Shown piece by piece: positions 1-64,000 of a stretch of 64,000 nucleotides of DNA. The notes under the pieces are model-generated. The model worked only from the letters and a program-made list of their open reading frames with translations, had not been told where the DNA came from and did no database searches. The DNA comes from Planctomycetota bacterium (GTDB lineage: Bacteria; Planctomycetota; PLA2; JAEUHO01), in contig CBDCTJ010000007.1 of assembly GCA_965222115.1 (NCBI GenBank), positions 96,001 to 160,000 of the forward strand, in the 5' to 3' direction. Each line of letters opens with the position of its first letter. The stretch's first letter is position 1. Both the position numbers and the translations under genes were made by a program.

Positions 1-1
1 G

Positions 2-1093
2 CTGGCGGGCATCTTGGGCTTCGCACAACTGTTGTTGGCGCGTCCGCGCGAGCAGTGGTCCAGCGACGACATTGAGAAGATCGAAGAGAACGCGAAGCGC
101 TGCCAAACGATCGTTGAGAATCTCCTCGCGTTTGCACGACAGAGTCGCATGCAAAAGCGCATGGCAAGCCTCAACGATGTCATCGAATCGGTCCTCAACC
201 TCAATGAGTACCAGTTCCGCATGGACAATGTACAGATTGAGCGCGACTTCGATCCCGATGTGCCGTTGTTCCCCATCGACGTCAATCGTTGGCAACAAGT
301 ATTTATCAACCTGGCGTCCAATGCGCACCAGGCACTCATTCGCACCGAGCAGTCCGCCCGGGTGATACACCTCATTACCCGGCACGAAAACGGCAAAGTT
401 GTGGTTCTGGTTCGCGATAACGGGCCCGGGATTCCGTTGGAAGCGCAGTCCAAGATCTTTGAGCCGTTTTACACCACCAAAGAAAAGGGAACGGGACTCG
501 GACTCGGTATCTGTTTCGGCATTGTGGAAGAGCACGGTGGTCACATTGCGCTCGATCCCCATTGGACCGAAGGCGCCGGCTTTCGCATTGAGGTGCCCGT
601 CGTGGGCGGCGTCTCCCATCGCATCGAGGCACCCAACGTGCCGGAACGCATCTCCACGGACTCGGGGGTGGGCAAGCGCGTCTTGGTCGTTGACGACGAT
701 CCCTATATCTGTGATGTGGTTACGCGCGCACTTGAAAACCACCACTACGACGTAACGGTGGCCAACGATGGACGCACCGCGCTGGACGCGATGCTGGAAA
801 CACCCTTTGACGTCTTGCTCACAGACGTACGCATGCCGGGCGAACTGGATGGGATCGATCTCTACGATCGCCTGGTGGCCGACAGACCCGTGTTTCGAAA
901 CCGCATCATCTTCATGACAGGCAATCTGCTTGACGACCGCACGATGGAACGCCTGGGGGAACTCCCGGTGCGCTGCATCGAAAAGCCGTTCGACATTCAT
1001 CGACTCGCGAAAACGGTAAACGAGGTGTTGGTGCAGAGCCGTGCCGCTGACGAGCGCGGGCAGAACTCGCGCGTCCCACTGCACGGCACCTAG
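2..1093 (+). CDS. Hybrid sensor histidine kinase/response regulator (5'-truncated by window edge)
   Basis: Frame is open from position 2 (LAGILGFAQLL, HisKA helix). HATPase motifs QVFINLASNA, DNGPGI, FEPFYTTK, GTGLGL; C-terminal receiver VLVVDDD...DVRMPG...KPF. Confidence 0.9.
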   Translation: MAGILGFAQLLLARPREQWSSDDIEKIEENAKRCQTIVENLLAFARQSRMQKRMASLNDVIESVLNLNEYQFRMDNVQIERDFDPDVPLFPIDVNRWQQVFINLASNAHQALIRTEQSARVIHLITRHENGKVVVLVRDNGPGIPLEAQSKIFEPFYTTKEKGTGLGLGICFGIVEEHGGHIALDPHWTEGAGFRIEVPVVGGVSHRIEAPNVPERISTDSGVGKRVLVVDDDPYICDVVTRALENHHYDVTVANDGRTALDAMLETPFDVLLTDVRMPGELDGIDLYDRLVADRPVFRNRIIFMTGNLLDDRTMERLGELPVRCIEKPFDIHRLAKTVNEVLVQSRAADERGQNSRVPLHGT

Positions 1094-1185
1094 CTGCGAA
1101 TCAGTCTCAAACCGGAACAGCTTTCAACCCTGAGCGCTGGCGCCACATGTTGCGTCGGCGAACGTTCTGCGGTTCGATCTGCCGT

Positions 1186-2262
1186 ATGGCAACTTCCTAC
1201 TGGGACTACATCCGGGTCGAAGATTTACTCGCGCTGCAAAACGGGCTTGAGGCTCATGACGAGGACAACTCGCGGCACGAACTCGTGTTCATCACGGTGC
1301 ATCAGGTCTTCGAGCTTTGGTTCAAGCTCGTCCTCACCGAACTGGTCGCGCTGCGCGACGTACTGACGCACGATCCGGTGGAAGAGTCTGATGTACCGTC
1401 GGCCGTGACGTCACTTCGACGGCTGTGCACCATCATGGAATCGGCCATCAAACACTTCGACGTGGTTGAGACCATTCAGACAAAGGACTATCTCGACTTT
1501 CGCGACAAGCTCTTTCCCGCAAGTGGCTTTCAGTCTCGGCAAATGCGCGAGATCGAGATCGTGCTGGGGCTCAAAGACGACGAGCGCATCGGGCTCGGCG
1601 AGGACGGCGCGTACCTGCAAGCGCTTCACGGCATGGAGAAGAAGGAAAGCGTGGCCGCCGCGCGTGTGCGCGCCCGCCGTGAGGACAAACCATCGCTCAA
1701 GGATGCACTCGACGGGTGGCTCTACCGAACACCCATTCATGGCTCACAGCCCGGTGACGCCGATGATGACGCAATCGTCAATGCGTTCCTGGCCGACTAT
1801 ACGGCGTCACTGGAAACAGCAACACGCGCTACCCAAGCCGTCGCACTCGCCTCGGGCATTGTGTCGGAAACCGTGCTCGATCGTCGTTACAGTGCCGAGA
1901 TCGCGTCCGCCAAGGCGTTTCTCTATCACGACGATCCATTCGTCCGCCGCGTACGTGCCGCCACGTTGTTCATCGAAAGTTATCGCACGTTGCCGCTCTT
2001 GGCGTGGCCGCGTGAACTCATCGCTGCGGTCGTGCATTTCGAGCAGGCTTTCGTCATGTGGCGTTCCCGTCACGCGCGCATGGTCGAACGCATCATTGGC
2101 CGACGCACCGGCACCGGCGGCAGCAGCGGCGTTGACTACCTCGATGATACCGCCCGCACATACCGCGTCTTCAAGGACCTATGGGCCGCACGCACCTTGC
2201 AAGTGCCCGAACACGCCCTGCCCCCCATCAAGAACCAAGCTTTCTACGAGTTCCGCACCTAA
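1186..2262 (+). CDS. kynA: Tryptophan 2,3-dioxygenase
   Basis: YWDYI..LL.LQ, HELVFITVHQVFELWFK, PASGFQS.Q.REIE, H..MVERIIG.R.GTGGSSGVDYL. Start moved to the ATG at 1186. Confidence 0.92.
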   Translation: MATSYWDYIRVEDLLALQNGLEAHDEDNSRHELVFITVHQVFELWFKLVLTELVALRDVLTHDPVEESDVPSAVTSLRRLCTIMESAIKHFDVVETIQTKDYLDFRDKLFPASGFQSRQMREIEIVLGLKDDERIGLGEDGAYLQALHGMEKKESVAAARVRARREDKPSLKDALDGWLYRTPIHGSQPGDADDDAIVNAFLADYTASLETATRATQAVALASGIVSETVLDRRYSAEIASAKAFLYHDDPFVRRVRAATLFIESYRTLPLLAWPRELIAAVVHFEQAFVMWRSRHARMVERIIGRRTGTGGSSGVDYLDDTARTYRVFKDLWAARTLQVPEHALPPIKNQAFYEFRT

Positions 2263-2267
2263 CCCCC

Positions 2268-2307
2268 GGGGGTACAGCTCGGTGCCAGCTACCGGCGATG
2301 TACCCCC
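2268..2307. terminator. Stem-loop between convergent genes, possible bidirectional terminator
   Basis: Inverted repeat GGGGGTACA...TGTACCCCC just after the kynA stop; no U-tract. Confidence 0.45.
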
Positions 2308-2329
2308 TGGCGCGTGAGGCCGACGATGC

Positions 2330-3040
2330 CTACTCGGCGCTTACCAGCTCGATGCCACCGCCTTGGTAGTACTCGGCGACGCGGCCGATGCCACGTGAGT
2401 AGAGGATGATGTCGGAGTCATCCGGATCGTCCGGGTTCTCATGAATCTCTAGGCAATCGGAGAACTCGCCGGCAGGCACCGATGCAACGGCGGTGGTGGA
2501 GATGACATGGTAGTAGTCATGTCCATCGGGCCGATAGCCAACAAAAACATCGCCGGCATGAGGTTCCAACACAAACTCGCGCCACGGCGCCGCCCCGTCG
2601 TTGCTCGCGATCCACGAATCGTCCGAGAGCGTCACGGCACCATTGTCGAACTCCCAGGATTCTTCGCCAAATTTCCAGACGTTCCCTAGGGAGTCTTGGG
2701 CGTACCAATGGGTCGTCACCTCCGTCAGTTCTCCGTCTACATAAACGTCCTCGTGAACCGACGAGCACTCAACGTCAAGGATGATACGTCGATCGTCGAT
2801 GGCGCTGACGACTTCGCGAACCGGCAACCCGTCCTTGGTGCCTTCGTAGGTAAGCAAGGCGCCAGGATGAATGGGGAAGTAGGGATGCGTGATATTGGGC
2901 GAGAACGCCATGGCAGTGGGTGGAACGTGACTTGGGCCCCCGCTGCCGCTCCCGCACGCGGTAAAGACCAGGAACGAAGTAAGCAGGATGCCCCATGTGG
3001 CTGGGCGACGCGACAGAGGCAATGGATCGGTGAACATCAT
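2330..3040 (-). CDS. Acidic lipoprotein, single copy of the uncharacterised domain duplicated in 5589-6926
   Basis: Lipobox FTAC-G. Motifs I.HPYFP..PG, DGELTE.T..WYAQD..GNVW.FGE and VPAGEF..CL match the 5589-6926 repeats. Confidence 0.8.
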   Translation of the reverse strand: MMFTDPLPLSRRPATWGILLTSFLVFTACGSGSGGPSHVPPTAMAFSPNITHPYFPIHPGALLTYEGTKDGLPVREVVSAIDDRRIILDVECSSVHEDVYVDGELTEVTTHWYAQDSLGNVWKFGEESWEFDNGAVTLSDDSWIASNDGAAPWREFVLEPHAGDVFVGYRPDGHDYYHVISTTAVASVPAGEFSDCLEIHENPDDPDDSDIILYSRGIGRVAEYYQGGGIELVSAE

Positions 3041-3106
3041 AAAAATCCTCGGAACACTAGCTGAAACGACGCGGAGACGAACTCACGCAGCCAGATAAGA
3101 ACACGG

Positions 3107-4663
3107 CTAACTTAGGCCTCGCTTACGGTTCGCTGGAATCGGAGACGCAGAGACCGCAACGGTCGATGGCGGTCGTTTCGTAGTAGTTGCAGATTCTGAA
3201 CACGGTGCCGCCACCGCAATGTCGTGAATTGACACTCGGAACTGGGCATCCTCATTTAGATCAATCGAAACACGCCACCGCAAGAGCTGGGCCAATGCGG
3301 TTACCAAGGACAGACCCAACCCCGCGTGATCGCCGACAGCGCGGGCCTCATCGAGGCGCCAAAATGGCTCGGGCGCCCTGGCGATGTCCTGCGCCGTCAT
3401 GGCCTCACACGCATTTGAAATCTCAATCACCACGGAGGCGCCTTCTCCACGTGCTGCACAGTGAACGGGCGCATTCGCCGTTCGGTAAGACAACGCGTTG
3501 TCGAAGAGATTGAGAAGCATGATGGCAAGCTTGGATTCGTCGGCTTCAATCCACAAATTCTGATCGACGTACAGTTGAAGCAGCGCTCCTTCCGATCCCC
3601 ATTCACGCCGGAGGGACGTCACGGCACGATCCCACGCAGTCGCAATGGCATCAGCAAGATGCACGGGCTGGGCCGTTGCACGTTCGATGCCCGCGTCGCA
3701 TCGTGCCAAAAGCAGCAGATCCGCGATCACAGTTTCCATGCCCGTCGCAATCTTCTGAACATCATCAAAGAAGCGCTTGATCGACAACTGATCGCGCGGC
3801 CATCGGGTTGCCACGGAGGCAAGCGTGCGTAGTTCGGCGATCGGCGTACGAAGTTCATGCGCTACGTTTCCGGTAAATCGACGCTCACGCGCCATGGCAT
3901 CTTCGAGCCGCGTCAGTAGCGCGTTGATCTGTTCAACAATCGGCACGATCTCTTTCGGCGCCGATTCCACAGACACGCGGCGATTCAATGTATCGGCATC
4001 TACTGTTCGAACTTGGTCAACCACATCGTCCAGCGGTTTAAGACCATGAACAAGCGCTTGCCAGAGCAACAGGCTCATCAGCGCAAACACACCAAGACCC
4101 ACCGCGCCAAGTGTGCGCAACATCCCCGCAACCAAGTCGTTGAGGGATTCGCGTTCACGCGCAACAAGCAGCACAACATCGGGGACGGATGCCGCGTCTG
4201 CCTGCAGAGGACTGTCTTCGCCGTCATCGCCTGGCTCGGGTTGAGAATGCTTCGGGGTAAACGTCAGTTGAACGACGCGTCCACAGCGGCCATCCGGAAG
4301 CTTGGCATCCCGAAGTAGTGGGGCGCTCGTAGATCGATCGTTCCTAGGCAGCGACACTGTCAGATGCTTTGATCGAAACGAAGGTCGATTCGCGTCGAGC
4401 ACAATTTCGAAGTAGTGCGGGTCTTCGTCTCGCGTGTACTCGGGAAAGGCCTCGGGGGTGTAGTCAAACTCAATTCGCCCCCCTTCCTGCTCGATAAGGG
4501 CCGCCAGTGCACGAGCCTGCGTAACAAGCGCAGCATCGAATGAATCGGTTACGTGCGTTCCGATGCGGTGACCGATAAACACGCCTGCCAGCCCAAGAAG
4601 GACGAGCATGCCCAGACCAATGGCCCAGGCGAGGCGACGACGTAAGGTGGGCGCCATCGTCAC
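3107..4663 (-). CDS. Membrane sensor histidine kinase (QseC/PmrB/CusS-like; 2 TM, HAMP, HisKA, HATPase)
   Basis: Two TM segments, HAMP (LKPLD..P.EI.P..EQIN.LL.RL), H-box FTGNVAHELRTP, NLFDNA, GLGLSLV. Confidence 0.92.
   Translation of the reverse strand: MTMAPTLRRRLAWAIGLGMLVLLGLAGVFIGHRIGTHVTDSFDAALVTQARALAALIEQEGGRIEFDYTPEAFPEYTRDEDPHYFEIVLDANRPSFRSKHLTVSLPRNDRSTSAPLLRDAKLPDGRCGRVVQLTFTPKHSQPEPGDDGEDSPLQADAASVPDVVLLVARERESLNDLVAGMLRTLGAVGLGVFALMSLLLWQALVHGLKPLDDVVDQVRTVDADTLNRRVSVESAPKEIVPIVEQINALLTRLEDAMARERRFTGNVAHELRTPIAELRTLASVATRWPRDQLSIKRFFDDVQKIATGMETVIADLLLLARCDAGIERATAQPVHLADAIATAWDRAVTSLRREWGSEGALLQLYVDQNLWIEADESKLAIMLLNLFDNALSYRTANAPVHCAARGEGASVVIEISNACEAMTAQDIARAPEPFWRLDEARAVGDHAGLGLSLVTALAQLLRWRVSIDLNEDAQFRVSIHDIAVAAPCSESATTTKRPPSTVAVSASPIPANRKRGLS
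3111..3127. promoter_or_regulatory. Candidate OmpR-family direct-repeat operator, site 1
   Basis: CTTAGG-N5-CTTACG, about 70 bp upstream of the 2330-3040 gene; similar sites at 5417 and 6974. Confidence 0.55.
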
Positions 4664-4666
4664 GGC

Positions 4667-5338
4667 CTAGTCCACAATGTAGCCATGGCCGCGCACCGTC
4701 CGCACGACGGGCGTTGGTCCCACGTGGGCAATTTTCTTGCGAAGTTGATGCACGAATACTTCAACGGCGTTTGGCGACCCCCGCTCGGTGTCGGTATACA
4801 AACTGTCCAAGAGTTGTTGTTTCGTGACCACGCGACCGCGGTGACGAACGAGCAGCTCAAGTACCATGTATTCGTTGCGCGTGAGTGAGATGTCGGTTTG
4901 TTCGTAGGCAACCGTGCGACGCGCGGTGTCGATCTGTAGCGGGCCAACGTGCTGAACGGGGCTTTTGGCGCCGTACTTCCGCCGCACTAGTGCCTGCAAA
5001 CGCGCAACCAGCTCATCAAAGTCAAACGGTTTAGTGAGATAGTCATCCGCTCCCAGGCGAAGCCCATCGATGCGTTCACGCACTTGATCTTTGGCTGAGA
5101 GAATTAGGACATGGAGACGACTCCCCTCGCGACGAAGCGTCCGCAAGACCTGCACACCCGTCATACGCGGAAGCATGAGGTCCAACACCATGGCGTCATA
5201 GCTTCCGTGCCGGGCATAGGACAACCCCTCTTCGCCATCGGCACATACATCAACGGTGAATCCCGAGCAACGAAGCCCGTGCTGTAGCGCGCGTCGCAGT
5301 CGTTCGGAATCTTCGACAACTAGCACTCGCAAGGTCAA
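4667..5338 (-). CDS. OmpR/PhoB-family response regulator (QseB/PmrA-like)
   Basis: VLVVED, LDLMLP, GADDYLTKPF; winged helix NAVEVFVHQLRKK...RTVRGHGY. Confidence 0.95.
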   Translation of the reverse strand: MTLRVLVVEDSERLRRALQHGLRCSGFTVDVCADGEEGLSYARHGSYDAMVLDLMLPRMTGVQVLRTLRREGSRLHVLILSAKDQVRERIDGLRLGADDYLTKPFDFDELVARLQALVRRKYGAKSPVQHVGPLQIDTARRTVAYEQTDISLTRNEYMVLELLVRHRGRVVTKQQLLDSLYTDTERGSPNAVEVFVHQLRKKIAHVGPTPVVRTVRGHGYIVD

Positions 5339-5416
5339 TACTCCAATCCGTCATCACGCCGCGGTATGCACTCGCGCGCCGCCGCATGCGCTGCAGAGGT
5401 AGTGTGCGGGCAAAAA

Positions 5417-5433
5417 CTTAGGATCTGCTGGGA
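5417..5433. promoter_or_regulatory. Candidate OmpR-family direct-repeat operator, site 2 (autoregulation)
   Basis: CTTAGG-N5-CTGGGA, about 80 bp upstream of the response regulator start. Confidence 0.5.
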
Positions 5434-5588
5434 ATCAGACGATTCGTCGTACTTCAAATTAGCGAACACAAGTAGCTGCCTGCGTGGCATCGAGATGGCA
5501 GGCGGAGGCCAACGCCCCCGCCCACCCGTTACGACGCACACCACACGCGAACCGTCGCTCGCGTGCGGGCGCGAAGTCAATGTCCGTT

Positions 5589-6926
5589 CTACTCGATCTC
5601 GACGAGTTCCAAGCGTTCGCCTTCGTCATCTTCCTCGAGGATCAAGCCGATCCCCGGTGCGTACGTCTTGATCTCGTGGGTGCCGGGCTCGAGAGGCGTA
5701 AAGTCTCGCGTGCGCAAGCAGTTCGTGTAGCTCCCTTGATCAATCATCTCGGACGCGCCAATTTCGACAATCGTGGCCATGTCTTCCGCTTCACCTTCGT
5801 AGAACTCCTGGCGATAGGTGACGCCCACGATGGGATTGGCAAACATAAGTACACCCGCTTCAGCACCATCCACGCCGGCCTCCCACGAGCCTTCCGTACT
5901 GACCAGCACACCATTCTCGTAGTCTTTGGAATCCTCACCCAAGTACCAGACGTTGCCAAACCGGTCTAAGGCAAACCAATCGTCGGTGTCCTCGACGAGT
6001 TCGCCATCCAAGGTGACCACGTCGTTCACAACAAAGCACGTTACGCCCAGAATGGACCTGGTTTCGTTCGTAACCTCGACGCGTACGGTTTCGATGCCAT
6101 CATCGGTCTCGATCTCATAGGTCTTTACGTTACCCGGTTCAAGCGGAAGATACGGGTTGCTCCCGGGATTGTTGAAGTTGCTCGGATCAAAGGGCGGATT
6201 GTAGTGAAGCTCAATGAGCTCCAGTCGAATGCCGTCTTCATCGACTTCAAGCACGGGACCAATCCCGGGGGCGTAGTACTTCTCTTCAATCACACCGGGA
6301 TCCAGTGGCGTGAAATCTTCGGTCAACACGCAGTTGTCAAAGGGGCGAAGTGGCGTCGACACGTCTTCGCCGAGCGCAATCACGCGACCGCGGTCTTCAG
6401 CCACACCCGGAGCCGACTCCTGAGCATACTCTGTGGGCGGTGTGGGATTGTTCATCATGATGATGCCTGCCGTAGCGCCATCGACGCCGGCTTCCCACGA
6501 CCCTTCGGTGCTTACGAGGATTCCGTTCTCATAGTCTTTGCTGTCCTCGCCCATATACCAGACGTTGCCCGCGGCATCTTGCGCATACCAATCGAGCGTG
6601 TCTTCGATGAGTTCACCGTCCAGGTACTCCACGGCGTGTACTACAACGCACGGTACGCCCAGGATCACTTTCGTATCGTTCGTAACGGTGACATCCACCC
6701 GCTCGACACCTTCGTCGGTGCCCTTCTCCATGACCCAGCGCCACCCGGGCCGCAGTGGAAAGTATTCGTTGTCGATGGCATCGCCGACAAAATTGGCGGG
6801 ATCAAATGCCAGTACAAGCACGTTACTCGGCGGGCTCTTCTTTTTTCCGCCGTGTTTGCAGGCACTGATTGCCCCAAGGGAGATGGCCGCCAACAGAGCG
6901 GCACTGACAATGGTTGGTAATCGCAT
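5589..6926 (-). CDS. Acidic lipoprotein with two tandem copies of an uncharacterised ~200-aa domain
   Basis: Lipobox ISAC. Internal duplication: FDP.NF...N.Y.PL.PG...DGEL.EDT.DW.A.D..GNVWY.GEDSKDYENG.LVSTEGSWEAGVDGA...DFTPL.PG...Y.PGIG occurs twice. Confidence 0.88.
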   Translation of the reverse strand: MRLPTIVSAALLAAISLGAISACKHGGKKKSPPSNVLVLAFDPANFVGDAIDNEYFPLRPGWRWVMEKGTDEGVERVDVTVTNDTKVILGVPCVVVHAVEYLDGELIEDTLDWYAQDAAGNVWYMGEDSKDYENGILVSTEGSWEAGVDGATAGIIMMNNPTPPTEYAQESAPGVAEDRGRVIALGEDVSTPLRPFDNCVLTEDFTPLDPGVIEEKYYAPGIGPVLEVDEDGIRLELIELHYNPPFDPSNFNNPGSNPYLPLEPGNVKTYEIETDDGIETVRVEVTNETRSILGVTCFVVNDVVTLDGELVEDTDDWFALDRFGNVWYLGEDSKDYENGVLVSTEGSWEAGVDGAEAGVLMFANPIVGVTYRQEFYEGEAEDMATIVEIGASEMIDQGSYTNCLRTRDFTPLEPGTHEIKTYAPGIGLILEEDDEGERLELVEIE

Positions 6927-6973
6927 GATGTGGTTCTCCTGTCACATGGACAACAGGAGCGTGACGACTCATG

Positions 6974-6990
6974 CTTAGGAGACCCTTGGG
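6974..6990. promoter_or_regulatory. Candidate OmpR-family direct-repeat operator, site 3
   Basis: CTTAGG-N5-CTTGGG, about 50 bp upstream of the 5589-6926 gene. Confidence 0.55.
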
Positions 6991-7193
6991 ATCTCCCGGC
7001 GTGCTGCGATCTACACCAGATTGGCCGCGATTGCCAAAAGGCGATCCTCAGTTACGCTGAACGAAGAGGGTGCAGTTCTGTGCCAAGCACGACGAAGTAC
7101 CCCATGCGTCTTGGTGCCTGGCACCACGATGTACCCTGTGACCCGAATTCGCTCGCGGGGACGTTGGCGTGCTTGGTACCCGAGGGGATGCCT

Positions 7194-7796
7194 ATGACCG
7201 CACTTCGATACATACTCGTCGTTCTGTTAGTCACGGTGCCCGTCGTAATCGAGTTGGCTTCACGTATCGCACCGGCAGTTGAGCACTTCCGTGCCGCCAA
7301 TGCCTATTTTGAGGTTCAGGGAGAGGTGCTGCACAAGTACAACGCAATTCGCAAGGAAGCGGATGAAGAACATGCACGATTACAAGAAGCAATCGATAAG
7401 AAAAATCGTGAGCTTGCAATCGCCAACGAGAATCTTCGTAAGGCCATCGCAGCACGAGACGTAGCGAAGAAGGCGGCGGACGCCGCAGGCGAATCAAGCG
7501 ATGATCTCAAGCGCATACTTCAAAGGGTTTATGAGAGGAGCCAATTTGCAGTACGGCTGGGCGCGATTCAGAGCGTCAACGTCGATACGAGCACGGTCGT
7601 GGTCTCTATCGATGCCTCTATCAAGAAGGGTTCAACGCCACGCAAGGGCCTTACGTACGCCATCAAGCGCTCGGATGTAATGCTTACGCAAGCGACGTGC
7701 TTATCGATTGATGAATCCTCATGCGTCATGCAACCGGTCAATGAGGGTGCAGTGGAAGCGATTCGTGTGGGCGATATCGTCTACTCGAAGGACTAA
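7194..7796 (+). CDS. Hypothetical membrane-anchored coiled-coil protein with a small C-terminal beta domain
   Basis: RBS GAGGGG before ATG 7194; N-terminal TM, heptad-rich middle, ends ...IRVGDIV. Confidence 0.65.
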   Translation: MTALRYILVVLLVTVPVVIELASRIAPAVEHFRAANAYFEVQGEVLHKYNAIRKEADEEHARLQEAIDKKNRELAIANENLRKAIAARDVAKKAADAAGESSDDLKRILQRVYERSQFAVRLGAIQSVNVDTSTVVVSIDASIKKGSTPRKGLTYAIKRSDVMLTQATCLSIDESSCVMQPVNEGAVEAIRVGDIVYSKD

Positions 7797-8809
7797 CCGC
7801 CAATATAGGACATCTCAATCTTGGGGAGGTCGTCGGTGTCGTCGCTGCGGCGCTCGGAATAGCGGTCATCGCGCGCGCGCCAGAGCTCGACGAGAAACGC
7901 ATGGAGCGGCTCATCGTCGTTGGACGTGCGCAGCACGTGGCGCAGGTCGTGTCCAGCAGATGCAAAAAGGCACGTGTAAAGTTTGCCATCGGCAGAAAGA
8001 CGCAAGCGCGTGCATGCACCACAAAACGGCTGCGTGACGCTTGAGATGAAGCCGACTTCCGAGGTGATGCCGTTCCACGTGTAGGACCAGCGCTTGGCGA
8101 CTTCGCCACCGTAGGCGGGCTCAAGCGGTTCAAGCGTGGCCGTCTTACGCAAATGCTGAATCAAGGTCGCGCTGGGAACGACACGCGCCACGTCCCAGCC
8201 GTTGGTCGTGCCCACGTCCATGAACTCAATGAACCGCACCGTAACCGGTCGATCGTGGAAGTGGCGAATCATGGGTTCCACGTCCATGTCATTTACGCCG
8301 CGCATCACCACCGTATTGATCTTTAGTGGTGCGAGTCCTTGGTGCAGCGCTTCGTCGATGCCGTCAAGAATCGTCGAGACGGGGATGGACGTGTCCGAGA
8401 TTGAGGCGAAGCGAACCGGATCGAGTGTGTCGAGGCTTACGGTGACGCGCCGAAGGCCCGCATTCTTAAGATCACGCGCATGACGCGCCAACAGGGCGCC
8501 ATTGGTCGTCAGGGCGACATCGCGCAGTCCCTTGATGCTTGCAAGACGCTCAACCAACGCGGGCAGATCCCTGCGAATGAGCGGTTCGCCCCCCGTGAGG
8601 CGCACCTTTTCGACGCCTTGGTCCACCGCGACGCGAGCGAAGCGCGCAATCTCGTCATACGTAAGAAGCTCGGTGCGTGGCAAAAACGCAAAGTCGGGCC
8701 CGAAATGACTGCGCGGCATGCAATAGGTGCAGCGCAGATTGCAACGATCCGTAACCGAGATCCGTAGATCGCGAAGGGGTCGTTGGCGTTGATCGGTGAC
8801 GGCGCCCAC
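7793..8809 (-). CDS. moaA: GTP 3',8-cyclase (molybdenum cofactor biosynthesis)
   Basis: LRISVTDRCNLRCTYC (radical SAM), LTGGEP, FCGAC.R.R...GKLYTCLF, C-terminal MSYIGG. Confidence 0.96.
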   Translation of the reverse strand: MGAVTDQRQRPLRDLRISVTDRCNLRCTYCMPRSHFGPDFAFLPRTELLTYDEIARFARVAVDQGVEKVRLTGGEPLIRRDLPALVERLASIKGLRDVALTTNGALLARHARDLKNAGLRRVTVSLDTLDPVRFASISDTSIPVSTILDGIDEALHQGLAPLKINTVVMRGVNDMDVEPMIRHFHDRPVTVRFIEFMDVGTTNGWDVARVVPSATLIQHLRKTATLEPLEPAYGGEVAKRWSYTWNGITSEVGFISSVTQPFCGACTRLRLSADGKLYTCLFASAGHDLRHVLRTSNDDEPLHAFLVELWRARDDRYSERRSDDTDDLPKIEMSYIGG

Positions 8810-9110
8810 ACCCGCATGATCGGAGCGCCTGCGGCACGGTCAAGGGCGGTCCGTGGGATTCGCGAGCCCGGACTATTCATGAAGCGCGCGTAGAGGGGTC
8901 ACCAAAAATTCGTCCGGATGCCATTGGCGGCCCAAACTTCGTACCGCTCGGCAACTACAATACGTTCTCGCGAAGGATTCGGATTCAAGGTCGAAGCGGT
9001 GGTTCCGAGGCGATGCAAAAAGAGCATCGTCGAGTGGTTCTCCGCAAAGAGATTGGATTCGAAGACCAGCGAGAACCGCGCGACTTGTGTCAATTCATGA
9101 GTAGTCTGGG

Positions 9111-11252
9111 CTAAGGATTGCGATCGGTGAGTGTGACCGTGGACGAACCTGTGTCACTGGCGCGGACGGTGACCGGCATATCGACGGCGCGTACACGACA
9201 TACACCACCATCTTCCGCATCCGTACACACGTAGTAGACCCATTGAACGATGAGCTTGTGGTCGCCGGGGACCATCGCCTTCAGCGAACCCTGAGCACGA
9301 CCGGATTCGAATGCACCGATTGAAAGAACCTCACCGTTGGCCGCTTTGACTCGCCATCTCGCAGGCGCCCCGGGCGTGAGCTTCCAGCCCAGCGGCACGT
9401 CGATAGTGAGCGCAAGTGTCCACGGTGTCCCCGCCTTTACGTCGAGACGACCACCCAAAACATCAGCCACGCTCGGCAGCACGGGCCACGGCGATGTGGG
9501 TACCACGGCTGAGCGAGCGGCATGCGACATAGGAATCGGAACATCTCTGAGAACCAACGTCGTCACATCGCCCGTCTTTGTGTCGATTCGTCGTATGGCA
9601 TGGTTGTTGGTGTCGGCAACGTAGAGCTCGTGACCGTTGGCAGCAATGCCGCCGGGATCATCGAACTGGGCGAAAGTTGTTGTACGCACGCCTTTGCGAT
9701 TCGCGTGGCCGGGCTTGCCGTTGCCCCAGCGTGTCTTTACGACGCGCGCAATTCCACCGCGAATGCCTACGGCTTTGATCTTGTGGTTGTAGCTGTCGGC
9801 GACATAGAGCACACCGTCGGCAATGGCAACACCGAGCGGATGTTGAAATCGGCGCCCGAGTCCCTTGCCATCCTCATCGCCAAAGTGAAATAGATCGCGC
9901 GGCTTCTTGTTGGCACCCGCCCACGTTTCCACTGGACCGTTAGGAAGTCCAACGCGCACAATACTGCTTGACTCGCTGTCGGCGACGAAGAGCGAACGTC
10001 CATCGGTGGCCAATCCGGAAGGTTGCGCGAACGCAGCGTTCATGAGTGATGCATGGTCAAAACGTTGCTCGTGACCATTTCCGGCCCACGCGCCCACCAT
10101 GCCGGTCTTGAGGTCGAGTCGCCAGAGTTGATGCGTCCCCGCATTGGCTATGACGAGGCCCACACCCGGCACATGCAGCACATCCCACGGATTGGAAAGC
10201 GCCGTCTTGGTCCCGGGACCCTCCGGCACACGCGCGTGTCCTTGTTTACCAGTACCCGCAACGGTACTCACTACGCCCGTCTTGAGATCCACACGTCGCA
10301 ATAGGTGATTCTCGGTGTCGCAAACGTATAGATCGTGCGCACCCACGCGCGTCATGCCCTGCGGCCGAAAGAACTGTGCCGTAGGTCCATCGCTGCTCTC
10401 GGGTCCCCCATCGCGGCGCCCGCGTTCTCCATTGCCCCACGCGCGCTTGAACGTTCCGTTCAACCCCAGTTCGACAATGCGATGATGACCGGAGTCGGCA
10501 ACAAACAGACTGCCGCGCTTCGCATCGACGCAGACCTTGCCGGGATAGGAAAGCATGCGCGCGACCTTGGCTTCGCGCGCCAGCTGTATCGGCAGTGGTT
10601 TGGTGTTGAGCTCTCCTATCTTCCGAAACCGTTCCAGCAACACATGCGTGAGCGCATCGAGTTCGCCTCGATTCCCCTCACCAGACAACATGCCGAGGAG
10701 CTTTCCGTTCGGCGTAATGATCGCGAACGTGGGCCACGCGGAGGCGTCGTAGGCACGCCAGATCTTGAAGTCGGCGTCATTGACCACCGGATGATGAATC
10801 TCGTAGCGTGCAATCGCTTCGCGAATGGCGCGATCGTCTTTTTCATGCTCAAACTTGGCGCTATGAACGCCCACCACCGCAAAGGCTTGATCCTTGTATT
10901 TTTTCTCAAGCGCCTCAAGATCGGGCAAGACGTGAATGCAGTTGATGCAGCAGTAGCACCAGAAGTCGAGGACCACGACCTTGCCTTTGAGCGCGCCTCG
11001 CAAGGAAAGAGGCTTCGCCACATTCAACCAACCACGCCCCCCGGTTAGATCGGGAGCGTCGGGTGCCTGAGGCAAGCGCGTATCGACGACTTCCTTAGCC
11101 CACGCCAACGTATCGGCATCGATGGTTGCCTTCTTCGTGCCTGCCATTTTCTGGGCGGCCGCGTCGTCTTGCTTCTTCTCGTCTGCCATCGCACGCTGGA
11201 AAGGAGCCGTACCGATTACGATTACCAACGCTACCCAAGCGAGTCGCAGCAC
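9111..11252 (-). CDS. Exported thioredoxin-like + NHL-repeat beta-propeller protein (NHLRC2/SOQ1-like)
   Basis: Signal peptide; LDFWCYCCINC.H, VVGVHSAKF, WPT; NHL repeats (ADSGHHRI, DTENHLLR, ADSESS, ADSYNHKIK, ADTNNHAIR). Confidence 0.9.
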   Translation of the reverse strand: MLRLAWVALVIVIGTAPFQRAMADEKKQDDAAAQKMAGTKKATIDADTLAWAKEVVDTRLPQAPDAPDLTGGRGWLNVAKPLSLRGALKGKVVVLDFWCYCCINCIHVLPDLEALEKKYKDQAFAVVGVHSAKFEHEKDDRAIREAIARYEIHHPVVNDADFKIWRAYDASAWPTFAIITPNGKLLGMLSGEGNRGELDALTHVLLERFRKIGELNTKPLPIQLAREAKVARMLSYPGKVCVDAKRGSLFVADSGHHRIVELGLNGTFKRAWGNGERGRRDGGPESSDGPTAQFFRPQGMTRVGAHDLYVCDTENHLLRRVDLKTGVVSTVAGTGKQGHARVPEGPGTKTALSNPWDVLHVPGVGLVIANAGTHQLWRLDLKTGMVGAWAGNGHEQRFDHASLMNAAFAQPSGLATDGRSLFVADSESSSIVRVGLPNGPVETWAGANKKPRDLFHFGDEDGKGLGRRFQHPLGVAIADGVLYVADSYNHKIKAVGIRGGIARVVKTRWGNGKPGHANRKGVRTTTFAQFDDPGGIAANGHELYVADTNNHAIRRIDTKTGDVTTLVLRDVPIPMSHAARSAVVPTSPWPVLPSVADVLGGRLDVKAGTPWTLALTIDVPLGWKLTPGAPARWRVKAANGEVLSIGAFESGRAQGSLKAMVPGDHKLIVQWVYYVCTDAEDGGVCRVRAVDMPVTVRASDTGSSTVTLTDRNP

Positions 11253-11317
11253 GTGAACCCTCCATAGACGAAGGTACTCAGTGTACGAAGATAGTGCGGC
11301 GTCCGGGCGCGAAGTGG

Positions 11318-12391
11318 CTACTTATTGTTGCGATAGGGCGCGTGGCAGTCGTTGCAGAGCTTCTTGATCACTTTGAAGTGCTTGTCGGCTGCGTCGACGT
11401 CGCCTGCACGTATGGCTTTTTCCAACGCGATGGCTGCTTCTTCGCTCTTCGTCAACATGACGCGGTAGTCCTCAGAACGCGCCTTCACCTTCTCCAAACG
11501 CGCCATCTCGCGGTAGGTCTCCCAAAGCATGCGCGCTTCGTGGGGCGGGCTCACGTCGGGATGATCGGGAAGCGCCTTCCACTTGAGGTCGCGTGACTCG
11601 GCCAAGTATTCAAACTTCATGGACACATCGACCATGGCCGCCTGCTCGCCCTTGGGCTTTACGCGACTCGGCAAATCTTTATCGGTAACCGACGCAAGTT
11701 CTTTGGCCGTGGGCTGCTTGAATGCGGCCACGTCGCGATACAGCCCTTCGTACTTCGGGCTCGTACCGCTGATCTTCAATCGCTTACGCGCAACGTCGTG
11801 CGAGATGCCGTCGATGGCCATACACGCTTGCATCGATCCCGCGGGACCGCGGTGCTTCCCATGGTGGCAGTGAAAGTACACAGGGCCTTTGGCAACCTGG
11901 ACGGCCTTGATCATACGCAGCGCCTTCTCGCGAGGCACGCCGTCGTAGCCAATGGGTATATGGACATAGCGCAGGCCATACTTGGCGGCGAGTTCAACTT
12001 CGGGTAGCGCACCGTCAACACTGATCACCATCTTGTAGCCAAGCGCTGCCAAGTGCTTGAATGCAATCTCACCCTTCGGCTGAGCGCCTTGGCCGATTCG
12101 CTCGGACCATTTGTGGTAGCGATGAAGGCCCTTGGGGTCGCCGTGATCGTCGTACTCGACACCGGCCACGCGCTCCCTGGCTTTTGACGGATTGGCCTCT
12201 AACGGAATCGCCTTGGACGGCTTCTTCGTCTCGGGCACCGGTTCGGACGGGCTGGTTGCACCCTCTTCGTAGTCAACGTCGCAAGCAATCAAGAGAAACG
12301 CCGCCGCGACCAAGGCCGCCATCATTGGCAGAACCGAGCCCAGGAAGCTGGTGGGCCCTCTGCGTGTCGGATCTGAGGTGCTTGCCAACAT
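11318..12391 (-). CDS. Putative lipoprotein: PTP/DUF442 (sulfurtransferase-like) fold fused to a C-terminal class II cytochrome c
   Basis: Lipobox LIAC; CX5R loop HCHHGKHRG; C-terminal CNDCH heme motif after a helical region. Start uncertain (12325-12424). Confidence 0.8.
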   Translation of the reverse strand: MLASTSDPTRRGPTSFLGSVLPMMAALVAAAFLLIACDVDYEEGATSPSEPVPETKKPSKAIPLEANPSKARERVAGVEYDDHGDPKGLHRYHKWSERIGQGAQPKGEIAFKHLAALGYKMVISVDGALPEVELAAKYGLRYVHIPIGYDGVPREKALRMIKAVQVAKGPVYFHCHHGKHRGPAGSMQACMAIDGISHDVARKRLKISGTSPKYEGLYRDVAAFKQPTAKELASVTDKDLPSRVKPKGEQAAMVDVSMKFEYLAESRDLKWKALPDHPDVSPPHEARMLWETYREMARLEKVKARSEDYRVMLTKSEEAAIALEKAIRAGDVDAADKHFKVIKKLCNDCHAPYRNNK

Positions 12392-12562
12392 GACGGTCTC
12401 CGTAGGGACCGTTAGGCAACGCAATCGCCGTACCCAGAAATGGAGGCCGATAAAATGGGGCTTTCAGGCGATGACCGTGCCGCAAAGGTATCAGGTGTCG
12501 CACCGCGGTAACGTCAGAGTGTCACCGACAGCGAATCCATCACCGCTCGGTCAATGCGAGGG

Positions 12563-14746
12563 CTACAGCGACGATTCGATGCTGAGCACCGTCAACTCCC
12601 GCACCGCGCCATCCACGTCGAGCCGGACGGGATCGCCCACACGCTGACCCATCATGGCCTGCGCGATGGGCGTTTGGTAGTTGATGATGCCCTTATCCAA
12701 CTCGGCATCCGGTGGGCCCAGCAAGGTATAGGTCACGATGGAACCGTCGGAGTCCTTGAGTTTTACGCGCGTGCCCACCGACACCGCCTCCGTGCGCACA
12801 ATGTCGGAGGTAATGGGAACCGCACGCGCGATATCGGAACGCAAGATTTCCAGCTTGGCTTCAAGCATGCCCTGCTTCTCGCGCGCGGCGTGATACTCGG
12901 CGTTCTCTTTCAGGTCACCGAATTCGCGCGCGCGTGCGATCTCTGCACGGTTCTTCGGCATATCCTCGTTCTCAAGCTGCTTCTGTTCGGCCTTGAGCTT
13001 TGCCAAGCCTTCGTCGGTCATGTAGAGCGCGCCGGTTGCGGCGGGTGCCTCATCTTCTTGCGCGGCGCCGCCAGACGACTCGCGCATGGCGGAGGGGTGC
13101 GCACGCAATAAGACATTTTGCATCTTCTGCAACGAGCGACCCTTAAGGCCTCGGTTTTGACCCAGCATCACCAGCAAGTGGCGCGCCTTCGTTTCATCCG
13201 AGACGTCGGCCGCTTCTTGAATCAACTTGCAGTTCTTATCGCCCAAGAAATCGACAAGCGACGATACGGCTTTCTTGTCAGTGGCCGATGACTTGCGGCG
13301 CGAACGATACTCAACGGCGTCAAGCACTTTGAGCACGCGCACAACCAACGGATAGGGCTCGTACTCATGCCCTTCCCAGCGATTCTTACGGAGACCCTTC
13401 AAGTACCACGCGTAAAGGTTCGGCAACATCGCAGGCTTTTTGTTGACCGCATCCAGTAACTCGGGCAAGAGCTCGGGCTGCTTGACTTTCTTGAATCCCT
13501 TAGCACCCACCTCGGCCGCCACGGGATCGTCGTCCAACGCGAGCGCTTGAACCATCTTGGGACCTTCGTCGGTGGCGTGCAGCAACGCTTCCAACGCTTG
13601 GCCCCGCGTGAGGTCATCGGGAATGGAGGCGCAGATCTGCGCGGGCTCATGGGCTTCTGCCAAGGCCTGACGAAGACCCGCTTGAGGATCGCGGTCGGTG
13701 AGCGAAGCCAGCGTAAGTTCCCAACCCACACGACCTGCCGGTTCGGGCGTGCGCGCGAGTTCCTTTTCTACGGTTTCGACCAGCACCTTGCGTGCTTCCT
13801 CGTCTTCCTTCACAAGCGCGAGGAAGTCGCGCACGACCTTTTGACGATGAATGTCGGTGGGTGAACGCTTGAGGGCGCGTTCCACTTGCGTGCGAAAGTC
13901 GGCCTGCGCAACGTCGTGAAACTCAAGCACGGGATCACGACCATCGCCCACCTCGAAGCGCGGGTCGAGCAAGGCAGCTTTCTTGGCGGCCTTCCACCAG
14001 GTACTCCATGTGGAGGGCGCAACGGCGTCGGGTACCAGTACGTCTTTGATGTTCTTGAGACGCGCGCGACTGTTGTAGCGCAGCAGCCCCTGGCGAAGCA
14101 TCTCAAGCGGCTCTGTCTTCGCACGCGCGCGAAGGCCTCGCGGTTCAATCATGGCCTGCACGCGAATGTCGTCTTCTTCCAAACGCTCAAGCAACTTTGC
14201 CGCAAGCTCAATATCCATCTCGTGACCGGGACGCGTACGAAAGTCAATCACACACCGTCCGCGATCGGGCAGATACTCAACGATCTTTCCCACGCCCCAA
14301 CCCGACTTATGGAAAACATAAACGCCAGATTGAATACGTAGCAGCCGCTCCAGATTTCGAATCGACTCGGGCACATCACTCGTCACATCGAGTACGCCGC
14401 TGAGATCAAGCATGGATTCCAAATCGGCGCGCTCGGCATACGCCTCACGTGCAATTGAAATCACGGCGGGACGAATTGTCAGATTCTCCGGCGCCAGTTC
14501 AGCAAGCTTGGCAAACACACCGATGGTGTCGCCCTGACGACCCTGTTCGGTGAGTCCTTCGAGCAACATCTCCAGCAGTGCGACGGCGTGTCGCTTCCCG
14601 CCGGGCTGCCGAGCCGACAGATCTGCCGCGTCGATAAACGGTGCAAGGTTCTCGGGCGACAATTCGACCATCTGCATCCAGAGGTCACGTGTGCCATCGA
14701 TGTCCTTCGCAAGAATCGCGCGTCGAACGTCTTCCCATCGGGCCAT
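12563..14746 (-). CDS. greA: Transcription elongation factor GreA with a long N-terminal extension
   Basis: C-terminal AREFGDLKENAEYHAAREKQ...VGTRV...LGP.DA...INYQTPIA; N-terminal FHKSGWGVG...IDF. RBS AAGGAG before ATG 14746. Confidence 0.88.
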   Translation of the reverse strand: MARWEDVRRAILAKDIDGTRDLWMQMVELSPENLAPFIDAADLSARQPGGKRHAVALLEMLLEGLTEQGRQGDTIGVFAKLAELAPENLTIRPAVISIAREAYAERADLESMLDLSGVLDVTSDVPESIRNLERLLRIQSGVYVFHKSGWGVGKIVEYLPDRGRCVIDFRTRPGHEMDIELAAKLLERLEEDDIRVQAMIEPRGLRARAKTEPLEMLRQGLLRYNSRARLKNIKDVLVPDAVAPSTWSTWWKAAKKAALLDPRFEVGDGRDPVLEFHDVAQADFRTQVERALKRSPTDIHRQKVVRDFLALVKEDEEARKVLVETVEKELARTPEPAGRVGWELTLASLTDRDPQAGLRQALAEAHEPAQICASIPDDLTRGQALEALLHATDEGPKMVQALALDDDPVAAEVGAKGFKKVKQPELLPELLDAVNKKPAMLPNLYAWYLKGLRKNRWEGHEYEPYPLVVRVLKVLDAVEYRSRRKSSATDKKAVSSLVDFLGDKNCKLIQEAADVSDETKARHLLVMLGQNRGLKGRSLQKMQNVLLRAHPSAMRESSGGAAQEDEAPAATGALYMTDEGLAKLKAEQKQLENEDMPKNRAEIARAREFGDLKENAEYHAAREKQGMLEAKLEILRSDIARAVPITSDIVRTEAVSVGTRVKLKDSDGSIVTYTLLGPPDAELDKGIINYQTPIAQAMMGQRVGDPVRLDVDGAVRELTVLSIESSL

Positions 14747-14891
14747 ACGGGCAGCTCCTTTGAAGCCGGAAAATGTTTTGGAAGCAAACGCCGAGGCGGA
14801 CAAACCGTGCCCACCATGTGGATGGTGGAACAGCGATCCGCTCAGCGAGCGTGGCGTGCCTCTGCAGCGGTCGCAGTGACACGGGCACACG

Positions 14892-14966
14892 TGGTACGCC
14901 CAAGAGGACTCGAACCCCTATCCCCGGCTCCGGAGGCCGGTGCTCTATCCATTGAGCTATGGGCGC
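14892..14966 (-). tRNA. tRNA-Arg (anticodon CCG)
   Basis: Reverse complement GCGCCCATAGCTCAATGGATAGAGCACCGGCCTCCGGAGCCGGGGATAGGGGTTCGAGTCCTCTTGGGCGTACCA; cloverleaf with encoded CCA. Confidence 0.96.
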
Positions 14967-15033
14967 GGGACCCCGCGTTCGCCGTGGATTATTGATGAAT
15001 CGCGTGGGCTTGCGTCGTTCAGCGCGAGTGCGA

Positions 15034-16419
15034 TCAATCTTCGTAGGTTCGGCGCCTTCGGGGTGGTGCGTCTCGATCTTGGTCACGCCGACGGGGAGAT
15101 GGTCGGTCCGACATCGGTCGATAGCCGCCCGGACCGCGCCCGGGCTGCGGGCGCGCCCGCCGCGTATCGTCCCGGCGAAGCGGGCGACGGTCGCGATCAC
15201 CGCCGCGCCCCCGCCCTCGGTCGTCGTCGGATCGGTAGCGATCACCACCGCGGTACCCGCCTGCATAACGACTTCGTCCGCCGCCATAGCCGCTCCGCGC
15301 GCCGCCGCGCGACGGTCTGCCCGGTCTTCCGCGAGGCCCGCCCGCGCGCTGCGGTCGCTTGCCGGGAGGACTGCGCCGACGCCGAGGACGGCGACGCGGT
15401 TCGGGTGGAAGCTCGGCATCCCACGCCTCTTGATTGGCGAGGTACAGCGCCTCGGCCTCGTGAACAAAGGTAAGGTCGGTCGGCGTTAGGGCGCGGTGGG
15501 CGCCGGGGCCGAGCGTTCCCAATTCAAGCGGACCAATGCGGGTGCGAATGAGGCGTCGCACGCGCAGCCCCACGCGCGCGAAGACACGCCGAATCTCACG
15601 GTTGCGCCCTTCGAAGAGCACCACTTCCGCCACACTTTCCTGGCGGCGATCGTCGCGACTCAACACGCGCACCGACGCGGGGGACGATTTGCCTTCGGCC
15701 AGCCACACGCCGGCTTCCAATCGCGCAACGTTTTCGCGATCAAGCACGCCGCGCACATGCACTTCGTAAGTCTTTTCAATGCGATAGCGCGGATGACAAA
15801 CGATGTTTGCGATCGTGCCATCGTTGGTGAGCAAAATCAAACCGCGACTGTCGGCGTCGAGTCGACCCACGGTGTAGATTCGCTGCAAGCAACGTGGAAT
15901 GAGATCGACCACGCGCGGGCGACCGCGCTCATCGGCGTTGGTACAGATGTAGCCGGCGGGCTTATTGAGCAAGTAGTAAACCTTGCGCTCGGGCTTGACA
16001 ACTTCACCATCGAGCCGAACGACATCTTTGGTGGGGTCTACCTTGACGCCCATCTTCGTGACAACCTTACCGTTTACGCTCACGCGCTCCTGCTCTATGA
16101 ACTTTTCGCATTCCCGGCGTGAACCGGCACCCGTGGATGCCAGAAACTTGTGCAGACGGTCACGCGGGCGCGATTCGATGACGTTGCCGTTCGCGGACCC
16201 TGCTGGCACGGACGGCGCCTTCTTGGCCGCGGCTTTCTTGGCGCGCGTTTTTTTCGCACTCGCCTTCTTGGGGGCAGCTTTCTTTCGTGCAGCCTTTTTC
16301 CGAGCCGGCGACTTCTTTGCCGCCGACGTTCGGGCGGCGGGTCGCTTGGCGCTTGCCTTCTTGCGTCCGGACGCTTTGCTCTCGTCGCGCTTCGATTCGT
16401 CGTCGTTTGTCTTTGTCAT
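15034..16419 (-). CDS. rluB: RsuA/RluB-family rRNA pseudouridine synthase with Lys/Ala-rich N-tail and Arg/Gly-rich C-tail
   Basis: S4 domain RLHKFLA..G..SRRECE, LNKP.G, VGRLDADS.GL.LLTNDG, EGRNREIRR. Confidence 0.85.
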   Translation of the reverse strand: MTKTNDDESKRDESKASGRKKASAKRPAARTSAAKKSPARKKAARKKAAPKKASAKKTRAKKAAAKKAPSVPAGSANGNVIESRPRDRLHKFLASTGAGSRRECEKFIEQERVSVNGKVVTKMGVKVDPTKDVVRLDGEVVKPERKVYYLLNKPAGYICTNADERGRPRVVDLIPRCLQRIYTVGRLDADSRGLILLTNDGTIANIVCHPRYRIEKTYEVHVRGVLDRENVARLEAGVWLAEGKSSPASVRVLSRDDRRQESVAEVVLFEGRNREIRRVFARVGLRVRRLIRTRIGPLELGTLGPGAHRALTPTDLTFVHEAEALYLANQEAWDAELPPEPRRRPRRRRSPPGKRPQRAGGPRGRPGRPSRGGARSGYGGGRSRYAGGYRGGDRYRSDDDRGRGRGGDRDRRPLRRDDTRRARPQPGRGPGGYRPMSDRPSPRRRDQDRDAPPRRRRTYED

Positions 16420-16713
16420 AATCGACTTCCTTCTTTCGGTTCGCCTCGCGGCGAGCGGATGTCGGACAGCGTTACGGACGCGGTCGCTCTACGCGATACG
16501 CCTCGCCGTCGTGATCCCCTTGATTGGTACTACGCGTGCCTTTCTGCATGCATTTCTGGAAGAAACGTTCCCGTCTGTGGGCATCTTCCCGTCTGCAGTC
16601 GAATCGTCTTTACACATGGCACCGTGCCAATGCCCGCAAACGACTCGACACAAGCGGCTCGGGGCTCCCTTCTGGATTGCAACATTTGCCTCACGTCTAG
16701 TCATAGCACGAAC

Positions 16714-17607
16714 TCAGGCGGGGTAGGACGGTGCCTCGAGGGCTTTACAAGAAACCCACCAGTCGGGGGAGCTGACGAGCCCATTCGTTGGCGTGAGCGC
16801 CGTGCGCGCGCGCGGGACGGAAAACGCTGATTGCCCGTCGATGCGAATCATGCCGCCGGAGCGACAAAACACCACCGGACCGTGCGGCGGCGCCGCCAGG
16901 TGGGGTTCATGGAGTGCGATGGAGAAGCGCTCGCCAACAAGAACGCGGCTTGCCTCATCGAATGTGCCGCCTGGCTGCGGACCGCGACGCAATACCGAGC
17001 GCGCCAAATCAACGTGAAGCTCACGCGGAGTGCCATAGAGGCCGGGCCGGTTGTAGTCATCCAAACGCCACGTCACGTTTACCGGGTTCTGTATTTCGAA
17101 GACTAGGGATTCGGCAAGAATCGCATGCACGGTACCGGGTGGAATGTGAATCATCGAGGGCGCATGGCTACCGTTGGTCGAGCCCCCGTGAAGCGTCGTA
17201 TTCGTTAGGCGTGAGAGCCACTCACCGGACGCGGGAATGTCCTCGGCCGACACGCTGCCAGTAGCGACCGCTCCGCTAGTAGCCAAACTAATCCACGCTT
17301 CCTCTTTGACGACATCGCTGTCAACGCCATCGGGATGGAGCTGCACGGAGAGATCCTTGCGTGCATCCAAAATCTTGATTAGGAGCGGAAACGGATCGCC
17401 CCAGATGGACCGCAGTGATGTGCCGTCAAGAGGCCCCCCATCGACGACGGAGCAAACATCCTCAAGATCAGCGATTTCAAAGGACTCACCGATGGGCCCG
17501 TCCGGTAGTTCCTTACGCCCGAGTTCGGTTTCTAGCCGGCGACCACCCCACGGTTTCTTGATGTAGATCGGACGCAGGAGAACTGGATGAGGTAAGGGAG
17601 AGTGCAC
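16714..17607 (-). CDS. manA: Class I mannose-6-phosphate isomerase (cupin)
   Basis: KPWGG..L, IGESFE, FPLLIKILDA..DLSVQLHPD, KEEAW, IPPGTVHA, EIQ, RL.DY.R...RELH. Confidence 0.85.
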   Translation of the reverse strand: MHSPLPHPVLLRPIYIKKPWGGRRLETELGRKELPDGPIGESFEIADLEDVCSVVDGGPLDGTSLRSIWGDPFPLLIKILDARKDLSVQLHPDGVDSDVVKEEAWISLATSGAVATGSVSAEDIPASGEWLSRLTNTTLHGGSTNGSHAPSMIHIPPGTVHAILAESLVFEIQNPVNVTWRLDDYNRPGLYGTPRELHVDLARSVLRRGPQPGGTFDEASRVLVGERFSIALHEPHLAAPPHGPVVFCRSGGMIRIDGQSAFSVPRARTALTPTNGLVSSPDWWVSCKALEAPSYPA

Positions 17608-17751
17608 GCGTTATCCAAGCCCGGGTGATTTACGAAGCACGCGCCACGCACGACGTGCTCAAACCAATCGCTACGACTCACAGTATCGAGCATCGAAGGG
17701 CAGGAATGAACGCGTTCTCGTAAGAACGACCACTGCACAGTTGAATGTGCG

Positions 17752-19311
17752 CTACTTCACACCCGCAATGCGTGTGCGGCGACGGGGTGCAATGCCGCCG
17801 GGCGGCGGTGCGCTGTTGTAGGGTGCCGCGCGGGGCGCCGGCCGGCGAGACTCGGGATAGGTCTCACGACCGGGAATGGGTGTGGTACCGGGTGCGGGCA
17901 AATCCTTCGCAGATCCCATACGCCATTCGTTTGACCCGTCCTTATCTACCTTGGTACGCGAACGTCTCGTGCGGTTTGGCGATGCGCGTTCGGTGTTGCG
18001 AGCGGGCTCGGCCCGCGATACAGGACGACGGGGCATCGCAAACGCGCCGTACCCACGCGGACCGGGCCCGGTGTGCATACGACGTCGATTCGGTGACTGG
18101 CGATCGTTCGATCGTCGATCACCCGATCCCTCGTCGCGCGACACAGTCGGCGGCTCACGTGCGAGCGCGTCCTCTTCATCGGGCCACGCGGGAGCTTCTC
18201 GCGATGCATTGGTGCGTTCATCGTGTTCGCGAGGCGCGGGCGCGAGCCCGGGCGGCATACCCAGTTCGTCGCCCGGGGCATCAAACCCAGGAGCACTGCT
18301 CGCATCAGCAACACTGTCTTCGGAATCATCGTCTTCGGCATCATCGGGAAACGAAGGAACGTCACGACCGGGTGCATCGCTCGCGCCGGGAAACGAAGGC
18401 AAGCCCTCGGAAGGACCATCGTTCGTTCGCGCATCGGCCGCTGGACCTGCGCCATCATCAAGCTCGGAGGTCGGCCCGAAATCGAGTTCACCAGTGCGAT
18501 CATCGGCCGGCGAAGGTGGCTTGGGTCGATCGCTCCACGAGGCACCGCCACCACCCCATGAATCGCCGAGTTTGCCGCCTTGCTCGACACGTGCGGCCTC
18601 GTGTTCGTCGCCAAGCTCGCGCAGCGCGTCGGCATACAACCGGCGCACCTTGGCCGCATAGACTTTGGGTAGATCGCGGCGCGTAATCAACATATCGCGG
18701 TACTTACGGGCCGCACGTCGCGTGGCCTCATTGCTTCCACGACGCAAGAGATTCCGTCCGGCATTCAATTCGCGAAAGAAACTGCGACCCAAACGATGGC
18801 CCGTTTTACGCAGCGACAGCACTTCCAAGTAGGGGCGACCGCGCGACACGGCACCAATGCGCGCGGTCACTTCAATGCGGGTAAAAATCTCAAGTCCGAG
18901 CAGTACAGCACGACTCGGGTGTGACTTGGGCAGATACAGAAACGGAAAATCCTTCTTGTAGGGCTCTGGATTCCACAACTCCGCCCCATCGGGCCACACC
19001 GAGAAATTGTCAAAATTTCGATAGCTAAAGCGCGTGCGGAACGCGTCAAAGATGGATTCCTGTTTGTGAAAGACACACACAAACGTCAGTGTGCGACCGG
19101 CAAATGAACGAGGTGCGCGTAAGACGTCTGTGAGTTGCACATGTTGGCCCTGATCCAAGTCTCCCCACCACCCATCGCCTGCATTCGCGGGGGACCTCAT
19201 GACGCCCAGTCCGCATGTGCAGAGCAACGCAACCACAAACGATCGGAGGCGCCCTCGTGTGGTGCCGCAATACGTTGAACCGGTTCGAGTCGGGTCTTTA
19301 CGCATAACCAC
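17752..19311 (-). CDS. Exported hypothetical protein: folded N-terminal region (possibly OB-like plus helices) and long disordered C-terminus
   Basis: Signal peptide ending ANA-G; ordered ~240 aa, then a Pro/Asp/Arg/Ser-rich low-complexity tail. Confidence 0.7.
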   Translation of the reverse strand: MVMRKDPTRTGSTYCGTTRGRLRSFVVALLCTCGLGVMRSPANAGDGWWGDLDQGQHVQLTDVLRAPRSFAGRTLTFVCVFHKQESIFDAFRTRFSYRNFDNFSVWPDGAELWNPEPYKKDFPFLYLPKSHPSRAVLLGLEIFTRIEVTARIGAVSRGRPYLEVLSLRKTGHRLGRSFFRELNAGRNLLRRGSNEATRRAARKYRDMLITRRDLPKVYAAKVRRLYADALRELGDEHEAARVEQGGKLGDSWGGGGASWSDRPKPPSPADDRTGELDFGPTSELDDGAGPAADARTNDGPSEGLPSFPGASDAPGRDVPSFPDDAEDDDSEDSVADASSAPGFDAPGDELGMPPGLAPAPREHDERTNASREAPAWPDEEDALAREPPTVSRDEGSGDRRSNDRQSPNRRRMHTGPGPRGYGAFAMPRRPVSRAEPARNTERASPNRTRRSRTKVDKDGSNEWRMGSAKDLPAPGTTPIPGRETYPESRRPAPRAAPYNSAPPPGGIAPRRRTRIAGVK

Positions 19312-19514
19312 TCCAATGCATCGACGTGACGAAGATCGAAACCGTGCGCGTGATGATCCATCCCCATTGAACGGGATGATGGGCGCGAACCTACGAAAAC
19401 ATATTCATGAAGAACCGCGTCGATTGCGTGTTGAGCGATCGAGACATACAGCGCTGCGCGGCATCGACAAAACGGACTGCCACGGGGCGGGCGCCTGCTT
19501 CGATGCGGGCTGCT

Positions 19515-19549
19515 TAGATATCGTCTTCGCTCTAGATATCGTCTTCGCT
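19515..19549. repeat. 17-bp direct repeat x2 duplicating the stop-codon region of the FlgM-like ORF
   Basis: TAGATATCGTCTTCGCT at 19515-19531 and 19533-19549. Confidence 0.85.
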
Positions 19550-19945
19550 GCGGAAGATGCGCATCAACCCGCCAACCACATCGCTCTCGGTGGGATAGGT
19601 CCCCTTACGAATGGCTTCGCGCAGTGCACGCAGACGGGCCTCGCCAATCGGTATCAATCGCTCGACGTCTGCCGAAGTAACGTCCGCCGAAGTGACCGGA
19701 GCCTTGCTCGTGCCGTGACTTCCTGAGATCTCTTGATTTGCAGGCGTCCCGACGACTGGCGACTCGGTTGCAGGCGCGCTGCTCGCACCGGAAGAAGACT
19801 TGGCACCGGGCGACGTCACGGCCACTTCCACCGAGAACTTGGCCTTGTCGCCAACTTCGGGAGCAATCGGATGGGGTCGATTGGTCGGAATCACAGGTTT
19901 GATCCTACACAGGCTCGCGGACCTTACGCCCTTAGGTGCACACAT
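19532..19945 (-). CDS. FlgM-like small protein (putative anti-sigma-28 factor)
   Basis: Disordered Ser/Ala/Pro-rich N-terminus; C-terminal EARLRALREAIRKGTYP resembles the FlgM motif 'kv..lk.aI..G.Y'. Confidence 0.55.
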   Translation of the reverse strand: MCAPKGVRSASLCRIKPVIPTNRPHPIAPEVGDKAKFSVEVAVTSPGAKSSSGASSAPATESPVVGTPANQEISGSHGTSKAPVTSADVTSADVERLIPIGEARLRALREAIRKGTYPTESDVVGGLMRIFRSEDDI

Positions 19946-20003
19946 TGGAGTGCATGCTTCGGGGTGTACATCACGCCGGGTCGGATTCGCCCAGCATTGT
20001 GCT

Positions 20004-20049
20004 CCTTTGAGCCTGAGAGTTCAGCGTGGTCTTTTAAGCCTGAGAGTTC
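20004..20049 (-). repeat. Imperfect 19-bp direct repeat x2 (27-bp period) upstream of the FlgM-like ORF
   Basis: Minus strand reads GAACTCTCAGGCTTAAAAG then GAACTCTCAGGCTCAAAGG. Confidence 0.8.
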
Positions 20050-20222
20050 TGCGCCAGCACCGTGCCGGCCCGTCTCTCCCCTGGATCGGTGGAGACTTCT
20101 GTGCTCTTGACGTGGGTAGCACCACGTTGGGCGGGTTGGGGGTCGGAATTGAACGCCGCTTGCGGCAATTGTATCTCGCGGATCCCCCAATTATTCGGGC
20201 TCTACTCGGAATCTGAGTCCGA

Positions 20223-20789
20223 TTAGCCGGCCTCGTCGGGGCCCAATGCAAAGACTAGGTATCGAGTATCGCCAGCCGACTGCTCGCGGACGCTCCGAGC
20301 GCCATCGGGAAGCGAAAACTCGAGCGTTTTAGGCAATTTGTAGGCAATCCATGACGTTTTGAGCGGGTTCGCGTAGCGGCCGCCGACTGCGCGCCACGCC
20401 GCAGCGTCAACGGACGACCACGCCTCGTAGGGCGGATCGACGAACACGACGTCGTACGCCGTGTCCAACGCCTTCCCCGGCACGACGTGCAACGCATCAC
20501 CGACCACAAACGTCGCCGGTGCAGACGGATCGACGCGATGGAGCCACGTTTCCAACGCATGCAGTACCCGTCGGTTGTGATCCACAAAGGTGACGGACTG
20601 CGCACCGCGCGACAGCGCTTCCAGTCCGAACCCACCGGATCCTGCGCACAAATCGAGCACGTGAGCGCCTTCGATGATCCCGCCCAAAACCGAGAACAGA
20701 CTCGTCTTCAGTCGGGCCCCCACAGGACGCACGCCCGATTCCACCTCGGGCAGTCGTCGTCCCCGCCAGCGACCGGCCACAATTCTCAT
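20223..20789 (-). CDS. rsmD: 16S rRNA m2G966 methyltransferase
   Basis: MRIVAGRWRGRRL, VLDLCAGSGGFGLEALSRGA, DVVFVDPPY. Confidence 0.9.
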   Translation of the reverse strand: MRIVAGRWRGRRLPEVESGVRPVGARLKTSLFSVLGGIIEGAHVLDLCAGSGGFGLEALSRGAQSVTFVDHNRRVLHALETWLHRVDPSAPATFVVGDALHVVPGKALDTAYDVVFVDPPYEAWSSVDAAAWRAVGGRYANPLKTSWIAYKLPKTLEFSLPDGARSVREQSAGDTRYLVFALGPDEAG

Positions 20790-20859
20790 AGGTGCAATCC
20801 GCCAAATTCGATGGGCTGACTCGCCGTGCTCGCGATGCTGCTCGGCTATGCTCCGGCGC

Positions 20860-21603
20860 ATGATTCGTCTAGGTGTCAATATCGATCACGTGGCCACGTT
20901 ACGTCAAGCGCGTCGTGAGTCGTTTCCGTCCATTCTTGCCGCCGCGCACTCCGCGGAGCAAGCAGGCGCCGACCAAATCACGGTCCACCTGCGCGGGGAT
21001 CGACGCCACATTCAAGAGCGTGATGTGCGATTGCTGAAGGAGTCGATACACACAGGACTAAATCTGGAATGCGCCGCAACAGACGAAATGATGGCCATCG
21101 CGCTCGATGTGGCACCCGCAGCACTTTGTCTGGTTCCGGAGAACCGTGAGGAAGTCACCACCGAAGGGGGCTTGGACGTTGAAGCCCATAAGGACGCCAT
21201 CGCCGCGTGCATCCGATCCGCCCGCGAGGCACACATCCCGGTGTCACTCTTCGTGGATCCAGAAGAACGCGCGCTCCTAGCGGCCAGCGAAGTGGGCGCC
21301 CACGCCGTGGAGTTACACACCGGACGCTACGCACGGGCTCGCGAAGAAGGTGAACGCGTGCGCGAATACCTTGCACTGAAGGACGCGGCGCGAGCCGCCA
21401 AAGAAATGGGACTACGCGTTCACGCCGGCCATGGACTCGATTACCACAACGTCGCGCGCATTGCGGCCTTGCCCGATGTCGAAGAGCTCAACATTGGGTT
21501 CGCGATTGTTTCCTGCGCCATATTTGTTGGACTCGAGTCGGCCGTGCGAAGGATGCGCGACGAGATGCTGCGCGCACGCGATGGTTGGGGACAGACTCCA
21601 TGA
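20860..21603 (+). CDS. pdxJ: Pyridoxine 5'-phosphate synthase
   Basis: RLGVNIDHVATLRQAR, ITVHLR.DRRHIQ, LVPE.REEVTTEGGL, ELHTG, AGHGL.Y.N, ELNIG. Confidence 0.96.
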   Translation: MIRLGVNIDHVATLRQARRESFPSILAAAHSAEQAGADQITVHLRGDRRHIQERDVRLLKESIHTGLNLECAATDEMMAIALDVAPAALCLVPENREEVTTEGGLDVEAHKDAIAACIRSAREAHIPVSLFVDPEERALLAASEVGAHAVELHTGRYARAREEGERVREYLALKDAARAAKEMGLRVHAGHGLDYHNVARIAALPDVEELNIGFAIVSCAIFVGLESAVRRMRDEMLRARDGWGQTP

Positions 21604-22487
21604 CGGGGCCCAAGCCACTGTCGGGCGTTGGCACCGCACTTGTTACGCCATTCAAGAAGGGTGATGTCGATCTTGATGCGCTCAAGGCGCTCGTGGAATT
21701 GCAAATCAAGGGCGATGTGTCGTTCCTCGTTCCGTGTGGCACCACGGGCGAATCTCCCACCCTCACCGACGCAGAACGTGTTGCGGTGATTGCGTGCGTC
21801 GTGGAGGCCGCGAACGGACGCGTGCCCGTGGTTGCGGGCACCGGCACCAACGATACGCCCCATTCCATCGCCATGACCCGCGCCGCAAAATCTGCCGGCG
21901 CCGACGCGTGCTTGGCCGTGGCACCGTACTACAACCGACCCTCCCAAGAAGGCGTGTACCGCCATGTACGGGCCATGATTGACGATGGCGGACTGCCCGC
22001 GGTGCTCTATCACATTCCGGGACGCTGCGGCATTGGCATTGACGTGGACACGATGGCGCGTCTCGCAACGAGCGGTGGTGTTGTGGGCGTCAAGGAAACC
22101 GAACGCGTGAGTCGCGTAACAGATTTGCGCCGCGCCTTCGACGACGTGGGCTGCGACGTCCCCATTCTCAGCGGCGACGACGGCTTGACGCTTCCCATGA
22201 TTGCGCTGGGTGCCGCGGGCGTAATCAGTGTGGCAAGCAACGTCGTTCCCGCGCGCGTGGCCGCGATGGTGGCTCACGCACGAGCCAACAAGATTGAAGC
22301 GGCGCGTGCAGAACATGAGGCGCTGCACGATTTGGTTCACGCGCTCTTCGTCGAACCCAATCCATCGCCCGTCAAAGCGCTGCTCGCCATGCGCGGCATC
22401 ATTGCAAGCGATGCGGTGCGTTTGCCGTTGGTGGCGGCGTCGGCATCAACGCGCGAGGCGCTTGAACGCGCTACCGCCACCCTCTAA
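21600..22487 (+). CDS. dapA: 4-hydroxy-tetrahydrodipicolinate synthase
   Basis: TALVTPF, GTTGESPTL, PYYNRPSQ, catalytic Lys in GVKE, LSGDD, GVISVASN, EPNPSPVK; ATGA overlap with pdxJ. Confidence 0.93.
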   Translation: MTGPKPLSGVGTALVTPFKKGDVDLDALKALVELQIKGDVSFLVPCGTTGESPTLTDAERVAVIACVVEAANGRVPVVAGTGTNDTPHSIAMTRAAKSAGADACLAVAPYYNRPSQEGVYRHVRAMIDDGGLPAVLYHIPGRCGIGIDVDTMARLATSGGVVGVKETERVSRVTDLRRAFDDVGCDVPILSGDDGLTLPMIALGAAGVISVASNVVPARVAAMVAHARANKIEAARAEHEALHDLVHALFVEPNPSPVKALLAMRGIIASDAVRLPLVAASASTREALERATATL

Positions 22488-22601
22488 CCGAATCGTTTTG
22501 GCGTGCCGTTACGGCAGGGGCGCGCTGCGAGTGAGGGAACGAGATACGCCTGGAAGCCGAATAGTCGGGATTCTCATGCGAATTGGCGCTTCGGCACAGC
22601 G

Positions 22602-22617
22602 TGGCACAGGCGTTGCG
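22602..22617 (+). promoter_or_regulatory. Sigma54 (-24/-12) promoter of hsp20-clpB
   Basis: TGGCAC-AGGCG-TTGCG fits the consensus TGGCAC-N5-TTGC, about 30 bp before the hsp20 ATG with an AGGAG RBS in between. Confidence 0.7.
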
Positions 22618-22647
22618 ATTGTCGGGTTGTTCAACCAGGAGCAATCT

Positions 22648-23094
22648 ATGTCCAATAGCTGTCATCGTCCCGGTAACGGGTCTCAATCATTTCCTTTCCC
22701 CGCGCTCGGTCGCCTCTTTGAGGACTGGCTCGGTGTTGACATCCCCGAAGCCAACATGAGCGGCACGGCCACCATTCGTCCTGCCATGGATCTCATGGAA
22801 CACGAAGACGGCGTGACATTGCACATGGAGCTTCCGGGACTCAGCAAGGAAGAAGTCGATCTCACGCTGGAGAACGGCGTCCTTACGATTCGCGGTGACA
22901 AGACCCTCAACCGCGACAAGAACAACAAGAAGTACCACTGCATGGAACGCACGTTTGGGAGCTTTCACCGCGCGGTGAAGTTGCCCACGGGTGTGCAGGC
23001 CGAGAAGGCCGAAGCCACATTCAAAGACGGCGTATTGACGATCCATGTGCCCAAGACCGAAGCCGTAAAGGCACGCAAGCTGCGTATTCAGTAG
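22648..23094 (+). CDS. Hsp20/alpha-crystallin small heat-shock protein
   Basis: P.MDL.E, ELPG, LTI.G, ER.FGSF.R...LP, A.FKDGVLTI.VPK, C-terminal L-R-I motif. Confidence 0.94.
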   Translation: MSNSCHRPGNGSQSFPFPALGRLFEDWLGVDIPEANMSGTATIRPAMDLMEHEDGVTLHMELPGLSKEEVDLTLENGVLTIRGDKTLNRDKNNKKYHCMERTFGSFHRAVKLPTGVQAEKAEATFKDGVLTIHVPKTEAVKARKLRIQ

Positions 23095-23191
23095 CGCAGA
23101 ACTGGAAGCGTCGTTTCGCCGAGGGCTCGTGGGTTCATACGACCTGCGGGCCCTCGTTTTGTTCTCACTGGAAGAGAGAGAAATCAAACCC

Positions 23192-25834
23192 ATGAACATT
23201 CGACAACTCACTGAGAAGAGCCAGGACGCGCTTCATCAAGCGTTTACGCTCGCAGGTGAACTTCTCCACGCAGAGATTGTGCCCGAGCACCTCTTGCACG
23301 CCTTGCTTCATCAAGATCAAGGCATTGTTCCTGCACTACTTACCAAGGCACGGGTCTCCACCGACGACATCGCCACACTCCTGAATCGCTACCTCCACGC
23401 GCGACCCACCATTGAAGGCGGTAGCGAAGCGCGTATGAGCCGCGACCTGCAATCGGTGATCGCCTCGGCCGAAACAATCGCAAAGAAGGGCGATGAACCC
23501 TTCGTATCAACCGAACACCTCTTGCTCGGGATTCTCAAAGAAGCCAAGGGGGTTGCCGCAGAACTCCTCACGTCGCACGGCGCCGACACCAAAACAGTTC
23601 TTGCGGCCTTGACGGAACTCAAAGGATCGCAAAAGGCAGATAGCGCAAGTCCTGAAGGGCGTTACGGTGCGCTTGACAAGTACACAACCGATCTCACCGC
23701 GCGCGCGCGAGAAGGTCGCATTGATCCCGTCATTGGTCGCGATGAAGAGATTCGCCGCATCATGCAAGTGCTGTCGCGGCGCACCAAGAACAACCCGGTC
23801 TTGATTGGCGCCCCCGGCGTTGGCAAAACCGCGATTGCCGAAGGTCTTGCACGACGCATTGTTGGCCGCGACGTACCTACTTCGCTCAAGGGAACGCGGT
23901 TGCTGTCACTTGACTTGGGTCAGTTGCTCGCAGGCACCAAGTACCGCGGTGAGTTTGAAGAGCGTATGAAAGCGCTCCTCAAGGAAGTCGAATCCGGTGG
24001 CGGCGAGATCGTGTTGTTCATTGACGAACTCCACACGATTGTAGGCGCGGGCCAAAGCGAGGGGTCGGCCGACGTGGCCAATCTATTGAAGCCGGCCCTG
24101 GCGCGAGGCGACCTACGCTGCATTGGCGCCACCACGCTTGATGAGTACCGTAAACACGTGGAGAAGGACAAAGCGCTTGAGCGTCGTTTTCAACCGGTCT
24201 ACGTGGATGAACCCGGCGAAGAGGAGTCGATTGCGATTCTTCGTGGGCTCAAGGAGCGCTACGAAGTGCACCACGGCGTGCGTATTCAAGACGCTGCGAT
24301 TGTGGCTGCGGTTCGCCTCTCCACGCGCTACCTCCCCGCGCGGCAACTGCCCGACAAGGCGATTGACCTCATGGATGAAGCCGCAAGTGGCATTCGCTTG
24401 GAGCTGGATTCGGTTCCGCGTGCACTCGATGACTTGCGTCGGGCTATCGCGCGCCTCGACATGGAGAAGATTGCGCTCAAAAAGGAGCGCGATCGTGTGA
24501 GCAAAGATCGCTTGGTAGCCATCAACGAGGAACGCGCAGCACTCAGCGAGAAGGAGAAGGCGCTCACGGCTCGCTGGCATGTGGAACGCGATCGCTTGGA
24601 TCGATTGCGCTCGAAGAAAGAGGAGCTTGAGACGGCCCGTGAACGCCAAACGCTCGATGAGCGTCGCGGCAACTTGGAAGAAGCCGCGCGCCTTCGCTAC
24701 CAAGTGATTCCTGCGCTCGAATCGGAAATCGAACGTATGACCGAAGCGATGAAACGCGATGAAGACGATGCATCGGCACGCTTGCTTCACGAAGAAGTTG
24801 ATGAGGATGCCGTGGCCGCTGTGGTGTCGCGCTGGACCGGCATTCCCGTATCCCGCATGTTGCAAAGTGAAGGCGAACGCCTGCGCACAATGGAAACGGC
24901 GCTACGCCACCGTGTCGTTGGCCAAGATGAAGCCCTTGAGACTGTCGCCCATGCCATTCGGCGAAGCCGGACAGGCCTGAGTGAAGGCACGCGTCCGCTG
25001 GGTTCGTTTCTCTTCATTGGCCCCACGGGGGTTGGCAAGACCGAACTCGCCAAAGCACTGGCTGCCTTCCTCTTTGACGACGAGCGCGCGCTGGTACGCG
25101 TCGATATGTCCGAGTACGGCGAACGTCATTCGGTATCGCGTTTGATTGGCGCGCCGCCTGGCTACGTCGGCCATGATGAAGGTGGCCAACTCACCGAAGC
25201 CGTGCGTCGTCGCCCGTACAGCGTGATCCTCATGGACGAAGTCGAGAAGGCCCATCCAGAAGTGTTTGGCACCCTTCTACAAGTACTCGACGACGGTCGC
25301 CTTACCGACGGTCAGGGTCGCACGGTGGACTTCACCAACACGGTCATCATCATGACCAGCAACCTTGGAAGCGAGGCGTTGAGCGAGCCGGATCTTTCCG
25401 ACACCGCGATTGAAGAACGTATTCAAGCGGCCCTGCGCGCATTCTTCCGCCCGGAGTTTCTCAATCGCCTCGACGACACGGTGCTGTTCCGTCGCTTAAC
25501 GCGTGAACACCTACGCGTCATCGTGGGGATTCAAGTGGCCAAGCTGGCGACTCGCCTTTGCGAACGAGGCATCGAACTCATGCTCTCGCCCGCTGCAACG
25601 GACAAGTTGGCCAACGATGGATTCGATCCCATCTACGGCGCACGCCCCCTACGTCGATTGATCGAACGTGCGGTTCAAAACCCACTGGCCATGCGCATGC
25701 TCGATGGCGATGTGGGCCGAGGTGACCGCGTGCGCATCGATGTCCATGACGACGCATTCACCTTTGAAATCGAACGTGGTGGATCCGATGACTCGCCAAC
25801 CGGACGTGGTGCAAAGGAGGTGGCGCACGCGTAA
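23192..25834 (+). CDS. clpB: ATP-dependent disaggregase ClpB
   Basis: Clp N domain, [20 protein letters not shown], coiled-coil M domain, [26 protein letters not shown]. Confidence 0.96.
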
Positions 25835-25904
25835 TCCGCGTGCGCCAGCACACGTTGCCGAGGGTGTTCGCTGCCGGCGCCCAACGTCTGTGTAGCTACT
25901 CGCT

Positions 25905-27881
25905 CTACTTGAAGATGTCGTCAACTTTGTTGTTGACCTTCTTACGAGCGTCACGCAAACCATCGCCAATGCGATCGAAGATGCTCTTCTTACGCTTCTT
26001 CTTGCGAGGCGGCGGCGCAGGTTGCGCGGTCGTGCCGGGGTATGTCGTCGTGCCGGGCTGCGTCGTACCTGGATAGGTCGTGCCCGGATAGGTTGTACCG
26101 GGATAAACGGTACCCGGTTGCGGTTGCGCGGGATAGGTCACGCCCGCCGAACTCAATGTGATTTGCGTGCCACGCTGAACGATGGCGCCCGGCGCGTAAC
26201 TTTGGTGACCCACCACCGAGGCATTGTCGGCAAAGACGGCTTGAAGGCCTGCGTTGGCCATCTGGTTGGCCGCCTGCGATCGCGTGAGGGTACGTACATC
26301 GGGCACCGTGACATAACCGCCTTGGCCCGACATGGTGCTGAGCGTGGGATCGCCGGTTACACGAAGCTGTACAGTAGAACCTGACGCCACCGTGCTACCC
26401 GCGCGCGGCACTTGCGAGGTCACGCGCGAACCCGCTGCGGCCGTACCACCGCCAAAGCGCGTGGCCAAACGAGCTTGCGAAAGTACGGCGCCTGCTTCAC
26501 GCACCGTGCGACCCACCACGTCGGGAACAGTCGCGATGCGTGGGAATACCAACTTGACGGTTGACCCCTTCTTCGCGGTCGCCAGATTCGACGGAATCTG
26601 CTGCAACACATGATCGACGCGACCTTGCCCCTCTTCGCGCTGACGAAGATCGGGCACAAGTCCAGCCGCTTGGACAATGCGCACGGCCTCTTCGCGCGAC
26701 TTCCCAACCACCGTGATCACACCCAACGCGGGTAGGGCGGGATTGCTGCTGGTTTGCGCCATTCCTTCACCGCGAATGTCCACGGTTATGGGCGCGCGGA
26801 ATCGAGCCTGTTGACCGGGCGAGGGCACTTGGCTACGAATGAGCCCCGTGGCCGAGCTTTCCGGCGAACGACGAAGCGTCATGCCCAGGCCGCGCAATAC
26901 GTTTCGCGCTTGACGCTCCGACAGCCCAATCAAGCGTGGCATGGGAAACGTACCGCGCACATCACTGGGCGCCACAACGCGGTACTGAACCACGGCGCCT
27001 TCGGGCAAACTCAGGCCCGGGCGAATCTGTTGACCCACAACGGTCCAAGGACGCGACGCGGAGTGCTTTACAAACCACGGGTGCGGCGTGAGGCCAGCCG
27101 CAATCACTTCGCGCTCGGCTTGTACCGCGGTCTTGCCTCGAATGTTTGGCATACGGCCCATTGAGGAGGAACCGGGCAACGCATCGCTTGTGCCGCCTGA
27201 AACACGTGGCGGCGGAAGCGAATCAATAGCGGGCTTTCCGGGCGCCAGAGGCTTGGGTGCGGTCTTGCCCGAGGTCTCGGGAACGTCCGACGAACCTGTT
27301 GGCCGAGACGAAGCTATAGGCTTTGTGGGCCTCGGCGACTTGCTGCTCGTTTCTTTCGTTGCAGGTTGATTGTCGTCTGCCGAAACGTACCCAATGGTGA
27401 GCGTAAGCGTTGACCGAAGATTGGCTGCACTGCCAGCGCCGGGAGTGGTCCGTATGACTTTGCCGGCCTGAGCTGCGGACGAAGGTTCGCGTTTGATCTT
27501 TACGACGTAGGCCGCCGACAACTCGGCGAGGGCCTCTTCAGCAAACTTGCCTCGCACATCGGGGACAACGGTCTTCACGCTTGTGCGCAAACCAACGTTT
27601 AGCGTGACCAACGACTTGGCAAGTGCCTGCGTGCCCGCCTTTGGATTCTGGGAACCCACACGACCCTCGTCGATACCGGCCACCTCAATGCTTCTCACCT
27701 GAAACCCGGCCGCCTCAAGCGCACTCTGTGCCTCGGCCAAGGATTGACCCACCACGTTCGGCACGGCGACCCGCGCGGCATCGGCTGCAAACGCGTGACC
27801 CAAACCCAACGCAAACAACATGATCACGGTGGGCAACGAATAGCGGTAGACGCGCGACCCATTCTTCGTTTTCAAGATCAT
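25905..27881 (-). CDS. Exported multi-PASTA-domain protein (about 7 PASTA) with (T/V)YPG repeats and a basic tail
   Basis: Signal peptide ending AFA; seven VP(N/D)V.G...A...L..AGL-type units with Q.P..G motifs; no kinase or transpeptidase domain. Confidence 0.88.
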   Translation of the reverse strand: MILKTKNGSRVYRYSLPTVIMLFALGLGHAFAADAARVAVPNVVGQSLAEAQSALEAAGFQVRSIEVAGIDEGRVGSQNPKAGTQALAKSLVTLNVGLRTSVKTVVPDVRGKFAEEALAELSAAYVVKIKREPSSAAQAGKVIRTTPGAGSAANLRSTLTLTIGYVSADDNQPATKETSSKSPRPTKPIASSRPTGSSDVPETSGKTAPKPLAPGKPAIDSLPPPRVSGGTSDALPGSSSMGRMPNIRGKTAVQAEREVIAAGLTPHPWFVKHSASRPWTVVGQQIRPGLSLPEGAVVQYRVVAPSDVRGTFPMPRLIGLSERQARNVLRGLGMTLRRSPESSATGLIRSQVPSPGQQARFRAPITVDIRGEGMAQTSSNPALPALGVITVVGKSREEAVRIVQAAGLVPDLRQREEGQGRVDHVLQQIPSNLATAKKGSTVKLVFPRIATVPDVVGRTVREAGAVLSQARLATRFGGGTAAAGSRVTSQVPRAGSTVASGSTVQLRVTGDPTLSTMSGQGGYVTVPDVRTLTRSQAANQMANAGLQAVFADNASVVGHQSYAPGAIVQRGTQITLSSAGVTYPAQPQPGTVYPGTTYPGTTYPGTTQPGTTTYPGTTAQPAPPPRKKKRKKSIFDRIGDGLRDARKKVNNKVDDIFK

Positions 27882-28279
27882 TCCAAAACCTCCGTACGAC
27901 GACAGGCTCTGCTTCGTTGAGATGGCCGTCCGTGAGATGGCAGGTCACCGTTGGACATGTCGTGCCCCACGGTTGCCCAGCATCGGGTGGCGCGGTCGTC
28001 GCGTACGCACTCAATTATCTCAGAAGTTGAGCGTTCGCCTCCGATCCTCTTCAATCGGCCCAAATACGTCATAAATGCCGAAAAATGGGGCTTCTACGCA
28101 CATCCGGGGTGCCGATTTCGTCTGTTGATCGTCACTGTTTTGACCGATTCGACCTTGACGATCTACCCCGCACAGGCGTAAACCCGGGTCGGGATAAGGG
28201 CGGGGCAGCTGTTACCTCGAGGTCACTCGTGCGTAGTCCTTCATGGCCCCGCCTTGCGGGGTCGGTGGAGGGCCGACCC

Positions 28280-29290
28280 GTGACTGCCGCGAACTCGCGA
28301 CATGCGAACGACCAACAAGCCTACGAACAGCGAACCAACAACACGCCAACCGCGGGTTGTGCGAATCCCCCGCTCGCATCGAGTTCCACCTGCGAACGCC
28401 ATGTAAGCGGCCCGCTGCTCGGGGCCGCACTTCAAGTCGTACAACCCACGCTGACCCCCGCACGAAATCCCGATGCCATACGTGACGCCACAACCGACAG
28501 TTGGGGACGCACAGCCCACCGACATGATCCGTTGTGGGCGTGTGCACGTGCTGGGGATCACGATGCGTTTTGCCAACTGGTCGACACGTTCCTGGAACGC
28601 CTGATTGCACAAGCGCAACGGCTGCTTCGGCGAACCCATGAAGACCCGGCCGACATCATTCAGGACGCCTTGTTGTCGGCATGGGAGCGACGCTGCACCA
28701 TCACGTCGTTTCCTCACTTGCGACGTTGGCTGTTCCTTGTTGTGCGACGACATGCCATATCTCGCATTCGAAGGCGAAAGCGCGCGGGCCATGGATTCGT
28801 TTCGCTCCATCGAGACACCGACGACGACTCCGACCTTCGCGAAGGTCGCACCCGGCAGTTGCGTGATCCATATGCACCCACACCATCGGCGGGGAATCTC
28901 AGTCGCGCCCAAGTGACAAAGTCCATGTTGCGTGCGATGCAGTCGTGTGCACGCTCTCTGTCGCCCAATGATCTCTCCGCCATCGAGCTTTACTATCTGC
29001 ACAACTTTCGCATACGCGACATCGCTGAGCTGTTGGGCATCTCCGTAACCGCAGTCAAGATGCGACTCACGCGCGCGCGTGCACGCTTACGCCACTCGCT
29101 TAACCAATCTGCCGAAGACGCCATCGAGGCCATAGAAGAGGAAACACTCCCCGCGCGCAACACGCCACGTGCCTGGGACGAACCGCGCGCTACATCACCC
29201 GGATGGGCCACAACCGTTCGCGAGTGGATGACGGCCTATGAACGGAGTCGTCCAAAGTGCACGCCAAACACACTGAGGAGGCCGTCATGA
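28280..29290 (+). CDS. ECF-type RNA polymerase sigma factor
   Basis: GD..AF..LV, DIIQDALL.AW, WLF.V.R (region 2); L.Y...RDIAELLGISVTAVKMRLTRAR (region 4). GTG 28280 follows a GGAGGG RBS. Confidence 0.85.
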   Translation: MTAANSRHANDQQAYEQRTNNTPTAGCANPPLASSSTCERHVSGPLLGAALQVVQPTLTPARNPDAIRDATTDSWGRTAHRHDPLWACARAGDHDAFCQLVDTFLERLIAQAQRLLRRTHEDPADIIQDALLSAWERRCTITSFPHLRRWLFLVVRRHAISRIRRRKRAGHGFVSLHRDTDDDSDLREGRTRQLRDPYAPTPSAGNLSRAQVTKSMLRAMQSCARSLSPNDLSAIELYYLHNFRIRDIAELLGISVTAVKMRLTRARARLRHSLNQSAEDAIEAIEEETLPARNTPRAWDEPRATSPGWATTVREWMTAYERSRPKCTPNTLRRPS

Positions 29291-30444
29291 ATCGCGCACG
29301 CACACCGGATGATGCGAGCAACACACCCAACGACGACACGCGCGACATCGATGAGGCCGCTAGTCGCATCGAGCTTTGTGCGGACGAACTTTGGATCATC
29401 TGCACGCGCATGCTTCGAGATCACGGTAGTTACGAGCACCAGCAATCCCCCGCCGATGGCGACCATGTCGATCGCGCCCCCGTGAAAGCGATACGAGCAC
29501 GCGTGCTCCAGAATGTGCGAACGAAGCTGAAGGCGACGTCACCTTCACCGATTCACGCAGTACAAGTTCATCCGCCGCAAGCGCGCGTGCTGCCAGCGTG
29601 GGCTGCCGTTGCCGCCGTGTTATTGGTTGCTTTGCTATCGACGTACACCGCGGGACGCAACAACCAGAGCGCTTCGCTGCCCACGCTTCCACCCAATGGC
29701 GTGGCGCCGCCCGCCCCTAGAAACGAACCGATGCCAACTCGGGTCACGGTTGCTAGTGATTCGGCCCCCGGGGTAAAGCCAGGCAGCGAGCGAGACGCGG
29801 AACTCGCCTATCGACAGTTCAAACTTGCAGCGCCCGCAACACCAAGTCATGCGAATCAATTGGGCCACGAGACGGCAGCGCGTTGTCGCAAGCGACCACG
29901 CGTGTGGCGCAAGGCACTGCGCGCATGGCGCACGTTCCTTCGCAAAATGGAACGGCCATTGCTAGCGATGCCCATTGTCGCGTCGATTGCCGAATCAAGC
30001 CTACCCGCATCGCGCGAACAGATGGATGCGCTGCTCGATTTGGGTCGTGCATTGGCAAAGGAGGGCGACACGCAGGGCGCCAAAATGGTCTTGCAGCACA
30101 TTGCGGCCAAGGGAGCCGGACAAGCGCCGCGCGCCGTCGCCGGTGCGTTATCGGAGCTGGCGCTACTAGCGGGTGAATCGAAAGACACCAAGGCACTGGA
30201 GAACATTCTGCGCACGCTTGACCGTGTACGCGCGTCCTACGCGAAGCAGATTGAGGTGTGGGGTGTGCTGGGCGAAATTCGTTTGACGCAGGGTGATCGT
30301 CGGGGCGCATTGCGTGCACTCAAGCGAGCCGAACGCACGTACAACGATGCGCTGAAGCGCGGCGGCGAACACAAAGTGAAGAATGTGGTGAAAGCGTGGC
30401 TCGACTTGAAACTGCGGAAGTTGTTGGAAGAAGTCGAGCGCTAA
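29287..30444 (+). CDS. Putative anti-sigma factor: single TM and C-terminal TPR-like helices
   Basis: ATGA overlap with the sigma gene, RBS GAGGAGG, TM WAAVAAVLLVALL, TPR-like LG..L...GD..GA repeats. Confidence 0.7.
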   Translation: MNRARTPDDASNTPNDDTRDIDEAASRIELCADELWIICTRMLRDHGSYEHQQSPADGDHVDRAPVKAIRARVLQNVRTKLKATSPSPIHAVQVHPPQARVLPAWAAVAAVLLVALLSTYTAGRNNQSASLPTLPPNGVAPPAPRNEPMPTRVTVASDSAPGVKPGSERDAELAYRQFKLAAPATPSHANQLGHETAARCRKRPRVWRKALRAWRTFLRKMERPLLAMPIVASIAESSLPASREQMDALLDLGRALAKEGDTQGAKMVLQHIAAKGAGQAPRAVAGALSELALLAGESKDTKALENILRTLDRVRASYAKQIEVWGVLGEIRLTQGDRRGALRALKRAERTYNDALKRGGEHKVKNVVKAWLDLKLRKLLEEVER

Positions 30445-31757
30445 ATCGAAGGGCTCGACCCCCGGCCAATGCCCTCATAGTAAAACCCCGCAGCGATCGC
30501 ACTCTCGCGACGAAGGACATTGCGCCCATCAAACACATTGCGCGCGCGCATGACCGACGCCAAGCGTTCAAAGTCGAGGTTGCGGTACTCGTTCCACTCG
30601 GTGCAAAGCACGATGGCGTCGGCGTCCTTGGCCGCGGCGTAGGGATCGCCGGTGTAGGTCATCTTGTCGCCAAAGTACTGCTTGAAGTTCTCCATCCCCT
30701 CGGGGTCGGTTCCCACCACACTCGCGCCATGCTCCAGAAGCTGGCGGGCAATGACTTCGGCCGGCGCTTCGCGAACATCGTCGGTTTGAGGTTTGAAACT
30801 CAGGCCAAAGATGGCTACGCGCTTACCCGACAAGTCCTCGCCAAGGCGGGTACGCACACGGTCGGCGAGGAGTTCCTTTTGTTCGTCATTGACGGCTTCA
30901 GCCGCTGTAGCCAGGCGCATGGTGAGGCCAACCGCGCGCCCCACATGAATCAACCCTTGCGTGTCTTTGGGAAAACAGGAACCGCCATAGCCACAACCAG
31001 CATTGAGAAACGCGTCACCAATGCGCTCATCCGATCCCACGCCGCGCTTGACATCATCTACGTCGGCACCCACGGCATCACACAGCCTTGCGATTTCGTT
31101 CATGAATGAGATGCGCGTTGCAAGCATGGCATTGGACGCATATTTCGTAAGTTCTGCGGCCGCATTCGACATACGAAAAATCGGACCCCCGTTTTGGGTA
31201 AACGGTCGGTATAGCGCCTCCATTACATCGAATGCCTTGTGCGAGTCGGTGCCAATCACAATGCGATTCGGCCGCAAGAAATCATCGAGCGCGGCACCTT
31301 CGCGCAAGAACTCGGGATTGCTCACGACATCCACGTTCACATCGGGGAAACTTGCTAACTTCTCGCGCACGCGCTTGGCAGTACCCACCGGCACGGTGCT
31401 CTTGAGCACAACCACCGTGTAATCGCGAAGATGAGGAATGACGTCGGCAATGCAACGATCAAGCGCGCGCAAGTCGGGTTGACCACCTTCACCCTCGGGC
31501 GTTCCCACGGCGATCACGACAACATCCGACGCGGATACAGCATCCGCGTGTGAGGTCATGAACTGAATACGTTTCTCACGCTGGGCGCGTCGCAGAACGC
31601 TCGCCAAGCCCTCCTCATAAAACGGAACCTGCCCAGCTTGCAGCGACGCAATCTGCGCCTCATTGACATCCACGCACGCGACATCGTGGCCCGCGTCGGC
31701 AAAGCAAACGCCCGCCACCAAACCGACGTAACCCGTTCCAATGACCGCCACGTGCAT
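30441..31757 (-). CDS. ugd: UDP-glucose 6-dehydrogenase
   Basis: VIGTGYVGL, AVGTP, KSTVPVGT, NPEFLREG, AELTKYASN, GYGGSCFPKD, GLSFKP.TDD.RE. Confidence 0.96.
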   Translation of the reverse strand: MHVAVIGTGYVGLVAGVCFADAGHDVACVDVNEAQIASLQAGQVPFYEEGLASVLRRAQREKRIQFMTSHADAVSASDVVVIAVGTPEGEGGQPDLRALDRCIADVIPHLRDYTVVVLKSTVPVGTAKRVREKLASFPDVNVDVVSNPEFLREGAALDDFLRPNRIVIGTDSHKAFDVMEALYRPFTQNGGPIFRMSNAAAELTKYASNAMLATRISFMNEIARLCDAVGADVDDVKRGVGSDERIGDAFLNAGCGYGGSCFPKDTQGLIHVGRAVGLTMRLATAAEAVNDEQKELLADRVRTRLGEDLSGKRVAIFGLSFKPQTDDVREAPAEVIARQLLEHGASVVGTDPEGMENFKQYFGDKMTYTGDPYAAAKDADAIVLCTEWNEYRNLDFERLASVMRARNVFDGRNVLRRESAIAAGFYYEGIGRGSSPSI

Positions 31758-31925
31758 GCAGGACTCCTCGACCGCAGGCGTCATGCTAGCCCGCCCCGTT
31801 TGGCCCCCCCGCCCGATTCCCCTCACCAACTCCCCCGCACACCCCGCCTGCTTTCTCTCCACCCCGAGACCCCAAAACTTCTGCCCCTTCCACCCCCCCG
31901 CCCCCTAAAATCCGCCCCCACCCCC

Positions 31926-32003
31926 GGGGGTGTAGCTCAGTTGGTTTAGAGCGCCGGCCTGTCAAGCCGGAGGTCGCGGGTTCGAGTCCCGTCACTCCCG
32001 CCA
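31926..32003 (+). tRNA. tRNA-Asp (anticodon GTC)
   Basis: GGGGGTGTAGCTCAGTTGGTTTAGAGCGCCGGCCTGTCAAGCCGGAGGTCGCGGGTTCGAGTCCCGTCACTCCCGCCA. Confidence 0.97.
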
Positions 32004-32098
32004 TTACCCATTCATTCGCCACTGCGTCGCTCGGCCACCACGCTGCTTTCCCCGCGACCGGGTGGGGGGATAGGCCGGAACGTAAGTGGAGGCCGTAA

Positions 32099-32120
32099 GG
32101 GGGGGTAGTCACTACCCCCC
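32099..32120. other. G/C hairpin downstream of tRNA-Asp (terminator or element-end structure)
   Basis: GGGGGGGTAG-TCA-CTACCCCCC. Confidence 0.5.
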
Positions 32121-32204
32121 TTGAAAATACGGGCGGGTTCTTCCGCGCGCCGCAACCGTATTCATCTCATAAGCAACGCTTCCTCCATTCTCCCAACTAC
32201 CTCG

Positions 32205-32233
32205 CGCGGGTTCGAATCCCGCCACTCCCGCTA
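32205..32233 (+). repeat. Degenerate copy of the tRNA-Asp 3' end (att-like)
   Basis: CGCGGGTTCGAATCCCGCCACTCCCGCTA versus tRNA CGCGGGTTCGAGTCCCGTCACTCCCGCCA (3 mismatches in 29 nt). Confidence 0.85.
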
Positions 32234-32470
32234 CACTTCATTGTGTGTGGCTGCCCCAAGTTGCTCCATGCCGAACACTTCGGGCGGACGACTTCAGTCT
32301 GACGGCAATCCTTTACTTTCGGCAGCATGTCGCAACGACGGGCAAGGGCCGAGCAGGGGAATAGCCTAAAATCGGGGATGGTCACCAGCATCGTGCCGAT
32401 CACGACTGCCCCCCGGCACTCTTCCCCCATCCCGCCATAGACTTGCCACCCTCTATTGTAGGAGCCTGAA

Positions 32471-33517
32471 ATGTGGGCGACAGAGCTTTCACACCTTGAG
32501 TTCTGGGTAGGGAACGCTCTGCAGGCGGCCCACTACTACCGGCACGTCTTTGGGTTCGACATCGTCGCGCGAGCTAGTGACAAGATTCGCCGCCAAGGCA
32601 GGGAGTCGTTCTTGATTCGGCAAGGCAGAGTAGCGCTTCTGTTGACCTCCGCGACGAGCACGACCGGCGCGGTACATCAGTACGTCTCTCGACACGGAGA
32701 CTCTGTGCGAGAAATCGCTTTCCGTACCGAAGACATCGAGAAGTGGGTGCAACACGCGAACAGCACTCGGGACGCTTCAGGGCTAACGACAGGCTGCAAA
32801 TGCGCCTCTGTCGCAGCGTTTGGAGAAACTCGGATCTCGTTCTCGGAAAGGAGCCTCTCGGACTCTATCCCCGAGGACTTTGATCACTTCGACGGCCCAG
32901 GCGAGTCAGTCGGTATCACGGGGGTCGATCATGTAGTCGTGAACGTCGAGGACGGCCGACTTGCTCCTTCACAACGCTGGTGCGAGGAAGTTCTCGGCTC
33001 CGAGCCGATCCAATTTTTTGAAAGAGACGCGGTCTCAACTGAAAAGAGTGGACTGAGGAGCGTCGTATTGGCGACCACATCCGATCTAAAGGTCAACATC
33101 AACGAGCCTACCCCTGGAGTGTATCGAAGTCACATTCAAGAGTATCTCGATAGCCACGGCGGCCCGGGGGTTCAGCACATCGCGCTGGCAACTGGGGACG
33201 CAATAAGCACGGTTTCAGATCTAAGGAGCCGCGGTGTCACGTTTCACCGGCCAAGTAAGGCCTACTACGCGGAGTTGTGGGCGGAGCCCGTCCCGTCCCT
33301 CGGTCAGTCCCGTGCCGAGATTGAGCGGGCAGGTGTGCTCCTTGACTACGATGTGGACGGCTATCTGATCCAGCAGTTTTCCGAGCACGTGCAGCCGCGC
33401 CCCACCGTCTTCTTCGAGATCATCGAGCGAGTCGGGAGTCGCGGCTTTGGCGAGCGAACATTCAGGACGCACTTCAAGGAGATGGAAGATGCCGCACTTA
33501 GGAGAGGCTATGAGTGA
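32471..33517 (+). CDS. hppD: 4-hydroxyphenylpyruvate dioxygenase-like protein (divergent)
   Basis: H.EFWVGNA.QAA, HGDSV, iron ligands DHVV, QHIAL, FFEII; INEP, IQEYL..H.GPG; AGGAG RBS. Confidence 0.8.
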   Translation: MWATELSHLEFWVGNALQAAHYYRHVFGFDIVARASDKIRRQGRESFLIRQGRVALLLTSATSTTGAVHQYVSRHGDSVREIAFRTEDIEKWVQHANSTRDASGLTTGCKCASVAAFGETRISFSERSLSDSIPEDFDHFDGPGESVGITGVDHVVVNVEDGRLAPSQRWCEEVLGSEPIQFFERDAVSTEKSGLRSVVLATTSDLKVNINEPTPGVYRSHIQEYLDSHGGPGVQHIALATGDAISTVSDLRSRGVTFHRPSKAYYAELWAEPVPSLGQSRAEIERAGVLLDYDVDGYLIQQFSEHVQPRPTVFFEIIERVGSRGFGERTFRTHFKEMEDAALRRGYE

Positions 33518-33547
33518 ACTGAGCACCGGGGAAGCGAAGGACGCTCG

Positions 33548-34135
33548 ATGAGTTCGTACAAGGCGTCTGCATTCATAAAGACAGGCACGATTCTGCGCTA
33601 TCTCATCGAAACCCGCAAGGGTGCCGCCGTCGGCAAGGCCTGGCCAGATAGCGGGCAAAGCGCGGATGCGTTCGTCAACTCGAGAGGGGAAAAGATCCAA
33701 GAGAGCGCCAACGTGCTGCACGCGATGTACGCGCTTGAGGAGCTTCTGAAGGAGATTGGGTTCGCTGACATACGGCCAAACGACTGGAAGTTCTTCAAGA
33801 GGACGCTGATACCGGCCGCGGATGCCCTGATGCGGGCAGACAAAGGGCGAGGGCGCCTGACGGATGACCTAGCCAAGCGGATCAATGCAAATGCGCGCGA
33901 GCTTCGAAAGGGCGTGCTGGCGAGGGCCGACAAGATCACTCTTCGCGACGGTGACGGCGGCTGGCCGACAGAGTGGGACTCCGACCTGATCTGGCCGGTT
34001 CCTTGGTGGCTCGTGCTGGCCTTCTTGGGCGCTTTCTCTCTCGGCCTGTTCGTCGCCAGAACGAAGTTATATGACAAGGCTAAGGATCTGCTTTCACCAG
34101 CAGAGTCCCAGGTTGCACCTTCAGACGAGGAGTAG
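33548..34135 (+). CDS. Hypothetical protein with a C-terminal TM helix
   Basis: 195-aa ORF 30 bp after hppD; helical N-terminus; WWLVLAFLGAFSLGLFVA. Confidence 0.7.
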   Translation: MSSYKASAFIKTGTILRYLIETRKGAAVGKAWPDSGQSADAFVNSRGEKIQESANVLHAMYALEELLKEIGFADIRPNDWKFFKRTLIPAADALMRADKGRGRLTDDLAKRINANARELRKGVLARADKITLRDGDGGWPTEWDSDLIWPVPWWLVLAFLGAFSLGLFVARTKLYDKAKDLLSPAESQVAPSDEE

Positions 34136-34264
34136 GCCTCAGGGCAGGCTACCGATCACTTTCAAGTAATTGAGCGAACCTTAGAGCCACACACTGGCGG
34201 ACTAGGTCTGCGGCCACCCGACCCCTCTACGCTGACATGTCTGCAGTCAGATGACTTCAGGATA

Positions 34265-34298
34265 CGGATACCGAGCGGATACCGAGCGGATACCGAGC
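34265..34298. repeat. 11-bp tandem repeat x3
   Basis: (CGGATACCGAG)3C. Confidence 0.9.
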
Positions 34299-34611
34299 CG
34301 CGTATCTTCCCACCAGCTACGTGACCAATGTCCTACCGCACGACCAGTGACTTGGACTACGAATCATGTCCGTGCAAGACCGCGCCGCCTTCATGCGTAC
34401 GGCCGACCTGCGGCGACAGCTAAGAGGTCAGGAGTTTGCACTACGTAGCCGGAGTAGTTCGGAATAGCTTCTGGTGGAGCGATTGCATTTGCTCGCGCAT
34501 TTTGACACGCAACGCGCCCCATGTTTACGCGCATAGAGCCGTGCAAATCAAAGGCATCTGCCTGCCTGAGTCGGACATTGTGAACTTGATGGGAAAATAC
34601 ACGGCTCGGTA

Positions 34612-34915
34612 TCTCTCACTCGTCGCGGTGACATCACGCTCTGGCTCAGTGAAGAAGCTCGGAAGGCGAGCGCGGAAGAAGAAGAGCGGGTATCACAAAC
34701 AGGCCAGAGCAGAGAATGCGGTCTTCCGATACAAGACTATCCTCGGCGGGAAACTCAGGTCGCGCAGTAAAAGCGGCCGACGCGTTGAAGCGCGTCTCGC
34801 TTGCAGCATTCTCAATCGCATGACGGCACTTGGGCGGCCTGCGTCATACGCGATTTGAGCCTGAATTCCGGACATTGAGAACAATCGTCGGCAACTCGAT
34901 TCATGCACCAACGCC
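34612..34915 (+). mobile_element. Internally deleted IS5-family (IS903-group) remnant with right terminal IR
   Basis: N-terminal motif SLTRRGDITLWLSEEA (34612-34659) is joined out of frame to the C-terminal GYHKQARAENAVFRYKTILGGKLRSR...LNRMTALG.P; IR GATTCATGCACCAACGCC at 34898-34915 resembles the IS903 end GATTTATTCAACAAAGCC. Confidence 0.85.
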
Positions 34916-34928
34916 TACAGCGGATTTC

Positions 34929-34944
34929 GATTCATGCACCAACG
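34929..34944 (+). repeat. Second copy of the IS5 terminal IR
   Basis: GATTCATGCACCAACG, 31 bp after the first copy. Confidence 0.75.
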
Positions 34945-34959
34945 AGGGCTTGCGCCCAA

Positions 34960-35259
34960 CTACGTATGATTCACTTGGACGTCGCCAGCCGAAGGTGGCT
35001 CAATGGCCCCAGGCGGCAATACCGCGGGATTGCACGCCGTAACCGAGTGTGTAAAACACGACCAACTGTCCGATTCAGGCGGAAGCGCAGGACTGTTGCC
35101 GATTCGTGGCGCGATCAACACGGCATAGTCAATCATCTCCTTGACGTGCCATTTCTGCTCCTGAATGAGTCCGCCGACGGCTCCCGCTTCGATTCTGCCA
35201 ACCACTTCCATGTTGCCGGCCTTCATGATCGTAAATTCACCCATTGCGAGCAATGGCAT
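34960..35259 (-). CDS. Small hypothetical protein, last gene of the ECF-kinase operon
   Basis: AAGGAG RBS right after the kinase stop, then ATG 35259; an alternative ATG at 35280 overlaps the kinase stop. Confidence 0.55.
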   Translation of the reverse strand: MPLLAMGEFTIMKAGNMEVVGRIEAGAVGGLIQEQKWHVKEMIDYAVLIAPRIGNSPALPPESDSWSCFTHSVTACNPAVLPPGAIEPPSAGDVQVNHT

Positions 35260-35276
35260 AGCAATTTCTCCTTGGC

Positions 35277-38117
35277 TCATGCGAGTATCCTCCGCAACGC
35301 CGCCTCAGCTTCGCCCAATGACAGGACTTCTCTTCGCATCGACAAATCGAACGAAGAATGTGCTTTGATGGCATCTAGTGCACGCTCATACATTGTTGAT
35401 GCTTGCGTCCCCGACAACGCGAGCAAGGCTGCTGACTGTACGTCCAACAACCACATAGGTCCTACGAATGCGCCAGTGCCTGCCAAAATGTCATGTACGT
35501 CGTACGGTGAAAACCCCACGACACACGCAAGAGCACCTGCTAACGCCGACGCGCGAGCTTGTCCAAGAAACGCCCAGATGCTCTGCGCGTCACTTGAGAG
35601 TTGAAGGCAAGCCTCCCGCTCACCCCCTCTCCACGCCACGGCCGCTTCCACAAGGAAGATCATTGCAGCTTGATTGACACGACCAAGTGTCTTTGTTGCG
35701 GACACCAACCCTGTATCAACCTTCAAGTTCTCCATCATTCTATAGCCGGATGCTCGGTAAATGTACTCGGCTCGAGCTTGCCGAAACACGTGCCCCGCAA
35801 GCTTCGCTTCGCGTAGCGCAAGCGTTGAAACGTGTCGCGCTCGCTCATGTTCACCTGCATCTAACCTCGCGTCGGCTTCATTAAGCAGACATGAAAGTCT
35901 AGCACTGGGCGTGAGCGCGAACTCCGCCGCTCGTTCGTGAAAGACAGCGGCCTCTCGTGGCCGTCCTTGTCGATATTCGTACCAGCCTCGTCCCTCCTGA
36001 TACTTACATTGCCCTCCTCGCACCGAATCGGCCACACGCTCACACGCACTGAGCACGTATTCTTGTTGTTTGAGTGGCAAACTCCATGCGGCCATCAACA
36101 AGATCGACATCCAAGGCAATTGAAGTACTGGATCTTCGGGAAGAGTATCGGGATCAACCAACGCACAAGCATGATGCCCTCGCGCTTGAAGTGCGAGCTT
36201 AGCCGAGCGACACATGCGGTAGAGATACTCCAACTCTCGACCCCCTGCGGCTCCAGATTCCAACTCGGCCAAGACGGGTTCAAATCGATTGCTAGAGGTT
36301 TCCGCAAGCGCACAAAGAAAGAGGCGCCGTAGCGACTCGTAGCGACTCGTAGCATCAGCCCCCCGCCTTGACCGCACGAGGGCCAACGCGAGGTCCATTG
36401 CCTCTCGTGTTCTACCTTGGACTATTGCATCATCGACATCCTCCGGATCCGGCTCGGCCGATGACACGGGGGAGCAGACCGGCTCCCTCGCTCGAATCAC
36501 TTGATTCACTGACGGTAGCACCTCGACAAATTCTCCACGATTGCATAGCCAACCTGAGAGCTTCCAAATGGTCATCTCCGCAACGACCGCTCGTGGATTG
36601 CCACGAGTGCTCCTGTACAGAAGCGTCGATGCTCGCTTTCGATGAGAAGTCCAACGATCATTCCCAGACAGCGAGTCATGAATGTCAAGTCTGCTCATTG
36701 CCTTGAGCGAAACCGACGCACTACACTTAAGAGGCGTGCGCGAGGCGTACAAAAGGAGCGAGTGAGGGAGAGATTCGCGTAGCGCCGACAGCGCCTGCGG
36801 AGGGACGCATTCCGCGTCATCAATCACAACTACATCACTGCACCCAATCCGTGGTGGTACGATCGAACGTCCAGACGAACAGTCGAGAACGTTGCCCGTT
36901 AGCTCTACACAGGTTCGACCGCAAGATCGAAGCTCACGGACGAGTCTCTGGAGTAGCCGCGACTTTCCGACACCGGATGGGCCAAGAACTTCCACATCAC
37001 CACAGCTATTCAGTATCTTGAGTGCCGCATCATGCGCGCTGTCCGCACTTGCATGGTGGAGACAGAATGCGGAGGACGCTTCCATTGTAGGTAACAACTG
37101 AGCTATGACATCGCGTGCGGAATTTGGTCTATTTCTTGGATCACCAGCCATGAGGTCCATTAACAACTCGCGCCCAGCTCGCGGGGTGTCCTTGTACTTG
37201 TTCGGAGCGAGATGAGGTGCCCCGGACTCTCGACGAGAAAGGAGTCCATCAAGTTCGACGGGGCGGTGCGGAATTTCTCCCGTAAGCGCTTCATAGAGCA
37301 TCACGCCGATTGAATAGAGATCTGAAGACACTGAGGGAGGATCTCCCCTTAATCGCTCAGGAGACATGTACGCGATGGTACCGGCGCACTCCAGGATAGT
37401 GCCGGAAGCCGCACAAACACCTTCGCCCGTGACGAGACCAAAATCGATCAACCGAACGTCATCGCCATCAACCAATACATTCGATGGCTTGATGTCTCCA
37501 TGCGCAATCCCACACGCATGCATATGGGAAACCGCGCAGAGTACGCGGAGGATTAGGTAGGACGCCCTGTCCCAGTTGCATCGCCCCTTGAAAGCAGGAA
37601 ACGGCTGCCCGTCCACGTAGTCAGTCACAATGCAGGGATACCCCAATGCGTCGCAGAGATCCCTGTGGCTTACAATGAGTGCCGAATGTACGCGTCGCAA
37701 CGCCGATGACTCGCGTCGAGCCGCCCATTGCGCGGGGTCATCAAGCCCCGTGAGAATTTTTAGCGCGACAAGTTCTCCACTCAACGTGTCGTAGCTCTTG
37801 AACACATCACCAAACGCGCCTGATCCGAGATGCCTCTTGACCTGATACCGCTCGTCAATTGTCAGACCAAGAAAAGTCGAAGGACTGGGGCGATCGTCGC
37901 GTACTAGAATTGCGGTCTTCGATCGAAGACCTGAATGCGCGGTCGGCCTCATGAAATCATCAAGAGACACGGCATGCTTGATCAATCGCAACGCGCGCGC
38001 TAGAAGCTCGGGCGCGTGAGAGAGACAGTTCGACAAGAACGCTTCTCGATGCGGAGGTTCAAGCTCAAGCGCATCGACAACAGCCTCTTCAAGTAGATTG
38101 TCAGTGGAGCTACTCAC
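35277..38117 (-). CDS. Ser/Thr protein kinase + P-loop ATPase (STAND-like) + TPR-like repeats
   Basis: LGSGAFGDV, VALK, HGDIKPSN, DFG, GT..YMSPE, DLYS.G; Walker A GPSGVGKS and Walker B VVVIDD; helical repeats at the C-terminus; N-terminal 'ALEL....R.AFL..C' domain typical of ECF-linked kinases. Confidence 0.9.
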   Translation of the reverse strand: MSSSTDNLLEEAVVDALELEPPHREAFLSNCLSHAPELLARALRLIKHAVSLDDFMRPTAHSGLRSKTAILVRDDRPSPSTFLGLTIDERYQVKRHLGSGAFGDVFKSYDTLSGELVALKILTGLDDPAQWAARRESSALRRVHSALIVSHRDLCDALGYPCIVTDYVDGQPFPAFKGRCNWDRASYLILRVLCAVSHMHACGIAHGDIKPSNVLVDGDDVRLIDFGLVTGEGVCAASGTILECAGTIAYMSPERLRGDPPSVSSDLYSIGVMLYEALTGEIPHRPVELDGLLSRRESGAPHLAPNKYKDTPRAGRELLMDLMAGDPRNRPNSARDVIAQLLPTMEASSAFCLHHASADSAHDAALKILNSCGDVEVLGPSGVGKSRLLQRLVRELRSCGRTCVELTGNVLDCSSGRSIVPPRIGCSDVVVIDDAECVPPQALSALRESLPHSLLLYASRTPLKCSASVSLKAMSRLDIHDSLSGNDRWTSHRKRASTLLYRSTRGNPRAVVAEMTIWKLSGWLCNRGEFVEVLPSVNQVIRAREPVCSPVSSAEPDPEDVDDAIVQGRTREAMDLALALVRSRRGADATSRYESLRRLFLCALAETSSNRFEPVLAELESGAAGGRELEYLYRMCRSAKLALQARGHHACALVDPDTLPEDPVLQLPWMSILLMAAWSLPLKQQEYVLSACERVADSVRGGQCKYQEGRGWYEYRQGRPREAAVFHERAAEFALTPSARLSCLLNEADARLDAGEHERARHVSTLALREAKLAGHVFRQARAEYIYRASGYRMMENLKVDTGLVSATKTLGRVNQAAMIFLVEAAVAWRGGEREACLQLSSDAQSIWAFLGQARASALAGALACVVGFSPYDVHDILAGTGAFVGPMWLLDVQSAALLALSGTQASTMYERALDAIKAHSSFDLSMRREVLSLGEAEAALRRILA

Positions 38118-38701
38118 TCAAGCGAGTCCTTGATTCTCAACTTTGCAAATTTGATCTTTCGATAGACACTTCGCTTGCTGATTCCCACCAACGGTCCGAT
38201 CGCCTCAGGGTCGAGCCCCAACCAATAGTGCAATCGAATCATGCTACACATTTGTGGATCATCCTGCGCGAGAGCGCGAAGCGCCGTGCCAAGCCGGTCG
38301 AGGGAACCGGAAGACTTCTCAAGTTTGTCTATGTGCTCATCCAACAATCCTAGCTCAGCCACGTCGGCCAGTCGTTCTCCTGAAGTCCTCTCACGGCCCC
38401 TTCGCGCGGCCCTGGCTCTAGCGCGATCAATCAACATTCGTTCCATTGCGAGGGCTGCCCAATTCATAAAATGTTTGCGACTGCTCCATGGCGAGTCCCT
38501 TCGAATGACTCGAGCGTACAACTCGTGCACGAGATCCGTCGGCTCCAAAGACGAGTCCCTCCCCTTTCGAAGCCGGACGGCGGAGGCCATGGCCCTGAGG
38601 CGTGAGTAGAGAGCACGAAAGACCTCGTCTTCTGCGCCCGAGACTCCCTCTTGCATACCGTGAAGGAGTTCGGTGATCGATGAATCGGAATATGTAGTCA
38701 C
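38114..38701 (-). CDS. ECF sigma factor of the Ser/Thr-kinase-associated type
   Basis: ITELL....G...A..E.F..LY.RLR..A, L.PT.LVHE.Y, W.SR.HF...AA.AM.R.LID.AR; ATGA overlap with the kinase; GGAGG RBS before GTG 38701. Confidence 0.9.
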   Translation of the reverse strand: MTTYSDSSITELLHGMQEGVSGAEDEVFRALYSRLRAMASAVRLRKGRDSSLEPTDLVHELYARVIRRDSPWSSRKHFMNWAALAMERMLIDRARARAARRGRERTSGERLADVAELGLLDEHIDKLEKSSGSLDRLGTALRALAQDDPQMCSMIRLHYWLGLDPEAIGPLVGISKRSVYRKIKFAKLRIKDSLE

Positions 38702-38966
38702 TGCTAGCGAACCTCCACGCTGAGACACTTACGATACGGAGTGAGGCGCCGTCTGTGACAGAATTGGATGACATTACGGAGTATATCGAGGCCCCTCCTC
38801 TCCCCACTGGGTGCTTGAGACGCCTCAAAATCGTCTTGGCACTCAATTTCGTGCGCGCCGTAGTCATTGATGTGAGGCGAACAATCGCCTCGTGCCGCGC
38901 TCAATCCCTTTGAGCTTGAGCGGCTTTACGAACACGATGCACGAGTACGTGCTGAATTGGAGACAC

Positions 38967-39167
38967 ATGGGCTGGTTATCGAAAGTCAAACGCATTGCCA
39001 AGCGGCACACCAAGAAGGCGTACGATGCTGGAAAGCGAACTGTAAGGAAACATGGGCACAAGATCCTCAAGAAGGCGGTAGTCGCCGGAACAACCGCTGC
39101 TGCAGGGGTCTTTGGTGGCCCCGTAGCGGGAGCTGCGGCAGGAAAAGTAGCAAAGGAGATTGTTTGA
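38967..39167 (+). CDS. 66-aa cationic amphipathic peptide (cecropin-like layout)
   Basis: GGAG RBS. MGWLSKVKRIAKRHTKKAYDAGKRTVRKHGHKILKKAVVAGTTAAAGVFGGPVAGAAAGKVAKEIV has 16 K/R versus 2 D/E and a Gly/Ala hydrophobic C-terminal segment. Confidence 0.75.
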   Translation: MGWLSKVKRIAKRHTKKAYDAGKRTVRKHGHKILKKAVVAGTTAAAGVFGGPVAGAAAGKVAKEIV

Positions 39168-39487
39168 TGACGACACTTACGAATGAAGAAGCAGACACGA
39201 TCATGAGCGAAATCGGGATGCGGCGCGCAAATGAAATCACGGGCCGACTGATCGATGACGACAAGATTGACGACGACCTTGCGGCCGCGTTGGTTGATGC
39301 CACGCAAGACCAACGTCTAGAAGTAGCAGATATCATGCTCGACATTCTCGGCCTCAATGCGATCTTCTCAAGCGCGATCAAGAGCGGTGACTCGCTGGAT
39401 CCAGATGAAGTGGACGAACTCCGGCAGTACGTCGGGGAACTCGAACGCGACTCGTCTGATATCATTGCGGCTCTAGTGAGTTCTTAG
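39167..39487 (+). CDS. 106-aa very acidic helical protein, translationally coupled to the cationic peptide
   Basis: AAGGAG RBS inside the peptide gene, TGATG overlap; about 26 D/E versus 8 K/R by hand count. Confidence 0.78.
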   Translation: MTTLTNEEADTIMSEIGMRRANEITGRLIDDDKIDDDLAAALVDATQDQRLEVADIMLDILGLNAIFSSAIKSGDSLDPDEVDELRQYVGELERDSSDIIAALVSS

Positions 39488-39509
39488 TTCGTGAAGTCTC
39501 ACAACTAAG

Positions 39510-39587
39510 AGACGCTCACATCATGAGCGTCTTCGCCTACAGCGCGCGGGTCGCGTGTCGCGGACTCCTTGATGCGACACGCGCCCC
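39510..39587 (+). terminator. Two consecutive stem-loops after the peptide/acidic-protein pair
   Basis: AGACGCTCA-N5-TGAGCGTCT and CGCGTGTCGC-N12-GCGACACGCG. Confidence 0.5.
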
Positions 39588-39750
39588 ATTCCGTGGGCTC
39601 CTATTCCGCGCGGATTCTTCGTTCAGTTCCATCTGAATTACGCGCCTTGTACTGTGCCCCTCCTACTGGGCCCAAGCGGACGCCTAGGATTAAGTCAAAG
39701 ACTTAACAATCGCCCAATTGGGTACACGCCACCTGATTCGTAGGAAGACT

Positions 39751-40641
39751 ATGACCAATCTAAGATCCGGTAGCCAAGGACGAGATGTGCGGCGCTTGCA
39801 GGAGCGGCTTGTGCAAGCAGAACTCCTGAATGGAGAAGTAGACGGAGTGTTCGGCGCAGCGACTGAATCCGCCGTACGGTCATTCCAGATGCAAAACGGC
39901 CTGACCGTCGACGGAACTGTAGGACCAAAAACAACGGCGTGGCTCGATGTTGTCGTTTCGGAATCGACAGTACTTGAAGAGGACAATCGGTTGCTGGCGA
40001 AACTAAGAGAGGTAGTGACGACCACCGCGCCGAGGCCAGCTCCTGCGCCCGTTGCAAGGGGTGATGCTCCGATGATCGGTCTAGAAAGCCGTGCTGCTGC
40101 GGTTGTTCTCGCGGCAACTTCTGAGTGGAATCAGATCGTGCATGAGCCGAAGGGAAATGGGTGGGAACGTATCGACGAGTACATTCGTGGACCAGAGGGA
40201 ATCGATTGGGGCTGGGAGAGTAGATATGTTGCAAACAGGCAATTTAAGTGGTGCGGCGCATTCGCTGCTTTCTGCTTTCACGCAGCAGGACTCAAACACG
40301 AGATTCGCAAGCGCGTCATGCCTTCCACGTATCGCATTCACAAGTGGGCGGCCGGTAGCACACGCATGATTCCACACCGAGACGTGTTGCCGGGCGACAT
40401 CGTGCTAGTCGGGCCAAATCAGGGCAAGATTTGGGGCAACCACATCACGATATGCAAATCCGTTGAATTGGCCACGGAATCCATCACCACGCTTGAGGGC
40501 AACGCAAAGGGCATGGGACCGGACGGTGCGTTCTACGAAGGAGTCATTTCGCGTGCGAGGCCCTTTGAGACTCCGAGCCTTCCTTCTCGCAAGTACCGAA
40601 TCAAGCACGTTGTGCGTCCTCTCCCCAGCGACTATGTGTAG
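39751..40641 (+). CDS. Peptidoglycan-binding domain + CHAP (Cys/His amidase/peptidase) cell-wall hydrolase
   Basis: PG_binding_1 LR.GS.G.DV..LQ..L...VDG.FG..T..AV..FQ...GL.VDG.VGP.T; catalytic WCGAF, PGDIV, NHITI, TLEGN; no signal peptide. Confidence 0.88.
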   Translation: MTNLRSGSQGRDVRRLQERLVQAELLNGEVDGVFGAATESAVRSFQMQNGLTVDGTVGPKTTAWLDVVVSESTVLEEDNRLLAKLREVVTTTAPRPAPAPVARGDAPMIGLESRAAAVVLAATSEWNQIVHEPKGNGWERIDEYIRGPEGIDWGWESRYVANRQFKWCGAFAAFCFHAAGLKHEIRKRVMPSTYRIHKWAAGSTRMIPHRDVLPGDIVLVGPNQGKIWGNHITICKSVELATESITTLEGNAKGMGPDGAFYEGVISRARPFETPSLPSRKYRIKHVVRPLPSDYV

Positions 40642-41523
40642 TTATGCATCGGGGGATATATACGAACTAGATATGTTCACCGAAACGAGTACGACCCGAA
40701 CTTGAATCGCAATCAAGCGTTCCAGAAATGCGAGCGCTGGAGATTCCAGCGATTGCCTTGCCGTGATGCGGCCCCCGAAAGGGCCAACGCGTCGACTCCA
40801 AATGATTTCGTCGTAAGGTGGGTCTCAAGTAGCACCCACTTTGGACGCCATAGAACTGTCCTCGGATCATGGAGAATGATTGGTATGTCTCGAGCAGCGA
40901 CACGCCTAGTCTTGGCTCTTGCTTCCGATTGCGGCGAGGAGAATCGGGTCGAATTGGACCTGCCCCCTACCCAATGCCTCCACTCATTTTCGAAGAACCA
41001 CTCTCAGCTGTCCGTTCCATACTTGTGATTCCGTTTCCTCAGGCGCACAGATGGAGGTCGATCTCAAGGAGCGGAACGGGATCGTGACTCCGAGTACAGG
41101 CCGCCGGGTGGGAACAACACCGTGCAGGGTCTAGTTGGAGGCATCGGACGTTGTACGGAGGATCGGCATTACGGTCATGTTGGCAATGCCGCACCACTTC
41201 AACTTCAATGCGGGCATCAGCGACGAGTTGAAGAAGTTCAACGCGGGAGGTGAGTACAAATTGTCACAGCGCCCCATCAACGTGAACCGAATCGAATAGT
41301 AGGCTGAACCGCAAGGCTCGAGATTCAAGCATGCTGATCAGCCAAGTCTGCTGCATGTTTCGTTCGAACACTCGTACGCCTGGATCGCTGAGAGAATCGC
41401 ACCACCCTCATAGTGTATTGCAACGAGATGCAGTGACGTGGAACGGCAACAGCCGATTCACGACATAGACGTGCTTCCCCGAAACCGCAACCTGCATCAA
41501 GTTCGACACTTGCGGCTTGCCCA

Positions 41524-41705
41524 CACCGGCCTGCCAAACCGGAGGTCGCAAGTTTGAGCATGTTCTGAGCTTGTCGAATGGGTTTCGTCACTCCCGTCAT
41601 TCCCCCTCCGATAGCAACTGCGTCGCCCGGCCACCACGCTACCTCCCCGCGACCGGGTGAGAGGATAGGCCGAAATGTTATTGGAGGCGGTAAGGGAGTG
41701 GGTCA
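41524..41705 (+). repeat. Decayed tRNA-Asp 3' half (with 24 intervening nt) plus ~105 bp homologous to the sequence downstream of tRNA-Asp
   Basis: CACCGGCCTGCCAAACCGGAGGTCGCAAGTTTGAG...CGTCACTCCCGTCA aligns with 31952-32003; ACTGCGTCGC.CGGCCACCACGCT...TCCCCGCGACCGGGTG...GGATAGGCCG...TGGAGGC.GTAAGGG aligns with about 32020-32110. Confidence 0.88.
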
Positions 41706-41810
41706 ACATGGATCGTTGGTTCGATCTAAACTTGGGGTCGCGCTGCGCGAGGGGCGCAAAATCGTCGCGATTCGACGGCCGTTGACCTTGGCTGCGCAAC
41801 ACAAGGTGAT

Positions 41811-42308
41811 TTACGACGCAGGCATGTCCATCCCGCCCCAGCAGTTGGCTGTTCCGATGTCGGCGTTGCCAGCGGCCTTGGCGTGCAGAAAGAGTTGCAT
41901 GCGGTAGGCCACCAACGAGCCATACGCCAACATGAGTATTCCGCTCGCGAGGCTCGCGGATTGGCCCCACGGCAGATCCACTTCGCGTTCCGACAGATCC
42001 TTGTCGGTGAACTCCGAAAACACCGCTCTGAGAGCATCTGCTTGGCGCTTCATTGCCGCCGGGAACTCCTCTGAAGTAAGCGAGTCGGCGTCCTTAGCCA
42101 TTTCGTTATAGGCCTCGAACGACCCTTCAGCCAAGCCGCGCGTGGCGCCAACGCCCACATAAGAAAGATAGCGCATCAACTCAATCGTGCTTCGCTGGGC
42201 CGGCGTAAACCGAAAGTCGAGCCCCTCGGCGGGAACCTTGCTATGTAGGTGGACTACGATTTGGCATTCTCGCAGCATCATGTCCAAGAGTTCTTGCTTG
42301 CTGATCAT
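41811..42308 (-). CDS. DinB-superfamily protein
   Basis: LDFRFTP.QRST.EL.RYL, four-helix pattern, YRMQLFL..K; GAGGA RBS. Confidence 0.75.
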   Translation of the reverse strand: MISKQELLDMMLRECQIVVHLHSKVPAEGLDFRFTPAQRSTIELMRYLSYVGVGATRGLAEGSFEAYNEMAKDADSLTSEEFPAAMKRQADALRAVFSEFTDKDLSEREVDLPWGQSASLASGILMLAYGSLVAYRMQLFLHAKAAGNADIGTANCWGGMDMPAS

Positions 42309-42637
42309 GGCGAATCCTCACGATGTGGTTCAAACGGACGAGTGTCGATGCGTCCGACGTCCAGTTCGGCCCGCGAAGACGTTCACGTGATTCGTAGGGT
42401 ACGAGAATAACAAGTATACGTCACAAGCGTACGTAAGGAGCGCACGGGTGGATTTCTTGCGAGCGCGACGAGGAGCCGTTTGTTCATCGCTTCATGAGTT
42501 CGACGGAGAATGGCACGCGCGAGCGAAGAACATTCCAGCGTACGGGCTTGATGGAGGCGCGTCTCGCCAATTGACAACGTATAGCGATGACAATGTATAG
42601 CGATGGCAGCGTGGTAGCTCACCATCGCGGTTCAGCG

Positions 42638-43201
42638 CTACTGCATGTGTACGGGCGGCCCTTGACTCCACCCAGGCGCAAACAGGTTAGAAGCAATGAT
42701 GGCCTGCGCCGCGCGAAACGCCGCCTCGTCTAAACAACTTTGCTCGCCCGTAATGGCGAATCCATCGTGATGCATCTCGCCGAGGCCCACGGCGACTTCA
42801 TGCGTGTCGATGGGCGGGCGCAATGGATCCCAGGGCAAGCCTTCAAAAATGCGCACACGCAATACACAACCAGTAGTAGGCGACCATTCAATCTCGTACG
42901 TAATGAAATAGCGAATGAGGCTTATGTCTTCTCCGTTTGAAAGATAGGCATTCCAATCGATCATAAAAGGGGAGTCGCGCGGTGTAGTTGCAGGGCCTCT
43001 CAACTCTTCACGTAGCGCGGACGTCGGCAGTGTTTCGTCGCTTGCGTTGAGCCTCCGATGGCTTAGGTAGGCGTCGATCGGAACAATGGCAATGGCGTTG
43101 TAATCACGTCCAATGAAGTCGAAACCCGAGCCTTGCCCGCCACTGCTTCCACCGCAACCACTCAGCGAAGCGATCGCAAGAATACAGAGGAGTCGGTGCA
43201 T
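42638..43201 (-). CDS. Hypothetical lipoprotein
   Basis: GGAG RBS; MHRLLCILAIASLSG-C lipobox followed by a Gly/Ser linker. Confidence 0.7.
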   Translation of the reverse strand: MHRLLCILAIASLSGCGGSSGGQGSGFDFIGRDYNAIAIVPIDAYLSHRRLNASDETLPTSALREELRGPATTPRDSPFMIDWNAYLSNGEDISLIRYFITYEIEWSPTTGCVLRVRIFEGLPWDPLRPPIDTHEVAVGLGEMHHDGFAITGEQSCLDEAAFRAAQAIIASNLFAPGWSQGPPVHMQ

Positions 43202-43572
43202 GGGTATCTCCGAGCGGCATGATAGCACCATGCGTTACGGCGCCACAACCAGAGTCTCCTCAATGACGACCCGGAACGCTTCCCCGTCCAACTGTTTGAT
43301 CATGAACTCGGTGCAGCCAGCATTATGCAGCGTTCACGTTCCCTGGCCATGGCATGCGCCGTAAGTGCGACAAGCGGGATCTTCACGCCTTTCGCAGGCA
43401 CTCATCGATCTCAGTGCCGAGCGTGGGCCAGGCACCCATGACATGGCATCAACATTCGGAGTAATCGGGTAGGCAACGCAATCCGAGCGACGAGAATTTC
43501 TTCCCGTTTCATTGATGCAAAGTGAGAGACTCTGCTGATCCGGTTGTGAGGCGTTGCGAACTCGAAATGACG

Positions 43573-46122
43573 CTACTTTGCCTGAAGCTGAATCACAACC
43601 TCTGCAGGCTCTCCGCTAAGGAGTCGAACGTCTTGAGGTGGAATCGTCTCGTAGCCAGGGATAGGCCCTAGCACGAGCCTATAGTTGCCCGGCTTAGCCA
43701 TCGTTATCCCAAGGGAACTATCCCCGTAGTAGATCTCGCGAAGTTGCTCAACCGTAGTGCCATTTCGCTGGAGCTCCGCACGCCAATGCATGTTCCAGGG
43801 AATGTTCGTCGTGCCTTGCATCAGACGCACGCGGAGCGTCGCGGTAGGCCTCACTTCGAGCGTCGTTTCGACTCGTGACTCATGTAGGGAGATTCGCTCG
43901 GGACCACCAAAATGGGTGTATCCCAACGATCGAATCTCGTAGTCGCCAAAGGGTACGCGAACTCTGAACGGCTGCGTAGGCGCCTTGCGTTGAATCGCCT
44001 TCCACCCCCTACCACTGTCGATCGCCCGAAACCCCAACGTCGAAATGGGAGCGTCTTCGTCGCCCGAGGTATGAACATCGAGCGTTGCAGGGGGAGGAAT
44101 CGCAATGCGAATGAACGAATCGGTTGGCGCACTCATGTCAATACTCGTGGCGTACCCGAAGTGAGGGAAGCTCAACCCATAAGGCCCTCTAGGTAGCGAA
44201 CCTGCATTGAACTTAATGACGCGAGGCTCATCGGGATCTGAAGTGAGCCCCTTACCTAGAGACAGGGACCGGAGAACGTGAGGCCGCCCCATCCCCGGTG
44301 CAGGGGTTGTACCGTCCAATCGAGATAATGACCGTGAATCAGAGTTGGTCAATCGATAAGGGAAGTGTGGCGTCACATGCATCACGATGTGATCAATGGA
44401 CCAATCTTGGGGAACCACCAATTCGCCTGCAACGATGGCGTGCTCGCGTTTCCCAGGAGGTGAATATCTCACTTGAACATCGGTCGATTCACCAGGCGCT
44501 ATGAGAAATCGAGCTTCACCGATATTGACGGAACCGCCGATGTCCCCCGTTAGATGTAAGCGTGCCAAAAACGAACCCGGAGTCAAGCCTTCGATGTTCA
44601 CCGTGCCCGAAGACGAAATGGTCCGCCTCGCTGTCACGTGTCGTGTAGATTCCGGTGGACCATAGAGGTAGAGCGTGGCAGGCCATGGGAGCGTATCGCC
44701 AACGAGCTCAATCGACACCGTACCTGCGCGATGCAGTTCGACCGTTTGCTGATGCCCGTCAAAGACCTTTATCTGAACGTTGCTCCACGCGTAGCCCGGG
44801 GCGCCTACGCGGTAGTCAACCTCTTCCATACCAACTTCGAGGGTGGTGATTCGGTGCTCAATAGGATTCATAACGAGGTCCCCCAGTTTGGCTCCAGCGC
44901 GAGGCGTTCGCTCGTTGACTTCGTCGTTTGACTGACCAGTCAGACTAATCATGTGGACTTCGGGGATCAACAACCCCGTCTCGGCGTCCACAACACGAAG
45001 CCTCAGATTGGGCACAAGGCGCGCATGGATATCGACTTGATGACTGCCATGTAGCTCCAAGACTTCATCGGGCGACATGATCTGAGCAAGCGCCGATCCA
45101 ACCTCGATGTACGAAAACATGAGCTGTGAGTGAGACTTACGGACATCGCACGTATAGCGTCCTTGATCGATCTTCGCTGTAATGAGTTCTTCGGTGTTTC
45201 CGCCCATGGACACCAAATGGAGTTTCCCTAAGTCGGATGAAACGGAGTCACCCCGCATGTCCACCACAGACACGACGCCCTGCACGCGCGAAACCGCTGC
45301 TCGCGGCTTGACGTGAGTGGCGATGTCATGCGCAGGCCCGGACGCTCCCTCGTCGGCTTCCTTCCCCGACTTGGTTGGCCTCACGCCAACGAGCACGACG
45401 GGAGACGATGTAACCTCACTTGCGATTGCGGGCAATGTCACGGCATCTTGCTCGGAACGTGCCATGACAACATCCTGGCTCTTCGGTTGCAACACGCGAT
45501 GAACAGCCCACCCTGCTGCCAATAGCGAAACTAGAGCCGTGGCCACGATCACGACCGGAGAGATCGAAAGAGCCACTCCTGGTGTGCCTCGAGCAATACC
45601 ATTCATCGACACGAATGCCAGAGGCCACGCGCGTCCTTCGCGATCTTCCAACTCTCGTCGAAGATCGGCCATGGCACGCTTCAAGCGAGTCTTGATGGTC
45701 TCAACGGGTGCGTTCAATCGTGCGGCAATATGGCGTGGCGCAAGATCCTCGAAAAATCGAAGTTCAATCACCTCGCGCTTGGCGGGCGACAGCTTGCAAA
45801 TCGCCGAGACGACGGACTGGGCTTGTTCGATTCGTTCCATACGCAAGTCGGGCTGCTCTTCCACCGCACCGATACGACTCGACTTCTCACGTGCGCTTCG
45901 CCTTGCATCAGATCGCCACGACTTACGCACAACGTTGCGCATGACTTGCGAGAGCCAGGCACGCGTGGTGGAACCCCGGCGAGGCGGCGACTTGAGTGCT
46001 ACGAGCAGTGTCTCTTGGAGCGCGTCATCCGCGGCCGCCGCGTCGTGAACCAATGCACGGGCAAGACGTTTCAACGGCTCGATATGCTTGACGATCTCTG
46101 CGGGTGTAGTGAGGGGTGGCAT
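43573..46122 (-). CDS. ECF sigma factor fused to a TM helix and a large beta-rich (carboxypeptidase-regulatory-like/Ig-like) extension
   Basis: L..LAR.L....AADDALQET, AWL..V.RN; region 4 LRFFE...IA.RL..PVETIKTRLKRA; TM at about aa 185-208; repeated beta-sandwich motifs (LRVVDAETG, GAPGYA, GLTPG). Confidence 0.85.
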   Translation of the reverse strand: MPPLTTPAEIVKHIEPLKRLARALVHDAAAADDALQETLLVALKSPPRRGSTTRAWLSQVMRNVVRKSWRSDARRSAREKSSRIGAVEEQPDLRMERIEQAQSVVSAICKLSPAKREVIELRFFEDLAPRHIAARLNAPVETIKTRLKRAMADLRRELEDREGRAWPLAFVSMNGIARGTPGVALSISPVVIVATALVSLLAAGWAVHRVLQPKSQDVVMARSEQDAVTLPAIASEVTSSPVVLVGVRPTKSGKEADEGASGPAHDIATHVKPRAAVSRVQGVVSVVDMRGDSVSSDLGKLHLVSMGGNTEELITAKIDQGRYTCDVRKSHSQLMFSYIEVGSALAQIMSPDEVLELHGSHQVDIHARLVPNLRLRVVDAETGLLIPEVHMISLTGQSNDEVNERTPRAGAKLGDLVMNPIEHRITTLEVGMEEVDYRVGAPGYAWSNVQIKVFDGHQQTVELHRAGTVSIELVGDTLPWPATLYLYGPPESTRHVTARRTISSSGTVNIEGLTPGSFLARLHLTGDIGGSVNIGEARFLIAPGESTDVQVRYSPPGKREHAIVAGELVVPQDWSIDHIVMHVTPHFPYRLTNSDSRSLSRLDGTTPAPGMGRPHVLRSLSLGKGLTSDPDEPRVIKFNAGSLPRGPYGLSFPHFGYATSIDMSAPTDSFIRIAIPPPATLDVHTSGDEDAPISTLGFRAIDSGRGWKAIQRKAPTQPFRVRVPFGDYEIRSLGYTHFGGPERISLHESRVETTLEVRPTATLRVRLMQGTTNIPWNMHWRAELQRNGTTVEQLREIYYGDSSLGITMAKPGNYRLVLGPIPGYETIPPQDVRLLSGEPAEVVIQLQAK

Positions 46123-46525
46123 TACCTACTGTATCCCACGGCGGTACATTCGGGTTCAGAGTGCCTTTCGTCTGATTACTTGGACAAACGCATTCGCTCA
46201 ATTATCGGTGCAACCAGTATCCCGGTCGTCGTTTGGAATGTGCGATTACCAAAACGTGTACCTGCGTTGGGTTTTCAATGACGAAGACTTGAAAAGGAAA
46301 CCGCACTTTCTGCCTCGGGCGCAACCGAAACTCGCCGAGTCACTGTGACTAAAGCATCGCTAGAACTAGCGGCATCGAGTTTCCGACAAGACTCCCATGA
46401 GGCAAGATCGGATGCAGAGAGCCGCAGGGACGCGTTTCGGCAACAGCCGATTTGTGACATGAATGCCTCACCAGTAATCCATAAGCATCGTTGGTGTCGC
46501 CACTTAAGACCCACCCCCACCCGCA

Positions 46526-46550
46526 TGTCGAGTGGGTCCCGTTACTCTGG
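46526..46550 (+). repeat. Weak att-like scar (tRNA-Asp 3' end with the same 5' flank as 41572)
   Basis: TGTCGAGTGGGTCCCGTTACTCT versus 41572 TGTCGAATGGGTTTCGTCACTCC (18/23) and tRNA GTCCCGTCACTCC. Confidence 0.45.
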
Positions 46551-46603
46551 GGCTGTCCAATAATTCTCATTTTGATTGAAATGAATTGGCGCCGAGTGGT
46601 TAG

Positions 46604-48844
46604 GTGGAGGTGATGGGACGCATATCAACCAGCATGTGGTCCGCTTGGCTATCTACGCGTGACAATAGTGTGTTCGAGGGGCTCGTACGACCCGAGTTGC
46701 CAGCGCTCTACGACGCCGCACGTAGGACCGGGCTTGGTTCGCACGACGCGGAAGACATCGTGCAGGAAGCCCTGAGTGAGTTGGCGCGGGATCATAGCCA
46801 ACGACCGGGCCAAGTCGGCGTGGGCGCATGGTTGATGCGTTCGGTGCGCCTGAAGGCGCTGGGGCGAATTCGTTCGAAGCGGCGTCGGCGAAGGCATGAA
46901 AGGCGAAAGCCCGAGCGTGCCGCAGAACGCCAAGGCGATCGACTCGAGTTTCACGATGAGATTGAGCAAGCGTTGGAGAAGCTAGGTGCGGCGGACCGGC
47001 AAGTTCTGCTGTTCCGATTTCTGTATGACCTCGACTACCGTGAGATTAGCTACGTCTTAGGCGTCTCGGAAAACGCGTGCCGCATTCGCGTTCACCGCGC
47101 GTCCACACGAATGCGAGAGCATGTAGGTGCCCGCGCGCCAACGATGCTCGCGCTGATGCCGTTGTGTGATTTGCCCAACACTGCCAGCGTGCTCGCGACG
47201 GCAACCAAAGCAGCAGGAACTGCAGGCGGCGCATGGGCCGCGTGGACCGGAGGCGTTCTCATGGGTACGGGACTGAAAATGGCAAGCTCCGCGGCGATCG
47301 CCGCGGCCCTCACTGCAGGCGTGGTGTTGACAACAATGGATCAAGAGCAACCCGCTCTGGATCCCAACAGCGAACCAGTCATCGTGGCTGAGTCGACAAC
47401 GGAAACGGCAGAACCTAGCCTCACGGTTCGCGAACGTCAGGCGTTCGAAACGCTTAACCCGACGGAAGAGGAAATCGCTTGGCTAAAAGCTCGACTGAAA
47501 GAGGAACGTAATCGCCGAGCACAGGCGCACGTGCAACCGAGCGACTCGGGCATTGACATATTGCGACGCGCTATCGATCACGGTATGGATCCATGGCAGC
47601 TCATGGCCGACTTCGAGCGGTTTAGCAGCCACGTGCGAACGGGCGAAGGACGGCGAGAGACGTATGTGGCGTCTGGAGAAGAAACGACCAAAGTAAGTCT
47701 TGCCAAGGCCCTGAAGGAAGGCGTGTGCGTGATCGAGTTCGGGCCTGGCATTTTTGACGTGACAGGGCTGCATTACCTCAGTAGGACGAAACCGATCCAT
47801 AGTCTGGAGTTCATCGGCGCAGGAATGAACAAGACAACGCTCAACATGGCGCGTCACGAAGAGTTGCTCGTTACCGAGGAACTCAGCAACTTGCGATTCC
47901 GCGATTTGACACTGGACTACGGCACAGAATGTGAATTGCTGGACGTTCGGGATGCAACGGCCGCAATCTTGGAGCGCGTTCGGATTCGAAACTGGGGTAC
48001 AGGCGCCGGATACAGCGCAGCGATCGGTGTAGCCGGCATGGCGTACCTAGGGTGCACAGACTGTGAATTCGAACACACAGAGGGATGCGGAGGAGGATTC
48101 GCTGCAGACTTCCGGGGACCGGGTGTCGCCGTTTTCGAGCGCTGTGTGTTTCGCGACATACGCAGTACCGTACTCGGGGATCAAAACGCCAAAGGGAGCC
48201 AGGTGTTATTTAACGGCTGCACGTTTACTGACTCAGCGCTCACGGACAGTCGCATAGGCACGAGAGACGGTACATCCTCGCTTGAGATCCGCGTAAAGAG
48301 TTCGAGCGCTACCTATGGCGGTACCGAATGGACTCAGGAATATCGTCGAGAGCGCTGGGGCACACAGTTCGCCGCAGAAATTAGGGACACCACGATTGAG
48401 CCCAGTCAGAATTCGTGTACATCCGCGGATCTAGTCGCAGCGTTGCAGCTTCTTGACTTGCCAAGCAATGAAGTTGTGCACCACGTCAGCGTGATGCGGT
48501 TTATGGAGGGAGAGATTAGCGCACTCTCCCTTAACGCACACGTGTCCGGCAAGCGACAGACGAAGACGTATACCTGCCTGCTCAAGGACGGCGAGTGGAT
48601 TGTCCGTGTCAACCCAAGGGGCGGTGGGTATGGATATCATCTAGCCGATGAACACAACCCACAGGAACTGACCACCTTGTTGGCAGCGGTGCCACCGGAC
48701 TATCAAATTCGTAGCGCAGTCCTGCAAATGGTAGGTACTGCCAAAGAGCCAGTGCCTGGCCTCTATGTAAAAGATGATCACGGATCGAAAACGCTCCCCG
48801 TCATCATTCACGCAGAAACCGGCAAAGTTCTCACGCCACGCTAG
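46604..48844 (+). CDS. ECF sigma factor fused to a TM helix and a parallel beta-helix (pectin-lyase-like) domain
   Basis: AEDIVQE, WL; region 4 FRF..DLDY.EIS..LG.SE.A.R.RVHRA; TM; FGPG.F, LEFIGAG..KT, FRDLTL, FERCVF, FNGCTF beta-helix rungs. Start uncertain. Confidence 0.82.
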   Translation: MEVMGRISTSMWSAWLSTRDNSVFEGLVRPELPALYDAARRTGLGSHDAEDIVQEALSELARDHSQRPGQVGVGAWLMRSVRLKALGRIRSKRRRRRHERRKPERAAERQGDRLEFHDEIEQALEKLGAADRQVLLFRFLYDLDYREISYVLGVSENACRIRVHRASTRMREHVGARAPTMLALMPLCDLPNTASVLATATKAAGTAGGAWAAWTGGVLMGTGLKMASSAAIAAALTAGVVLTTMDQEQPALDPNSEPVIVAESTTETAEPSLTVRERQAFETLNPTEEEIAWLKARLKEERNRRAQAHVQPSDSGIDILRRAIDHGMDPWQLMADFERFSSHVRTGEGRRETYVASGEETTKVSLAKALKEGVCVIEFGPGIFDVTGLHYLSRTKPIHSLEFIGAGMNKTTLNMARHEELLVTEELSNLRFRDLTLDYGTECELLDVRDATAAILERVRIRNWGTGAGYSAAIGVAGMAYLGCTDCEFEHTEGCGGGFAADFRGPGVAVFERCVFRDIRSTVLGDQNAKGSQVLFNGCTFTDSALTDSRIGTRDGTSSLEIRVKSSSATYGGTEWTQEYRRERWGTQFAAEIRDTTIEPSQNSCTSADLVAALQLLDLPSNEVVHHVSVMRFMEGEISALSLNAHVSGKRQTKTYTCLLKDGEWIVRVNPRGGGYGYHLADEHNPQELTTLLAAVPPDYQIRSAVLQMVGTAKEPVPGLYVKDDHGSKTLPVIIHAETGKVLTPR

Positions 48845-49033
48845 CAGTTTCGAGGCGTTCCGTGAAATCCCCGAGGACATGACTGCAACTCGCAGATCGC
48901 CCTGTTTTCTTTGGGCGAGCAGGCCACGGTGAATGGATGGACTTCACCCTTCGCGATTTACGGGAATGTAGAGCACGGCCGCGAAACGGAGCAGATGTCT
49001 ATTGCCAAGAAGATGCGAGGACTTCATGCGAGT

Positions 49034-50845
49034 CTATTTAGGAAGCGGTGAATTCTGTTCCATATAATTCTTCGGTCGAATAATCAATGGGCGGATCACA
49101 CGCGGAGCAACGTTACCACTCGCCGTTGCCACCTTGACACCCCCAAGACTGACATCGAACGAGTAACTCCCTACAGGCAACGGCCCCAGTATGAGCCCAG
49201 GTCTTACTGCCACCACTTTTTCCACACGCTCCGGATAAGTGTCTTCAGGCAAATAGTCACTCGCGGGAATCAAGCCACCGTCGCTTGCTTGCAACGTCAT
49301 TTGCCCCAGACTCTGATTTGCAACCGTGGTCGGAACCACTACGAGGTATCCTCCGGGGGCCAGATCGAAGTGGAGCGATTCGATCGGGGACTGCAACGAT
49401 GAACGATGCACGAGCCAGGGACCAACCATTGCGTATGCGTGTGTTCCCTTACGGGCCATAAAGGGAAGCGACTGCTCTTCGAGACGATTCCACTGAGGCC
49501 CCAAAGACACGGTTTCGCTCTCTAACACCTCTTCGTCGGTCCCAGCTTCAAGACGCGACACGAACATATGTAGTTCCGCGTCGGCGCCAACCGCACCACC
49601 CAGATTGTACGTGAAGGCAAGAGGCTCACGTTGAACATGCGTGGCTATCGACTCTTCATCATCCCTCTCCCAAGTGAAACGACATTCCACATTCGCCACA
49701 CCGAGTTCGTTAACATCGAATGACGTCGGACTCGTGATCTTCCATGGAGTCGCGACAGACATGACCCACGTACCTAAGGGTAAGTGGGTTCGGATTCGGG
49801 AGCGTTTATGATGCCCGATGGCGAATGACACGCGGCGGAAACCACCCTCGATTGATTCGAGCATCACGCACATACGACCTCTGCAATGTTGAAATGAGTC
49901 ATCATCGACGTGAAAATTTAGCTGTACACGACCCATTGAAACTAAGCGCAAAGCCCTCGTTTCACCGGCTCGAACTGTTTGAGGACTGGCCACGAGTTGC
50001 GGCGAGACAATCTCATCTGAAAGAAACACGTCGTCTGAAAGTTGTTTCGCCGTGGGAGTATCCATCTGAATGAAGACGTGAAACTCTGTAGAAGGGGCCA
50101 CACCGGGAAAGAACACTTTACCTTCTACAAATTGCTGACGATCAAACCCACTTGAACGCTCTTGAGGTCCGGGATAGTCGACTAAGGGCAGATCAGATAC
50201 CTGCTGAATCGACGCACTCCCACTTCGGGTTTCGACATAGCGAAGCGCGTCCACGCCGATCGGCTCCAGCGTGATCGTTTGAAGCCGTGGAAGATTGAAG
50301 TGAACCACCCCTACACCGCCTTCGACCAAACGAACTGACTTGCCGCTGCTGCCTCCTACTCCGTACAAGATGCCCACATACCATTGTCCGGCTGTTGGAA
50401 GACTCAGCTCAACGGAACGCTCTCCTGCCCGGACATTCATGGATCTTTGGACAGCGGGCTCGCGGGGCATTGCATCGAGCTCTAGAAGGCTGCTTGTTCC
50501 ATCTCCGGGCCTAGCGTAGGCCGTTACGCCTCGGAGCGTTTCCGCGTCATCCTGCGTGTCGACGACAACGAGAACCCGCGCGCGCTCCCATGCGTCCTGA
50601 ACTTCGGCGTTAGGTTCCGCGACGCCGACTTTTGTGACCATGCGATGGATTTCAGGCATTGAGCGTGAAGGCGCCATAGTGCTTGAATTCCCAACCGCTG
50701 CTCCTTGAAGTGTGGGCACATGGCCAGGCTCCGAATAGCTCGGAATCTCATCCACACAAACATCGCAGGGATATGGTGCGAGCAGCAAGCCCAACCAGCC
50801 TCCTATTACGAGGCCGAACAAAAGCATGGGGAGGCGCGTCATCAT
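49034..50845 (-). CDS. Membrane-anchored/exported beta-rich hypothetical protein
   Basis: N-terminal TM; repeated beta-sandwich-like segments (LP.G.W, GPLPVG.Y) like the extension of 43573-46122. Confidence 0.72.
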   Translation of the reverse strand: MMTRLPMLLFGLVIGGWLGLLLAPYPCDVCVDEIPSYSEPGHVPTLQGAAVGNSSTMAPSRSMPEIHRMVTKVGVAEPNAEVQDAWERARVLVVVDTQDDAETLRGVTAYARPGDGTSSLLELDAMPREPAVQRSMNVRAGERSVELSLPTAGQWYVGILYGVGGSSGKSVRLVEGGVGVVHFNLPRLQTITLEPIGVDALRYVETRSGSASIQQVSDLPLVDYPGPQERSSGFDRQQFVEGKVFFPGVAPSTEFHVFIQMDTPTAKQLSDDVFLSDEIVSPQLVASPQTVRAGETRALRLVSMGRVQLNFHVDDDSFQHCRGRMCVMLESIEGGFRRVSFAIGHHKRSRIRTHLPLGTWVMSVATPWKITSPTSFDVNELGVANVECRFTWERDDEESIATHVQREPLAFTYNLGGAVGADAELHMFVSRLEAGTDEEVLESETVSLGPQWNRLEEQSLPFMARKGTHAYAMVGPWLVHRSSLQSPIESLHFDLAPGGYLVVVPTTVANQSLGQMTLQASDGGLIPASDYLPEDTYPERVEKVVAVRPGLILGPLPVGSYSFDVSLGGVKVATASGNVAPRVIRPLIIRPKNYMEQNSPLPK

Positions 50846-51220
50846 GTCCCCACAATAACGCGATCCGCCTCGCACGATCTTAGCTCTGCCTTGGCACTGT
50901 CTCTACAGCGTTACACCATTCGCCAGCGTCCACTTGACGCCCAGCAGAGTGACTTCTGAGGGCTACACTCTGAAACTCTGACTAGAGCGCAGTCGGCGAC
51001 ATTAATCCACTTGTGTCGCTCTCTCATTGACAATCGCGTCGTCGATCGCCGCGACATGCCGGATCTCTCGTCTCAACGCTCATGCGCTAGCGCCCGAAGT
51101 TGTGCTTAATGGCGCGCTAGTACGGCAAGATGCAATGGCGTGGTACGTCAACAGCCGATTCACGACATGGACGTTTCACCAACGATTCGTAAGCATCGTC
51201 GGCGCATGAAGCCATGCGTC

Positions 51221-51238
51221 GATTCATGCACCAACGCC
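51221..51238 (+). mobile_element. Solo IS5/IS903-group terminal inverted repeat
   Basis: GATTCATGCACCAACGCC is identical to 34898-34915. Confidence 0.7.
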
Positions 51239-51295
51239 GCTTCGCGCTGAACCCGATCGAATCTGCGCCGTTAGAAGTAGCTGGAGGGTCATATC

Positions 51296-52954
51296 ATGAC
51301 GACGCGATGGAACAGAATCTCTGGCTGTGTCTGTCTACTGCTTTTCGTATGCGCGGGCGATCTGATGCGAGCCGCCGCCAAGGAAGAAGCGACTCCGGCC
51401 ACGATGGCAGAGGCGGTGGACGCATACATCCAGCCCCTCGTGGACACGGGCCTCTTTAGCGGCTCGATCCTTCTCGCGCGGGATGGGAAGGTGCTTGTCC
51501 ACAGGGCCTTTGGGCATGCCGACATCGATAAGCGCGTGCGCAACTCAACGACGACGCGGCACAAGATCATGTCCACGACGAAATCGATCACCGCGGTGGT
51601 GATTATGCGCCTTGTGCAGTCTGGCAAACTCGGCCTCAACGATCTCGTATCAAAGCACCTCGCCGGATGGCCGGCAGGTTGGAACGGGGTCCTGGTGAAG
51701 CACTTGCTCGACCACACGTCCGGCCTGCCGAACTTGGAGAATGCATGGGCGATGACTGCGCGACAGGGCAAGAACCGCGGACTCGCACTCTGGAAGCAGA
51801 TAGCACCTCTGTGGGCGGACCAAAAACTGGTGACTCGCGTCGGTACGCAACATCGCTACTCGAATCTGAACTACGAATTGCTCGGCGCGATCGCGGAAGT
51901 CATTTGCAAACTCGACTACGCCGATGTTGTACGCGCACAAATATTTGAGCCCGCCGGCATGAAGGAGTCTGGCTTTGATGATGGAAGTGATTCCCCAGGC
52001 CTCGCGCTCGGCTACTTCCGCGGAAAGACGGGCAAACCCGAACCACGTGGCCAGGACATGTCTGTCATATTGGCAGCTGGCGGCATCTACTCGACGACCG
52101 GCGACCTCTATCGATTCGATCGCGCGTTAACGGACGACACGCTGCTCACTGCTGCCTCGCGCAAGCGCATGATGACCGCCGCGCCCCACACCTACGGTTA
52201 CGCCTTGGGCTGGAAGATGTTTCCGGTTCAAGAGCACGCGTGCGCGCGGCATTCGGGTGGTGCCAATGGCTATGTCGCCGATTTGCTGCGGTTCCCCGAA
52301 GACAACGCCTGCATCGTCCTATTATCGAATTTCGCGTTCGCACCGAGCCTCCTCATCGCGGATGGACTCGCCGCGTGCCTGTTCGGTCGTGACGGAGACA
52401 AGCCGGCACGCGTCAAGCCAAAAGTGCTGGACCGGTATCGGGGAGCCTACCGAGGACCCGAGTCAACAGTCGTCATACGTCGATCCGACGCTTGCCTGGC
52501 GATGTATGAACTGAAGGAGGGGCAGGATCGCATCGTTCCGACCTTGCTCCTTGCCCTCGGCGAGGATCGGTTCCGTCGCCAGTCTTGGCCGTCACGGATG
52601 CGCTTTGAGATGAAAAAACATGTCCCAACTCGACTGTACATGGCCGGCAATCAGACACTTGAGTTCGCGCCAGTGGAGGCCGCCAAGGTGTGGAAGAAGG
52701 CGGTCGGGCGCTACCAAACCAAGGCTGGTATCGACTACCACATCGCATACGCCAAGAACGCCTTCTATATGCGCCAGCCTGATGGGCGGAGCGGCGACCT
52801 GGAGATCATTCCAGCAACAGAGGACAGCGCGCTCACGCTCTATGGCGAGGACTTCGCAACCCCGCTCACTCTGAAGCGCGACGTCAAAGGCGTTGTTCGT
52901 TCGTTCCATTGGAAGCGCAACGACGGTCGAACAATCGAGTGCATCCGCCAGTAA
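51296..52954 (+). CDS. Exported serine hydrolase, beta-lactamase class C/PBP-like family, with C-terminal extra domains
   Basis: Signal peptide; SxxK (STTK), LL.HTSG, YxN (YSN), HSGG; GGAGG RBS. Confidence 0.9.
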   Translation: MTTRWNRISGCVCLLLFVCAGDLMRAAAKEEATPATMAEAVDAYIQPLVDTGLFSGSILLARDGKVLVHRAFGHADIDKRVRNSTTTRHKIMSTTKSITAVVIMRLVQSGKLGLNDLVSKHLAGWPAGWNGVLVKHLLDHTSGLPNLENAWAMTARQGKNRGLALWKQIAPLWADQKLVTRVGTQHRYSNLNYELLGAIAEVICKLDYADVVRAQIFEPAGMKESGFDDGSDSPGLALGYFRGKTGKPEPRGQDMSVILAAGGIYSTTGDLYRFDRALTDDTLLTAASRKRMMTAAPHTYGYALGWKMFPVQEHACARHSGGANGYVADLLRFPEDNACIVLLSNFAFAPSLLIADGLAACLFGRDGDKPARVKPKVLDRYRGAYRGPESTVVIRRSDACLAMYELKEGQDRIVPTLLLALGEDRFRRQSWPSRMRFEMKKHVPTRLYMAGNQTLEFAPVEAAKVWKKAVGRYQTKAGIDYHIAYAKNAFYMRQPDGRSGDLEIIPATEDSALTLYGEDFATPLTLKRDVKGVVRSFHWKRNDGRTIECIRQ

Positions 52955-53237
52955 GTGCACGCGGCGGAATTGTGTAGGCTGCGCCACGCGATGAAGCGAG
53001 ATTGCAGATTGCGGGGAACTGTGAGCAAGACTCCAAGCCCTGTCTTCCCCCGCCAACTAAGTAACCAAGGTCTTGCCACACAACATGCGGACTGGCCTAC
53101 GAAGCATGTTCGTAAACGTCCAAGCCGCATTCAAGCGTGCGAGTGACCCACTACGACATTAGAGAGTTTGTGTGCGCGCACGGCGCTGTCCGAACAATGT
53201 CTTAGGCGCGTGAGACTGTTGTGGATTCGTCAATAGA

Positions 53238-54164
53238 TCACTTGAGATATTTCGCCGCGGCGTATCCGACATACGCATGTCCGCTACTCATGTATCTGCA
53301 CTTGCACCACTCCTTGCCCTTCTCCAGCACTTGGACCACATGCCCCTTCGGCATTTTCACCACAACGTTCGAAGCTGAGGATGCACTCTCTCGAAGATTC
53401 AAATCGCTCCCTGCCGTATTCACTTTCTTGTTTGGAGTTGGAGCGATCTTCCACAGAGAGACGGACGACGAATCCCGGAGATCCTTCGTTCGCCCATAGA
53501 GGGACTTCTCAAGGAAATCAGAAATGAATTTGCCGCGAAACAGCCCCTTCCCGATTTCGGAGAAGTGGTGCATGCTCACCGACTGAGGCGCTGCACCCTT
53601 TTCAATGAGAATGAACCCTGTGTGAGAGTTACCGATCTCCCCCTTTTTGGGTAGCCGTCGATCCTTGCCCTTGCCGATGTAGTAGGCACGATTCTTGGCC
53701 TTCGCGTTTCTTAGGTCGAAGTAGAACGTTCCGGTGGGAAGAGTTCCTTTCTTAGCGCGACCAATGAAATCGGTAAGTGAGAGACCAGCGATCTCCTCTT
53801 GAAGGCCGAAATAGTCGGCAGTGTCGCCACCAAACCACTGATGCGCCCAACGGTAGTCCTTTCCGCCTCGCGTCCCGTCGCCCTTTAGAACGCGAAAGTC
53901 GCCCGCCAGAAGAAGTTCGGCAAGTACCGGAGCTGCGAAGGAATTGCACGCGAGACCTTTCTTGTCTCCGGCGAGATTCCCAAACGTGTCAACATACCCA
54001 CCCCATGTGTACTTGAGCTTCTTTCCGTTCGCCTGCGACTTCCATTTCGCGACGAGCTTATCGATTGACTTTACCAGCTTCTGGCCCGTGGATGGATCCT
54101 CCGAGCAAGCCGACAGCGACATGAGTGACGCTGCAAGGACGATCGAAATCGACAGGTGCTTCAT
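53238..54164 (-). CDS. Lipoprotein with putative papain-like (NlpC/P60-type) Cys-His domain and C-terminal bacterial SH3 domain
   Basis: Lipobox LSAC; Y.WGG...GLACNSF and NSHTGF; SH3b V.....LNLRE..S..S.VV..MPKG..V.VL....EW....GY....YL. Confidence 0.75.
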   Translation of the reverse strand: MKHLSISIVLAASLMSLSACSEDPSTGQKLVKSIDKLVAKWKSQANGKKLKYTWGGYVDTFGNLAGDKKGLACNSFAAPVLAELLLAGDFRVLKGDGTRGGKDYRWAHQWFGGDTADYFGLQEEIAGLSLTDFIGRAKKGTLPTGTFYFDLRNAKAKNRAYYIGKGKDRRLPKKGEIGNSHTGFILIEKGAAPQSVSMHHFSEIGKGLFRGKFISDFLEKSLYGRTKDLRDSSSVSLWKIAPTPNKKVNTAGSDLNLRESASSASNVVVKMPKGHVVQVLEKGKEWCKCRYMSSGHAYVGYAAAKYLK

Positions 54165-54499
54165 CTCAACTCCCAAAGATGTTAGATCTCATGCTGAGCG
54201 TATCAGCCCCCATTGGGAGGTCATCGTCGATACGTAGCGGTCGTGGGCAGTGAAACGGCTATAGAGGCGATTTCGATCGGCATTCGTGCCTGCGGACTGA
54301 CTTGAGCACGGCACGGATTGAGCAATCGCCAAGGAACTCAGCAACTTGCGGTTCCGTGACTTGACGCTGCATCCGTTCTTACCAGCCAAGTCACCAATGC
54401 CTCTCTTCGTTGCCCTCTACAACACGCTGAACGACGAAACGCTTGCAGACTGTCGCGGCGAAGCGTCGTGCCCCACTCAATTGCTTGCCGCGCGTCGGA

Positions 54500-54519
54500 C
54501 CCGTCACTAGACTCCCGCC
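54500..54519 (+). repeat. Weak att-like scar of the tRNA-Asp 3' end
   Basis: CCCGTCACT-AG-ACTCCCGCC equals tRNA CCCGTCACTCCCGCC with a 5-nt insertion; followed by CGTAAG. Confidence 0.35.
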
Positions 54520-54603
54520 CTCGTAAGGTCGCACCCGCATCCGAGCATCCCCTTGAATAGACCCTCGCCGAGTGGCACCAACACATCCTCTCCCAATCCG
54601 GAC

Positions 54604-55035
54604 ATGACGGGGCCAGCGGAAAGACTTACCCCCATCGATCCCAAACGGCGGATGCGGGCGATTGCGGTGCCCATCATGCTCTTTGTGTCAAGCATGTTGA
54701 TGGCGGTCGCGTGGCTTGGGCATTTACGGTTTGAAGACGCGCCCTTTCTGCTGGCCCTCGCGATCTCCTGGCTGATTGTGTTTCCCGAGTACGTGCTCAA
54801 TGTGGCCGCGGTTCGATTGGGCAAGGGGATTTACAGCGGCGGCACCATGGCCTGCCTGAACCTCTCTTCCGGCGTGGTCTGCGTGATGCTGATGGCGCGC
54901 TTCGTTCTCGGCGAGGAAGTCAACAATCAGCAGTACTTAGGCTTCGCACTGATGCTGGTGGCCATGGTCCTTATCGGCTCCAGAGATCACAGTGCGCATC
55001 TACCCGAGATGGACGCCAAAGAGGAGCTGCCATGA
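54604..55035 (+). CDS. Small DMT-superfamily (DUF486-like) membrane protein, copy A
   Basis: M..AWLGHLRF, SW....PEY.LNV.A.R.G; 4 TMs. Start is 54604 or 54652. Confidence 0.8.
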   Translation: MTGPAERLTPIDPKRRMRAIAVPIMLFVSSMLMAVAWLGHLRFEDAPFLLALAISWLIVFPEYVLNVAAVRLGKGIYSGGTMACLNLSSGVVCVMLMARFVLGEEVNNQQYLGFALMLVAMVLIGSRDHSAHLPEMDAKEELP

Positions 55036-55367
55036 AGTCGATCATCGTGCCGCTCATGCTCTTCACCTCGAGTGCATTTATGGCCATGGCCTGGATCGGA
55101 CATATCCGCTTTCGGCATAAGGGCTTCTGGGTTGCGCTCTTTGCCAGTTGGTTTCTTGTGTTGCCCGAATACATCCTCAACGTGAGCGCCATTCGATACG
55201 GGCACGACATCTTCTCCGGTGGGCAGATGGCAGCCATCAACCTATCGACCGGCGTCATTTGTGTAGCCCTGGTAGCTCGCTTCTTCCTGGGAGAACATCT
55301 CAGCCGCAAGCAGGTCTTTGGCTTCGTGCTTATGGCCGTGGGCGTTGGGTTGGTGGTCTACAAATAG
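55032..55367 (+). CDS. Small DMT-superfamily (DUF486-like) membrane protein, copy B
   Basis: Paralog of copy A (AWIGHIRF, PEYILNV); ATGA overlap and GAGGAG RBS. Confidence 0.82.
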   Translation: MKSIIVPLMLFTSSAFMAMAWIGHIRFRHKGFWVALFASWFLVLPEYILNVSAIRYGHDIFSGGQMAAINLSTGVICVALVARFFLGEHLSRKQVFGFVLMAVGVGLVVYK

Positions 55368-55479
55368 ATTCCATCGATATGGGGCGCCACGGCTGGAGTC
55401 GACCCAACCCCATGCGTCATGTCAACTGGATTTTGACGTACCATGGTCACATCGCGGAACGCAACCACGGAGGATTCGA

Positions 55480-58044
55480 GTGGCAGTTCAGTCGCGAAAG
55501 GTCTACGTCCTCTTTGTATCTGTGATCCTGATTCTCGCCGTGCTGCCTCAAGCCTCAATTGCTAAGGACTCCGTACTTTGGCAGCAGCCCTTCGATCAGG
55601 CTGAATCGATTCCTTCGGACGCGAGAGTTTTGGGAAACCGCAGCACGTCTCAGTCCATCAAGATTGTGCCAAAGGGGGCGACGCCCAAGGCGCGCAGCCT
55701 CGCGGTTTCTTTCGTGGCGGAGCATGGACGAAGTTGGTTCGTGCCTATTCCCTTAGACCTGAGGGTGGACCCAAATCGGCCCATCATGCTGACCGGACGA
55801 GCTAGGTACACTTGTGGCACACCCGCAAATGTCTACTTCACTCTCCACTACGACGTGTATGGAGACGCTGATCTCACCAAACGATATCGAAGCGCGCATA
55901 TCAAGATCAGCAAGGGACTCGCCCAGCGTGATATATGGGAAACCCTTATCGAAGAACCCCTTAGGCCGACGCAACGCGCACGGGAAGAAGGACGGATCGA
56001 GCCCTTCCTGAAACTGACGCGCTTGGATTTGAAAGTTCTTGACGTGCCTATTGGTGAGCAGATCACAATCTGGATCGATGAGCTCGCCTTAGAATACGGA
56101 ACCGACCGCCACACCCTCGCCTACGAGCAAAACATCAAGCTCGACCAGAAACCCTCGCCGTATCCAAGCCAGGTAGAGAATTTCTACTACGGATACTTCG
56201 GTCACATCAACAGCGGAGGATTCCACCGCTACCACAAACATCACAATTTGATTCCGGCGGAACTTCGGAGCCTCGTCAACATTGAGTTCCTAATACGCGG
56301 TAACTTCAACCATTTGGTTGGCGGCGTCGTGGATGCCACGCCGGAATCCCTCAAACTCGTTACGCAAAATATCGCTCTTGGTCATGCGTACGGCATTTAC
56401 ACCACACCGATCGTCCCGATTGGCCCCTACTACCCCCACCCGGGTCGCGCTCGCAAGGCGATGACCAAAACGGCGGCGGAGAAGCTCCTCAAACGAATCG
56501 TCACGCGGTTGGCAGAAACACCCGGTACCAATGGGTACCTGATGATCGACGAGCCGTTTCCAACGATCCGCAACAGGGATATTTGGCTCTGGGGTAAGCA
56601 ACTCTATCGCTCGCTAGATCCAAAACGCCCAGCAACTGGACCCATGAACACTCCGGACCGCGTTCGCCTATTTGGGCCAACCGAGCACACGCTCTGGATT
56701 GATGAATACCCGCTCTCGGGTCGTGCATTCGATCACTACGGGGCTCGCGCTGGAATGATCTTCAAGCTTGAGCAAATGAACCGTTTGGCATTTGAACGCG
56801 GTGCGAAACAAGTTTGGAACACCAATCAGGTGAACGGGCAGGTCCGATCACGTAGAAAACGCGGCACGGTGTCACGCCTCCCGTCCGCCGCAGAACATCG
56901 ACTTGGAAATTACATCAGCCTTGCGAATGGCGGGCGGTCACTCAACTACTACATGTTGTGCCCGACGATCCTTCTGACCCTTGGCAAGGGAGAGCGAGTT
57001 CGCATGGGGACCGTCACGGGATACGGCTTCGGCTCCAGCGTCGGAGCGTTCACGCACCCGGTCGGTCGAGAGATTGAGCGACAGGCGGATGTAGTGCCCG
57101 TACTCGGCCCTGCGCTGCTTGGTACGACGTGGGAGCATAAACGCACGTTGGTCGTTTCGTGCAACACGCTCGAATTTTCAGCGCCATTTTCCAAAGCTGC
57201 TCTGGGCGCGAGTTTCAACCGCGGCGACACGTACGACGTTGTGGTGGTCTACAACCGTGACGCCGCGGGGCCACAATCCGGCACGGTGGACCTCAATTCT
57301 GTGTTGGCTGGAAGGAACGTCTACGACCTCCAAGAGGGCATGCCAGCACACGTGACGGAAGGAATTCTTGACACGGGAACGCTGCGCGCCGGTGACGGAA
57401 AGTTCTTCGTACTGTCTCCGCCCGATGTCTTCGCTCGATTGCGATCGGATATCCATCTCCGTAGATACGACCTTCGAAAGCGAGCCTTTGACTTCGATTA
57501 CAGAGAGCAACGCCACAATGGCCTAAATCTTGGACCCTTCAAGGATGCCTTCGAACGGTCGCGTAAAACGGTCATGAAAGATCCTGAAGGGGCGTGGAAC
57601 GCGTTGCGATCGGCCCATGAAAAGTTGCTCGCTCGCAAGACGGGCGATTCGGCTTTCGCGGCTTCCCACGAACTACTCGCGGCTACGCAACGTGCACATG
57701 TAGATATTGTGGAAGGCCAAGCGCACCAACTCTCCCACAAAAAGCGCAGCACGCCACTCGACGCCATCTGCAGGCAACCGGGCTACCTGGATTGGGAGCG
57801 TGAGACGCGACAGCTCTCAGATACATACATACTGCTTCGAAACGCTCTCTACTTTGGCAAGGCGAAAAAAGTCTTACGACTGGCTAAGAAACTTGCGCCC
57901 ATGGCGCAGGAGATGGCCACGGCTGTAAGAGAAGGACAATTTTCTCCGGTGAATGCAAAAGCAGTTGCAGACCTGCATGCACGCGCTCTCGCGCTGAACA
58001 AGTTCGACCTCGTGAAGGCGTTGATGGAAAACGCCAAAGATTAG
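55480..58044 (+). CDS. Large exported protein, putative glycoside hydrolase (CBM-like N-domain + clan-A-like TIM barrel + helical tail)
   Basis: GGAGGA RBS before GTG 55480; signal peptide; GY..IDEP and W.D.YP motifs resembling GH-A barrels. Confidence 0.6.
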   Translation: MAVQSRKVYVLFVSVILILAVLPQASIAKDSVLWQQPFDQAESIPSDARVLGNRSTSQSIKIVPKGATPKARSLAVSFVAEHGRSWFVPIPLDLRVDPNRPIMLTGRARYTCGTPANVYFTLHYDVYGDADLTKRYRSAHIKISKGLAQRDIWETLIEEPLRPTQRAREEGRIEPFLKLTRLDLKVLDVPIGEQITIWIDELALEYGTDRHTLAYEQNIKLDQKPSPYPSQVENFYYGYFGHINSGGFHRYHKHHNLIPAELRSLVNIEFLIRGNFNHLVGGVVDATPESLKLVTQNIALGHAYGIYTTPIVPIGPYYPHPGRARKAMTKTAAEKLLKRIVTRLAETPGTNGYLMIDEPFPTIRNRDIWLWGKQLYRSLDPKRPATGPMNTPDRVRLFGPTEHTLWIDEYPLSGRAFDHYGARAGMIFKLEQMNRLAFERGAKQVWNTNQVNGQVRSRRKRGTVSRLPSAAEHRLGNYISLANGGRSLNYYMLCPTILLTLGKGERVRMGTVTGYGFGSSVGAFTHPVGREIERQADVVPVLGPALLGTTWEHKRTLVVSCNTLEFSAPFSKAALGASFNRGDTYDVVVVYNRDAAGPQSGTVDLNSVLAGRNVYDLQEGMPAHVTEGILDTGTLRAGDGKFFVLSPPDVFARLRSDIHLRRYDLRKRAFDFDYREQRHNGLNLGPFKDAFERSRKTVMKDPEGAWNALRSAHEKLLARKTGDSAFAASHELLAATQRAHVDIVEGQAHQLSHKKRSTPLDAICRQPGYLDWERETRQLSDTYILLRNALYFGKAKKVLRLAKKLAPMAQEMATAVREGQFSPVNAKAVADLHARALALNKFDLVKALMENAKD

Positions 58045-58081
58045 ATTGTGATACGACAGTTTCTAGGCTACCGATCCGCCT

Positions 58082-59269
58082 CTACGCCGACCGTCGAGCT
58101 TCGTAGGCGCGGTGCTTGCGCATGACTCGAATCGCGTTTAGAGCGACAAAGGCGAGACCCATCAAAAGGATGCTCTGCGTAGTCACCGCCAGCACGATCA
58201 CCACAGCGGCCAACAACAGTAACTCGATGCCCTTCAGCCCCTTCTTCTCAAGCAAGAAGTCGTGGCAAAGCCAAATGGAGATGAGGTAGGCGGCGATGGC
58301 GAACGCTAGGCCGAGCACAGCATGACCGGACGCAATCGACGCGTGGTCGGTGAGCACATCTACGTTGACGCTAATCAACGCGCCAACGGCGGCGGCACTG
58401 GCGTAGACGAAGTAATGACCGTAACCCCAGATGAATGCCTTTCGTTCGCTGGCAAGTGCTTGCCCCACACGGTCGTCAAAGTATAGCCACCACATGGAGA
58501 ACAAGAGTAGGAGCGTACCCGCCGCCATCATGGCTAAACTGGCCGTGAAGTGTGCGACAACGCTGCGAAACGCGTAGACGGAAGCCAGAATCGACTCGCC
58601 CAGCACGATGATGGTGAGCAGACCGAGGCGTTCTTCGATGTGATGGTAGTGGTATCTCGTGTTTCTGCCCCGATCCACGGCACGCTCGGCGATGTAGGGG
58701 ACCATCATTTCAAACAACAAAAGTACACCAAACACGTACCAGTTCTGGAAGAACAGTACGGCAAAACACCATCCAGTTTGCAAGAGGAAGACGCCGATGG
58801 CATAGCGCATGGCAACCGGTCGTGTTTGCGGATCGTCACGCGCAACTTTGATCCACAAGAGTACGTAGGGGATACGCATGATGACGTAGCCGATCATCAT
58901 CACGAGGAAGTCTTCTTTCTCGAACGCTGGCTTGACGCCAACGGCAATCAGAATGACCCCCACCATCTGGGCGAATGATGCGAGACGGAACTGCACGTCG
59001 TCGGTGTCGAACCCCGAGGCGAACCATGTGTACGTATTCCATGGCCACCAAATGGCCCAGAAGACCCAGAAATACATGAAGATCGAGTAGCCCACATGAT
59101 GCCAGCCCGATATGGCATGATGGAGTTCGACGGCCAAACTCGCAATGGCAACGACATAGATTAGGTCGTAGAAGAGTTCAAGAGGCGTAGCGGCACGATG
59201 ACCGTCATTGGCCTCACGAGCAACGATCGGATTAATGAGTACTGACTTGTCTCGTTCGCTAGAACCCAT
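58082..59269 (-). CDS. ltrA: Low-temperature requirement protein A family membrane protein
   Basis: HR.ATPLELFYDL..VVA, WW.W..TWFAS.FD.DD, HI.ER.GL.TIIVLGES, WWLYF, WGYGH. Confidence 0.9.
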   Translation of the reverse strand: MGSSERDKSVLINPIVAREANDGHRAATPLELFYDLIYVVAIASLAVELHHAISGWHHVGYSIFMYFWVFWAIWWPWNTYTWFASGFDTDDVQFRLASFAQMVGVILIAVGVKPAFEKEDFLVMMIGYVIMRIPYVLLWIKVARDDPQTRPVAMRYAIGVFLLQTGWCFAVLFFQNWYVFGVLLLFEMMVPYIAERAVDRGRNTRYHYHHIEERLGLLTIIVLGESILASVYAFRSVVAHFTASLAMMAAGTLLLLFSMWWLYFDDRVGQALASERKAFIWGYGHYFVYASAAAVGALISVNVDVLTDHASIASGHAVLGLAFAIAAYLISIWLCHDFLLEKKGLKGIELLLLAAVVIVLAVTTQSILLMGLAFVALNAIRVMRKHRAYEARRSA

Positions 59270-59432
59270 GTTGTCGTTCGCCTCGTCTACTTGAAATCGC
59301 ACCTCGCGCGGTTACGCACCCTCCGGAGTGTATGCGAATCCGGACAGACCGATTCTGGCCGACGACACAGAGAGGCGCAACGCGCGTTTGGGTACTCGCC
59401 GCGTCACAGGATCAAAGGAAACGAGAAACCGC

Positions 59433-59813
59433 CTACGCCTTACAGGTCGCACACACCCCTCGCAACCAAACCTCGTGACCTTCCAGCGCGAAGCCCTTAG
59501 GAAGTCGCTGGCTAAGGGCTGCGGGCGAACGGGCGGCGCAACCGGGAATGTCGAATACCTGATCGCACGCGCGGCAGTGAAAGTGGTGGTGGTGCCCACG
59601 CTCAACTTCAAACCGGGCACGCCCATCGAGATCGGCAAGGCGATGCACGCGCCCGTCGTGCTCAAGACGTTTGAGGGTGCGGTACACGGTGGCCTGACCA
59701 AGGGAAGGGCAGGCGACTTGCGCGCGACTTAACACTTCCTCCGGAAGCAATGGGCCACTCGCTGAGTCGAGCGCGTCCCAGACGGCTTGCTGCTGTGTGG
59801 TGTTGCGAGGCAC
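59433..59813 (-). CDS. Fur-family transcriptional regulator (Zur/Nur/Fur)
   Basis: T.QQ.AV, ATVYR.L, HHHHFHCRAC, C-terminal CATC. Start GTG 59813; the upstream part of the listed ORF is antisense to the next gene. Confidence 0.92.
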   Translation of the reverse strand: MPRNTTQQQAVWDALDSASGPLLPEEVLSRAQVACPSLGQATVYRTLKRLEHDGRVHRLADLDGRARFEVERGHHHHFHCRACDQVFDIPGCAARSPAALSQRLPKGFALEGHEVWLRGVCATCKA

Positions 59814-59844
59814 GCCAGAAAGGGTACACGAACTTTTCTTGTAC

Positions 59845-59866
59845 TGATAATGATAATCCATTATCA
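59845..59866. promoter_or_regulatory. Fur-family operator between the divergent regulator and transporter genes
   Basis: TGATAATGATAATCCATTATCA is close to the Fur box GATAATGATAATCATTATC; core palindrome TGATAAT-CC-ATTATCA. Confidence 0.8.
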
Positions 59867-59885
59867 CTTCAGCAGGAGACCGCCC

Positions 59886-61016
59886 ATGCTCGCTCGATTC
59901 GCTCTCACGCTTTCCGCATCTGCCGCACTCGTTTTGATGGCAGGGTGCTCCTTGGGACTTGGTGCTCAAATCGCCCCAATGCATCTGGACCGCAGCGCAA
60001 GCAGCGGCTCGGCCTCGGATGTGAATGGCGAGCACCACGATCACGCCGGACACGATCACACTGGCCACGACCACAGCCAATCCAATCTCGGCCAACCCAG
60101 TTACCAACTCAGCCAGCCGGACTACGTAGCGGAACCCCATTTAGATCACTGGGCCGACGCGCATTATGGGGCGCTCCACGGCCACGAACACGGCGAACAC
60201 AGTCATACCCAACACAACCATGCCCACAACGATGGAGACGAACATCATCCGCCTCGGCGTTTGCTGCGACACAATCTTCGTTGCGGTTGGTGTGCTCCGG
60301 CCGAGCACGATCACACGAGTGCGTGCGGGACGCCCTATGTTCACGGATTTTTGACCGAGCCAGCGTTCTTGGGACGAGACTTTTTTCTAGACGTAACGCA
60401 AAGCGACGACGAGACGGAGATCGAAGCGGAACTCGAATGGTCACTGACCAAACGACTTGGCCTCATTGTTGAACTGCCCTACATCGACGCTGAGGAAACA
60501 GGCATTGGCGATGCCGCCCTAGGAATTCGCATACTGCTAGTTGAGGAGCAACGGTTTCTTCTTTCTGCAAGTACAGAAGTCGAACTCCCCACAGGCAGCG
60601 AATCCCGTGGCCTCGGGTCGGGCGCGTTCGCGGTCGGCGCCAGCTTGCACACGTGGACCGATCTCGGCGCGTGGGTAACGCTGCAAACGGTTACAGGGAT
60701 CGAGCACGTTCCCGATGAAGACGAGACCGAATTCAAATGGAGCCTAGCGCTAGCCAAGTCGTTTCGAGCTTGCCCGCTAATTAGCACTCGAACTAACGAT
60801 GAGCACCATCACGGACCAACTGCGTTCAGCGTGATCGCCGAAATTCAAGGAGTAACCGCACTCTCCGACGATGCGGGTGAAACAGAAGGCCGATGGCTTC
60901 TCGGTGCGTCGTTCCCGCTCGCACACAACTTAGATCTGCGCGGTGCCTTTTCACAGACGTTTGGTGGCGACGAGGACGAGGACGCATGGACTGTGGGCGT
61001 CATTGTCCACTTCTAG
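59886..61016 (+). CDS. His-rich putative outer-membrane beta-barrel metal-uptake protein
   Basis: AGGAG RBS; lipobox-like MAGC; HHDHAGHDHTGHDH and HGHEHGEHSH tracts; alternating beta strands, G.GD, LPTG motifs; C-terminal Phe. Confidence 0.75.
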   Translation: MLARFALTLSASAALVLMAGCSLGLGAQIAPMHLDRSASSGSASDVNGEHHDHAGHDHTGHDHSQSNLGQPSYQLSQPDYVAEPHLDHWADAHYGALHGHEHGEHSHTQHNHAHNDGDEHHPPRRLLRHNLRCGWCAPAEHDHTSACGTPYVHGFLTEPAFLGRDFFLDVTQSDDETEIEAELEWSLTKRLGLIVELPYIDAEETGIGDAALGIRILLVEEQRFLLSASTEVELPTGSESRGLGSGAFAVGASLHTWTDLGAWVTLQTVTGIEHVPDEDETEFKWSLALAKSFRACPLISTRTNDEHHHGPTAFSVIAEIQGVTALSDDAGETEGRWLLGASFPLAHNLDLRGAFSQTFGGDEDEDAWTVGVIVHF

Positions 61017-61063
61017 CGAGTTCACGACCCTCAGCACGTTGATTACGAATTTGGAGTTTTGCA

Positions 61064-61558
61064 ATGAATCACACCTCACAACCGTCCGTGCACCGGACGC
61101 TAGACCGCACGGGGGTCATCGCGTCGGTTGGATGCGCCATCCACTGCATGGTTGCACCTGCGTTGCTACTAATCGCGCCAACATTAGGGGGCTGGTGGGT
61201 TCACCCCGCAACACATCTCGCAATTGCGGCACTTGTCCTGCCCATTGCAGCGTCTGCTCTTTGGCGAGGCTATGGCGTTCATCGGCAGTGTTGGATCGTT
61301 GGTGTAGGGGCCCTTGGCATGATCCTCATCACAGTCGGTGTAGTGTTGCCTTGGCTGGCTCCATCGGACGTAAATGCCGTCACTGGATGTACGACGTGCC
61401 GCGATTGCTGCCCCACCATCGTCCGCGACGCGGTGACCGGCGCTTCATCGCTTCGAATTCCACCGGCAAGCATTGTCACGTTCCTTGGTGGCATGGCGCT
61501 CATCACGGCACATATAGGTAATCTGCGACGAGCGTGCGGGCATTGCCGTTCATCTTGA
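61064..61558 (+). CDS. MerC-family membrane protein
   Basis: LDR.G..AS..CAIHC...P, H, GY..H, C-terminal AH..N; extra CTTCRDCC loop. Confidence 0.85.
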   Translation: MNHTSQPSVHRTLDRTGVIASVGCAIHCMVAPALLLIAPTLGGWWVHPATHLAIAALVLPIAASALWRGYGVHRQCWIVGVGALGMILITVGVVLPWLAPSDVNAVTGCTTCRDCCPTIVRDAVTGASSLRIPPASIVTFLGGMALITAHIGNLRRACGHCRSS

Positions 61559-61690
61559 CTTGGCGCTAGGCCGCGCGTACTTGACGTATGCACCACGACA
61601 ACGGCTCGAAGCTGCTTATGGATGGTCCACCTTGAGCTCAAGAACATCGAAGCGCCGCACAACGTGTCTCGGTAGGTGAATCAGACGGAC

Positions 61691-61981
61691 TTAGTTGACC
61701 ACGTCTTTGAGGATCTCAAGCGCTCCTTTGGCGGCAAACTTGCCAAGCGCTGCCTTGGGTCGGTGAAATACCATGCGGATTCGGGCGATGATCATAAACA
61801 CGCTGCCGACGCAGGCCAGTGCAATGGCTGGTAACATGGGTTCGGCATCCGTGCTTAGGGCGGCCTCGCCGTACTGTTCCAGAACGAGAAATCCTAGACC
61901 GGCGCCGGCCAGGATGATGAGAAAGCCAAGTAGTGCCTGGCGGCGAATCGCGCGCCCTTTGGGATCGTCGGATGTGGTCAT
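61691..61981 (-). CDS. Small 2-TM hypothetical protein
   Basis: AGGAG RBS; two hydrophobic helices. Confidence 0.65.
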   Translation of the reverse strand: MTTSDDPKGRAIRRQALLGFLIILAGAGLGFLVLEQYGEAALSTDAEPMLPAIALACVGSVFMIIARIRMVFHRPKAALGKFAAKGALEILKDVVN

Positions 61982-62164
61982 GATGTACTCCTATGGGCGC
62001 AACGAATGCCGACCGCAGGAGATGTACGGAAGCGTGAGCGACCATCGCACGTCGTGGTTAGTTTTTGGCCACGAGCCTCGGCGCGGCCGGCCATTTACAA
62101 CCAATTGAATACCGGACCCATCTCCGCGTTAGGCTGCCAGCTCCAATCGCGAGACAACGAAAGC

Positions 62165-62569
62165 ATGCCTAGGCGCAAGATTCACAGAGCCGTATTTCTG
62201 GCGGCGGGTCTCTACAACATCGCGTGGGGTATCTACTCGGCAATTGACCCACAATGGTTCTTTCGCGTGGCGGGCATGGAACCCATCAATCACCCCCATA
62301 TATTCAGTTGTTTGGCGATGGTCATTGGGATTTACGGCATCCTTTATCTGGACGTTGCACGCATGCCGGAACAGGGCTGGACGATTGCTGCCGTGGGGTT
62401 GCTGGGCAAGATCCTCGGTCCGCTTGGCATGGGCTACTTGATCTTGCAGGGGACTTGGCCCGCAGAAGCGATGTGGCTGTGCGTAACCAATGACGTGATC
62501 TGGTGGATTCCCTTCGCACTCTATTTGCGCGACGCGTGGCCGTCGCTCATGGAAAGAAGGTGCGATTGA
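62165..62569 (+). CDS. Small 4-TM hypothetical membrane protein
   Basis: AAG.YN..WG, M.IG.YG..Y, VGLLGK.LGP.G, TND.IWW.PF. Confidence 0.75.
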   Translation: MPRRKIHRAVFLAAGLYNIAWGIYSAIDPQWFFRVAGMEPINHPHIFSCLAMVIGIYGILYLDVARMPEQGWTIAAVGLLGKILGPLGMGYLILQGTWPAEAMWLCVTNDVIWWIPFALYLRDAWPSLMERRCD

Positions 62570-62639
62570 ATGCGAAACGGTCAGCTATGACGTACGACCA
62601 ATCTGCGGCTTGAATTGGTTGTGCAATTGCGCCGATCGT

Positions 62640-63506
62640 CTACGAGCCTGCATCCATTGCGGCGATATCGATAGTGCCCTCTGATCGCACGTACACCAAG
62701 CAGCCCTCGGTGGCACCGCACGACATTTTGTGGTCCACGACCCCGTCTGAACCAAAGTAGCTACCGGGTTCCAGGGAATTCGTTTCGCCCTTCGCTTCCA
62801 CTTCGTGCGAGAGGCGCCCCTGAATGACGGCTGCGTGCACGGAGGCCCCACGAGACTTGATCGCGACGTGCGCCCCGGCGGCGAGCTTAACGAGCACGCG
62901 TTTGAGCGTTTCGTCGTGCGGATTGCCCGGCAACGTGGCAACTTGAACAGTACCGCTTGAATCGGTTGCCCCCGAGACGTTCGCCCAGGCCATGTCTGCG
63001 GGCTTCATCCAGACTGGCTGTTCGTCGCCCTCAAACGCCTCCTTGGACGGCAACACAAGGTAAGGCCCCTTCTCGATCTCAATGTAAGCAACGTTTGTCT
63101 CTCCCTTGGCGGCCGTAATGTGCACGTCGCCGGCAGGTTGTGTCCAAAACGTGCCCGACGGCAGCCACAACTTCTCGGCTTTGGGATCATCGTTGTGCAC
63201 CTCGCCGCTGATGACCACACCGCGGTACGTCACAGGATGGATGTGTGGCGGCGACGAAAATCCGTCAATAAACTTGACAAGAAATCCAGAGGGCACAGGG
63301 CCCTTTCTCTTTCCCCATAGGGTCCCCGCTTTGGGGCTTTTGTCTCCTCGTAGCGGATTGAGCGCCTCCCACTTGACATCCGACGCCTTGACAACGTGCA
63401 CGTTGCCGAGTGGCGGTTTGCGAGAAGAGAGAAAATTCATCGCCGCGAAGGCCGCAAGCAGCAACGCGAAAATGACGATCAACCAGAGTGCATTCTTGTT
63501 TTTCAT
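62640..63506 (-). CDS. DUF4437-like double-cupin protein, membrane-anchored
   Basis: W..LNP.RGD.SP.A..LWG, GF.SPPHIH..TYRGVVI.G, FWTQPAG..H.T; AGGAG RBS. Confidence 0.8.
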
Positions 63507-63558
63507 GGCGTCAGTCTCCTATGCCGTCACGCGCATGCCATGCAATCCCACAGACTTA

Positions 63559-63999
63559 CTAGTGCTCAATGACTACTTTGCCCATCGCCTGCCCTCCTTC
63601 CAGGCGAGCATGCGCGTCCCCAACTTCTGTGAGTGAAAACTGAGAAGCGTCTAATATGGGGCGCAATGCTCCGGACTCAACGATCGTTGCGAGATTGTGG
63701 AGGATTCGCCCGTGGTCTTCTCTACGATGATTGTGAAGCATGGGAATGAGCATGAAAACTACGTGAAGCGAAAGGCCCTTGAAGTGAGCCATGGTGAGGT
63801 CCAACTCACATAGGGACACTGTAGACGCAACTTGTCCATTGAGCGCCGCAGCTTCAAATGAGTTCGCCATGTTCGCGCCCCCAACCGAATCGTACACAAT
63901 GTCAAATCCGATGCCCCCCGTGTGCTTGGCTACATAGTCGGCTACCGCTTCGGTCTTGTAGTTGATGGGCGTCGCACCAAGCTCCTCGATCAACGCAAG
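63559..63999 (-). CDS. MDR-family (zinc-binding ADH/quinone oxidoreductase) enzyme, 5'-truncated by window edge
   Basis: LGA.PINY, GFD.VYDSVGG, L.LH.VFMLIP, G.L.P.LD, AH..LE.G..GKVV. Confidence 0.85.
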   Translation of the reverse strand, partial: LALIEELGATPINYKTEAVADYVAKHTGGIGFDIVYDSVGGANMANSFEAAALNGQVASTVSLCELDLTMAHFKGLSLHVVFMLIPMLHNHRREDHGRILHNLATIVESGALRPILDASQFSLTEVGDAHARLEGGQAMGKVVIEH

Positions 64000-64000
64000 T

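Follow-up and report, generated by a model that had tools for sequence, protein, structure and literature searches.

What does a bacterium gain from a small, polycationic peptide whose gene runs directly into that of a strongly acidic protein? The question is raised by two overlapping genes, P0003 and P0001, that lie within a 64,000-nucleotide stretch of a Planctomycetota contig (CBDCTJ010000007.1, positions 96,001 to 160,000), here called the window. A sequence-only reading of this DNA had taken the pair for a leaderless, cecropin-like bacteriocin with an electrostatically complementary immunity protein or chaperone, and had listed a holin-like helper for the nearby CHAP enzyme among the alternatives. 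The analyses presented here uphold the pair itself and move our preference, tentatively, towards the holin-like alternative.

Both genes are nested in longer open reading frames, and two further frames overlap them on the opposite strand (Table 1). It is nevertheless very improbable that one of these longer frames is the true gene and that the small ORFs are spurious. The frames competing with the pair have negative codon log-odds (-0.18, -0.05 and -0.20), and the codon scores favour both P0003 (+0.11 per codon, against +0.18, sd 0.10, for real genes of such length) and P0001 (+0.27 per codon). A homologous peptide and partner with the same starts are found on an unrelated contig of different GC content (locus L024, 0.47 versus 0.55 at the window), and all seven homologues of P0001 begin at the same methionine. 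P0003 and P0001 are also present with identical boundaries in a large predicted-protein collection. As first proposed, each gene has its own ribosome binding site, the 4-nt spacing ahead of P0003 being short, and the P0003 stop overlaps the P0001 start in a TGATG (39165-39169).

Table 1. Features of the peptide-partner locus; position 1 is the first letter of the window.
Feature	Position	Strand	Basis
Ser/Thr kinase gene, 946 aa, P-loop NTPase, helical C-terminal half	35277..38117	-	Pkinase 133.8 bits
ECF-type sigma factor gene, divergent from the pair	38114..38728	-	Sigma70_ECF 89.6 bits; TIGR02999 118.6 bits
Overlapping minus-strand ORF	38864..39313	-	ORF list
Longer mechanical ORF enclosing P0003, 91 aa, same frame, GTG start	38892..39167	+	ORF list
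Longer mechanical ORF enclosing P0001, 176 aa, TTG start	38957..39487	+	ORF list
GGAG Shine-Dalgarno-like motif	38959..38962	+	Sequence reading; 4 nt ahead of P0003 ATG
P0003, polycationic peptide gene, 66 aa	38967..39167	+	Translation, ATG 38967 to TGA 39165-39167
Overlapping minus-strand ORF	39067..39465	-	ORF list
AAGGAG Shine-Dalgarno motif, within P0003 3' end	39153..39158	+	Sequence reading; 8 nt ahead of P0001 ATG
P0001, acidic four-helix protein gene, 106 aa	39167..39487	+	Translation, ATG 39167 to TAG 39485-39487
Stem-loop cluster just past P0001 stop	39482..39587	+	39482-39510, 39511-39531, 39548-39587; inverted repeat I4
P0002, signal-less peptidoglycan hydrolase gene, PG_binding_1 + CHAP	39751..40641	+	Pfam, PHROG

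The peptide (MGWLSKVKRIAKR...KEIV) carries 16 lysines and arginines and 2 acidic residues (net +14, pI 11.28). Its amphipathic N-terminal helix spans about residues 3-36, and the maximal 18-residue helical hydrophobic moment of this part, 0.72, is equalled by 11 of 2000 shuffles of residues 2-37. The Gly/Ala tail is weakly hydrophobic, with a best 19-residue Kyte-Doolittle mean of 1.34, and is hinged by a GGP at residues 50-52. The glycine-zipper pattern is a GxxxGxxxG-type motif in a hydrophobic segment, and the tail contains such a motif (G47xxxG51xxxG55xxxG59). AF2 models an all-helical peptide at low confidence, with helix breaks at residues 30 and 50. The proposed layout of amphipathic helix, hinge and hydrophobic tail is thus borne out by the moment, the conserved GGP and, at low confidence, the modelled helices. 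Peptides that insert into membranes or disrupt them are built in this way, and we infer that P0003 is membrane-active. No PHROG family matched it at E<=0.1, and no holin, cecropin or bacteriocin family of Pfam at E<=1, in a search whose HMMER filters can lose very weak matches. A C19orf12-like match (PF20721; residues 22-61, E 0.002) was set aside; it reached 18.4 bits against a cut-off of 30, did not extend to the L024 peptide, and is probably compositional.

The partner has the opposite charge, with 8 lysines and arginines and 26 acidic residues (net -18, pI 4.05), and the values of about +14 and -18 first given for the pair agree with those we computed. P0001 is a soluble, cytoplasmic-type protein in which a signal sequence is absent, and its AF2 model is confident (pLDDT 92.2; helices 6-25, 34-43, 47-72 and 79-105). 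With this model, Foldseek found no PDB match at E<=0.001, the BFVD fold search returned none, and VIA-align reached a best Z of 8.8, to generic helical hairpins and nothing specific. The best PHROG match is a transcriptional-regulator family at E 0.081, and neither a DNA-binding domain nor an autoregulator signature was found in Pfam, NCBIfam or the AF2 model. A role as an anti-sigma factor was rejected, as P0001 contains no Cys or His and therefore no zinc motif, and no sigma gene adjoins the pair at L024. Complex prediction for P0001 with P0003 scored 0.00 (mark 0.32), which gives no answer either way.

L024 is the sole other locus retrieved, and it came from the single-protein scan with P0010, the only such scan to yield one. 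The comparison of layouts accordingly covers two loci, the window and L024, with the contexts of the other six homologues of P0001 (P0004, P0005, P0007, P0008, P0009 and P0010) outside it. The L024 peptide (MGFLSKIKR..., 63 aa) has a net charge of +16, a maximal hydrophobic moment of 0.90 and a best 19-residue Kyte-Doolittle mean of 1.38. It aligns with P0003 without gaps at 26 of 63 identical residues (41%, E 2e-9), a score reached by none of 3000 shuffles, and the alignment keeps the GGP and its flanking small residues. Its glycine pattern (A37, G41, G45, plus G47 and G51) is in a different register from that of P0003. The peptide is encoded by a free-standing ORF with its own AAAGGAGG ribosome site, which argues against the homologues being mere N-termini of longer proteins, and the acidic homologue starts 22 nt past the peptide gene. 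The two ORFs therefore co-occur, in the same order, at the one other locus in hand, and P0003 and P0001 constitute a conserved bicistronic module. No upstream motif of at least 8 nt is common to the two loci.

The family to which the pair belongs is new and small. An all-against-all HMMER comparison of 1,835,955,588 representatives gave six homologues of P0001 (E 6.6e-18 to 7.5e-7), and a profile search added a seventh; all eight members of the partner family are acidic proteins of 104-112 aa with net charges of -13 to -26. These eight are the members in the collections searched, so that the partner family is very rare, and it is unannotated in Pfam, NCBIfam, PHROGs and PADLOC. It occurs in one of 401 sampled genomes of the phylum and in one of 40 of the order; when its profile was run on 40 genomes of the order or class, the source genome alone matched, and the 39 others of the same order gave nothing. 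Word-index searches with P0003 and with P0001 returned nothing besides each query. A six-frame search of 401 same-phylum genomes gave chance-level matches (best per-genome E 0.0016 for P0003 and 0.0044 for P0001), the five best loci for P0003 being matches within unrelated or off-frame ORFs. At the DNA level, nothing akin to the stretch 38700-40700 turned up in 40 related genomes apart from two matches of 31-36 nt, and the source genome contains no paralogue. No locus was recovered from genome contigs scanned with P0009 or with P0006, or from metagenome contigs scanned with P0004, and viral contigs (IMG/VR) gave no match to P0004, P0007, P0009 or P0001. By tblastn, neither P0003 nor P0001 matched phages or plasmids, and 50,697 phage records held nothing for P0003 at E<=1. 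For both proteins Pfam and NCBIfam gave sub-cut-off matches alone, PADLOC gave no match and the ESM Atlas no usable lead. RNA runs containing the stretch were looked for, and none was listed.

Upstream, the pair shares a region of 238 nt with the divergent ECF sigma factor gene, whose product is a possible regulator of the pair. The kinase gene beyond it is co-oriented with the sigma factor gene. The P-loop NTPase of the kinase is STAND-like (AAA_22, nSTAND3 and AAA_16 at E 6e-5 to 3e-4, all sub-cut-off), and its C-terminal half gave family paralogues and no clear orthologue for synteny or insertion comparison. Further neighbours are a weak DinB-like ORF and a lipoprotein-like ORF. We found nothing to place the pair in the context of an exporter, a phage, a plasmid, T6SS or WXG100, and no flanking repeats hinting at a mobile element. 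The ORFs that were scanned, between 28 and 58 kb of the window, include neither a transporter, whether of ABC type or a C39-ABC exporter, nor a gene for membrane immunity. The host genome encodes an Omp85/BamA homologue, so the host is diderm.

Downstream, the RNA of 39480-39620 folds with -63 kcal/mol (z -4.87), a stability equalled in none of 200 shuffles. The stem-loops are not followed by a T-run. Lying between the pair and P0002, which starts 263 nt downstream of the pair, the cluster probably serves to terminate or attenuate transcription or to stabilise the RNA. PG_binding_1 covers residues 10-65 of P0002 at 66.5 bits. CHAP (PF05257) covers approximately residues 160-270 as a marginal pass (26.2 bits against a cut-off of 26, E 1.1e-5), obtained with residues 110-296 scanned alone and absent from the scan of the whole protein. 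A Cys-containing motif, KWCGAF, is present, and PHROG endolysin families match both halves of the protein (E 6e-17 to 6e-7). The P0002 N-terminus is not hydrophobic and the frame opens at 39694 at the earliest, leaving no room for a signal peptide. At L024 the place equivalent to the window stem-loops holds a 16-bp hairpin (z -5.36), and 203 nt downstream of the pair lies a third ORF, a signal-less Peptidase_C70 of papain fold (27 bits against a cut-off of 19) that ends at the contig edge after 99 aa. A MalT-type TPR protein is encoded upstream, so that the L024 ORFs are TPR protein, pair and C70 peptidase. BLAST found no similarity between the TPR protein and the window kinase, nor between P0002 and the peptidase fragment. 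To our knowledge Peptidase_C70 is not known as a wall hydrolase. Scanning the source genome for Peptidase_C70 gave nothing, and the genome-wide CHAP (PF05257) scan missed even P0002 and is uninformative.

Since the pair fronts a cassette with a signal-less wall hydrolase, guarded breaching of the envelope is its most likely job, and we assign this reading a probability of roughly 0.4. The first gene would supply a leaderless polycationic helical peptide of about 65 aa, with an amphipathic N-half and a Gly/Ala-rich, GGP-hinged C-segment. The translationally coupled P0001 may keep the peptide harmless in the cytoplasm by binding its cationic half. The pair would form the front end of a three-gene cassette, in which a strong RNA hairpin is followed by a papain-fold hydrolase without a signal peptide. 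Were the partner titrated away or degraded, the peptide could permeabilise a membrane, allowing the leaderless hydrolase to reach the wall, with lysis or release of cell contents as the outcome. The peptide, held inactive by its co-translated acidic partner, would in effect gate the hydrolase, much as a holin or disruptin with a cytoplasmic antiholin-like inhibitor might.

We infer this functional link between pair and hydrolase from the signal-less papain-fold hydrolase that comes after the pair at the window and at L024. For the same reason the earlier idea that the peptide is a holin-like helper of the CHAP enzyme becomes more credible. Neither a holin family match nor a phage context accompanies it. 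Several observations run against guarded breaching: the cassette is seen at two loci, whose hydrolases belong to different papain-fold families; a hairpin-rich gap of 203-263 nt separates pair and hydrolase; the hydrophobic segment (1.34, and 1.38 in L024) is below the usual transmembrane threshold and is broken by the GGP; and there is no phage context, no phage, plasmid or IMG/VR match, and no PHROG match for P0003. It is tempting to speculate further that peptide, acidic safety catch and hydrolase make up a phage-independent chromosomal switch for self-lysis or protein release, fired by the ECF sigma factor and the Ser/Thr-kinase/STAND-like sensor. This bolder version is unlikely as it stands; if true, the module would belong to a new family and would serve regulated altruistic lysis, abortive infection or holin-type secretion.

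Other roles for the pair can be accommodated by parts of the same evidence. Less probable than not by a wide measure, and yet worth weighing, is a stand-alone toxin-antitoxin or abortive-infection module, in which a membrane-depolarising peptide is countered by a direct protein antitoxin and the hydrolase is an unrelated or loosely linked conflict gene. The gene order would then be toxin-first, which is the less common one in protein-protein toxin-antitoxin pairs. The partner is without a DNA-binding domain or autoregulator signature, PADLOC gives no match, and a leaderless papain-fold enzyme after the pair at both loci would have to be coincidence. The tight translational coupling, the conserved opposite charges, the very patchy spread (1/401 phylum genomes, 1/40 order genomes) and the hairpins that part the pair from the hydrolase at both loci are what such a module would lead one to expect, and the consulted sections of one report supply a precedent, a glycine-zipper toxin that a soluble protein neutralises in the cytoplasm (PMC12744356).

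We are doubtful of the main proposal of the sequence-only reading, an exported leaderless cecropin-like bacteriocin whose electrostatically matched partner confers immunity or acts as a chaperone before export. Leaderless (class IId-type) bacteriocins are known from Gram-positives, and their gene clusters also encode membrane immunity and an exporter of their own. Here the host is diderm, neither an exporter nor a membrane immunity gene turned up in the ORF scan covering 28 to 58 kb, and the partner is of a soluble cytoplasmic type that could not block a peptide arriving from outside. Assignment to the cecropin family (PF00272) is not supported either: neither P0003 nor the L024 peptide matches a Pfam cecropin or bacteriocin family at E<=1, and P0003 starts directly with M-G-W-L-S-K and has 66 aa with no signal or pro-peptide. 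Export would suit the leaderless Gly2-Trp3 cationic amphipathic peptide with its hinge and small-residue tail, as well as the acidic partner across the whole family, and ExiAB-type self-protection prior to secretion offers a precedent in the sections consulted (PMC12744356). We also consider it improbable that the pair has a non-lethal housekeeping function, whether as a membrane tether, as an enzyme regulator, cofactor or substrate (with processing near the GGP), or as a basic protein that binds polyanions and has an acidic chaperone. Conservation of the GGP and flanking small residues, cysteine peptidase-fold enzymes downstream at both loci, and a hydrophobic segment too weak for a classic transmembrane helix are consistent with such a function. 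Eight members in 1.84 billion representatives, and none in the 39 other genomes of the order, are however too few for it, Pfam and NCBIfam give no nucleic-acid-binding family match, and the substrate version would entail cleavage before proline, which is unusual.

If guarded breaching is the true role, the bacterium makes an antimicrobial-peptide-like membrane disruptor in its own cytoplasm, silences it with a dedicated acidic protein, and wires the pair to a wall hydrolase lacking an export signal, all in a compact and genetically tractable form. The new family would then join the few non-phage holin/disruptin-type release systems and also the few protein-neutralised small membrane toxins, and would offer a natural peptide and inhibitor with which the silencing of cationic peptides could be studied.

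Among known systems, the disruptin gp28 of phiKT is described, in the sections of the report consulted, as a 56-aa cationic amphipathic peptide that acts in a phage lysis cassette (10.1101/515445). On that description it resembles P0003 in being small (56 versus 66 aa), leaderless and cationic, with a predicted amphipathic helix, in being made intracellularly, and in adjoining lysis genes in a diderm host (10.1101/515445). P0003 differs in its extra Gly/Ala GGP tail and dedicated acidic partner, in a chromosomal locus without phage genes, and in the lack of a tblastn match in 50,697 phage records, among which phiKT is not necessarily included. Like the proposed cassette, the holin, antiholin and endolysin systems (T4 T/RIII, P1 LydA/LydB) combine a small membrane protein with a soluble inhibitor in the cytoplasm and with a wall hydrolase that has no signal peptide. 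In the excerpts consulted, T4 RIII is a cytoplasmic antiholin (PMC8385771), and a glycine zipper in TMD2 of the pinholin S21-68 is involved in pinhole formation (PMC9025707). P0003 and P0001, in contrast, belong to no PHROG holin or antiholin family and have no phage tblastn match, and the P0003 hydrophobic segment is marginal for a transmembrane domain (best 19-residue mean 1.34 versus the usual 1.6). Classic holins have their charged domain at the C-terminus, whereas the charged region of P0003 is N-terminal. Phage lysis genes are usually tightly packed; here a structured gap of 263 nt lies ahead of P0002.

The glycine-zipper toxin EsxX of S. aureus, which soluble ExiAB neutralises in the cytoplasm, shares with the pair as we picture it a glycine-zipper membrane-depolarising segment, toxicity from the cytoplasmic side and a co-encoded soluble sequestering protein, as far as the consulted part of the report describes it (PMC12744356). 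EsxX is, however, a large LXG substrate of a type VII system, whereas our pair lacks an LXG domain and we found no WXG100 gene, and P0003 is a 66-aa, mostly cationic helix with no detected homology to it. The resemblance to cecropins and pleurocidin is one of layout. In cecropins, a near-N-terminal Trp and an amphipathic helix rich in Lys are followed by a Gly-Pro hinge and a C-terminal helix rich in Ala, Val and Gly. Cecropins are secreted as precursors with a signal peptide, the mature peptide having about 35-40 aa. P0003 is bacterial, about twice as long, without a signal or pro-peptide, and paired with an acidic protein, and what it shares with them, an amphipathic N-helix joined through a Gly-Pro hinge to a hydrophobic tail of small residues, reflects at most a convergent design.

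Direct reading of the sequence bears out what the sequence-only reading described at 38967-39487, a cationic peptide (P0003) encoded directly ahead of an acidic partner (P0001). Each gene has its own ribosome-site motif, GGAG 4 nt 5' of the peptide ATG and AAGGAG 8 nt 5' of the partner ATG, and the two overlap as TGATG, the A of the peptide stop doubling as the A of the partner start. Both are masked by longer mechanical ORFs, as had been claimed (38892..39167 in the peptide frame, 38957..39487 in another frame), and two minus-strand ORFs overlap the pair as well. The computed net charges, +14 for the peptide (pI 11.28) and -18 for the partner (pI 4.05), agree with the estimates made by eye. 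Scored by codon log-odds, with 994 long ORFs from this genome as the training set, the peptide frame reaches +0.11 per codon and the partner frame +0.27; genuine genes of such length have a mean of +0.18 (sd 0.08-0.10), and the competing frames come out at -0.18, -0.05 and -0.20. Peptide and partner are both present, with identical ends, in a large predicted-protein collection. Conservation provides what we consider the strongest evidence that these ORFs are genes.

That conservation was seen at the sole homologous locus retrieved, L024, a 2577-bp metagenome contig (GC 0.47) whose genes all share one strand. The two peptides align without gaps (26 of 63 residues identical, pairwise E 2e-9). 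Their gapless BLOSUM62 score is 125, whereas the highest among 3000 shuffles was 61, and this also held when the two compositional halves were shuffled separately. Residues kept in both include M1, G2, L4, S5, K6, K8, R9, A11 and K12, and also G22, G41, G47, G50, G51 and P52. The L024 layout and the gapless alignment indicate that the pairing, the gene order, the peptide start and its free-standing nature are conserved; the check proposed earlier, whether the ORFs co-occur, is thus positive at this locus, and the concern that homologues might be N-termini of longer proteins is answered there.

Features of the window, of its genome (G000:C7, contig coordinates) and of the homologous locus L024
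Feature	Position	Strand	Details
Sigma fusion	28085-29290	+	401 aa; ~150-aa N-terminal extension
Ser/Thr kinase	35277-38117	-	946 aa; P-loop NTPase and helical C-terminal half; behind sigma factor
ECF sigma factor	38114-38728		divergent from pair
Peptide gene (P0003)	ATG 38967 to TGA 39165-39167	+	66 codons, MGWLSKVKRIAKRHTKK...GKVAKEIV
Partner gene (P0001)	ATG 39167 to 39487	+	106 codons
Hydrolase (P0002)	39751-40641	+	PG_binding_1 (66.5 bits) and CHAP domain
Sigma fusion	43573-46122	-	849 aa; sigma domains N-terminal
Sigma fusion	46604-48844	+	746 aa; sigma domains N-terminal
Paralogues of kinase's non-kinase half	G000:C7 198448-199458, 2873339-2874466, 2062893-2063636
L024 TPR protein	3-1040	+	C-terminal 345 aa; TPR_12 32.3 bits, TPR_MalT below cut-off
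L024 peptide ORF	483 nt past TPR protein		63 aa behind AAAGGAGG, MGFLSKIKRAAKKVGRAAKKAGRAAARVTSRKLIRRAIKHGMTVGAGALGGPTAAAIVHTVVK
L024 acidic homologue (P0006)	22 nt past 63-aa ORF		preceded by GGAGG
L024 hairpin	3' of P0006		16-bp
L024 Peptidase_C70 ORF	203 nt past P0006 stop		27 bits, cut-off 19; interrupted by contig end

Residues 2-37 of the peptide are predicted to form a strongly amphipathic helix (hydrophobic moment 0.72, matched in 11 of 2000 shuffles). The tail, AVVAGTTAAAGVFGGPVAGAAAG, bears G47xxxG51xxxG55xxxG59 and a GGP hinge and is weakly hydrophobic, with a top 19-residue Kyte-Doolittle mean of 1.34. An AF2 model is all helix, interrupted at residues 30 and 50, at low confidence (pLDDT 57). 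This build, leaderless and polycationic, with an amphipathic helix, a hinge and a small-residue, glycine-zipper-spaced segment, is by its sequence that of a putative membrane-active peptide. The likeness to a cecropin claimed earlier survives as design, since on paper the peptide resembles cecropin or disruptin, but not as kinship: membership tests placed it in none of the cecropin, holin, leaderless-bacteriocin or C19orf12 families. Within the gene, an imperfect direct repeat (39011-39033 and 39068-39090, spaced 57 nt or 19 codons) encodes a repeated KKA..AG motif (TKKAYDAGK and LKKAVVAGT) and hints at internal duplication.

Word-index searches with peptide and partner retrieved only the queries themselves, and six-frame searches of 401 phylum genomes gave chance-level matches only. 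Searching 1.84 billion representatives exhaustively with HMMER recovered six partner homologues (E 6.6e-18 to 7.5e-7, 33 to 47% identity, 104 to 112 aa); a seventh, P0010, came from a profile search. Their alignment begins at the first Met; N22, G26, L42, A45, Q49, R50, D55, D78 and E81 are invariant, helices 1 and 2 are joined by a D-rich loop, and every one of the eight members is acidic, with net charges of -13 to -26. The distribution is very patchy: the window's own genome is the only carrier among 401 sampled phylum genomes and among 40 of the order or class, and the family was not found in phage, plasmid or IMG/VR collections at the sensitivities used. The AF2 model from the 8-row alignment is a confident fold (pLDDT 92.2, pTM 0.77) with helices at 6-25, 34-43, 47-72 and 79-105; fold searches of the PDB and viral models returned generic helical hairpins and no specific fold relative.

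The downstream hydrolase, P0002, reaches 26.2 bits for CHAP (cut-off 26; E 1.1e-5; C-terminal half scanned alone), has a weak TIGR02594 match, and matches PHROG endolysins in its binding domain (6e-17) and catalytic half (2e-7 and 6e-7). The PG_binding_1 domain already begins at residue 10, the open frame reaches back no further than 19 codons ahead of the start, and no hydrophobic stretch is present, so P0002 has no signal peptide. A leaderless papain-fold enzyme thus lies 3' of the pair at both loci, across a gap of 203-263 nt whose RNA is strongly structured (z -4.9 in the window, -5.4 in L024; 0 of 200 shuffles as stable). Peptidase_C70 is the papain-like AvrRpt2 family; the L024 member, with an SCW cysteine ~30 residues from its start, has no detectable homology to P0002. 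The ~1.17 kb past P0002 (40642-41810) holds no convincing gene, its longest internal stop-to-stop frame being 128 aa; Pfam matched none of the six frames tested, and neither a tRNA nor an Rfam family was detected there.

Just 5' of the peptide's ribosome site we noted by eye a near-perfect palindrome, GCACG-AGTA-CGTGC (38936-38951), which could be a candidate operator. Phosphorylation of ECF sigma factors by a partner kinase is a mechanism described elsewhere (PMC13147305). L024 has no sigma gene within 1.5 kb upstream; the gene 5' of its pair ends in a TPR/MalT-like repeat region typical of STAND-type regulators, but the resemblance to the kinase-NTPase protein of the window is one of architecture only, BLAST finding no similarity between the two. 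The kinase's non-kinase half (P-loop NTPase and helical repeats) has three further paralogues in the genome and relatives in 8 of 28 other family genomes (27-33% identity). Three window proteins carry very long extensions attached to Sigma-70 r2/r4 (ECF-like) domains. GC falls at ~34 kb from 0.58-0.63 (one 2-kb bin 0.56) to 0.55-0.58 and stays low to the window end, so that the pair sits in the lower-GC part (34000-64000); no boundary repeats or tRNA mark the shift, and tRNA-Asp lies at 31926-32003.

We favor, at a probability of roughly 0.4, a guarded lysis or release module. Acidic in every member, co-translated and free of a signal sequence, the partner is best read as a putative stoichiometric neutraliser of the peptide. 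That a leaderless hydrolase recurs suggests that the output would be envelope breaching, through which the enzyme would reach its substrate. This reading is weakened by a cassette drawn from two loci, by the differing hydrolase families, by the marginal hydrophobic segment and by the lack of a match to any holin, antiholin or defence family in Pfam, NCBIfam, PHROGs or PADLOC. That the pair works as a stand-alone toxin-antitoxin module is unlikely; its coupling and opposite charges would fit, but a leaderless papain-fold enzyme recurs beside it. We doubt still more that the peptide is an exported bacteriocin, although it is leaderless and cationic: no transporter gene was found near the pair in the window, and the host is a diderm, as its genome encodes an Omp85/BamA homologue. 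Phage, plasmid and secretion genes are likewise missing nearby, and neither TssC nor WXG100 was found in the genome (90% completeness). We consider it similarly improbable that the pair has a non-lethal function as a tether, cofactor or chaperone.

Peptide and partner belong to small, unannotated families; the same four collections hold no family annotation for the module, and no description of it was found in literature searches, none of them aimed directly at the family. Published analogues are the 56-aa cationic amphipathic lysis peptide phiKT disruptin (10.1101/515445), cytoplasmic antiholins such as T4 RIII (PMC8385771), the glycine zipper of pinholin S21-68 (PMC9025707), and the glycine-zipper toxin EsxX, sequestered in the producer's cytoplasm by the soluble ExiAB complex (PMC12744356). 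Systems that combine a small membrane-active protein, its protein inhibitor and a neighbouring wall hydrolase are a known kind; what appears to be new is the composition of this peptide-partner-hydrolase module and its chromosomal, phage-free setting.
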